A program made the translations under genes and the position numbers. 32,000 bases of DNA from Promethearchaeota archaeon (GTDB taxonomy: Archaea; Asgardarchaeota; Lokiarchaeia; Sigyniarchaeales; SOKP01). The notes under the pieces were generated by a model. The model did not search any database. It worked only from the letters and a program-made list of their open reading frames with translations, and was not told where the DNA came from. Numbering within the stretch: position 1 is the stretch's first letter; the number at the start of each line of letters is the position of its first letter. Where the stretch lies: positions 30,001 to 62,000 of the forward strand of contig JAUWGH010000006.1 of the NCBI GenBank assembly GCA_030606485.1. Reading direction: 5' to 3'. Positions 1 through 32,000 of this stretch are shown piece by piece.

Positions 1-390
1 CTCTAAAGCCGGCTTTTCGACGAACTCTTTGCAAATCGGACAAATTAATACACCTTCAATTGCGTAGAACATTCTCAAAAGATTATAAATGATTGTTTTT
101 GTCCCAACCGTGCTTCTAGGGTTAACAACTCTCGTTGTTCTCTGCTCCACAGCGATGGTGGGGCTCAATCCAGTTATCATATCGAACGGGGCTTCATCAC
201 TCCCACGCGGCGGATAACCAACCGCCTGCATATATCTCCTTAACCCTTCGTCAAATATAGTGTCGAAAGCTAAGCTCGACTTTCCAGATCCACTCACTCC
301 CGTTATTAATACCATTTTATTTTTCGGTATTGAGATATCTATATTTTTAAGATTATGAATTCGAGCGCCTTTAATTTCTATCTTATCCAT
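1..390 (-). CDS. uvrA: UvrA-like ABC ATPase, N-terminal part (runs off the window start)
   Basis: Not in the ORF track; read by hand from ATG at 390: [53 protein letters not shown]...[24 protein letters not shown]...CPIC. UvrA signatures present: GARxHNLKNI, Walker [17 protein letters not shown], first Zn-finger CxxC. Could be a non-NER paralogue. Confidence 0.88.
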
Positions 391-409
391 GTTTTTCCCT
401 CTTTATTTT

Positions 410-1033
410 TCAAACAAATGGTTGTCTTATTACTGTCTTTAATTTTTCAGGTGCAGTTTTTCTCGGATCGCTCAGATAGATCTCGTGGTGCTTTTGTTTA
501 TGTCCATCAAAACTCCCTCCCTGCGATTTAATAAAATCATGTATCTTATCAATCGTTGGGCCCTCATCTTTAAATGGACCAATGTATAAGATGTGCGCAC
601 TCTTTCCTTCATTAAATTTTTCTAATCGAAGGTTCGAAAAGATATCAGGGAGTTCTGGTTTTTTCTCTTTCGTAATCTCAATTGCCTTATCAATCATCTT
701 TTGAGTAATCCAATCCGGTTGCATTATCATCATAGTCCATTCCCATTTATCTCTTTTACCTTCTCTGAAATCTTTCATATCCTTTGCCCACCACAACCCT
801 TCTAGAGGTGGAACTACGTAATCCTTACCTCTCCCTTTGCTTAAAAACTTGGTCTTAAACGCAACCGGGTAAAGAACTCCGAGCGCGTCCGTGTACTCTT
901 TAGAATCGCCTGGAGATCCCATTCCATCTATCATAAGGAATTGCATCTCGGGAACATCGACTATGACGACCTCGTTTACGCTAGGCTTGTACAATTCTTT
1001 AAATTTATTTTTAAAATCTATTTTTGTTGGCAT
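410..1033 (-). CDS. GyrI-like small-molecule-binding protein (cyclopropanoid hydrolase-like subfamily)
   Basis: Motifs VPEMQFLMIDG, YVVPPLEGLWW, WTMMIMQPDW, IGPFKDE and KHHEIYLSDPRK...KTVIRQP are typical of this GyrI-like family. Confidence 0.88.
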   Translation of the reverse strand: MPTKIDFKNKFKELYKPSVNEVVIVDVPEMQFLMIDGMGSPGDSKEYTDALGVLYPVAFKTKFLSKGRGKDYVVPPLEGLWWAKDMKDFREGKRDKWEWTMMIMQPDWITQKMIDKAIEITKEKKPELPDIFSNLRLEKFNEGKSAHILYIGPFKDEGPTIDKIHDFIKSQGGSFDGHKQKHHEIYLSDPRKTAPEKLKTVIRQPFV

Positions 1034-1110
1034 ATTTTTTACCCTTTTTTTTGTTTTATTTCATGTGTTTAAAATCATCATTACTAATCTAACCATTTTA
1101 TTTACCTTCT

Positions 1111-1539
1111 TTATTTTTTATTTGGATTATATTTATATCCGCAATCGTAACATTCTTCGTCGTGAACGCATATCTCGCCTCCACATTCAGGACAAGTGTA
1201 AAGTAGCTTTTGCTCTTCAAGCCATTGATCCACTCCAATTTCTTTCATTCTATTTAAATTGTCTAAAAAATTAACGTTATATTTTGATTTATACCTATTG
1301 TTAATGCTCGTCAATCGTTCGCAAGGCATTTTTTCGCATTCAAAACAATATTCGATTTCATTATTTCTTAAAGCCTTGCAACCCTTCTTAACGAAAGCGC
1401 AATTTTTATCTTGAGCTTTACATCCCTTGCACCCTCTCTTATACCCCTTTTCCTCAAATAAGTCTTTCTTTTGGAGCAAATAGCTTCTACAAGCTCCACA
1501 ATAGACTCCACAACGACCAGCTAAATTATTTTCTTCCAT
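1111..1539 (-). CDS. DUF3795 family Cys-rich protein with C-terminal Zn ribbon
   Basis: CGVYCGAC, CKGC, C...C, CFEC..MPC pattern, plus CPECGG...CYDCG. GGGGA RBS-like sequence upstream. Confidence 0.8.
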   Translation of the reverse strand: MEENNLAGRCGVYCGACRSYLLQKKDLFEEKGYKRGCKGCKAQDKNCAFVKKGCKALRNNEIEYCFECEKMPCERLTSINNRYKSKYNVNFLDNLNRMKEIGVDQWLEEQKLLYTCPECGGEICVHDEECYDCGYKYNPNKK

Positions 1540-1552
1540 GTATCAAATCCCC

Positions 1553-2689
1553 TTATAATTTGATTTTTGATAGTGCTTTAAACATGTTCTCTTCCAAATC
1601 GACTATACTCCAAATTATATCTCGCAATTCTTCTAAATTAACATGCGCGATACAATCGTTTCCGCCAGTCTCCATTGCCTCTTTTAACGCGCCAGAGAAC
1701 TCGCTCCACAATGCTACAGATTGTTTTGCGTTTAGTAACTGATTTTCTACGATCTCAATCTCTTCTTGGCTCCACGCTCGCGGACTCTCTTTGGCATATT
1801 GAGGGATCTCTTGTAGAAAATCAACAAATAAGTTTCTGAAATTTGATCCTCCAGTGCCGTATTCCTCGATGAATCCGTACATGCTTTCAAATTGCAAGTA
1901 GGACTGAGACGCCTTTCCTTCGGGGGAAGTGTGCATTTTAGTTGCACTAAGCGTATCTTTCCATTTACTTATGGATTTACCAAATTTTCTTATGCCACCA
2001 ATCCCTTGGCTCCCTAGAGAAGTCTGAAGCATGTTTTTCACGATTTGTTGAATCGCAAGCTTCAACCCCGCGGCAAGTGGAGGGCGCTTACCGTCGGATC
2101 GAGGAATCATCGTAAACCACATGTTCCGCGGGTTCATGTACCTTCCGCATTCGGTCGAGCCCCGCGCTTTCTTTATTAAATCTATTGGGACTTTAAAAAC
2201 ATTAATTAGCTCGTTATCATACAGAAATGCCACATCTTTATCGTCGTAGTAGCCCACGAGCGAAATTGTGTGTCCGCCAAAATGGAATTTTTCGTAAGTA
2301 TCGCTGTAAGGCAAGTAATACATATCGGTTTTAATGATGTGTGGCGTGTTGTTGTTTATTAATTCCTTGGAAATTTTCCACGCTTTATCGGCACTATCCG
2401 AGGTTTTCTGCTTTATAATTACACCTAAGACTCTACATGCGAGACTATTCTCAGAAATCGAGCTAGACTTACCACCAATAAAAAATGGAACCATCCCTTT
2501 GTAAGTGTCTTTAAAGATGTTCTCTTGAGAACTAGCATCCCAAAATGCGAATCCCATAGTTGCATCAAGCCCAAAAGCCATAGCTTCGGTTATTGGATGT
2601 CCATAAAACTCAAACATGTCTCTCATTGCTGTCGATTCACAATGCCGTCCTACTTCATGTCTAAATCCATCAATTAGTACTTTCGCCAT
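1553..2689 (-). CDS. BtrH N-terminal / DUF4872 family protein (papain-like Cys-His hydrolase fold)
   Basis: GRHCESTAMRD (candidate Cys nucleophile), EAMAFGL, DMYYLPY, HFGGHTISLVGY (candidate His). Start placed at MAKVLIDG (2689), behind a GAGGTGG RBS, rather than the ORF-track start at 2722. Confidence 0.8.
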   Translation of the reverse strand: MAKVLIDGFRHEVGRHCESTAMRDMFEFYGHPITEAMAFGLDATMGFAFWDASSQENIFKDTYKGMVPFFIGGKSSSISENSLACRVLGVIIKQKTSDSADKAWKISKELINNNTPHIIKTDMYYLPYSDTYEKFHFGGHTISLVGYYDDKDVAFLYDNELINVFKVPIDLIKKARGSTECGRYMNPRNMWFTMIPRSDGKRPPLAAGLKLAIQQIVKNMLQTSLGSQGIGGIRKFGKSISKWKDTLSATKMHTSPEGKASQSYLQFESMYGFIEEYGTGGSNFRNLFVDFLQEIPQYAKESPRAWSQEEIEIVENQLLNAKQSVALWSEFSGALKEAMETGGNDCIAHVNLEELRDIIWSIVDLEENMFKALSKIKL

Positions 2690-3273
2690 TCTTTTTCCAC
2701 CTCTATCTGCTCTAATATCCATTTTATAAATTCCATATGAGTTTTCATTATTATAATTGGACGATAAAAAAGTGCTTTAATGGTCAACGGGTAATAATTC
2801 CATTGTTCCATCGATTTTTTTATCGAAACTTTCTCTGTTTCCTTCAACATAGTTATGTCTCTTTTAATAATTTCTAAAGAATTCGTAAACGCTTCAATTT
2901 GTTCTTCTTTTGATAGTATCGGTAACATAGACAACGCTAAATCGTAATCGGATTCCCTCCTGCCTTTAAAACTCCTTAAAGTGTCATAAACCTTCGTTTT
3001 TAAAACTTTCAACCCGTATTTGGTAATTGTGTAAATTTTCACTGTATAAGCTTTTCCCTCTTCTTTTTGTTCTTCGATTCTCATATTGACTAATTCATCT
3101 TTTCTTAATTTTTTTAAAACGCCGTAAACAGAGGATTTCCCAATCTCCGTCCAATTTTTCATACCTCGCTCTTTAATTCTCTCATTAATGTTTTTAGCAT
3201 GACTCTCTCGTTCAGCAACTAACCCAAGAACTGCAAATGCAACATGAGATAGTCTATAATTACTTTTCATCAT
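2674..3273 (-). CDS. PadR family transcriptional regulator
   Basis: AVLGLVAERESHAKNI...SSVYGVLKKL...KIYTITKYG winged-helix pattern and a helical C-terminal dimerisation region. First gene of the co-oriented cluster; overlaps the next gene. Confidence 0.85.
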   Translation of the reverse strand: MMKSNYRLSHVAFAVLGLVAERESHAKNINERIKERGMKNWTEIGKSSVYGVLKKLRKDELVNMRIEEQKEEGKAYTVKIYTITKYGLKVLKTKVYDTLRSFKGRRESDYDLALSMLPILSKEEQIEAFTNSLEIIKRDITMLKETEKVSIKKSMEQWNYYPLTIKALFYRPIIIMKTHMEFIKWILEQIEVEKEWRKY

Positions 3274-3286
3274 CTTAAGTCAGACC

Positions 3287-3318
3287 ATTCTGATATAAGA
3301 ATATTCTGATAGCAGAAT
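3287..3318. promoter_or_regulatory. Two abutting 16-bp imperfect palindromes, candidate PadR operator
   Basis: ATTCTGATATAAGAAT (3287-3302) and ATTCTGATAGCAGAAT (3303-3318), each 14/16 self-complementary. They lie 14 bp upstream of the PadR start and next to a TATA-like TTTAATTA on the minus strand. Confidence 0.6.
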
Positions 3319-3446
3319 AATTAAATCTTTGTATCAAAATCTGATCTAAATATTTTTGAAAAAAAGTACTAGTTTTGATTAATTGAAAAATATGAAAAAA
3401 AGAAAAATAAAAAAATTATTTTTTTTAACTTCTGCTTTCGAGGTTT

Positions 3447-4139
3447 CTATTTAATTCCAATATATAAGAAAATATTATCTGCCATAAACCCGAATCTTGC
3501 TACAAATAAAACAATTCCAGGTTCCAATAACGCGTCCATCACAGCAGCGATAGTAAATAAGAAAAACCCAATTGTTAGGTATATAAATTTCTTCCTCAAT
3601 TCGCCAGTTAATTGTTTTGCCTTTCGCAATGATCCTATTCCATCAAATAATAAGACTGATAAAATTAAGACTACAATTATTATGAATGGAAGAGCCCCCG
3701 TGTTGAACGAGGAATCAATAACATCTTCACCCATTGGATTTTCATACGGTTTAAAAGAATTTAGTGTATCAAAGAATAGTAAATACATAAAAATTAAACC
3801 GATAACAGTAAAAACACCAACAATATACCATTTCGCCCTTGGAGCGAGAAGTTCACCTCCTATCCACATCATAAAAACTATACCCGGAACCACCCACATA
3901 TAACTTAATCTAACATATAAAAAAAAGTCTATATTACTCCCAGTTAAAAGCACAAACAAAAAATCCGTGGCAGGGCCGAGAAGCAAGAGTCCCATAAAAA
4001 TTGCCATGATGCCAAAATTCCTAAGAAGTTTTTGCTTCGTTTTTATTGATTTAATAATAGCAAATAACCCAACTATTATGCCAAATATTACAACAAATAA
4101 CGCACTTAATCCCGTTAGCCAAAAATTAGTTGTAACCAT
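3447..4139 (-). CDS. Stand-alone 7-transmembrane membrane protein
   Basis: Seven hydrophobic segments, a long polar loop between TM4 and TM5, no soluble output domain. ATG at 4139 (MVTTNF) preferred over TTG at 4148. Confidence 0.65.
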   Translation of the reverse strand: MVTTNFWLTGLSALFVVIFGIIVGLFAIIKSIKTKQKLLRNFGIMAIFMGLLLLGPATDFLFVLLTGSNIDFFLYVRLSYMWVVPGIVFMMWIGGELLAPRAKWYIVGVFTVIGLIFMYLLFFDTLNSFKPYENPMGEDVIDSSFNTGALPFIIIVVLILSVLLFDGIGSLRKAKQLTGELRKKFIYLTIGFFLFTIAAVMDALLEPGIVLFVARFGFMADNIFLYIGIK

Positions 4140-4412
4140 ATCAATCAATCCTTTTTAAATATTTTTTATTTGTAATTATATCTTTGATTCTTTTTACTTA
4201 TAAATATTTTTTATAATATTGTCTACAAACTCTATTATTCTAATTTATATTTTTTTTGTATAATTACAAATTATGATATATAAATTTCTTATTATTAAGT
4301 CCATTTAAGATCACCTTAAAAATTAATATTTAATGATTCTTATTCAAATTCTTTGCGATTTTTTTTTACACATTAAATATTTTGGGGGCAACAATAAGAA
4401 AAATAAGAAAAT

Positions 4413-5828
4413 TCATTTATTTAACGCCAATTCTGGTTCTTGCTTTTCTATTTTTTTCCAAATTCTTTTGGGTGGGCTAGTAGGTATCATCTCATAGAAT
4501 TTCTTTCGGAACTTCTTCATTTTAAGGAACAACATCAAAAAACCCCGCGCCGCCTTCCAAATCAATGATACTTTATTTGGGAGTGTATCATATAGTCCAT
4601 ATTTCTTATAATACTTATGATCTGCCCTGAAAACAATGCGGAGATTGGCGTGAATTTCATCTCTGAATAATTTAAACCCACCTTCATGTCGAAAGGTATA
4701 ATTAACATAACCACTATCTGCGAATTTAATTAATTTATCAGCAAAAGATTGCAATAATAAATCAATTTCATTCGAAGTTCCAAATTCATCTGTTATGACT
4801 CCAACAAGATTAGCCTCTTGAAATTCGGTCCACGACTCTAAAAACTCTCGGAAAATCATATCTTGGCTTAATGGCCCTGAAATAATAAAGCCTAATTGTT
4901 TCCCTACTAATACTGGTGTGTGTGTATTAAAAAAGGCTCTATCAAAGAGAAGTTTCCATCTTGAAGAAAAAAATCTATCCTTCATAGCCCCAGCAAAAAT
5001 CAGAATATCAGCCGACATTACTTTATTTTTATAAAATCCGATAAAATTATCTCCTTTAACTTTGAGATAATGACACTCATTATTATAACCGCTTTTTAAA
5101 CAGCCTAAACAATGTCCTGTGATATTAACATCCCATATATTTGCTATCTCCGCTTCCGAAAAGCAGTTTTTCATTGCAGTAACCATTTTTCCAATATTTG
5201 TTTTTTCATCAACGGAATCAGTTACTATTAAAATCTTTTTACCTTTAGTTTCTATTACTTTAAAATTTTCTCCTGGATTATACTCAAATTCTCTGTATTT
5301 TAGAGGAGTAAATTTTTTGGGTGTTGGTACTTTCCTATTAATGCCATCAAAAAAATTATCTATAAACTTAATAAAATTCTGTCTCTTTTCAAAATCATTT
5401 ATATCAAGCATATATGGCGAATAATATCCAAAATACTTCATATCTAAATCATCGATTATTCCCTGCATGTAATTGTGGGCCATATGGTCATAAAAATGTA
5501 TACTCGTTGAAATAGTTATTGCATATTTTCCTTTGAATGCATTTTCCACCCCTCGCTCCCAAATAAGTTCAATAAATCGTTTATAATTTGAATGCACATG
5601 TAATATATAAAGTGGAAAAGCCCATATAATTCCTTTACTGGATTGAATTTCATCTATAAGTTCTTGAAAGGCACCCATATTATTTTCATAATACTTTAGT
5701 TTTTGAGCGATGTGGAAAATTCGTATTTCTCGTTCGGGATATTTGCGCTGAATATATTTAACGAATTGAATTGTAGTGCCATTACTACCTTTTGGGCTTC
5801 CGTTTAAAGCTATTATTTTTGCAACCAT
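4413..5828 (-). CDS. Tandem flavodoxin-fold NAD(P)H-dependent FMN oxidoreductase / iron-sulfur flavoprotein-like
   Basis: LNGSPKG...T and FPLY in domain 1. CLGCLKSGYNNEC, ADILIFAG and FDRAFF in domain 2. Confidence 0.8.
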   Translation of the reverse strand: MVAKIIALNGSPKGSNGTTIQFVKYIQRKYPEREIRIFHIAQKLKYYENNMGAFQELIDEIQSSKGIIWAFPLYILHVHSNYKRFIELIWERGVENAFKGKYAITISTSIHFYDHMAHNYMQGIIDDLDMKYFGYYSPYMLDINDFEKRQNFIKFIDNFFDGINRKVPTPKKFTPLKYREFEYNPGENFKVIETKGKKILIVTDSVDEKTNIGKMVTAMKNCFSEAEIANIWDVNITGHCLGCLKSGYNNECHYLKVKGDNFIGFYKNKVMSADILIFAGAMKDRFFSSRWKLLFDRAFFNTHTPVLVGKQLGFIISGPLSQDMIFREFLESWTEFQEANLVGVITDEFGTSNEIDLLLQSFADKLIKFADSGYVNYTFRHEGGFKLFRDEIHANLRIVFRADHKYYKKYGLYDTLPNKVSLIWKAARGFLMLFLKMKKFRKKFYEMIPTSPPKRIWKKIEKQEPELALNK

Positions 5829-5941
5829 AATAAATCTTCTCGATTGATTAAAAAAAAATCTATTATTTTGAAAATATGATATGGCTTAAATATTTTTAAA
5901 AATTTTATTTAAATTATTAGAATATAAAATTCAAGATAAAA

Positions 5942-7213
5942 ATGAATTTCGAAATCATCATCATTGGAGCTGGTATCTCTGGTGCTTCATTTGCTAATAA
6001 AATTGTAAAATTTGCAAAAACTCTTCTTCTTGATGCGCAAGATATATCTCAGCGCCCACTATCTACAAATATTTTCCCATTCCATAATAAACCCTATATT
6101 GAAGAAACTGAATGGGCAAATGTAGAAATATTTCCAACATATCATGTTAAAACGAATTATATGGGAAGTAAATTTGATGGAATTGTTAATTCTGAAGAAT
6201 TTGGTCGCCCTTTAGGAAAAGTAGTTTATTTAGAAAAATTATTAAACAGAATGATCCAAAAATTCGAAGACCAGGGTGGTGTTTTTAAAGATAAACAAAA
6301 AGTAAAAAAAATAAATAAATATAGTGACCACTTGGAAGTAATTACTAATAATGGTCAAACCTTTTCATGTAAATTACTAGTTTTTGCTACTGGTTCCCGA
6401 GCTTTGGATTTGCAACGTTCAATGGGTTTTGATACTCCGGATGAATATGTGGGTATATATTGTCATTTTCATGGAGATGAGGATAAATTAAATGAAAATA
6501 TGGATGCAAATTATCTCTTTCATATTAATCCAAAAATAAGCCGAAATGGTCCATTATTTATAAATAAGGGGAAAGAAAGGCTTTCAATAGGTTTTTTAGG
6601 AGATAATCAGCCAATTCAAGAACTCGGTTTAAAATTAAATAATATTCTTAATTCTTATAAAAAAATTCAACCATTTATAAAAGGATTAACGCGTGATCCA
6701 AAATCAATTGTTGCGAAAATTTCAAAACATCCAATTAAAACATTTTCTCATGATAGAATGTTAATTTTAGGTGAAGCTGCTGGTTTAGTTACAGCGTTCT
6801 TCTACGAGGGAATACTATGTGGGATAATATCGGCAGAGATTGCTTCTAATACAATTAAATCATTAATGGAAATTAATAATGATTTTAACCAGCTCTCTCT
6901 TAGACAGTATGATAACGAAATCAACCGAGTATTTGGTAATTATTTTAAAAATGGAAAAGGTTCAGAATATATATTCTATCATTCTGGTTCTAATATGGAG
7001 TTGATTTGGGACACTTATATAAAAGTGGTTCGTAAAGATAAAAAACTTAGAAAATATATTTGGGAAGCGTATCAAATTGAGAACATTGAAGCCCTCGCTA
7101 ATTATGATATTAGTAGAGATCGATATGCTGGGGAGAGAATGCTTGCTAATTTGCCCTTCCTATCCAAAATAAGCTTAGTTCCCCTCTTTCTTAAGGCTAG
7201 GTTTATATTATAA
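5942..7213 (+). CDS. FAD-dependent oxidoreductase, geranylgeranyl reductase-like (divergent)
   Basis: IIIGAGISG dinucleotide-binding motif, LVFATG, ILGEAAGLV...EGI. The usual GGR YxWxFP motif is not evident, so the substrate is uncertain. Confidence 0.7.
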   Translation: MNFEIIIIGAGISGASFANKIVKFAKTLLLDAQDISQRPLSTNIFPFHNKPYIEETEWANVEIFPTYHVKTNYMGSKFDGIVNSEEFGRPLGKVVYLEKLLNRMIQKFEDQGGVFKDKQKVKKINKYSDHLEVITNNGQTFSCKLLVFATGSRALDLQRSMGFDTPDEYVGIYCHFHGDEDKLNENMDANYLFHINPKISRNGPLFINKGKERLSIGFLGDNQPIQELGLKLNNILNSYKKIQPFIKGLTRDPKSIVAKISKHPIKTFSHDRMLILGEAAGLVTAFFYEGILCGIISAEIASNTIKSLMEINNDFNQLSLRQYDNEINRVFGNYFKNGKGSEYIFYHSGSNMELIWDTYIKVVRKDKKLRKYIWEAYQIENIEALANYDISRDRYAGERMLANLPFLSKISLVPLFLKARFIL

Positions 7214-7235
7214 AAAATATTTAGTAAAGATTATT

Positions 7236-9227
7236 TTATTCTCCTTCTTGATCTTCAAATAAACCTAGATTTGGGTCTAGGAATTGATTACTACACATAG
7301 GACAAGCATTATATTTAGAAATCCAATAAGCTACGCATAGATAATGAAATACCGACCCGCAAAATGGACACACAATTATATTTTCTCTCGCGATATTAAT
7401 ATATTTATGGCATACAGTGCATTGGACATTAGAGGTTGAAATTCCCTCCCTTAATCTAATTCGAGAGGATAAAACTTCTTCTAATTTTGACATTTCTTCT
7501 TGATAAAGTCTTTTTTCTCGATTTGATTTTTTTATTTGAGAATTAATCGATTGAATTCTCTCCTTTAATTCATCATCAGATAATTTTTCCGGAAAAAGTG
7601 TTGTAAAACGATAATTCAGTGGAATTTCATGGTCTAATAATCCAATATTTTTTATCGTGCTAAAAAGAATCTCTTCTTTGCCAATAATCTCTTTAAATGA
7701 AATAAAAAGTTTAGAAATTGATAAGTATAGTGCAAATTTCATTTGATTTGTTTTTTCAGTAAAATTTTTTTCCCAATTTTTTATAAGACTGTATGGACTA
7801 ACTCCTTTTTTTCTAATATCTTCAAATATTTTTGTAATCTCTTTTTGGATTTTAGTAGTTTCTACCGTATATTTTCTCAGCATATTTTTAATATTTTCTA
7901 ATTCAGGAAACTCCTGATTTATAGTCTTAGAGGTTTCTTGTTGATAAAAATTCAACATATGATTTAATTTTGCAATTTTATTATCAATAACATCTTTTAC
8001 TTCAGCTTTTACTTTCTCTTCATATATAGATTGAGCGGAATTTTCAAAATTTTCCGTTCTTCTTTGAATTTCTGAATTTATATTATTTATTGTTTTATTT
8101 ATATTTAATGTGATCTCATCGTAAGGCTTTAAATAATTTTCAAATTCTAAAATCCAATCCACAATATCATCTAATAAATTAATTAATTGAAGATTCTTTA
8201 AGCGAAGGTGGATTATACAATCTTGTTCTTCAATCCTTTTTTGATAATAAGTTTCAATTTTTTCAAAAATCTTTAATATCGGTTTTGAAATGAAATTATA
8301 AATATCACTTTGATTTAACTCTTCTAAGATTTTCTTTATTTCACTCTTAGTAATGATCTTTCCGTCATCATAAATTTCTTTCCTTTCTAAAAACAAATTA
8401 AATATAAAATCCCTTAATAATTCAATTAAAAATAAACGTAAATTTTTTTTAATCTCTGCTTTCTCTGTAGAATCCCTATATTCCTCTATTTCATTGATAG
8501 AAAAAATCCCCATTGAATAAAATAAATTAATATATTCATAAATAAGCACGGATTTAAAGATTTTGGACTCTTGAAGGTCAGAAATTATATCATGTAAATA
8601 AAAAACAATATTTTCTTCTCGTCCCTCATTAATAATTGGGACTTCAGCGTGCTGTTCTACGATTTCACATAATGATTTTAATGGCTCCCAAATTTCAAGA
8701 TTTAACGGAAGTTTTTTAAGAATAAAAGAAGTTTTCTTAAGTATAGAGCTTTCAATAAATATATTAATTTGATTATTGAATCTGGGTCTGAACTTTTCCT
8801 TATTAGATTGTACAAAATCAATAAGATTATCGCATTGGTCTCTTGAATACTTAATATTTTTATATATTTTTTCAATTAATTTCTTATTTTTAATTATAAC
8901 TTTTATATTCCTCATATCTAAGAAGAGAATTCTAATCCTCTGTTCAATTCGCATTAATTCACTTAAAATTTCTGATAGAAAATAATATAATTCATTTAAA
9001 TTCCCAACTTCGAAATAATTACTAAAAAAATCTTCTAAATTTATTAAGTATTCAGAAATTTTATTAAAATCTTCTAAATCAAACTTGGACGAAATAAAGT
9101 TTATAATTTCTGATTTCTTTGATTTATTTTTCTCAAAATAAATTAATTGTTTTTTTATTTCTTCAATCTCTACTTTTGTAAATCCTTTTATATCATCAGA
9201 AATAAAACCATTATTACTAAATAACAT
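7236..9227 (-). CDS. Long helical/coiled-coil protein with C-terminal C4HC3 RING-variant finger (putative E3 ligase)
   Basis: CTVC-x13-CPFC-x4-H-x2-C-VAYW-x6-CPMC at 7293-7421, with the RING-typical Trp four residues after the sixth ligand and a final CPxC. Preceded by a heptad-rich coiled coil. Confidence 0.75.
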   Translation of the reverse strand: MLFSNNGFISDDIKGFTKVEIEEIKKQLIYFEKNKSKKSEIINFISSKFDLEDFNKISEYLINLEDFFSNYFEVGNLNELYYFLSEILSELMRIEQRIRILFLDMRNIKVIIKNKKLIEKIYKNIKYSRDQCDNLIDFVQSNKEKFRPRFNNQINIFIESSILKKTSFILKKLPLNLEIWEPLKSLCEIVEQHAEVPIINEGREENIVFYLHDIISDLQESKIFKSVLIYEYINLFYSMGIFSINEIEEYRDSTEKAEIKKNLRLFLIELLRDFIFNLFLERKEIYDDGKIITKSEIKKILEELNQSDIYNFISKPILKIFEKIETYYQKRIEEQDCIIHLRLKNLQLINLLDDIVDWILEFENYLKPYDEITLNINKTINNINSEIQRRTENFENSAQSIYEEKVKAEVKDVIDNKIAKLNHMLNFYQQETSKTINQEFPELENIKNMLRKYTVETTKIQKEITKIFEDIRKKGVSPYSLIKNWEKNFTEKTNQMKFALYLSISKLFISFKEIIGKEEILFSTIKNIGLLDHEIPLNYRFTTLFPEKLSDDELKERIQSINSQIKKSNREKRLYQEEMSKLEEVLSSRIRLREGISTSNVQCTVCHKYINIARENIIVCPFCGSVFHYLCVAYWISKYNACPMCSNQFLDPNLGLFEDQEGE

Positions 9228-9266
9228 AAAAATAGTCTTTTTATCCTAAAATAATATTAATAAAAT

Positions 9267-9884
9267 CTATTCGCCTAATTCATTTAACTCGAGATATTTC
9301 TCTTTATATCCTGCATCAGTTATTGTTAAAATATCAATACCATTACCTGCCATTGCATCTCTTGCTAATGCAGAACGTATTACTTTTTCTACTAATTTTT
9401 CACCTTTTGCAATTGTCATTTCTGGTATGTATTCCGATTCAAGCATTCCTACCATCATCAGCATACTCGTACCCCCCACTCCGTAGTCATCAGGCATCAA
9501 AGATCCGATCGCATCTAATGTATAAAGCTTTGGTCCATCAATATCTACTCCAGCTATAACAACATTTGTAAATAAGGGAAACATTTTCCGATAATACAGA
9601 TAATTACTAATCATCTTTCCCATACTTTGTGTAGAAATTCTTGAACCAGCTTCGTATTGATACAAATTTGCTCTAGCTTTCATAATTTTTACTAAAATTT
9701 GAAAATCTCCAATTAATCCATATGCAGAAAGGCCAATATTATCGGTTAATGGAAATACCTTTTTAGTTGATTTATTCGTAACAGTATAACCTAATGTAGC
9801 CCGTCGATCATTGCCTAAAACCACTCCTTCTTTGCATTTTATTGCGACCGAAGCCGCTCCTGGAATCATGAATTCCCTGCTCAT
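9267..9884 (-). CDS. psmB: 20S proteasome beta subunit, predicted non-catalytic
   Basis: Ntn-hydrolase pattern G|AASVAIKCKEGVVLGNDRRAT...KKVF, GLIGDFQ, VVIAGVD, YTLDAIGSL, SALARDAMAGNGIDI. Thr1 is replaced by Ala. Confidence 0.93.
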   Translation of the reverse strand: MSREFMIPGAASVAIKCKEGVVLGNDRRATLGYTVTNKSTKKVFPLTDNIGLSAYGLIGDFQILVKIMKARANLYQYEAGSRISTQSMGKMISNYLYYRKMFPLFTNVVIAGVDIDGPKLYTLDAIGSLMPDDYGVGGTSMLMMVGMLESEYIPEMTIAKGEKLVEKVIRSALARDAMAGNGIDILTITDAGYKEKYLELNELGE

Positions 9885-10127
9885 TTCCCTTCGTTTTTTT
9901 TCTTATTTAATCCTTATTCTCAATATTAAATTAGAACTTATTAATTTAATATATAATTTACCTTAAATTTCTTTTCCAAATATTTAATAAATCTAAAGCC
10001 TAGCCTACATTTGATCAAATATTTTTCTCTTGTCAAAATAATATATAGATTGAATTAATATCATATTTTATATAACTCACTATATTTATTATACCGATAA
10101 GTATAGTTAGATAAATTAATCCAAGAG

Positions 10128-10149
10128 AAAAAAAAAAAAATAAAAAAAA
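10128..10149 (-). terminator. Oligo-U terminator of the histone gene
   Basis: T8-A-T13 tract on the minus strand, about 27 nt downstream of the histone stop codon. Typical archaeal termination signal. Confidence 0.55.
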
Positions 10150-10175
10150 TGATATTTACTAATCGGGAACTCGAG

Positions 10176-10394
10176 TTAGAAATATTTGATTGCTAAAAGC
10201 AAATCATCCTTTGTTACTTTCTTTCTACCTGCATGATTACAGAATGTGATAGCTTGTTTAGTAATAGATGTAGCTGTACTCTCTAAATTTTCAATCAAGA
10301 GATCTACTGCATCTCTCGCAACAATAGTTGCACCTTGTTTTTTCATTAATCTCCTAACTGGACTCCAGGCGAAAGAATGTTTCTTTTTTGCCAT
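10176..10394 (-). CDS. Archaeal histone (HMf-like fold) with a short basic N-terminal extension
   Basis: SPVRRLMKKQGA...HAGRKKVTKDDLLLAI histone-fold pattern; GGAGG RBS upstream. Confidence 0.92.
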   Translation of the reverse strand: MAKKKHSFAWSPVRRLMKKQGATIVARDAVDLLIENLESTATSITKQAITFCNHAGRKKVTKDDLLLAIKYF

Positions 10395-11073
10395 AATTTT
10401 ATTCCTCCATTTTTTTTTTCTAAAATTTCAGTTTTTAATTTTTTTTAATTTAATTTTTATTAGAGACTTAGTTTAAATTATAAGCATTCGTATATTTAAA
10501 CCTTTTGCCAAGAAGGATATTTTTAAAATCATAAAGTAAAAATCGACAAAAATAAGAAATTATAAAATAGTTAAATTTTCTTAGAATAAAGCCCATAAAA
10601 ATTACTTAAAGAAGGAAAATACAAAGTTAAAAATTTTTATTAAGAATAATAGAAAAAATTATTAGGTTATATATTGAAATTGATTATGATATTTCATTAA
10701 AAATCTTTATCTTAAAGGACTTAAAATTAAAATTTGTTGCCAATATTAGTAATATTTGTTTTTTCTTTAAGATTTTCGTTGAATCTTCGAAAGAATGTTA
10801 AATACAATGGATTTTAGTATTTTTAATAAATTTTTAATAAATTTTAAATTCAATTAAATTTATTCAATTTAATTTTTCTGTTAGATGATCAACTTGTGTA
10901 TAATTTTTGCTCTTTTAATCACAAGTAATATTAAATTTGCCTTGATAGCGTGATTATGATATGAAATTTGTAAGATTTTTAAAAATATAGTATTTTTAAT
11001 GCATTCTTAAAAATTATTATATAATAGAAAATTAATTTAATTATTGTAATCAAATCAAATAATTTTGATTAAT

Positions 11074-11739
11074 ATGGTTCTGAAAGAAGAATTAAAAAAG
11101 AAAAAACCAGCTGCTGAACACGAAAAAAATGGTATAACTAAGCAATATTTATTCGACAGTATGGAACTAATCATCGATAACATAAAAAAAAATATTGAAC
11201 ACCTTTCTATGAACTGGAAATATACAAAAACTTTCATAGATATTATATATGAAGGAATAAAAACCAAAAGACATTTCTTCTTATTAGCATCAGGCAGGAG
11301 TGCCATGATATTACAATGTTTTGCAACGCGATTAGTCCATTTGGGAGGGAAAGCGTATATGGTTTCTAATTTGCAAAGCATTCCTGCTATGAAAAAGAAA
11401 GATATTTTAATTGTTCTTTCAGGATCAGGTACTACTTCAGTAGTCCAAAGTCTTTTGGGATCTTATGTAAATTCTGTAATTCCACACGCTATAATTGTAG
11501 TAACATCTTATCCTGATACCACTATTGGCAGAATGGGGGATTTGACAATCAAATTATTAGGAAGAACAAAAAGAGACCAAGAAGCAAAAGATGATGATCT
11601 CGAAGCAATTCTTACTCCTGAGGGAACAGCCTTCGAACAAGTCGCATTTACTTATTTAGACGCGGTAGTTGCTGAACTAGCATTACGCTTGAAAAAAACT
11701 AATAAAGACATGCTTAAAAAGCACTCTCAAGGGACGTAA
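11074..11739 (+). CDS. hxlB: SIS-domain protein, 6-phospho-3-hexuloisomerase-like
   Basis: ASGRSAMILQCFATRLVHLG, IVLSGSGTT, TPEGTAFEQ...LDAVVAEL, C-terminal H. ATG 11074 preferred over TTG 11065. Confidence 0.8.
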   Translation: MVLKEELKKKKPAAEHEKNGITKQYLFDSMELIIDNIKKNIEHLSMNWKYTKTFIDIIYEGIKTKRHFFLLASGRSAMILQCFATRLVHLGGKAYMVSNLQSIPAMKKKDILIVLSGSGTTSVVQSLLGSYVNSVIPHAIIVVTSYPDTTIGRMGDLTIKLLGRTKRDQEAKDDDLEAILTPEGTAFEQVAFTYLDAVVAELALRLKKTNKDMLKKHSQGT

Positions 11740-11841
11740 ATTTTAATTATTTTATTTTGGTTTTAAAATTTTTATTTATTGTTGATTTTAGGATAAGTTC
11801 GTAATCCAAATATTAAAATAATTTATTATATTTTATATCAA

Positions 11842-11913
11842 TGCACCTGTCTATAGTGTTTTTTTGAGATTCTAATTTTGGAAACAATGATAAAGAATCT
11901 TCCAACAGGTGCA
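11842..11913. repeat. Nested inverted repeat / hairpin in an intergenic region
   Basis: TGCACCTGT (11842-11850) pairs with ACAGGTGCA (11905-11913). AGATTCT (11867-11873) pairs with AGAATCT (11894-11900). Apical TTG-GAAA-CAA. Confidence 0.55.
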
Positions 11914-11963
11914 CTTTATATTAATTTTGTGTTTGTAGATTAACTTGGTGCAAATAATATTAA

Positions 11964-13271
11964 ATGAGTTTGGAAATAAAATCTTTAATTTTATTTAATT
12001 ATTCAAAACCTAATACTTATTCTTATGCTGCTTTAATGGGCTCATTGGATTCCTACTCTACTTTTTCTGAAAATATTGAAATAAAAATAATTAACCAAAA
12101 TTTATTTAAATTTTTTAAAAATGAACAAACTTGGAAGAATTATTCCAATTATAAACATATTATTTTATTATATTCACTATTCTCTGAGCAGTTTCTTGGA
12201 TTTTCTGATAAAATATTTAAAATTAAAAAATTATTTAAAGACCATATAGGAAAATCACCTATAATTATTGCTGGTGGTCCTCATCCAAGCGCAAGACCTA
12301 TAGAAGTGTTAAAAGCAGGTGTAGATATTGTCATTCAGGGAGAAGGAGAATATAATTTTCCAAGAATAATAAATTGGATCCATCAAAAAGGTTATTTAGA
12401 TGAATCTTATGATGATTATCGAGGTAAAGGTGGAATATATTATTACTATAATAACAAATTATGTTCAAAAGAAAGTTCGGAACGTTTAAATTTAGACAAT
12501 TACTCATCGATAAGTTTCAAACACAGATTATTTGGTCCAGTAGAAATTTCTCGTGGGTGTCCATTCTGTTGTAAATTTTGTCAATATGGAAATTTCTATA
12601 ATAATATGAAGCATAAATCTATTAAGACCATATTTAAAACTATAGAGAAAGCAGTTGAAGTGAAATATGATAAAATATGGTTTCTTTCTTCAAATTCTTT
12701 TGCCTATGGATCAAAATCTCTAAACCCAAATCCAATGAAGGTGAAAGAATTATTAAGTAAACTTTACAAAATTGAAGGTTTAAATGAGATCTATTTTGGT
12801 ACATTTCCAAGTGAAGTTAGACCTGAATTTGTGACACATGAAATGTTGGACTCTTGTATCCCGTACATTTCAAATAAATATTTTATTATTGGAGCTCAAA
12901 CGGCATCAAATCGATTATTGCAATATATTAACCGAGGTCACACATTTGAAGATGTCTTGAATGCTATAGACATTTTAAAGGAATATGGATTTAATTGTCA
13001 TCTAGATTTTATTTTTGGACTTCCCTCAGAAACTTCAGAAGATATTGATGAAAATATTAATTTTTTCAAATATATTCTGAAACAAAATAATATTAAAATT
13101 CATTCTCATACTTTTATGCCTTTACCTGGTTCTAAATTTGAAAATAAGCCAGCTGGTAAGGTTATTCCTCTTCGACTCCAAAAAATCTTGAGGCAATTAA
13201 TAAGTCAAGGTAAGGCATACGGACAATATCAAACTCAACTAAAAGTAGCACAATTAATCGAAAATCTTTAA
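11964..13271 (+). CDS. B12-binding-domain radical SAM protein (TIGR04013 / MJ1487-like)
   Basis: IIIAGGPHPS...GEGE cobalamin-binding-type region, EISRGCPFCCKFC (CxxxCxxC), FGTFPSEVRPE, GAQTAS, DFIFGLP, HSHTFMPLPG. Confidence 0.85.
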   Translation: MSLEIKSLILFNYSKPNTYSYAALMGSLDSYSTFSENIEIKIINQNLFKFFKNEQTWKNYSNYKHIILLYSLFSEQFLGFSDKIFKIKKLFKDHIGKSPIIIAGGPHPSARPIEVLKAGVDIVIQGEGEYNFPRIINWIHQKGYLDESYDDYRGKGGIYYYYNNKLCSKESSERLNLDNYSSISFKHRLFGPVEISRGCPFCCKFCQYGNFYNNMKHKSIKTIFKTIEKAVEVKYDKIWFLSSNSFAYGSKSLNPNPMKVKELLSKLYKIEGLNEIYFGTFPSEVRPEFVTHEMLDSCIPYISNKYFIIGAQTASNRLLQYINRGHTFEDVLNAIDILKEYGFNCHLDFIFGLPSETSEDIDENINFFKYILKQNNIKIHSHTFMPLPGSKFENKPAGKVIPLRLQKILRQLISQGKAYGQYQTQLKVAQLIENL

Positions 13272-13353
13272 AAATCTTTCATAATTAAAAGGTTTAAAAT
13301 TTATTCTAATATATTGAAAAGCTTTAATAAAATAAAATCTAGATTAAATTAAA

Positions 13354-14733
13354 ATGAACAATGCATTTAGTGTCTCCATTACTACGGGTGATAACCCAAA
13401 TGATGCTGTTATAAAAGGAATAAATAATCTTGGTGGAATATCAAAATTTATAGAAAAAGACGAAACTGTTTTTATAAAAATTAACTTAACCATGATTACC
13501 GGATTTCCTTCTAATGTTAATTTTAATACACTTATTGAAGTTATTAAACTTTGCAAAACAGCTGGGGCTAAAAAAATTTATGTCGGCTCATTTCCATTTG
13601 AAAATCTTACAATCAAAGATGTTTCTGAAGAATTAGGACTCAAAGAATTTACCGAATATTTTGGTAGTGAATTAGCCTTTTTAGATAATAGTGATAAGTT
13701 AAAAATATCCAAAGAGGAGAAATTAAGACTTCAGAAAGAAAGTTTTAAGGAGGTTGAGGTTCAAGATTCAATTATTAAATATCCCAAATTAATTTTAAAT
13801 GTAGATAAATTTATTTGCATAAATCAAGTTAATGTCCATCCTTTATTTGATATTCACTTATCTTTATTAAATTTATTTTCTTGTATTCCGTTCAAATTTA
13901 GGAAAATTGAACATCAAGAAGATGTAGAAAAAGATTATATTATTGCAGATCAATATAAAACAGATTTGATTTCAAGAATTTTGGATATCTATGAAATTAA
14001 AAAATCAAATTTAATAATAAATGATCTTTTCTACTTTATGGAAGGAGCAGGTCCATTTATTTATAAAGATTCTAAAATTAATCCAATCAAACATATAGTA
14101 TGTGGAAATGAAGCAATAGCAACAGACTATATAACTTTAAAAATTCTTGGACTTAATCCCAAAAAGAATTTCTTAATGTCTCATTGGATTGAAAAAAATA
14201 TTGGTATTTCAAATTTGGAAAAAATAAATCTCTCAGGAGAAAATCTTGAAGATATTAATTTCACCTTTAAACAGTGTAAAAAAAGAATAGAAGATATCTA
14301 TGTACAAAAATTTAATATCAAAAAAGGTGAAATTTGTAGCGGATGCTTCTTGCAATCATATTATCTATTAAACTTTTTGAAAACTTTTTTCTTAAAAGAT
14401 TTGAACTATTTACCACAATGCTCGTATCTCGTTGGAGCAAATCCATTGGAGCCCGATTCGCCTAATAATATATTACTATACGGGGATTGCGCAATAAAGA
14501 CAACTGAAAAAAGAGAATTTCGAACTATTGAAAAAGAAGGAAAGGATATAAAGACTTTATTTCTAAAAAAAGCCATTATAGAAAAAAAGAATAAAAAAAT
14601 ACTAGAAATCCCTGGATGCCCCCCAAATTTACAAGACACCTTGAATCTTTTTTTAAGATATTTTAAGAAAAGTAATCTTCCTACACTAAATTTCTATATG
14701 AAAAAATTGAATAAAACACAAAAAAACAGTTGA
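13354..14733 (+). CDS. DUF362 domain protein with a C-terminal Fe-S-type Cys region
   Basis: GGISKFIEKDETVFIKIN, MEGAGP, IAxDY; C-terminal ICSGC, GDCA, IPGCPP. Confidence 0.8.
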   Translation: MNNAFSVSITTGDNPNDAVIKGINNLGGISKFIEKDETVFIKINLTMITGFPSNVNFNTLIEVIKLCKTAGAKKIYVGSFPFENLTIKDVSEELGLKEFTEYFGSELAFLDNSDKLKISKEEKLRLQKESFKEVEVQDSIIKYPKLILNVDKFICINQVNVHPLFDIHLSLLNLFSCIPFKFRKIEHQEDVEKDYIIADQYKTDLISRILDIYEIKKSNLIINDLFYFMEGAGPFIYKDSKINPIKHIVCGNEAIATDYITLKILGLNPKKNFLMSHWIEKNIGISNLEKINLSGENLEDINFTFKQCKKRIEDIYVQKFNIKKGEICSGCFLQSYYLLNFLKTFFLKDLNYLPQCSYLVGANPLEPDSPNNILLYGDCAIKTTEKREFRTIEKEGKDIKTLFLKKAIIEKKNKKILEIPGCPPNLQDTLNLFLRYFKKSNLPTLNFYMKKLNKTQKNS

Positions 14734-14738
14734 TTTTG

Positions 14739-16265
14739 ATGAGTATTAATGAGATATTTAAAGAGAATTGGCTAAAAATTTTAGATTTCAATGCTAAAAT
14801 TGGTGAGAAAAAGTATCTTGATAAATCTCTAATAAAAGTAAGAATTCCAATCACACCATTAGAAATAGACCCGGCTCTATTATATAAGTTAGTCTCATAT
14901 ATTTATCCGGATTTTGTTAATGATAAGCAGCATGTTTTAGATATTATAATCTCAGATGATCGAAAAAAAATTGAGAAAAGCTATTTACACTTAACTTATA
15001 AAAATGGTAATCATTACAAAGTAAAAAAAATTGACCTGAATAACGAATCCCTTGTAGACCAAGATTTTAAAAATTTTGGAGTAATTTTTAACAAATTTCA
15101 GAATAATTTAAGGGAGAAAGAAGGTATTACTATTTCTGGGTTAAGAATTTACACGGAAAAGGCAATAGATAAAATAAATTCATTAACTAGTAGTATAAAT
15201 AGTATTGATCTAAAAACTTATTTGACTAATCTATGCCAAATATTCTATAATCTCATCAATAAGAATATGTTATACATTTATCCTGAACCCTCTTTCATAA
15301 CTTTTCTTAAACGTTTAGTTAGATATCTAAATTTTATTGATTCTAGTAAAATTTTTACATCAATTTTTGAAGTGCTCCCTGAATTTAATAGTGGTATAAT
15401 ATTAGCCCAAGAAAATTTGTACTTGTTAATTTTAATTAGGAAATTTTCTTCGAATCTAAATATCAAATTATTAGATCTTGAAGGTTTTAATTATGATTTT
15501 AATGCAATAAACAAAAAAACCTTTTTAAAAAAAATTACTAAAAAATTTAAACTTAAATCTACCTATTATTTTAACTTTCAACAACTTTTGCATTTTTTAA
15601 ATGATTTAATTGAGAGTGATTTTCCTTTTGAGCAAGGCCGGTTTTCACTTCTACTTCAAAAATTACTTTATGCTTATAAAAGCTATGAAATTAATTGGCA
15701 CTCTTATCCAAGACCGATTATATATAATTTCTTTATAAAATTCTTTAGCCGATTAGTTGGATATAATGTTAATTTAAAAAAATTAAGCTACTGGGCTATT
15801 CCAGAATTAATTTGTAATATCCACAATTCTCTTTTGGGATTATCAAATAAAATAATAATCATATTTACAAACTTGGAATCATCAAATAAAGGAAAATCTA
15901 ATAAGCAAGTTTCAAATGCCTACTTAATAGAAACATTTAATGGAAAACTGAAAAAAATTTCATTACTTGATAAATCCGATGTTATTTCAGGTAATCAACT
16001 AAATTCCTTATCTGATATTAGAAATAGATTATCTTCTAAAATTGGATATATATCTTCGGTAATCAATATTGATAAATCGTTACTAAAATTAGTAGTTCAA
16101 AACTTTTTTTTAAACTTAAATAGATTTAATCCATTTGCCAAATTAATAACTATAAGAAAATTTCAAAATCAAAATTACTTTAATATTTATCCAAAAAACA
16201 CTTTAGTTCAAAAATTAAAAATCAAAAATTTATTACCAATTTTGATTGATAAATATGAATTTTAA
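14739..16265 (+). CDS. Hypothetical protein with an apparent three-fold internal repeat
   Basis: Long ORF following DUF362 by a few nt. Recurring (I/S)YP motifs and ID..LY/IF...P(D/E)F segments. No family recognised. Confidence 0.6.
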   Translation: MSINEIFKENWLKILDFNAKIGEKKYLDKSLIKVRIPITPLEIDPALLYKLVSYIYPDFVNDKQHVLDIIISDDRKKIEKSYLHLTYKNGNHYKVKKIDLNNESLVDQDFKNFGVIFNKFQNNLREKEGITISGLRIYTEKAIDKINSLTSSINSIDLKTYLTNLCQIFYNLINKNMLYIYPEPSFITFLKRLVRYLNFIDSSKIFTSIFEVLPEFNSGIILAQENLYLLILIRKFSSNLNIKLLDLEGFNYDFNAINKKTFLKKITKKFKLKSTYYFNFQQLLHFLNDLIESDFPFEQGRFSLLLQKLLYAYKSYEINWHSYPRPIIYNFFIKFFSRLVGYNVNLKKLSYWAIPELICNIHNSLLGLSNKIIIIFTNLESSNKGKSNKQVSNAYLIETFNGKLKKISLLDKSDVISGNQLNSLSDIRNRLSSKIGYISSVINIDKSLLKLVVQNFFLNLNRFNPFAKLITIRKFQNQNYFNIYPKNTLVQKLKIKNLLPILIDKYEF

Positions 16266-16285
16266 ATCTTAAGAGGGAAAAATAT

Positions 16286-16735
16286 ATGGAAAATAAGAAA
16301 TGGATTATTCTTTGCATTTTAGGTGGAACTTTAATGATTATTGGGTGCGCTACAGGTAGTATTGTACTTTATGAAGTAATTCATAATTTAGCCTTAGGTT
16401 ATATTGGAGAAGAATTGGCAACAATTTTTTCAATAATTTTAAAAATCTTTGGATATATAGCCGCAGCTGGTGGTGCTTCAGTTATTATTGGCGCTTTAAT
16501 AGTAGCAATGGGTCGTTATAGACTTGGGAAATTTATTATTGGTCTCGGAGTTGGCTTAGGATTGATTAGTTTAATAATATTTATAATAACAGGTATAATT
16601 GAGGGTACAATCACAGGATTTTTCATAGAGTTAATAACAGAATTAATCGCTTTAAAGGGCGGTTTTGGTTTTACTGGAGCAGTTCTTACATTTTTTTCTA
16701 GAAGGCAATTAAAAAAGGAAGAAAAAGAAGATTAA
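16286..16735 (+). CDS. Gly-rich hypothetical membrane protein (about 4 TM)
   Basis: Hydrophobic Gly-rich helices, charged C-terminal tail, GAGGG RBS-like sequence upstream. Confidence 0.65.
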   Translation: MENKKWIILCILGGTLMIIGCATGSIVLYEVIHNLALGYIGEELATIFSIILKIFGYIAAAGGASVIIGALIVAMGRYRLGKFIIGLGVGLGLISLIIFIITGIIEGTITGFFIELITELIALKGGFGFTGAVLTFFSRRQLKKEEKED

Positions 16736-16825
16736 ATTTATTTTTTTTTTTAATTTTAAGCATAAAATGTAGGAATTAAAATATTCTCATAAACAATTAG
16801 AATTTAAATATTAGCGCAATTTATG

Positions 16826-17893
16826 TTAAATATATTTTTTAGCAATTAAATATTCAGCAGATAAAACTCCACCTCGCCCTGCGCCTAACTCAGTATTATG
16901 ACTTAGAACAGTAAATTTTAATCCGTTGATAAAATTCGTCTTTTCTATTCCACCAACATAAGTTCTCATCCCCGTTTTTTCATCCCCTTTATTATCAAGG
17001 TCAATTCTTGGTTGAGGTCGATAAGGGTCATCGAAAACCTTTATTGGGTGTTCAGGAGCATTTGGTAAATCTAGACCAGCTGTTTGTCCTTCAAAATCTC
17101 TCAATGTTTGTTTAATTTCTTCAATATCTTCAAATTCCTTAACTGTTTCTATAAAAACACTTTCCATATGACCATTTATAGAGGGTACTCGATTACACTT
17201 ACAATCGATTAAAAATTCAAGATCATGTATTTTATCCTCAATTATTGTACCAAAAATCTTCTTAATCTCTCTCATTACTTTTCTTTCCTCCCTTTCTATA
17301 TGAGGAATAACATTTGCAATTATGTCGTAGCTAGCAACACCAGGATAACCTGCTCCTGTAATTGCTTGCATGGAAACCATATGAACACTTTTAATACCAT
17401 ATTTTTTTAAAATAGGATATAATGAAATTGCCAATCCGATAGCTGTGCAATTAGGACCAGGAACAATAAAACCTTTCCACCCACGTTTCTTTTTTTGAAT
17501 ATCTAAAATTCTATAATGCTCTCCATTAACAATAGGTAAAAATATTGGAACATCTTCTTCATATCTATAAGCAGCTGCTGTACTTATCACAGGTTTACTT
17601 GTTGCAATTTCACCCTCAATTTCTCGAGCATACCCTGAAGGAATTGCAGAAAAAACAATGTCAATTGAATTTAGATCTAAATCTTTAATATCAGTAACTG
17701 TCATTTCTTTTATTTCCTCTGGATATTTATAACTCGTAAAGCCCCTGATTGATTCCCCAAATTTTTTGCCAATCGAGGCGTGTCCATGCAATGATATGAT
17801 TTCAAACCAAGGGTGTCCTATTAATGCTTCCATAAACTGCTGTCCCGCCATTCCAGTGGCACCAATTACGCTCGCTCTATATTTTTTAGGCAT
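16826..17893 (-). CDS. asd: Aspartate-semialdehyde dehydrogenase (archaeal type)
   Basis: VIGATGMAGQ, PNCT catalytic Cys, SMQAITGAGYPG, CNRVPSINGH, RPQPRID, SHNTELGAG. Confidence 0.93.
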   Translation of the reverse strand: MPKKYRASVIGATGMAGQQFMEALIGHPWFEIISLHGHASIGKKFGESIRGFTSYKYPEEIKEMTVTDIKDLDLNSIDIVFSAIPSGYAREIEGEIATSKPVISTAAAYRYEEDVPIFLPIVNGEHYRILDIQKKKRGWKGFIVPGPNCTAIGLAISLYPILKKYGIKSVHMVSMQAITGAGYPGVASYDIIANVIPHIEREERKVMREIKKIFGTIIEDKIHDLEFLIDCKCNRVPSINGHMESVFIETVKEFEDIEEIKQTLRDFEGQTAGLDLPNAPEHPIKVFDDPYRPQPRIDLDNKGDEKTGMRTYVGGIEKTNFINGLKFTVLSHNTELGAGRGGVLSAEYLIAKKYI

Positions 17894-18078
17894 AATTTTT
17901 CTCTACTCAAATTTGAACATAATGAAATTTAAAAAATACTATATTATTTTATTTTTGAAGAAAATATTTAAAACTTATTTTCTATTTATATTGTTAACAA
18001 AAATTTCTAACTGGGTTAAATTAAATCTCTTAAAAATTTTCCCAATTTAATGTAAATTTTTGAAGGATTGAGATATAG

Positions 18079-18603
18079 GTGAGAAAGATAGTAGATTCCA
18101 TAGCACTTCTTGAATCACAAGCTGAAGACTTTGAAAATAAAGCAAAAATAGAGACGAGAAAAAAGAATTACGCAGAAGCCATCTTATTTTTTGAAGAGGC
18201 TGTAGATATCTATCTCAAATTAAATTGGGATGGAAAAATAAAGATGTTAGAAAAAACGATTGAACGTCTTCAAAACGTTATTGGATTTGAAAACAACAAT
18301 CACTTAAACTCTGATTTTATCAATATTAAGCAAGAAATGGAGAATAAATCAAATAATCTAACCAAAACAAAAGAAGTACCAGAAGAAATTAAACAGAAAC
18401 TTGCAAAAATTGAAATGCTCGAAAGAAAAGCAGATAATGATGAGATACAAGGGAATTTGAAAAGAAGTTTTGATAGGTATCAATTAATCTTGGAATTAAC
18501 AACTGATATTAATTCTTTAGAACAATTTAATTTTGAAAATAAAATTGTAGGAATTAAAGACAAAATAAATAAATTGACTGAAAGGTTAAAGTCCAATTTA
18601 TAA
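18079..18603 (+). CDS. Hypothetical helical protein with two TPR/MIT-like helical pairs
   Basis: AEDFENKA...NYAEAILFFEEAVDIY and ERKA...GNLKRSFDRYQLILEL. GTG start. Confidence 0.55.
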   Translation: MRKIVDSIALLESQAEDFENKAKIETRKKNYAEAILFFEEAVDIYLKLNWDGKIKMLEKTIERLQNVIGFENNNHLNSDFINIKQEMENKSNNLTKTKEVPEEIKQKLAKIEMLERKADNDEIQGNLKRSFDRYQLILELTTDINSLEQFNFENKIVGIKDKINKLTERLKSNL

Positions 18604-18644
18604 AAAAAAATTTATTCTTTGTGTTCTTTAATATTTTAGATATA

Positions 18645-19676
18645 ATGATTAATCCTTTCGCAAATTTTTATCGTGTCCCGACATCTCAAGAACTTCTAGA
18701 TATTGCTTTTAGTAGAGCTATGAAAAGTAGTGCGGCAGTATCTAAAAATGCCCCTAAAATATTAAAAGCAAGAAAAAAAGAAATTAAAAGAATTCAAGTC
18801 GCAATCAAAGAAATTATAGATAGAATTTTAAAAATTATTAAGATGGTCCCGATTATCCAGGAAATACCCGAATTCTATCGAGAATTGGCCTCATTAATCG
18901 TTAATACTGATGAATTAAGACTAACTCTAGGAAAATTAAATGGTATATTGCCTATCTTAAGTAAAATTGAAAAAGATTATAAAACTCGAATTAAAAATTC
19001 AGAAATCCCCAAAGAAATTGCGAAATATAGACGAGCAGTATTTGGAAGAATATCTTCAATAATAAACAAACAAAAAAAAAGTTTAAATTATTTAAATGAA
19101 ATTAGAGGAGAATTAAGAAGAATACCCTCTATTGATTATGAAATTCCTTCAATAGTTATTGCCGGGTATCCTAATGTAGGAAAGAGTAGTCTTGTAAGAT
19201 TAATTTCGTCAGGAAAACCCGAAGTTCAACCATATCCTTTCACAACTAAAAAGATAATTATCGGACATCATATAGTAGAAAAAAACTATGATATGACTAA
19301 ACTCCAAATAATTGATACTCCAGGGATCTTGGATAGACCTATGTCAAAAAGAAATAAGATTGAATTGCAAGCAATACTAGCTCTAAACTTGATTTCTGAT
19401 GTTATAATTTTCATATTTGACCCTACTCCTGCTTGCGGATATGATATTGATTGTCAGGTGGATTTATATTATGAAATTTGTGATAATTTCTCCAAAGATG
19501 GCAAAATACCAATTATCTTAGTTTTTAATAAAATGGATCTGGCTAATGAGGAGGAAATTCAATTTTTAAAGAATAAATTAAATTTAAATGAAGATGATTT
19601 TTTTCTAATTAATGCTTTAATAAAGGATGAATTCGTAAATAAATTGATTGAATTCGTAATAAATAAATTGACATAA
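18645..19676 (+). CDS. Nog1-family (Obg-like) GTP-binding protein
   Basis: G1 GYPNVGKSS, G2 YPFTTK, G3 DTPG-ILDR, G4 NKMD; helical N-terminal domain with EFYRELA. Start may be 18621 (GTG). Confidence 0.9.
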   Translation: MINPFANFYRVPTSQELLDIAFSRAMKSSAAVSKNAPKILKARKKEIKRIQVAIKEIIDRILKIIKMVPIIQEIPEFYRELASLIVNTDELRLTLGKLNGILPILSKIEKDYKTRIKNSEIPKEIAKYRRAVFGRISSIINKQKKSLNYLNEIRGELRRIPSIDYEIPSIVIAGYPNVGKSSLVRLISSGKPEVQPYPFTTKKIIIGHHIVEKNYDMTKLQIIDTPGILDRPMSKRNKIELQAILALNLISDVIIFIFDPTPACGYDIDCQVDLYYEICDNFSKDGKIPIILVFNKMDLANEEEIQFLKNKLNLNEDDFFLINALIKDEFVNKLIEFVINKLT

Positions 19677-19806
19677 TCTAGGTCCTCCTATTTAAGATAT
19701 TATTGATTTATGTCTTTTTTTTTAAAAAAAATAAAGTAAAGCTATATATATAAGAAAAATAAATGTATTTTCGTTATATCAAAAACCAATTACTATCCTT
19801 AAAACA

Positions 19807-21054
19807 ATGCAATTAGAGATTAAATCACTTTACAAAAATTTTTTTGATTTTGTTATTTGGGATGTAATTAAACCATTATTTAGTGGATTATCAATTAATA
19901 TTCCTTATAATGAATTAAAAAAATCTGTTGGTAAGGTTTTTGTGGAGGGAGCTTTACATTATAAAGTCAATTACGACAATATTTTGGAAATATTAAAGAA
20001 ATATAATCTCCCAATTGCTATTATAGATTATATTATTGATTTATTATCAAAATTTGCTAACCAATTAGATAGTTACTTCTTAAAAAACGTAAATGATATA
20101 AATTCAGTATATAAAGGTAAAGAACTCGAGAATATTTTACATGATTTTAATAATATTATTAATGAATACATCTTAATTTCCTATTTCGATTTAATCGTAT
20201 TAAAACAAGCAACTTCTTTACTCGTTTATGCATCTGATCTTTCATTAGCAGATATATATCAATGCAGAATGGAATTTACAGAGCTACTTAGATCAGCTTT
20301 AGTTAAAGATACATCGTTAATAATTGCGGAACTACTAGAATCGATAAGAGAAAAATTGAGTAGTATTACTGATAACGAAAAAATAATTAATTTAATTATG
20401 ATTCAATTAGCTAGTTTCTTTGAGTGGTTAGTATCTTCTGATGATTTTAATACAATTATTCCCATAATGAAGGAAATTCTCTCGCATGAAGTTATTAATT
20501 ACCATCAAGTTTCTTCCTTAATTCCATCTAATAATTTAAATATTATAACTGAATGGTTTAAACAACAGGTAATTGAAATACCAATAATTCTTTTACAAAA
20601 ATCTTTATCTAATGATTTCACATATGAATGTGGGAACTTAAAACACGATATTTTAGAGATATTCAAATTATTTATAAACGGAACAATAACATATGATATT
20701 CTCGAAAAGAGATTACAAGAAGTTGGAAAAAAATTAGGTTTGGAAAAATTATATAAAATTGAAGAAAATATTTTTGAATTTTTAGAATTAGATCAATCCC
20801 TAGATTTAGTGAAATCTTACCCTCTTCAAAAGATACGCACAAAATTCAACTTTAATTTACCAAAATTTCAAAAACGAGAAAATGATCAAAAATATATTGA
20901 ACAAGTAAATTTAATCATTCTTTATCAAATTTATAATAACAGTTTAACCTATTGTAAGTTTATTGAAGAAGAAAAAGCCATTGACCCATCATTAAAAAGA
21001 TTAATCCAATATATAAAGAGCAAGATTCAAATTACCGAGACTTTATATATCTAG
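19807..21054 (+). CDS. Hypothetical all-alpha protein
   Basis: 415-aa open frame in a very AT-rich context; no family recognised. Confidence 0.55.
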   Translation: MQLEIKSLYKNFFDFVIWDVIKPLFSGLSINIPYNELKKSVGKVFVEGALHYKVNYDNILEILKKYNLPIAIIDYIIDLLSKFANQLDSYFLKNVNDINSVYKGKELENILHDFNNIINEYILISYFDLIVLKQATSLLVYASDLSLADIYQCRMEFTELLRSALVKDTSLIIAELLESIREKLSSITDNEKIINLIMIQLASFFEWLVSSDDFNTIIPIMKEILSHEVINYHQVSSLIPSNNLNIITEWFKQQVIEIPIILLQKSLSNDFTYECGNLKHDILEIFKLFINGTITYDILEKRLQEVGKKLGLEKLYKIEENIFEFLELDQSLDLVKSYPLQKIRTKFNFNLPKFQKRENDQKYIEQVNLIILYQIYNNSLTYCKFIEEEKAIDPSLKRLIQYIKSKIQITETLYI

Positions 21055-21128
21055 ATGATGATTCTTTTTTTAATTTCACAATGGCTTTAAGAAATTAAAA
21101 TATTTTATGTGAATAGTTGAAAATATAT

Positions 21129-22211
21129 ATGACAGACAAGAGATATTTGCTAGGACTTGACATTGGAGGGGCAAATACTAAAGCTGCGTTAGTGGAATTT
21201 GATAATAAAAAGTTAAACAAAATTTTTACTGCTATTAGGTATTACCCATTTTGGGAAAAAACCATAAAAGAATTACCTAATATGCTAAGAAATTTAAGCA
21301 CACAACTGTTAGAAAAGAGTAATATTGATATCAATGATATAAATAAAATTGCAGTTACTATTACAGCCGAGTTGTCTGACGCTTTTCAAACAAAAAGGGA
21401 TGGGATTCAAACCATCTCAAAGGCGCTAAAAAGAGTCTTCGAGTCAGATAAAATAATGGTGATCAACAATCAAAATATATTCCTTAAAGTTCAAGACGCG
21501 TTGGAAAATTATTTAAATGTTGCTGGAGCAAATTGGGTTGCAACAGCTCTATTTATCGGCTCTTATAAGCCGGAATGTATTTTAATTGATGCTGGCTCAA
21601 CAACTATTGATCTTATTCCGATTAAATATGGAAAACCTCAAACAATTGGTAAAGATGATGTTTCAAGAATAATGAATCACGAATTAATTTATACTGGTGC
21701 ATTAAGAGCAACCATTCCCTCAATAACTCATTTTATTCCATTTAAGGGAAAAAGTTGTAGAATTTCATTTGAAAAGTTTGCATTAATTGCAGATGTTCAT
21801 CGCATTTTAGGGCATATTACCGAAGAGGAATATACTTGTGATACTGCAGATAATCGTTCTAAGTCCTTTGATAATTGCTATGCTCGACTTTCACGTATTA
21901 TATGCAGTGATTTAGAGCAAACTACAAAAGATGAGTTGAATTCAATTGCCAACTATATATATCAAGCTCAGCTTAAAATTATTATGGATGAAATTCAGTT
22001 GTTTATGGAACTAACATCTTATAGACTGCCAGATTTAACGCAAAATCCATTATTTATTACAACGGGTTTAGGTGAGACATTTTTAATAAATACTGCGCTA
22101 AGTAATTTAGGATATAATAATATGGTAAGCTTTTCAGACATAATCAAGTTTCCAGATAACGTGATATCCTCCGCTATTGCTGTTGCGGGGGCATTAAATC
22201 TATTTATATAA
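21129..22211 (+). CDS. mfnF: MfnF-like H4MPT/methanofuran-linked C1 protein (hydantoinase/oxoprolinase family)
   Basis: LGLDIGGANTK, TAELSDAFQTKRDG, ANWVATA, LIDAGSTTIDLIPI, ELIYTG, FALIADVH, CDTAD, ARLSRIICSD. Confidence 0.85.
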   Translation: MTDKRYLLGLDIGGANTKAALVEFDNKKLNKIFTAIRYYPFWEKTIKELPNMLRNLSTQLLEKSNIDINDINKIAVTITAELSDAFQTKRDGIQTISKALKRVFESDKIMVINNQNIFLKVQDALENYLNVAGANWVATALFIGSYKPECILIDAGSTTIDLIPIKYGKPQTIGKDDVSRIMNHELIYTGALRATIPSITHFIPFKGKSCRISFEKFALIADVHRILGHITEEEYTCDTADNRSKSFDNCYARLSRIICSDLEQTTKDELNSIANYIYQAQLKIIMDEIQLFMELTSYRLPDLTQNPLFITTGLGETFLINTALSNLGYNNMVSFSDIIKFPDNVISSAIAVAGALNLFI

Positions 22212-22231
22212 AAAATTGTTGATATTTATAG

Positions 22232-23005
22232 ATGATTGATAATGTTCTTCTATTTAAAATCGGAGGAAAAATAATCGATAACAAGACTGATTTAGATAAT
22301 ACTATCTCCCAATTACGTGCCATTAAAGAAATTAAACCGTCGATAAAATCAATAATTCTAATAGCTGGAGGGGGCTCTAATGTTGATGAAATTCGAAAAT
22401 CCTATAAAAGAGGAGAAATCAATGATGAGGTTGCGCATTGGCAAGCAATTAAAATTATGGATCTGAATGCTATAAAAATTCAAGATCTCAATAAAGATTT
22501 TACTCTTACTGATTCATTCATTGAATTAACAAGGTTAGTGTCGTCATCTGGACAGTTTAAAATAATTAATTTTCCAACCTTTAAATATCTAAAAAGAAAT
22601 GATGAGCTTCCCCATAACTGGAAAACTACTTCAGATTCGATTTCATATTTTATAGCCAGTAAATTGAATCTCTTAAAATGTTTTTTAATTAAAGATCTAG
22701 ATGGAATTTATCTCAAAGACGGTAAAAAAATAATAAAGAATTTATCAATAAATGATTTTCAAAAATTTCAAAAAAACGATCTATTATTCAATCCTATAAT
22801 CTATGGGATTAAAAAGCAATTTTTTTCTCTAAAGAAGCAATCAACCCCGATTGACTCATATTTATTAACTTTAATTAAAGAGTATAAATTAGATTGTATT
22901 ATATTAAATGGAAAAAAGCCATCTACAAATATTACAAAATATTTTCAATCTATAAACGAAGATGAGAAAGTTTATACAAAATTATACTGCGACGCTTCAA
23001 GGTAG
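22232..23005 (+). CDS. mfnE: Amino-acid-kinase family protein, MfnE-like
   Basis: KIGG, IAGGG...DEIR, AHWQAIKIMD, LPHNWKTTSDSI, KDLDGIY; directly downstream of mfnF-like. Confidence 0.75.
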   Translation: MIDNVLLFKIGGKIIDNKTDLDNTISQLRAIKEIKPSIKSIILIAGGGSNVDEIRKSYKRGEINDEVAHWQAIKIMDLNAIKIQDLNKDFTLTDSFIELTRLVSSSGQFKIINFPTFKYLKRNDELPHNWKTTSDSISYFIASKLNLLKCFLIKDLDGIYLKDGKKIIKNLSINDFQKFQKNDLLFNPIIYGIKKQFFSLKKQSTPIDSYLLTLIKEYKLDCIILNGKKPSTNITKYFQSINEDEKVYTKLYCDASR

Positions 23006-23011
23006 CGGAGA

Positions 23012-23429
23012 TATCACGCATAGATCAAACCGAAAGATTAATCTCTTTAAAGCATTGACAGCAAGGAATCCCTATAATAATTTTATTTTTATAAGTTTTT
23101 GATTTATGCATTAATTTTAACAAATTTTCTTTTAATTTTTTCGCAAATTTAGTTTCTTCAAAATAAAACCTCATTAAATCATCTTTATGATTTTCTCCTT
23201 TACAAATAGGACAAATAGAATAAAATTCTAAGAAATTATCACAAATTTTCTTTTCTTCATCAGATAAGGCTTCATAGTCCTGATTAACAGCAAATGTATC
23301 TTCAAATAATATTTCTTGTATTCTTTCAATATCTACTAGCATTTGCTCTCTAATCAAAGTTATAGTGTCAATATCTCCCTCATGATTTTCCTCTGATTCA
23401 AATGGATTCGAAGAAAAATAAGACATATC
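23012..23429. repeat. Direct repeat copy 1 (418 bp)
   Basis: Aligns without gaps to 27252-27669 (offset 4240). 26 mismatches by manual count, about 94% identity. Confidence 0.97.
23025..23426 (-). CDS. Small Cys-rich (CPIC...CCQC) putative Zn-binding protein, copy 1
   Basis: 133 aa from ATG 23426, matching the start of copy 2. The ORF-track extension to 23492 lies outside the repeat and is probably not coding. Confidence 0.8.
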   Translation of the reverse strand: MSYFSSNPFESEENHEGDIDTITLIREQMLVDIERIQEILFEDTFAVNQDYEALSDEEKKICDNFLEFYSICPICKGENHKDDLMRFYFEETKFAKKLKENLLKLMHKSKTYKNKIIIGIPCCQCFKEINLSV

Positions 23430-23618
23430 TATAAATATCCATATATTTTTAAAATATGAACTTATGAAAAACAGGTTATTAATATGAACCATTAAAATTA
23501 AGTAGTTTTTTATTCATATATAAGAAAATGGTCATAAAACATATAAAAGAAACCGAATTTCAAACAAGTTCTGAAATGACGGTCTAATGGGCTTATTTTA
23601 ATATCATCTACACATGTA

Positions 23619-23674
23619 TAGATTTATACATTTTTCAATTTCGAATTATACAGAGAGATAAATCGATTTATACA
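23619..23674 (+). promoter_or_regulatory. Three 12-bp direct repeats at exact 22-bp spacing, candidate regulator-binding array
   Basis: TAGATTTATACA (23619), TCGAATTATACA (23641), TCGATTTATACA (23663). Confidence 0.5.
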
Positions 23675-23938
23675 AAGATATAAACTTGTGAAAAATGATA
23701 AAAGCAAGGTTTAGAAAAGTGCTTGGCTTCGCTTGATTCCAAATGGACAAGTTTAATAGAGAATCTTATACTAAAAAAAAAAATTATTAAAGGAGGTAAA
23801 GCTGGTTCATCCTAATAATATTGAGTTTATATAAACTTTAAACGAATAGTTAAATAGTTCAAAGAAGATAAAATTTTTAAGATCAAAAATATATCTGTCC
23901 AAAAAAAAAATAAATAAAAATATTAAGTGATTAGTATA

Positions 23939-25276
23939 ATGAGTGAAGAAAACGAACAAAAGCAGAGTAAAATCCAAGTGAGAAGAATTGGAAAACGTAA
24001 TATTTTGTCCATTCTCTTCTTAGGAACCGCAGGACAAATTGCCTGGGTTGTTGAAAATAGCTGGTTCAATACATTTGTGTACGATCGGATTACGACCGAT
24101 CCAACACCGATTGCGTGGATGGTAGCAGTAAGTGCAATAACTGCTACTCTTACCACAATTTTAATGGGCGTTCTTAGCGATCGAACTTCTGGGAAATGGG
24201 GTAAAAGAAAACCTTACATTGTCTTTGGATACATTCTTTGGGGCGTAATAACAGCAATCTATCCAATGGTAGAATGGATTCAAACGATTGGGATTGCTGT
24301 TATAATGGTAATCATTACCGATGCAATCATGACCTTTTTTGGCTCAACGGCAAACGATGCTGCGTATAATGCTTGGATAACGGACATAGGACATTCGAGT
24401 AATCGTAATCGAATACAAAGTATTAATAATATAACGGTATATATTGCAGCTATGATTGCATTTGGTGCTGCAGGAGTAATTATAGATATCTTCGGGTATT
24501 TCGTGTTTTTCTACATTCTAGGGGGGATAGTAACTTCCACTGGTTTGATTGCTGCATTTTTAATTGAATCTACTCCAATAAAAAAAGATGAAATTAAATT
24601 TGAAAAGTCATTACTCAAAGAATTTGCTGATCTCATGAATCCTAAAATTCTGAAAGAAAATCGCATTCTTTTCTTGCTGTTTCTGTGCATGGCTTTAGCG
24701 GGTATAGGAAGCCAAGTTTACATGCCTTATCTCTTCATATTCATGGAAAATTACGTTGGTTTCTCAAAAACGGAACTAGGTCTTTTTATGGCGCTTTTCT
24801 TGCTTCTCACGATAGTCGTATTGGTTATTGTGGGTATTTTTAGTCATCGATTTAACCGCAAGACTTTGGTCGTAATTGGCTCGATCTTGGGGGCAATAGG
24901 AACGATTATATTAGGGTTCACATCATTTCTAGTTAAAGGAAATAGTTCTCTAGCAGTAGTGATATTCCTCCTTTATTTTGTGGCAACTATACCAGCGCTA
25001 ATATCTCAAGTTGCGCATGGAGGGTGGCTTCTTGATAAATATCCTGAAGGAGATATTGGAAAATTTCAAGGCATTCGCATGATTTTCATGGTTCTATTAC
25101 CCATGGTTATAGGAGCTCCGATTGGATCGGCTATCATAAGCACATTTGGAATCCCTATAGCTGATGGATACATTCCGACACCTGAGATATTCATTTTTGG
25201 AGGGCTAATTTCGCTATTGTCGGTGATTCCAATATTATTTATTAGTAAATCCGAAGGACAAATAAAACTTGATTAA
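23939..25276 (+). CDS. MFS transporter, probably sugar/glycoside:cation symporter
   Basis: About 12 TM; GVLSDRT...GKRKPYI motif, DAAYNAWITD, HRFNRK, GKFQGIRM. Start may be GTG 23927. Confidence 0.88.
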   Translation: MSEENEQKQSKIQVRRIGKRNILSILFLGTAGQIAWVVENSWFNTFVYDRITTDPTPIAWMVAVSAITATLTTILMGVLSDRTSGKWGKRKPYIVFGYILWGVITAIYPMVEWIQTIGIAVIMVIITDAIMTFFGSTANDAAYNAWITDIGHSSNRNRIQSINNITVYIAAMIAFGAAGVIIDIFGYFVFFYILGGIVTSTGLIAAFLIESTPIKKDEIKFEKSLLKEFADLMNPKILKENRILFLLFLCMALAGIGSQVYMPYLFIFMENYVGFSKTELGLFMALFLLLTIVVLVIVGIFSHRFNRKTLVVIGSILGAIGTIILGFTSFLVKGNSSLAVVIFLLYFVATIPALISQVAHGGWLLDKYPEGDIGKFQGIRMIFMVLLPMVIGAPIGSAIISTFGIPIADGYIPTPEIFIFGGLISLLSVIPILFISKSEGQIKLD

Positions 25277-25310
25277 TTTCAGTGATTTATCAACATTTTA
25301 AAATATTTAA

Positions 25311-27239
25311 ATGGGAAAAATCTTGAATTCATTAGAAAAAAAAGAGATTCCAAGACCAGAATATCCCAGACCGCAATTTGTTAGGAAAGATAATTGGATA
25401 AATCTTAACGGAGAATGGAATTTTGCCTTTGATGATTCAGACACGGGCTTGAAAGAAAGATGGAACAAAAAGGAACAAAAAGGTAAATTTGACAAGAAAA
25501 TTGTCGTTCCGTTTTGCTTTCAAAGCAAGTTGAGTGGAATAGAAGATACATCTTTTCACGATACTGTTTGGTACCGAAAAGAATTCGCAGTACCCGAAGA
25601 ATTTATGAATGAAAGAGTTTTATTGAACTTTGGAGCAGTAGATTATTCCTGTGCCGTTTATTTAAATGGGGAATCAATAGGAACGCACGAAGGTGGATAT
25701 ATCGGATTTACTTTAGATGTGTCCGATTTTATAGAAAAAAACAACGTCCTCGTTGTAAGAGTACAAGATCCGAGTACAGATTTAGAGATACCTAGGGGAA
25801 AACAATTTTGGTACGAAAAATTACAACACATTTTCTATCCTCGCGTCACTGGGCTCTGGCAGACAGTCTGGTTAGAAGCCGTTTCCAGAGATTATCGCAT
25901 TGAAGGGTTGAAATTAACCCCAGATGTGGATAAATCTAACATTATCATTGAGTGTGAAGTTGATGGAGTTGGAGTAGGTTTCCCTGAGCTATCCTTATTA
26001 GCAGAAATATTTTTTGAGAACGATAAAATCAACGAAATTGATATCAGTCTAAATTCTCTTGGAAATGCAAAAATAAAAAGGGATAAAAAGTTAATCAAGG
26101 CGAAAAGTCTTACCGGAAAGTTGGTAAATCCTAATCGATTTAAATTTAAAATCTCAATTCCTAAAAACGCATTACATTTATGGGATGTAGAAAACCCCAA
26201 CTTGTATGATATTATAATAAAGATATGTAATAAATCTTCAAAAGAAATTCATGACGAAGTAAAGTCCTATTTTGGCATGAGAAAGATTTCTTTATCGGAA
26301 AGCCCAGAAGAGGTATCAAAACTGAATGATGAGCAAAACGATATAGTGAGTTTTAATCGACAAGTTCTATTGAATGATACACCAATCTATCAAAAATTAT
26401 TTTTGGTTCAAGGATATTGGCCAGACGGTTTATATACAGCGCCTTCAGACGATGCAATAAAGTTAGACATACAATATATAAAGGGTTTTGGGTTTAATGG
26501 ATTAAGAACTCATCAAAAAGCGTTTGATCCCCGGTTTTTATATTGGTGCGATAAAATGGGCGTGCTGGTTTGGGGCGAAATAGGAAACGCTTATCAATTC
26601 TCTACACGATCTCAACTAAGATTAATCAATGAATTTGCAGCTGAAATAGAACGAGATTATAACCACCCTTCGATCATTGCCTGGACGGTTTTAAACGAAT
26701 CCTGGGGCGTCCCCGGAGCAGATAGAGATGAAAGAAAGAGAGATTATACACTCTCTTTATATTACTTGATGAAATCTATTGATCCAACGCGCCTCATTGT
26801 TGATGATGATGGCTGGTTTCATTGTGTAAGCGACATGTGCACAATACATTATTATTCGGCGGGTGAATTCATTCCTAAATCGTTTGAAGACGGGATACGG
26901 AGTTTTAAAAAAGCAAGACCTAAAATTTATCTCAAACCTTATGAATATAACGGTGAGCCAATAATATATAGCGAAATAGGTGGTTTTGGCTACGATTTAC
27001 ACGGAGAGATAAAAGAAAAGTGGGGTTATGGAAATACATTACAAGATTCAGAAGAATTATATACAAAAGTCTTAGAATTATTGAAGGAATTCGATAAAAG
27101 AAAAGAATGGATTCACGGCTTCTGCTATACAGAACTCTACGACCAGTTTCAAGAAATCAATGGCTTATTGACATTTGATAGAGAACCTAAATTTGAACCG
27201 TTGAAATTGAAAAAAGAGTTGGATAAGATGTTCTATTAA
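25311..27239 (+). CDS. Glycoside hydrolase family 2 (beta-galactosidase/glucuronidase-like)
   Basis: RPEYPRPQF, LNGEW, FGAVDY, HEGGY, RGKQ, GLWQTVWLE, YFGMR, GFNGLRTHQK, NHPSII.W...NESWG (acid/base Glu), SEIGG (candidate nucleophile), GFCYTELYD. Confidence 0.92.
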   Translation: MGKILNSLEKKEIPRPEYPRPQFVRKDNWINLNGEWNFAFDDSDTGLKERWNKKEQKGKFDKKIVVPFCFQSKLSGIEDTSFHDTVWYRKEFAVPEEFMNERVLLNFGAVDYSCAVYLNGESIGTHEGGYIGFTLDVSDFIEKNNVLVVRVQDPSTDLEIPRGKQFWYEKLQHIFYPRVTGLWQTVWLEAVSRDYRIEGLKLTPDVDKSNIIIECEVDGVGVGFPELSLLAEIFFENDKINEIDISLNSLGNAKIKRDKKLIKAKSLTGKLVNPNRFKFKISIPKNALHLWDVENPNLYDIIIKICNKSSKEIHDEVKSYFGMRKISLSESPEEVSKLNDEQNDIVSFNRQVLLNDTPIYQKLFLVQGYWPDGLYTAPSDDAIKLDIQYIKGFGFNGLRTHQKAFDPRFLYWCDKMGVLVWGEIGNAYQFSTRSQLRLINEFAAEIERDYNHPSIIAWTVLNESWGVPGADRDERKRDYTLSLYYLMKSIDPTRLIVDDDGWFHCVSDMCTIHYYSAGEFIPKSFEDGIRSFKKARPKIYLKPYEYNGEPIIYSEIGGFGYDLHGEIKEKWGYGNTLQDSEELYTKVLELLKEFDKRKEWIHGFCYTELYDQFQEINGLLTFDREPKFEPLKLKKELDKMFY

Positions 27240-27251
27240 ATATTAATGAGC

Positions 27252-27669
27252 TATCACGCATAGATCAAACCGAAGGATTAATCTTTTTAAAGCATTGACA
27301 GCAAGGAATCCCTATAATAATTTTATTTTTATAATTTTTTGATTTATGCATTAATTTTAACAAATTTTCTTTTAATTTTTTCGCAAATTCAGTTTCTTCA
27401 AAATAAAACCTCATTAAATCATCTTTATGATTTTCTCCTTTACAAATAGGACAAATAGAATAAAATTCTAAGAAATTATCACATATTTTCTTTTCTTTAT
27501 CAGATAGGTTTTCATAATCCGGACCAACAACATATGTATCATCAAATAATATTGCTTGTATTCTTTCAATATCTGTAATCATTTGTTCTCTAATCAAAGT
27601 TATAGTGTCAATATCTCCCTCATGATTTTCATCTGATTCAAACGGATTTAAAGAAAAATAAGACATATC
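27252..27669. repeat. Direct repeat copy 2 (418 bp)
   Basis: Ungapped match to 23012-23429. Confidence 0.97.
27265..27666 (-). CDS. Small Cys-rich (CPIC...CCQC) putative Zn-binding protein, copy 2
   Basis: 133-aa paralogue of 23025-23426; both CxxC pairs are identical in the two copies. Confidence 0.85.
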   Translation of the reverse strand: MSYFSLNPFESDENHEGDIDTITLIREQMITDIERIQAILFDDTYVVGPDYENLSDKEKKICDNFLEFYSICPICKGENHKDDLMRFYFEETEFAKKLKENLLKLMHKSKNYKNKIIIGIPCCQCFKKINPSV

Positions 27670-27734
27670 AATATTTTAGAAAACAATTTAATTAAATAAA
27701 TTTTAGTTTCTCTTTTCTTTATTCAAATTGGGAA

Positions 27735-28865
27735 CTACTTTTTTTTACTCTTTTTTAATTCTTGCTTTATTTTTTCAATCTTGGTATTTTCAATCCAATA
27801 ACGAATTTTTGATTTCGATAATAATGATTTAATTCGATTATTTAATTTTCGGAATATTTTCTTGTCAGCTTCAGATAATTGCGGGATCTTTTCTAAAGAA
27901 TAATCTTCTTCAGAAGGTATAGTTAGTTCTTCTTCTGGTAATGGAATTTGTATCTGCTCTTTTTTATCCAATAACTTCTCTCTTAAAATTCTTTTAATAT
28001 TTTTTCTCCAGCCCTGTATCCAGGGAAAATTTTCTTTAACTTTTGGGTCTTCGATTTCAATATCAAAACGTTTAACTATTATTAGATCCTCAGGACAACT
28101 GTTTTGGCATGCTCCGCAATATATACAATCATCTTCTTTCACTGCAATTTTTCCGTATTTCTTAACATCTTCGGCAGTTTCAGGAATAAAAAAAGATTCG
28201 GTGGGACAAATATTCACACAAGCCTTGCAACCTGTTGGATCGCATCGATGAAGCATATTTTGTTTAATTATAACCTCTCCTTTAATCGGAGATTCTATTT
28301 TAAAACATTTTGTTGGACATTCTTTTTGAATTTTTAAGAAATCTTTAATATGATTTCCATCTTGAACTTTTAGACATAAATTACAAATCTCATTTTTGAT
28401 GTCTTTAATGCATTTTTTAAGGTCAATCTTAAAAAAAGGTTTAAGCTTTGGATATTGGCTTAAAATTAATTGTTCTTCAGGTTTAATAGTTGTTTCATAT
28501 ACATCATTTATACAAACAACAGGACATAACATGCAATAACAGCATTTATCATAATCAATTATGATATAAGGTGCATTCTCTATAATACCTTGTGCGATTT
28601 CAGGAACTGGACCTAATTCAATTGCGTCTGTGGGGCAAACTAATTTACAAAAACTGCATCCAACACATTTATTCAAATCATAAATTAATTTTTTATTAAC
28701 ATCTTTAAATTTCCAAAAAAAAACTAATTTCTCGTTTTCAACATCTGTGGCTTTTAATATATCATCGATCTGCTCTTCTTGAGCATTTAAATCTTTAGAT
28801 TCTTTATCGTTAGATCTCGAAATTATAATCAGAGTCCAATCGTTTATGAAATTTACCAGTTCCAA
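27735..28865 (-). CDS. fwdF: Polyferredoxin, formylmethanofuran dehydrogenase subunit F-like (reduced cluster count)
   Basis: CVGCSFCKLVCP-TDAIELGPVPEIAQG...APYIIIDYDK-CCYCMLCPVVC; CDPTGCKACVNICP; CIYCGACQNSCP. The LGPVPEIA insert is as in FwdF-type proteins. Confidence 0.7.
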   Translation of the reverse strand: MELVNFINDWTLIIISRSNDKESKDLNAQEEQIDDILKATDVENEKLVFFWKFKDVNKKLIYDLNKCVGCSFCKLVCPTDAIELGPVPEIAQGIIENAPYIIIDYDKCCYCMLCPVVCINDVYETTIKPEEQLILSQYPKLKPFFKIDLKKCIKDIKNEICNLCLKVQDGNHIKDFLKIQKECPTKCFKIESPIKGEVIIKQNMLHRCDPTGCKACVNICPTESFFIPETAEDVKKYGKIAVKEDDCIYCGACQNSCPEDLIIVKRFDIEIEDPKVKENFPWIQGWRKNIKRILREKLLDKKEQIQIPLPEEELTIPSEEDYSLEKIPQLSEADKKIFRKLNNRIKSLLSKSKIRYWIENTKIEKIKQELKKSKKK

Positions 28866-28990
28866 TTAAAATATAATATTTACTAAATAAAAATTTCACT
28901 TCTATAAATTTTTAATTAGCCCCACTAAAATAAGCTTCTTAAAATTATGTTTTTAGTAACATCGAATAAGGAAAACTAATTTTTTTTTAA

Positions 28991-29785
28991 TTAAAAATCA
29001 AAAAACCAATCATTTTCATCTTCTTTCCATAGAAAATCCATCAATTTAGACATATCTTTTAATAAAATTTTAATTGAAATTTCACTTTTTGCCTGTTCTA
29101 TCTCATCTCTCTTGAGATAAAACATCTCATCAATTAGATTTTCGATATTAAATCTCCCAAAGAACTTTTCTGGACTGAAAAAGAAGGTTGATAAGATCTC
29201 CTTACCTTGATTTCTATATACTTTAGATAAACCTGATTCTTCATTATATAACATATCTAAATTTTCCTTAATTTTTCCCAATAAACACTCTTTTCTTAAA
29301 ATAATATTATTTCGTTTATAATCTAAATTTTTAAGTTCATTATCTAATTCTTTAATCTTCTTACCTAAGTAATGAATTTTTTCGGATTCATCCTTAAACT
29401 CATCTAAATCTGCAAAAATTTCAGAAATTTGCTCATTGATTATATCTGATTTTTCATCTTTTTGATCTAAATTGTGTGTAATATTGAAATAGTTGGGAGA
29501 TAAATCAATGTGTATTGAAATATTATCTTTTATCTTATATGCTTTCCCCTTTTTACCAGAAATATCAAATTCCTCTACGATATAAAATTTTTTAAGTAAT
29601 TCCATCTGACTGTGAACTGCTTGTCTTGAAATTTTTAAAGTATCAGATAATTCTTTAATAGTTAATGGAACCTTCGCAGTCTTACTTAAAATTGCTCTTC
29701 TTGTAGGATTTCCTATAATCTCTAAAAAAGTATCAAGATTTCTTTCCTTCCTATTTTTTATTTCTTTTATAACGATTTTATCCAC
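28991..29785 (-). CDS. ArsR-type HTH regulator with coiled coil, Phr/HSR1-like heat-shock regulator
   Basis: FLEIIGNPTRRAIL...ELSDTLKISRQAVHSQMELL...YKIKDNISIHIDLSPNYF followed by a coiled coil; directly downstream of cdc48. Confidence 0.72.
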   Translation of the reverse strand: MDKIVIKEIKNRKERNLDTFLEIIGNPTRRAILSKTAKVPLTIKELSDTLKISRQAVHSQMELLKKFYIVEEFDISGKKGKAYKIKDNISIHIDLSPNYFNITHNLDQKDEKSDIINEQISEIFADLDEFKDESEKIHYLGKKIKELDNELKNLDYKRNNIILRKECLLGKIKENLDMLYNEESGLSKVYRNQGKEILSTFFFSPEKFFGRFNIENLIDEMFYLKRDEIEQAKSEISIKILLKDMSKLMDFLWKEDENDWFFDF

Positions 29786-29814
29786 CTTTTTTTATTACTG
29801 ATTTTTCTTAAATT

Positions 29815-32000
29815 TTAACCATATAAACTTTCTTCTGGACCCACCGTTCTCTTAGCTCTCATATAAGATTTCGTATGTTCATCTGCACGCTTCAAAATTT
29901 TGTCAATAGCTTGTTCAAAATGCTTTTTTTCAATTTTAATAGTTTCGATTTTTTCCTTTTCTTCATTTAATATTTGCTTTTGTAAAACTGCTTCTCTAAT
30001 GGCCAGTAATGTAGCTTCTTCACTTATTGCTTGAACATCTGCACCAGTATAACCATCTAATTTTTCTGCTAATTTATCTATATTTACATTATCATCAATT
30101 GGCTTTTCTTTTAAATGGATTTTAAAGATTTCAATAAGCGCTTCCTTATCCGGTAAATTAATTTGAACATGTCTCCCAAATCTTCCTGCTCTTAATAGAG
30201 CAGGGTCTAACATATCTGGTCTGTTCGTGGCTGCAACTAATACAACGTCCCTTAATTCTTCTAATCCATCCATTTCAGTTAAAAGTTGAGAAATTACTTG
30301 TTCAGATACCTGAGAACCTATATGCATGCCTCTTATACTTGCAATTGCATCGATCTCATCGAAAAATATAATACAAGGAGCTGCCATTCTTGCCTTTCTA
30401 AAGGTTTCTCTAACGGCTTTTTCGCTCTCTCCAACCCATTTTGAAAAAAATTCAGGACCTTTTACGGAAATAAAATTTACTTCACTCTCGTGAGCTAAGG
30501 CTCTTGCTAATAATGTTTTGCCTGTTCCAGGTGGGCCAAATAGTAATATTCCATTTGGTGGTTTTGAATTCATATGCTTATATAGGTTTGGATATTTAAG
30601 TGGCCATTCAATAATCTCTTTTAATTGCTGTTTTGCATCTTCTAATCCGCCAACATCATCCCAGGTTTCTTTAGGCGTAGTTATTAATACTTCCCTTAAT
30701 GCCGATGGTTCAATACTAGTGAGTGCTTGATTAAAATCCTCCATCGTAATCTGAATTTTATTTAAAATCTCTGCTGGTATTGGTTTCTCCATATCTATTT
30801 CAGGTAAAATACGCCTTAAACTTAACATAGCTGATTCTTTAGCTAATGCTTCAATATCAGCTCCTACAAATCCATGGGTTCTATCTGCTAATTCTTCTAA
30901 GTCAACATCCTTATATAAGGGCATTCCTCTTGTATGAATTTGCAAGATCTCATAACGTCCGTCTCTATTTGGAACACCAATAACGATTTCTCTATCAAAC
31001 CTGCCTGGACGCCTTAATGCCTCGTCAATATCATTCACTCTATTTGTTGCTCCAATAACAATTATTTCTCCTCTCGATTTCAAACCATCCATAAGAGATA
31101 ACAATTGAGCAACAACCCTTCTCTCAACTTCTCCAGTAACTTCACCTCTCTTGGGAGCTATAGAATCTAATTCATCAATAAAAATAATCGAAGGAGCATT
31201 TTTTTTCGCGTCTTCAAATATATTTCTCAAATTTTCTTCACTTTGCCCATAAAATTTACTCATTATTTCTGGACCTGAAATAGTTATGAAATGTGCATCT
31301 GTTTCATAAGCAACTGCTCTTGCTAATAATGTTTTACCCGTTCCCGGTGGTCCATGCAAGAGAACTCCTTTTGGCGGAGATATGCCCGCTCTTTTAAATA
31401 ATTCTGGATGTCTCATCGGTAACTCAATCATTTCTCTAATTTTTCTAATCTCTTCATATAACCCTCCGATATCTTCATAAGTTACTCGTAATTTTTCAGC
31501 AGCTTCGATTTCTTCTACCGCCTTTTCTGAAACTATTATTCTAGTCTTAGTATGAATTCTAACTGCCTCAGCTTGAGGAGTAAATTTCGTAATCATAAAA
31601 TCAAATCTTTGTCCCATTGCATAAAAACTAATGATATCTCCTTTTGTAACTACACGATTATCTAATAAATTTGCTAATGCTTTTGAATCCCTTATAACTA
31701 CTGGCCTTCCAATTGAAGCAAACGTAATAGTTCCTGCCAGTTTAGCTTCTATTTTTCTTACAGTAACCCAATCATCAATAGAAGCGCCAAGATTTCGCCT
31801 TAATGAACTGTCTAATCTAATGATACTCGATCCAACATCTACTTGTCTGCCAGGATATAATAATCCAGCTGTTCTTTTGTCTTTATTCTCATTATAAACT
31901 TCAATTACATCTCCTGTTCCTAAATTGTGTTTTCTAGATATCAATGGATCTATACGTAAAATACCACGACCAGAATCTTCTTTTAATGCATCTGCAATCC
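29815..32000 (-). CDS. cdc48: Cdc48/VCP family AAA+ ATPase (N-terminus beyond the window end)
   Basis: The frame stays open past the ORF-track start ([18 protein letters not shown]...). Two Walker [12 protein letters not shown], Walker B IIFIDE / [15 protein letters not shown]-terminal LYG. Confidence 0.96.

What the first reader, a model, noticed from the sequence alone, without database searches (positions are those of the whole stretch)
9267..9884. Proteasome beta subunit lacking Thr1 and Ser129, with eukaryotic beta3-like motifs
Seen: the processing site reads PG|AASVA (GCG GCT TCG) instead of G|TTTVG. Asp17 and Lys33 are retained, but the GSG loop reads GVGGTS, so two independent catalytic elements are lost and a single base error cannot explain it. 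The segment DDYGVGGTSMLMMVGMLESEYIPEM resembles, from memory, eukaryotic beta3 (DFVVSGT...[13 protein letters not shown]). Known: inactive beta paralogues exist in some TACK archaea and in eukaryotes. Inference: a structural subunit of a heteromeric beta ring, possibly informative about the origin of eukaryotic inactive subunits.
Basis: partly seen in the sequence, partly recalled or inferred. Interest (0 to 1): 0.68.

Follow-up and report, generated by a model that had tools for sequence, protein, structure and literature searches.

The report
Non-catalytic proteasome beta subunit, Asgard archaeon
This gene encodes a proteasome beta subunit that has lost its catalytic threonine; it belongs to an old family shared by Asgard and TACK archaea, and two non-catalytic subunits of the eukaryotic proteasome (beta3 and beta6) appear to descend from that family.

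Summary
Window 9267-9884 (minus strand) encodes a 205-aa proteasome beta subunit (PF00227, 3e-46). It reads G|AAS where catalytic subunits read G|TTT, and G-T-S where they read G-S-G. Asp17, Arg19, Lys33, Gly47 and Asp166 are kept.

It is not an error or a pseudogene. Position 1 is Ala in 119 of the 121 closest homologues (Ser in 2, never Thr), and dN/dS is about 0.17.

The genome is a Loki-type Asgard archaeon. It also encodes two alpha subunits and two beta subunits with intact catalytic motifs. The best solved relative is Saci_0662 of Sulfolobus acidocaldarius, the beta subunit that builds an inactive 20S particle on its own. Most sampled Asgard families, and Bathyarchaeia, Nitrososphaera and Fervidicoccaceae, carry the same paralogue.

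The beta3 idea is partly supported. Eukaryotic beta3 and beta6 are the only eukaryotic proteins identified in the top 150 of 1.84 billion representatives. In maximum-likelihood trees they nest inside this non-Thr1 clade, next to the window protein. Foldseek ranks beta6 first. However, AU tests do not reject other placements (p 0.26-0.31), and beta1, 2, 4, 5 and 7 could not be included.

First readers of this scan noted the same inactive subunit, and its RING-gene neighbour, in other genomes.

The parts
9267..9884 (-). Gene for the non-catalytic (Ala1) proteasome beta subunit, 205 aa (P0001)
   Evidence: ORF. PF00227 at 3.2e-46. TIGR03634 scores 187.5 bits, below its 224 cut-off. AF2 model has pLDDT 90.5. 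Foldseek TM 0.86-0.90 to proteasome beta chains.
9855..9860 (-). Processing-site codons Gly(-1)|Ala1 (GGA GCG), where catalytic subunits have Gly|Thr
   Evidence: Sequence; alignments. Position 1 is Ala in 119 of 121 close homologues and never Thr.
9858..9884 (-). Short 9-residue N-terminal extension (MSREFMIPG), probably not removed
   Evidence: The extension is 9 residues in 103 of 121 homologues. In the stop-to-stop frames the own catalytic paralogues have roughly 20-45 residues before Thr1. Vertebrate beta3 also has 9 residues before its aligned Gly-Ala (MSIMSYNGG|A). That it is not processed is an inference.
9465..9473 (-). G-T-S in place of the G128-S129-G130 loop
   Evidence: Thr at 129 in 121 of 121 homologues; Ser at 130 in only 8. 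Beta3 has G-T-C, G-T-S or G-T-A.
9759..9809 (-). Retained Asp17 (9807-9809), Arg19 and Lys33 (9759-9761)
   Evidence: Invariant in 121 of 121 homologues.
9348..9350 (-). Ala in place of Ser169 (RDAMAGNG)
   Evidence: Ser or Thr in 118 of 121 homologues, Ala only in this genus.
7236..9227 (-). Gene 39 nt downstream on the same strand: a 663-aa helical protein ending in a RING-H2 finger. It is a conserved neighbour and a probable co-transcript.
   Evidence: zf-RING_2 at 3.1e-5 (24.6 bits, below GA) here. The G121 orthologue scores 31.1 bits, above GA 27.3. The homologue lies next to the beta gene in 26 of the 30 related loci, at 24-33% identity outside the genus, and a same-strand 678-691-aa gene follows the beta gene in all six longer loci.

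Best explanation
The gene encodes a non-catalytic structural beta subunit of the 20S proteasome of a Loki-type Asgard archaeon. It keeps the full Ntn-hydrolase beta fold and the residues that shape the ring and pocket (Asp17, Arg19, Lys33, Gly47, Asp166). It has Ala where the N-terminal nucleophile Thr1 should be. It therefore cannot cut itself at Gly(-1)|1 or hydrolyse substrates, and it most likely keeps its 9-residue N-terminal extension.

It most likely takes up places in the heptameric beta ring next to one or both of the genome's two beta subunits with intact catalytic motifs. That would lower the number of active sites per ring and give them defined neighbours. This is the arrangement shown for Saci_0662/Saci_0909 in Sulfolobus and for the seven-membered eukaryotic ring.

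It is a member of an old paralogue family (Gly|Ala at the processing site) shared by TACK and Asgard archaea.

Shown: sequence, fold, conservation, family membership and catalytic-type partners in the genome. Inferred: incorporation into the 20S particle, lack of processing, stoichiometry and ring order.
For: Family and fold: PF00227 at 3e-46; AF2 pLDDT 90.5 and pTM 0.87 with the canonical strand/helix order; Foldseek TM 0.86-0.90 to beta chains.

No nucleophile: G|AAS. Position 1 is Ala in 119 of 121 homologues. Position 3 is mostly Gly, so the local Ser is not a conserved substitute nucleophile.

Under selection: dN/dS 0.16-0.19; 586 homologues with E<=1e-10, at 70-92% identity across Loki-type MAGs.

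Partners: the genome has two alphas and two betas with G|TTT, D/E17, K33 and GSG.

Closest solved protein: 6z46_H, which is Saci_0662deltaN (1.6e-38). It forms an inactive 20S alone and gains activity only with Saci_0909 (PMC4569737; bioRxiv 10.1101/774273).

Distribution: 14 of 21 sampled Asgard families have a G|A or S|A paralogue, and three more have G|G or more divergent non-Thr1 forms. Named TACK members are Fervidicoccaceae, Bathyarchaeota and Nitrososphaera, plus 582 loci of which the best 80 are all Bathyarchaeia. The nearest ESM Atlas clusters are Nitrososphaerota and Bathyarchaeota 'beta 1'.

Clade: the non-Thr1 clade has UFBoot 100 and SH-aLRT 98.
Against: No biochemical or structural data exist for any Asgard proteasome. 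Incorporation, stoichiometry and ring order are all inferred.

Saci_0662 differs in detail: it has Glu at position 17 and an intact GSG, so the parallel rests on family membership, not on identical residues.

Two of the 121 homologues have Ser at position 1, which can be a nucleophile in other Ntn hydrolases.

Strict conservation of Asp17, Arg19, Lys33 and Asp166 could mean a retained chemical role and not only a structural one.
Confidence: 0.85

Rival explanations
1. Evolutionary rival. The resemblance to eukaryotic beta3/beta6 is convergence or a tree artefact. All seven eukaryotic beta types arose by duplication of one catalytic archaeal beta after the eukaryotic stem split off. Beta3 and beta6 are drawn to the archaeal non-Thr1 clade because both have shed the same constraints and sit on long branches.
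For: AU tests do not reject trees that keep eukaryotes outside the archaeal Ala1 clade (delta lnL 20.7, p 0.26), or outside that clade plus its nearest catalytic relatives (delta lnL 17.2, p 0.305). The eukaryotic stems are long (0.66, with 1.75 for beta3). Beta3 alone floats among long branches. A profile of the non-Loki Ala1 members scores beta5 (147-153 bits) as high as beta6 (144) and beta3 (142). Eukaryotic beta1, 2, 4, 5 and 7 were not in the trees. A 2026 preprint treats Asgard betas as pre-duplication homologues (PMC13734099).
Against: The nesting survives removal of 54 aligned columns around the active site (aLRT 83 and 97). It survives removal of the Loki lineage. It holds for beta6 alone and for beta3 alone. 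The genome's two catalytic-type paralogues hit beta2/beta5 or beta1/beta5 best, with no beta3 or beta6 in their top 60, while the window protein hits beta3 (87 bits) and beta6 (85) about 20 bits above beta2 and beta5. Used as queries, beta3 and beta6 hit the non-Thr1 paralogue best in 9-15 of 16 Asgard genomes.
Confidence: 0.45
2. The protein is not a ring subunit of the canonical 20S. It could act apart from it, as an assembly factor or cap, or as its own homo-oligomer. Alternatively it could have a non-proteolytic activity that uses the conserved Asp17/Lys33/Asp166 set, possibly linked to the RING protein encoded next to it.
For: Asp17, Arg19, Lys33 and Asp166 are invariant although the nucleophile is gone. 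The gene pair with a RING-finger gene is conserved. Other proteasome homologues have acquired non-protease roles, such as Connectase (PMC7980362, listed; not read here).
Against: Eukaryotic beta3 and beta6 keep the same residues (vertebrate beta3 and Giardia beta6 keep all three; two other sequences have Arg at position 33) and are ordinary ring subunits. The nearest solved relative, Saci_0662, is a ring subunit. No extra domain or insertion is present, and the length is 205 aa in 102 of 121 homologues.
Confidence: 0.08
3. The gene is a decaying copy or a sequencing or assembly error of a normal catalytic psmB.
For: None beyond the missing Thr1.
Against: Ala1 and Thr129 are fixed across 121 homologues from many independent assemblies. 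dN/dS is 0.16-0.19. The reading frame is intact and the model is confident.
Confidence: 0.01

Closest known systems
Saci_0662 (PsmB1-type beta subunit) of Sulfolobus acidocaldarius, PDB 6Z46
   Same: It is the best PDB sequence hit (1.6e-38, 135.7 bits) and a close structural match (TM 0.86/0.96, rmsd 1.0, 39-40% identity). A profile of the clade scores it at 247 bits. Experimentally it is non-catalytic and is the bulk component of the beta ring; activity needs a second beta, Saci_0909.
   Different: Saci_0662 has Glu at position 17 and an intact G-S-G, whereas the window protein has Asp17 and G-T-S. The residue at position 1 of native Saci_0662 was not seen here, because the crystallised construct is N-terminally truncated. 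It comes from a crenarchaeon with one alpha and two betas; this genome has two alphas and three betas.
Eukaryotic beta6 (PSMB1 / yeast Pre7)
   Same: It is non-catalytic, with no Thr1 (G|G-T). It keeps D17, R19 and (in Giardia) K33, and Giardia has G-T-G at 128-130. It gives the top Foldseek hits (E 3e-21, TM 0.89-0.90) and scores 85 bits by phmmer. Giardia beta6 ranks 93rd of 1.84 billion representatives. It shares the motif KVFP(L/V)TD. Alone, it is sister to the window's lineage in the tree (aLRT 89).
   Different: It has Gly, not Ala, at position 1. It has a longer propeptide and an insertion after helix 3. Identity is only 25-31%.
Eukaryotic beta3 (PSMB3 / yeast Pup3)
   Same: It has the same length (205 aa) and a 9-residue N-terminal extension before the aligned Gly-Ala. 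It has no Thr1, has G-T at 128-129 (fungal GGTS is identical to the window protein), and shares ...G(M/I)(L/C)E(S/A)...P(E/D)M. It is the best eukaryotic phmmer hit (87 bits, 34% identity).
   Different: It has Gly at position 1. Its branch is very long, and its exact partner inside the non-Thr1 clade is unstable when beta6 is left out.
Catalytic archaeal PsmB (TIGR03634 equivalog), e.g. Thermoplasma, Archaeoglobus, Methanocaldococcus
   Same: Same fold and length, 31-37% identity, E 1e-29 to 1e-34.
   Different: The window protein scores below the equivalog cut-off (187.5 against 224) and lacks Thr1, Ser129 and Gly130.

Membership tests
Proteasome beta subunit superfamily (Pfam PF00227, MEROPS T1A) | Significant match to the family profile over its whole length | tested here: met
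   157.8 bits against a 22.4 cut-off; profile positions 4-189 of 189.
Proteasome beta subunit superfamily (Pfam PF00227, MEROPS T1A) | Ntn-hydrolase alpha-beta-beta-alpha sandwich | tested here: met
   AF2 pLDDT 90.5. Foldseek TM 0.86-0.91 to solved beta chains.
Catalytic archaeal PsmB (NCBIfam TIGR03634, equivalog) | Score at or above the curated cut-off | tested here: not met
   187.5 bits, below 224.
Catalytic archaeal PsmB (NCBIfam TIGR03634, equivalog) | Thr1 nucleophile directly after Gly(-1) | tested here: not met
   G|A-A-S. Never Thr in 121 homologues.
Catalytic archaeal PsmB (NCBIfam TIGR03634, equivalog) | Asp17, Lys33, Gly47, G128-S129-G130, Asp166, Ser169 | tested here: not met
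   D17, K33, G47 and D166 are kept. S129 is Thr, G130 is Ser and S169 is Ala.
TACK/Asgard non-catalytic beta paralogue (Saci_0662 type; no formal family name) | Non-Thr residue, usually Ala, at position 1 after a conserved Gly | tested here: met
TACK/Asgard non-catalytic beta paralogue (Saci_0662 type; no formal family name) | Falls in one clade with the named TACK members, apart from the Thr1 betas | tested here: met
   The clade has UFBoot 100 and aLRT 98 in the careful C20 tree, 98 in FastTree and 97 with active-site columns removed. Members are named.
TACK/Asgard non-catalytic beta paralogue (Saci_0662 type; no formal family name) | Occurs together with at least one Thr1 beta in the same genome | tested here: met
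   The own genome has two. Every sampled Asgard genome that has the paralogue also has a Thr1 beta (in G009 only a fragment without its N-terminus was recovered).
TACK/Asgard non-catalytic beta paralogue (Saci_0662 type; no formal family name) | Is built into the 20S beta ring and is inactive on its own | not testable with these tools
   Shown only for Saci_0662 (PMC4569737; bioRxiv 10.1101/774273).
Orthologue or ancestor-lineage of eukaryotic beta3 (and beta6) | Reciprocal best similarity between this paralogue and beta3/beta6, as opposed to the catalytic types | tested here: met
   Forward: beta3 87 and beta6 85 bits, against beta2 68 and beta5 66. The own catalytic-type paralogues show no beta3 or beta6 in their top 60. 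Reverse: the non-Thr1 paralogue is the best hit in 9-15 of 16 genomes, by small margins.
Orthologue or ancestor-lineage of eukaryotic beta3 (and beta6) | Phylogeny places beta3/beta6 with this paralogue, to the exclusion of the other eukaryotic and archaeal beta types, with statistical support | tested here: inconclusive
   Sister to the window lineage at 95/76 and robust in four perturbations. But AU p is 0.26 and 0.305, and beta1, 2, 4, 5 and 7 could not be obtained by reference.

The most novel reading that the evidence does not exclude
The split of the proteasome beta ring into catalytic and non-catalytic subunits did not begin in eukaryotes. A Thr1-less beta paralogue arose in a common ancestor of TACK and Asgard archaea, and eukaryotic beta3 and beta6 (possibly also beta4 and beta7) descend from it. 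The two catalytic Asgard paralogue lines would then be the nearest relatives of beta1, beta2 and beta5. On this reading the archaeal ancestor of eukaryotes already had a mixed ring of at least three beta types and two alpha types.
Probability: 0.45. Interest if true: 0.78.

Novelty: new member of a known kind. Interest (0 to 1): 0.58.

Why it matters
The eukaryotic 20S proteasome has seven different beta subunits, and four of them are inactive. How and when that fixed heteromeric ring arose is an open question in the origin of eukaryotic cell complexity. The usual assumption is that one archaeal beta gene duplicated in the eukaryotic stem lineage.

This gene shows that Asgard archaea as a group carry a conserved, selected, non-catalytic beta subunit alongside two catalytic lines. 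The trees and similarity ranks obtained here place eukaryotic beta3 and beta6 inside that archaeal family.

If that placement holds with full sampling, part of the eukaryotic ring architecture was inherited and not invented. Asgard or Sulfolobus proteasomes would then be experimentally tractable intermediates for studying how inactive subunits become fixed in a ring.

The conserved pairing with a RING-finger gene, and in one genus also with a JAMM gene, hints at a direct genomic link between this subunit and a ubiquitin-type tagging system.

Tried and rejected
Gene neighbourhoods were taken from the genome search and genome-fetch loci instead.
- Eukaryotic beta1, beta2, beta4, beta5 and beta7 could not be obtained by reference. 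They are not in the top 150 of the representative search, and a beta3/beta6 profile search returned only beta3 and beta6. I did not type sequences from memory, so the full seven-paralogue tree was left out.
- The search for related loci with the broad Ala1 alignment A3 failed because it had no conserved stretch. The narrower alignment A4 returned only Bathyarchaeia among its best 80 loci, so it adds no breadth beyond that class.
- AU tests were expected to settle the eukaryotic placement and did not.
- A profile of the non-Loki Ala1 members shows no preference for beta3/beta6 over beta5. The roughly 20-bit preference is therefore specific to the Loki-type sequences.
- Ser12 (position 3) as an alternative nucleophile was rejected. 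Position 3 is Gly in 102 of 121 homologues, and it is out of register with the fold.
- Sequencing error or pseudogene was rejected.
- Seven full-text literature searches found no paper that links an Asgard or TACK inactive beta to beta3/beta6. The MEROPS 2018 paper notes more proteasome subunits in Asgard archaea and draws a speculative Lokiarchaeote ring scheme whose legend distinguishes active and inactive betas (PMC5753285). Subscription journals are not covered.

Full report
**1. What is in the sequence**

Window 9267-9884 holds one ORF on the minus strand, 205 aa (P0001). It matches Pfam PF00227 (Proteasome) over the whole profile (3.2e-46). It matches the archaeal beta equivalog TIGR03634 at 187.5 bits, below the curated cut-off of 224, and it matches alpha models far more weakly.

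I aligned it to the two Thr1-type beta subunits of the same genome.
- The processing site is G9|A10-A11-S12, where they have G|T-T-T.
- Asp17 (D26), Arg19 (R28), Lys33 (K42), Gly47 (G56) and Asp166 (D176) are kept.
- The G128-S129-G130 loop is G-T-S.
- Ser169 is Ala.

One refinement: Ser129 is replaced conservatively by Thr, and the extra Gly in 'GVGGTS' lies before the loop.

**2. It is a real, selected gene**

The search for homologous proteins returned 586 homologues with E<=1e-10. The best 120 are 70-92% identical, nearly all 205 aa long, and those with names are from Promethearchaeota (Loki-type) MAGs or MAGs labelled Hod- or Hermodarchaeota.

Across these 121 sequences:
- Position 1 is Ala in 119, Ser in 2, and never Thr.
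- Position 129 is Thr in all.
- D17, R19, K33, G47, G128 and D166 are invariant.
- The N-terminal extension is 9 residues in 103.
- The Ser at position 3, Ser130 and Ala169 of the window protein are minority states among the 121 (16, 8 and 3 sequences).

dN/dS among the three same-genus orthologues is 0.16-0.19. An AlphaFold2 model built on a 64-sequence alignment has mean pLDDT 90.5 and the canonical beta-subunit topology.

**3. Genome context**

The window is contig C4:30001-62000 of a 3.75-Mb, 13-contig genome with about 25-38% G+C in this window. The genome has five PF00227 genes:
- two alpha subunits (C10, C6);
- two beta subunits with G|TTT and GSG. The C1 copy has Asp17. The C5 copy has Glu17 in a TESQAT motif;
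- this gene.

In the stop-to-stop frames, the two Thr1-type copies have roughly 20-45 residues before Thr1, against 9 here.

**4. The family is Asgard-wide and shared with TACK archaea**

A protein search of 151 genomes of the same GTDB phylum found matches in 148. I extracted every PF00227 gene from 21 genomes of 21 families.
- 14 families have a paralogue with G|A or S|A at the processing site.
- One family has G|G.
- Two families have very divergent non-Thr1 copies.
- Four families (f5, f14, f15, f22) lack such a paralogue; three of these (f5, f14, f22) have only one alpha plus one or two other PF00227 genes, and f15 has three alphas and one Thr1 beta.
- Every genome with the paralogue also has a Thr1 beta (in G009 only a fragment lacking its N-terminus was recovered).

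A full HMMER scan of 1.84 billion representatives gave 1956 hits. Non-Thr1 representatives among the top 150 include named Fervidicoccaceae, Bathyarchaeota, Nitrososphaera and Hodarchaeales proteins. A pattern scan of GTDB genomes found 582 related loci, and the best 80 are all Bathyarchaeia. The nearest ESM Atlas clusters are Nitrososphaerota and Bathyarchaeota 'beta 1'.

The best solved relative is 6z46_H. This is Saci_0662deltaN of S. acidocaldarius. With the alpha subunit it forms a complete but inactive 20S particle, and it gains activity only when Saci_0909 is co-assembled at a lower ratio (PMC4569737; bioRxiv 10.1101/774273).

**5. Mechanism**

From points 1-4, the best reading is a non-catalytic structural beta subunit that fills places in a mixed beta ring. 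Without Thr1 it can neither remove its own propeptide nor attack substrates. The very short, conserved N-terminal extension fits a subunit that stays unprocessed, as eukaryotic beta3 does (general knowledge).

Incorporation, stoichiometry and ring order are inferred, not shown.

**6. The link to eukaryotic beta3 and beta6**

*Similarity ranks*
- By phmmer against the PDB, the window protein hits archaeal betas first. Next come eukaryotic beta3 (87 bits) and PSMB1/beta6 (85). Beta2 (65-68) and beta5 (66) lie about 20 bits lower.
- The own C1 paralogue hits beta2 (107) and beta5 (104). The C5 paralogue hits beta1-type (100, 94, 88-90) and beta5 (96). Neither has beta3 or beta6 in its top 60.
- In the 1.84-billion-protein scan, the eukaryotic proteins I could identify in the top 150 are beta3 (P0226, a vertebrate; P0248, Brassica) and beta6-type (P0214, Giardia; P0271, an unnamed marine-metagenome protein). 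No eukaryotic catalytic beta was recognised there.
- Foldseek on the model ranks eukaryotic beta6 chains first (E 3e-21, TM 0.89-0.90). Saci_0662 follows (rmsd 1.0), then human beta3.

*Trees (alpha subunits as outgroup)*
- FastTree, 200 sequences: all non-Thr1 betas form one clade (98). Beta3+beta6 (95) sit inside it, sister to the window lineage (90).
- IQ-TREE LG+C20+F+G4 PMSF, 97 sequences by 209 columns: non-Thr1 clade including the eukaryotes 100/98; window lineage + (beta3+beta6) 95/76; beta3+beta6 99/95.
- With 54 aligned columns around all active-site elements removed, the sister relation (83) and the clade (97) persist.
- Without the three Loki-type rows, the eukaryotes stay in the clade and become sister to the Hodarchaeales G|G group, weakly (58).
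- Beta6 alone is sister to the window lineage (89). Beta3 alone stays in the clade but has no stable partner.

*Reverse searches*

With beta3 or beta6 as query, the non-Thr1 paralogue is the best hit in 9-15 of 16 Asgard genomes, by small margins.

**7. Limits of that link**

- AU tests do not reject a tree with the archaeal Ala1 sequences monophyletic without eukaryotes (delta lnL 20.7, p 0.26).
- They also do not reject a tree with eukaryotes outside that clade plus its four nearest catalytic representatives (delta lnL 17.2, p 0.305).
- A profile of non-Loki Ala1 members scores beta5 as high as beta6 and beta3.
- Eukaryotic beta1, 2, 4, 5 and 7 could not be obtained by reference, so eukaryotic beta monophyly was not tested.

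I therefore treat 'beta3/beta6 descend from the archaeal non-catalytic paralogue' as a well-motivated hypothesis, at about 45%, and not as a result.

**8. What is known and what is new**

Known:
- Inactive beta subunits in Sulfolobus.
- The MEROPS 2018 paper notes a larger number of proteasome subunits in Asgard archaea. It draws a speculative Lokiarchaeote ring scheme whose legend distinguishes active from inactive beta subunits (PMC5753285).
- A 2026 preprint finds an Asgard-eukaryote structural cluster around beta2/beta7 and reads Asgard members as pre-duplication homologues (PMC13734099).

In seven full-text searches I found no paper that places beta3 or beta6 inside a TACK/Asgard non-catalytic clade. 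The library lacks most subscription journals.

The gene itself is a new member of a known kind. The evolutionary reading is the part that could be new.

**9. Neighbourhood**

Thirty-nine nt downstream on the same strand lies a 663-aa helical protein ending in a RING-H2 finger (7236-9227). Its homologue lies next to the beta gene in 26 of the 30 related loci fetched, at only 24-33% identity outside the own genus; the beta subunit stays 60-72% identical across most of the same family. A same-strand 678-691-aa gene follows the beta gene in all six longer loci. The four of these scanned have a RING match, and the G121 copy is above Pfam's gathering score (31.1 against 27.3).

In G121, a JAB/JAMM protein and a methyltransferase lie directly upstream on the same strand. 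A histone gene (10176-10394) is also a frequent neighbour.

First readers of this scan noted the same pair and the same inactive subunit in other genomes. My synteny and conservation counts agree with those notes.

**10. Verdict**

- Observation: confirmed.
- Interpretation: partly supported.
- The gene is an ordinary member of a conserved archaeal family of non-catalytic proteasome beta subunits.
- It has a real but statistically unsettled affinity to eukaryotic beta3 and beta6, which deserves a properly sampled phylogeny and a reconstitution experiment.

Noticed in passing
window 7236-9227 (-); loci L006-L032, L198-L203: A 663-aa helical protein with a C-terminal RING-H2 finger starts 39 nt after the beta gene on the same strand. 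The pair is kept across the GTDB family although the RING protein is only 24-33% identical outside the own genus. The G121 orthologue passes Pfam's zf-RING_2 gathering score.
   Followed up: yes
L199:5742-7212 (-), genome G121: In one genus of the same family, a Prok-JAB (JAMM) protein and a methyltransferase lie directly upstream of the beta gene, co-oriented. The order is JAMM, methyltransferase, non-catalytic beta, RING.
   Followed up: partly
window 10176-10394 (-): A 72-aa archaeal histone gene (PF00808, 1e-12) lies about 290 nt upstream of the beta gene. It is a neighbour of the beta gene in many relatives, sometimes on the other strand.
   Followed up: partly
G000 C1:422590-423309 (+) and C5:45285-45929 (+) (loci L002, L004): The genome's two Thr1-type beta paralogues have different best eukaryotic matches. 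The C1 type hits beta2 and beta5. The C5 type (Glu17, TESQAT) hits beta1-type and beta5. Both lines are Asgard-wide, which suggests three ancestral Asgard beta lines.
   Followed up: partly
P0175, P0156, P0143, P0176 (Hodarchaeales-type representatives): These non-Thr1 betas have Gly-Gly at the processing site, as eukaryotic beta3 and beta6 do. They become the weakly supported sister of the eukaryotic sequences when the Loki-type rows are removed.
   Followed up: partly
L090 (G032, f17), L092 (G066, f20), P0186, P0268, P0179: Two Asgard families carry very divergent non-Thr1 betas that have also lost Asp17 and, in all but P0179, Lys33 (for example E|S-M-V, Thr17, Ser33).
   Followed up: no
G029 (f15): L081, L086, L095, L091: This Asgard genome has three alpha-type genes, two of them adjacent, and only one Thr1 beta. 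No non-catalytic paralogue was found with this query.
   Followed up: no
window 29815-31944 (-) and 18621-19676 (+): A Cdc48/VCP-type double-AAA ATPase with CDC48 N-terminal domains, and a NOG1-type GTPase, both eukaryote-like, lie in the same window.
   Followed up: no
2 of the 120 homologues P0002-P0121 (not individually identified): Two of the 121 close family members have Ser instead of Ala at position 1. Ser can act as an Ntn nucleophile in other families.
   Followed up: no

Follow-up and report, generated by a model that had tools for sequence, protein, structure and literature searches.

A predicted transporter-glycosidase pair between allelic copies of a small Cys-rich gene in an Asgard archaeon: a probable homology-driven duplicative insertion

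Gene gain in Asgard archaea is usually inferred from gene trees. To our knowledge, the mechanisms of gain resolved so far in these archaea are those of integrase-borne elements. A chromosomal locus of a Promethearchaeota archaeon (GCA_030606485.1), in which a transporter gene and a glycosidase gene are enclosed by two copies of a small gene, raises the question of how such a pair was acquired. We analyzed the window, namely the entire stretch of 32,000 nucleotides containing this locus (JAUWGH010000006.1:30001-62000), and compared it with the corresponding loci of relatives. Hereafter, G000 is the genome of the window, G001-G003 are genomes of the same genus and G004 is a distant one, while the labels from L055 to L067 denote metagenome contigs or scaffolds and X1, X2, X4, and X10 denote runs. 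The features discussed below, collectively called the cargo when they lie between the two copies, are listed in Table 1.

Table 1. Positions of the features at the cargo locus, counted from the first letter of the window.
Feature	Position	Strand	Basis or remark
Amino-acid-kinase-family gene, mfnE-like, left flank	22232..23005	+	Pfam AA_kinase; converges on copy A
Hyperdivergent patch inside the mfnE-like gene	22800..22885		Four-way alignment
Direct repeat, copy A	23008..23433		Repeat search, alignment, self-BLAST
133-aa Cys-rich gene (CPxC ... H ... CCxC), copy A	23025..23426	-	Cargo on its 5' side
AT-rich 0.5-kb intergenic region, part of the cargo	23434..23926		Between copy A and the divergent MFS gene
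MFS transporter	23927..25276	+	Pfam MFS_1, MFS_2
Predicted GH2 glycosidase, beta-glucuronidase- or beta-galactosidase-like	25311..27239	+	Pfam and NCBIfam
Direct repeat, copy B	27248..27673		Repeat search, alignment, self-BLAST
GCTA at the right-hand cargo end, candidate microhomology junction	27250..27253		Allele comparison
133-aa Cys-rich gene, copy B	27265..27666	-	Native position, downstream of the fwdF-like gene
Polyferredoxin, fwdF-like, right flank	27735..28865	-	Pfam Fer4 families

The cargo is bracketed by ungapped direct repeats of ~420 bp each, which were recovered by a repeat finder (23008-23307 paired with 27248-27547 at a spacing of 4240), by pairwise alignment (ungapped from about 23008/23012 to 23433), and by self-BLAST of the genome (426 bp at 93.4% identity). 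Between 23013-23429 of copy A and 27253-27669 of copy B, 26 differences were counted, corresponding to ~6% divergence. Both copies retain an intact ORF of 133 aa, and the two proteins are 88% identical to each other. Each repeat reaches 13-17 nt beyond the stop codon and 3-7 nt ahead of the ATG; upstream of the gene, copies A and B have unrelated sequences. An earlier note on this DNA had described 418-bp ungapped repeats with 26 mismatches, each holding the full 133-aa gene, ending at such distances from the ATG and stop codon and preceded by unrelated sequence, and the alignments and ORFs agree with this description. The small protein matched no Pfam or NCBIfam family. Its AlphaFold model, a helical structure that includes two Cys knuckles (pLDDT 77), matched no PDB entry at E <= 0.001, and its best Atlas feature score (0.78) was under the level counted as more than a lead.

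The 3.8 kb between the repeats comprises a 500-bp intergenic stretch, an MFS/GPH-type transporter gene, and a GH2 glycosidase gene. The transporter found its top NCBIfam match in TIGR00792 gph (glycoside-pentoside-hexuronide:cation symporters), albeit below the cut-off. The GH2 protein matched PF02837, PF00703, PF02836, and PF22666, all above their cut-offs, and has the N-terminal sugar-binding, immunoglobulin-like, and TIM-barrel domains. Thus, the genes that the earlier note had placed together with a regulatory stretch between the repeats were recovered by the family searches. The intergenic region was seen only in the cargo-bearing alleles and matched no Rfam family; elsewhere in its own genome, we found two short partial matches only (68 bp at 82% and 53 bp at 79%). 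Loose contig ends in this 0.5-kb region were considered as alternative cargo and rejected: most of them were not placeable and the four placeable ones mapped to unrelated loci of this genome, so that they were taken for short shared words.

The cargo is compositionally foreign, while the small-gene copies are native-like. The GC content of the cargo is 34.1% against 29.2% for the genome, and the GC3 values of the MFS (0.32) and GH2 (0.31) genes fall in the 98th and 97th percentiles of 1435 long ORFs (mean 0.212), whereas those of the small-gene copies are 0.15-0.17. These profiles substantiate the GC enrichment relative to the flanks that had been noticed by eye. The nearest relatives of the GH2 protein outside this cluster are only 66-70% identical, the named ones among them being of Promethearchaeota, Lokiarchaeota, or other Asgard groups, and no donor lineage of the cargo was found. 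The MFS+GH2 pair recurs in two genomes of one other genus (g9) with identities of 52-54% and 63%, and the small gene is not nearby in these genomes.

The flanking genes are termed mfnE-like and fwdF-like because their best NCBIfam matches, MfnE and FwdF, were below the cut-offs. The mfnE-like gene is syntenic in every relative examined. At ~35 positions of the patch in this gene (22800-22885), the window is unlike G001, G002, and G003, which agree among themselves. The mfnE-like gene of scaffold L063, which carries both copies, is identical to that of the window, and a stretch of run X10 that matches 21800-23697 with one difference contains the patch as well.

No integrase or transposase was matched by Pfam among the ORFs between 19.8 and 32 kb, and the matches to the tyrosine integrase family PF00589 in this genome were confined to contig C1, which is not the contig of the cargo; the absence of both enzymes asserted in the earlier note was thereby confirmed. 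ARAGORN detected no tRNA in the window, no inverted repeats were found at the cargo ends, no Rfam element was found, and the repeats, being ~420 bp long and 6% divergent, do not represent a short att core. The boundaries of the insert are the edges of homology and not a short target-site duplication. A composite transposon or IS insertion is not supported, as there is no transposase in the repeats (their protein has no family match) and no terminal inverted repeats. An integrase-mediated island is not supported either, with no recombinase gene, no short att core, and no tRNA.

More than 12 assemblies covered the locus, and they displayed three states only: the site was either empty or occupied by this cargo, and in the latter case the small gene was present in two copies or in one. 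The empty site (i.e., the mfnE-like gene, a single copy, and the fwdF-like gene), which the earlier note had recommended looking for in relatives, was found in seven assemblies, namely G001, G003, G004, L055, L059, L060, and L061. The four metagenome contigs among them come from other studies, and one lineage is only ~78% identical. The more distant lineages, G004 and L061, possess one copy and no cargo. The allele with the cargo and one copy occurs in the sister species G002 and in run X10, in which the mfnE-like gene, the small gene, and the cargo are found with no second copy. G002 bears a divergent fwdF-like gene and an extra 1.1 kb, the best matches being of its own genus (75-78%), and the extra stretch yielded no tRNA, Rfam, or mobile-element match. 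The check proposed in the earlier note was therefore successful.

An outcome that the earlier note had regarded as fatal to its reading was that the two-copy state is a chimeric assembly of two strains. The genome is metagenome-derived with an estimated contamination of 4.65%, and the A and B alleles also occur in different relatives, both of which are compatible with a chimera. Nevertheless, a single 3955-bp contig of X1 covers 23361-27315 with zero differences, starting inside copy A near its right end, crossing all of the cargo, and stopping shortly after it enters copy B, and an unbroken contig chain of X2, from another study, agrees with 0-5 differences. Furthermore, the 76-kb scaffold L063, from another study, contains the whole two-copy arrangement at 99.65% identity, and parts of it are found in three further independent scaffolds, of which L064 spans the cargo together with the end of copy A and the greater part of copy B, and L066 and L067 contain the side of the cargo, copy B, and the fwdF-like gene. 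A chimera is therefore refuted, and we give it practically no credence. The two-copy state is kept across strains differing by 0.3-0.7%. The ends of contigs fall at stretches identical in both repeats. The length of L064 (4252 bp), which is near the 4240-bp period, was considered as a sign of a circle and dismissed, as the contig breaks lie at a 44-bp stretch over which A and B do not differ. The depth of the cargo was approximately half (X2) to 60% (X4) of that of the flanks, which could hint at a mixture of cargo-plus and cargo-minus cells, but depth was left out of the evidence because contig depth is not copy number.

The relationship between the two copies can be examined against the single-copy relatives. 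Among the 26 differences between A and B, 12 are shared polymorphisms, in which A agrees with G001 and G002 and B agrees with G003, and the remainder are private to A (6) or to B (8). Since 12 of the 26 differences are polymorphisms common to single-copy relatives, copies A and B are allelic and not an in-place duplicate that later drifted. Overall, copy A is nearest to the G001 allele (12 differences), while copy B is G001-like in its left part and G003-like in its middle and right parts. In L063, L066, and L067, copy B (L063_B, L066_B, and L067_B) has B-type ends and an A-type middle (23244-23346), the latter including the A-private bases at 23293 and 23335. The G003-type middle is retained in G000_B and L064_B. 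Thus, strains that are 99.3-99.9% identical to the window at this locus differ in the type of the copy-B middle. As a tract of ~100 bp in copy B is of the A type in some strains and of the G003 type in others, recombination must have occurred at the repeat, and the middle of copy B appears to have been converted to the copy-A type in some strains by gene conversion. The proposal of the earlier note that the repeats can recombine holds in this respect.

Signs of recombination extend to the cargo. Between G000 and G002, synonymous differences were counted at 20 of 688 sites in the cargo versus 92 of 1284 sites in the flanks (Fisher p = 6e-5), indicating that the cargo is younger than the flanks between these two genomes. 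X10 is G000-like up to ~24.7 kb and G002-like beyond that point; it differs from the window at 1 of 1898 positions on the left versus 43 of 3585 on the right (p = 2e-7), and 22 of 30 among the listed variants are common to G002. X10 is, judging from this pattern, a recombinant of two cargo-bearing types.

The junction between the small gene and the cargo on the left is the same in G000 and G002, and the right junctions of the two genomes diverge exactly after GCTA. This tetranucleotide occurs both downstream of the GH2 gene in G002 and just 3' of the small gene in the empty alleles; in the empty H1 alleles, GAGCTA is followed by the repeat. At GCTA, the agreement with the one-copy allele ends and that with the small-gene 3' flank of the empty alleles begins, so that it is a candidate microhomology junction, a 4-nt microhomology being weak evidence by itself. 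In run X10, position 27253 is joined to 27739 with 258 other letters between them.

We propose that the cargo was probably gained by a one-off, homology-driven duplicative insertion through general recombination and not as a self-mobilising element, and we hold this reading with moderate confidence. MFS and GH2 would represent accessory genes acquired together at the mfnE-like/fwdF-like locus by one uncultured, Lokiarchaeia-like Asgard species of seep sediment. A related lineage would already have had the module beside the small gene, in an arrangement that may still be seen in the one-copy allele, carried by G002 and X10; at least, molecules of the donor type, in which the cargo is contiguous to the homologous anchor, exist in these two. 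In the ancestor of the window's species, incoming DNA would have brought the donor's small-gene copy together with the cargo. One end would have been integrated by homology, and the other would have been sealed where the GCTA just past the GH2 stop codon meets the GCTA just past the resident small gene. The cargo would thereby have come to lie between copy A, of the donor type, and copy B, of the resident type; gene conversion between the copies and recombination of the cargo between species would have followed. We infer the role of GCTA, as well as the order of the events and the recombination route, from the comparison of alleles.

Two routes are conceivable for such an insertion, and the junctions fit both equally well. 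Linear DNA may have been inserted directly by homology-facilitated illegitimate recombination, or a circle may have been formed first and then integrated through a Campbell single crossover in the small gene. We slightly favour the linear, one-sided route because the G000-specific variants (absent in G001-G003) are contiguous from 22800 to ~23335, that is, from the mfnE-like patch through the left part of copy A, as expected for one imported tract reaching from the mfnE-like gene to 27253; the patch is possibly the left part of that tract. The circle route in its strict form assumes a 4240-bp circle with the small gene, the regulatory region, MFS, and GH2, derived from a one-copy donor and integrated by a single RadA crossover in the resident gene, so that A and B are reciprocal chimeras. 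It requires no recombinase gene, and it agrees with direct repeats of the full homology length and with clean empty sites. A consistent solution exists with the crossover near 23244, the best point in a crossover scan, in which the donor copy (the left part of B with the right part of A) resembles G001 over its full length and the right half of the resident copy is G003-like, in agreement with its G003-like fwdF flank. Nonetheless, two events are needed because the circle junction at GCTA must form first, and the chimera model gains little, as the distance between the reconstructed donor and G001 only decreases from 12 to 8 differences, later gene conversion blurring the signal. The circle route also leaves a separate, unexplained import, made up of the mfnE-like patch specific to G000 and the private variants in the left part of A. 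We consider the strict circle route rather unlikely, albeit a serious alternative.

The one-off insertion has further to be weighed against an old, stable duplication, in which two copies and the cargo predate the radiation of G000-G003, G001, G003, and others popped the cargo out, and G002 lost copy B separately. We infer the order with the insertion first, while an old two-copy state with repeated pop-outs would also give the clean empty sites, exactly such single-copy sites being expected from pop-out across 420-bp repeats, and the polymorphisms shared between A/B and the single-copy alleles, if the crossovers were variously placed. The persistence of the two-copy state in the strains described above fits this scenario as well. 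On the other hand, the distant G004 and L061 are also single-copy without cargo, and many independent losses would be required. G001 remains of the A type as far as the ATG, by which the crossover is confined to the last ~20 bp of homology; the GC3 of the cargo is still strongly atypical, and for G000 versus G002 the dS of the cargo is at most about half the value in the flanks. We regard an old duplication as improbable. Even more doubtful, and nearly refuted as a system, is a dedicated, enzyme-free slot, in which the small, Zn-binding gene serves as the standard handle for swapping or amplifying catabolic modules. The repeat indeed spans a whole gene, the repeats recombine, the presence of the cargo varies among close relatives, and a few other gene-sized direct repeats surround accessory genes in the genome. 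Nevertheless, no other cargo was found at the slot among the >12 assemblies, contrary to the expectation of different cargo between the same repeats. A search of the own genome with the small gene retrieved no further close copies, only three separate, paralogous matches of 46-53% identity, and its homologues in other genera are outside this synteny and do not adjoin MFS/GH2. Neither the family nor the fold searches tied the small protein to recombination or DNA transactions. The clearest of the other repeat pairs consists of a duplicated UPF0175 gene and the gene next to it, probably toxin and antitoxin, within a hypervariable island, and is unconnected to the small gene. The repeat pairs C4:201976/216633 and C13:48502/58478 were examined as similar cases and set aside, both lying in hypervariable islands with no clean empty site in relatives. 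Altogether, the interpretation in the earlier note stands for the insertion polymorphism, the recombining repeats, and the lack of a recombinase, but not for the exchangeable slot or cassette system. It is accordingly a long shot that the small gene, or gene-sized homology in general, is a reusable RadA-type handle by which polyploid-like Asgard archaea capture, amplify, exchange, and discard modules without dedicated enzymes; if this were true, the locus would be the first resolved example of an enzyme-free cassette economy.

The probable one-off insertion can be compared with known systems. Campbell single-crossover integration is familiar as the integration of plasmids by homology and as the 'pop-in' merodiploid of laboratory genetics. 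The locus shares with it repeats equal to the homology that flank the insert, a clean single copy if recombination between the repeats removes the insert, and the lack of a site-specific recombinase, but the 4.24-kb unit has no known circular form, replicon, or origin and reciprocal chimerism is not clearly seen here. Homology-facilitated illegitimate recombination is known from naturally transformable bacteria and E. coli conjugation (PMC3240628). The likeness to this process lies in foreign DNA beside a homologous anchor, the donor's copy of which would have been carried in, no element enzyme, and a far junction of a few bases (GCTA here). The locus differs in that a whole gene is duplicated with no resident sequence deleted, and in that the organism is an uncultured Asgard archaeon and the mechanism is deduced from alleles. 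Integrated Asgard elements possess tyrosine integrases and short attachment motifs, e.g., an 11-bp motif (PMC11529989; see PMC8813620 for the elements). Both those elements and the cargo described here are strain-variable chromosomal insertions bounded by direct repeats, whereas there is no integrase here, the repeat is ~420 bp long and 6% divergent, and the cargo consists of a transporter and a glycosidase only. Another published case is similar in that a new module is reported to occupy a fixed chromosomal locus with resident genes kept as extras, and dissimilar in organism, gene content, and selective logic.

The same insertion logic is well known in bacteria, and the event is of an ordinary kind, here unusually well documented; we regard it as useful rather than surprising. 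With three alleles, a defined junction, a copy-B tract that varies between strains, and a recombinant, the locus offers a base-level view of gene gain that does not involve an integrase. The alleles, the junction, the copy-B tract, and the recombinant together indicate active homologous recombination in the natural populations of cold seeps and marine sediments, through which a catabolic module, predicted to serve in the uptake and hydrolysis of glycosides, can be added to the genome of an Asgard archaeon.

Between its mfnE-like and fwdF-like genes, the genome studied here (G000; 3.75 Mb, 13 contigs, 29.2% GC), presumably that of an Asgard, Lokiarchaeia-like archaeon, carries two copies of a small Cys-rich gene, A on the left and B on the right, which enclose a cargo comprising an MFS transporter, for which GPH symporters were the best subfamily, and a GH2 glycosidase, of which the homologues bearing a name belong to Promethearchaeota, Lokiarchaeota or another Asgard group. 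What the earlier note had stated on the repeats, the small gene and the cargo was entirely borne out by alignment, ORF and composition checks. The GC3 of the cargo (0.31-0.32) corresponds to the 97th-98th percentile in a set of 1435 long ORFs, and the composition of both small-gene copies is native-like. DNA closely matching the window (G000:C4:30001-62000) was found in cold-seep and marine-sediment metagenomes of eight studies.

Features of the locus, of related sequences and of other gene-sized repeats
Feature	Coordinates	Strand	Details
Direct repeats at the locus	23008/23012-23433 and 27248/27252-27673		ungapped, 4240 bp apart, 26 differing positions
Small gene, one intact ORF per repeat		minus	133 aa; CPxC...H...CCxC pattern
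Cargo order between the repeats			0.5-kb AT-rich spacer, MFS transporter, GH2 glycosidase
fwdF-like gene of G002 with the ~1.1 kb behind it	L036:13470-15870		gene with ~78% DNA and 70% protein identity to those of its genus
Short segment downstream of the G002 GH2 gene	L036:13655-13711		~57 nt
C-terminal module in a longer protein	L005:1480-2286 (G000:C8)	minus	whole protein, 269 aa
C-terminal module in a longer protein	L011:1474-2664 (G037)		whole protein, 397 aa
Second direct repeat	G000:C4:201976-202872 and 216633-217531 (= L052:1977-2873 and 16634-17532)		899 bp, 94.7% identity
Repeat pair	G000:C13:48502-48957 and 58478-58932
Repeat pair	G000:C1:279737-280002 and 285261-285526
Repeat pair	G000:C1:7667-8002 and 9263-9598

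The two-copy arrangement is real. A single 3955-bp contig of metagenome run X1 is identical to 23361-27315 and thus spans the A-specific right end, the cargo and the B-specific left end, while a chain of contigs from run X2, which belongs to another study, covers the whole path with 0-5 differences. The 76-kb ENA scaffold L063 (99.65% identity across the locus) presents the order mfnE-like gene, copy A, MFS, GH2, copy B, fwdF-like gene, HTH gene and CDC48. The cargo, copy B and the fwdF-like side are present in scaffolds L066 and L067, and L064 contains the cargo together with the end of copy A and most of copy B. A chimeric assembly of two strains is ruled out by these sequences.

Three alleles were found among the relatives. 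The empty site proposed in the earlier note, namely mfnE-like gene, one small gene and fwdF-like gene, exists in G001 and G003 of the same genus, in the distant relative G004 and in contigs L055, L059, L060 and L061, of which L061 has about 78% identity. The two-copy allele is shared by G000, L063, L064, L066 and L067 with at least 99.3% mutual identity across the locus, implying one species-level population; the X1 and X2 contigs follow this arrangement too. The third allele, in the same-genus relative G002 and an 11-kb contig of run X10, has one small gene and, behind it, the spacer, MFS and GH2 as in G000. Past GCTA, 11-14 nt beyond the GH2 stop, it continues with 258 unrelated bases, an fwdF-like gene of only 78% identity and ~1.1 kb of extra sequence. 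No alternative cargo was found among the alleles compared. In G002, the sister species, the fwdF-like gene is shorter (305 aa) and a TPR-like ORF lies in the ~1.1 kb behind it, as though the segment had been replaced with DNA from an unsampled lineage. The short segment within the 258 bp matches single loci in several other-genus genomes at 82-88%, with no tRNA or Rfam match. Contigs L056, L057 and L058 (positions 1-33), from different samples, all end 32 nt upstream of the ATG of the small gene, at the exact point where the alleles with and without cargo part, as would fit an assembly-graph branch in samples containing both alleles.

The left junction, 5-9 nt upstream of the ATG of the small gene, is identical in G000 and G002 and thus has a single origin. 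At the right junction, the G000-type reads ...AATGAGCTA and then the repeat, and the G002-type ...AATGGGCTA and then unrelated sequence; in the empty H1 alleles, ...GGAGCTA directly behind the mfnE-like stop leads into the same repeat sequence. Had the two-copy form been the original, the G002 rearrangement would need a break exactly at the repeat edge. An original one-copy form requires no coincidence, as the repeat boundary is simply the place where the join fell. Thus, we take the one-copy form to be the older, judging from these junctions.

When copies A and B were aligned with the single copies of G001, G002 and G003, 12 of the 26 A/B differences, all within 23267-23410, were shared polymorphisms, at which A has the bases of G001 and G002, and B those of G003. 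Of the remaining differences, A accounts for six private ones and B for eight. Since drift after duplication in place would leave private differences only, the two copies are alleles. Overall, copy A is G001-like (12 differences), and copy B resembles G001 in its left part and G003 in the middle and right parts, matching its G003-like fwdF flank. In the two-copy species, copy B has either a G003-type middle (G000 and L064) or an A-type middle (L063, L066 and L067); the latter covers 23244-23346, includes the A-private bases 23293 and 23335, and retains B-type ends. This reflects conversion of B by A in some of the strains, or else conversion of B in G000 and L064 by a G003-like allele that was imported. 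Under each reading there was homologous exchange at the repeat, and recombination at the locus is ongoing.

Run X10 differs at 1 of 1898 positions on the left side, compared with 43 of 3585 within the cargo (p = 2e-7), and 22 of its 30 listed cargo variants are common to G002; it is a recombinant of the two cargo-bearing types. Between G000 and G002, synonymous divergence is ~0.03 in the cargo but 0.05-0.10 in the flanking genes (20 of 688 against 92 of 1284 synonymous sites differ; p = 6e-5), so the module was exchanged between the lineages after their split. The flanks are mosaics as well. Within the mfnE-like gene, G000 differs at ~35 positions in a patch of ~85 bp (22800-22885), where G001, G002 and G003 agree with one another. 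This patch, also present in X10, looks like a short tract imported or converted from a divergent source.

The empty site, the alleles and the lack of a recombinase support the core idea of the earlier note, that the insertion was made and delimited through homology, with no integrase. We searched the locus for tRNAs, Rfam elements, integrases and transposases and found none. An integrase island, for which a recombinase, a tRNA and a short att core are all lacking, and a composite transposon, lacking a transposase, were rejected; known Asgard integrated elements have tyrosine integrases and short motifs (PMC11529989). We somewhat favor general recombination over an element-encoded enzyme as the maker of the G000 structure, a statement common to a linear and a circular route, both of which involve a donor with one copy and an empty recipient. 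In the linear route, the left end of the imported DNA would recombine homologously, within the mfnE-like gene or to its left, and the right end would be attached through the GCTA microhomology that lies behind the resident small gene, so that copy A and the mfnE-like 3' end would be donor-derived and copy B would be the resident one. Such an import would be an instance of the homology-facilitated illegitimate recombination known from bacteria, which combines a homologous end with a microhomology join (PMC3240628), and we propose it tentatively.

Alternatively, the donor DNA would circularize at the same GCTA and enter by a single Campbell crossover inside the small gene, making the copies reciprocal chimeras. 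A crossover scan of the copies gave a weak optimum at 23244, but the unbroken series of G000-specific variants between 22800 and ~23335 is more economically explained by linear import, and we regard the circular route as rather unlikely. An old duplication with repeated pop-outs is quite improbable, as the distant lineages are single-copy, the cargo composition is still foreign and the cargo dS is low.

The earlier note had further envisaged an exchangeable cargo slot, which was not supported: only one cargo was ever seen across the alleles, and homologues of the small gene in other genera lie at other locations, not beside sugar genes. The genome has no further close copies of the small gene, only three separate matches of 46-53% identity. 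Family and predicted-structure searches found no relation of the small protein to DNA-transaction folds. A cassette system is thus not demonstrated. The conserved C-terminal module of the small gene (~80 aa; FxxFLEFYSxCPxC...NH...GIPCCxC) is also C-terminal in the two longer proteins, of which the N-terminal part resembles a small GTPase of the Ras/Rab type (hit to TIGR00231 at E = 5e-10, slightly below the cut-off). The protein family, for which there is no Pfam model, has 1-6 matches per genome in 24 of 24 searched genomes of the taxonomic family of G000 (f1).

Other gene-sized repeats occur in G000. The second direct repeat, containing a UPF0175 antitoxin-like gene and a 164-aa partner, encloses a 13.8-kb set of accessory genes (MFS, ChrB_C, AMP-binding, NMO, NYN and PIN); the region is hypervariable, with no clean empty site in the relatives. 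The three remaining pairs (266-456 bp, 95-96% identity, spacing 1.3-9.5 kb) may be additional traces of duplicative recombination. We regard the insertion at the mfnE-like/fwdF-like locus as a well-resolved case of an already known kind of event, one that the searchable literature had not resolved at this level in this lineage before.
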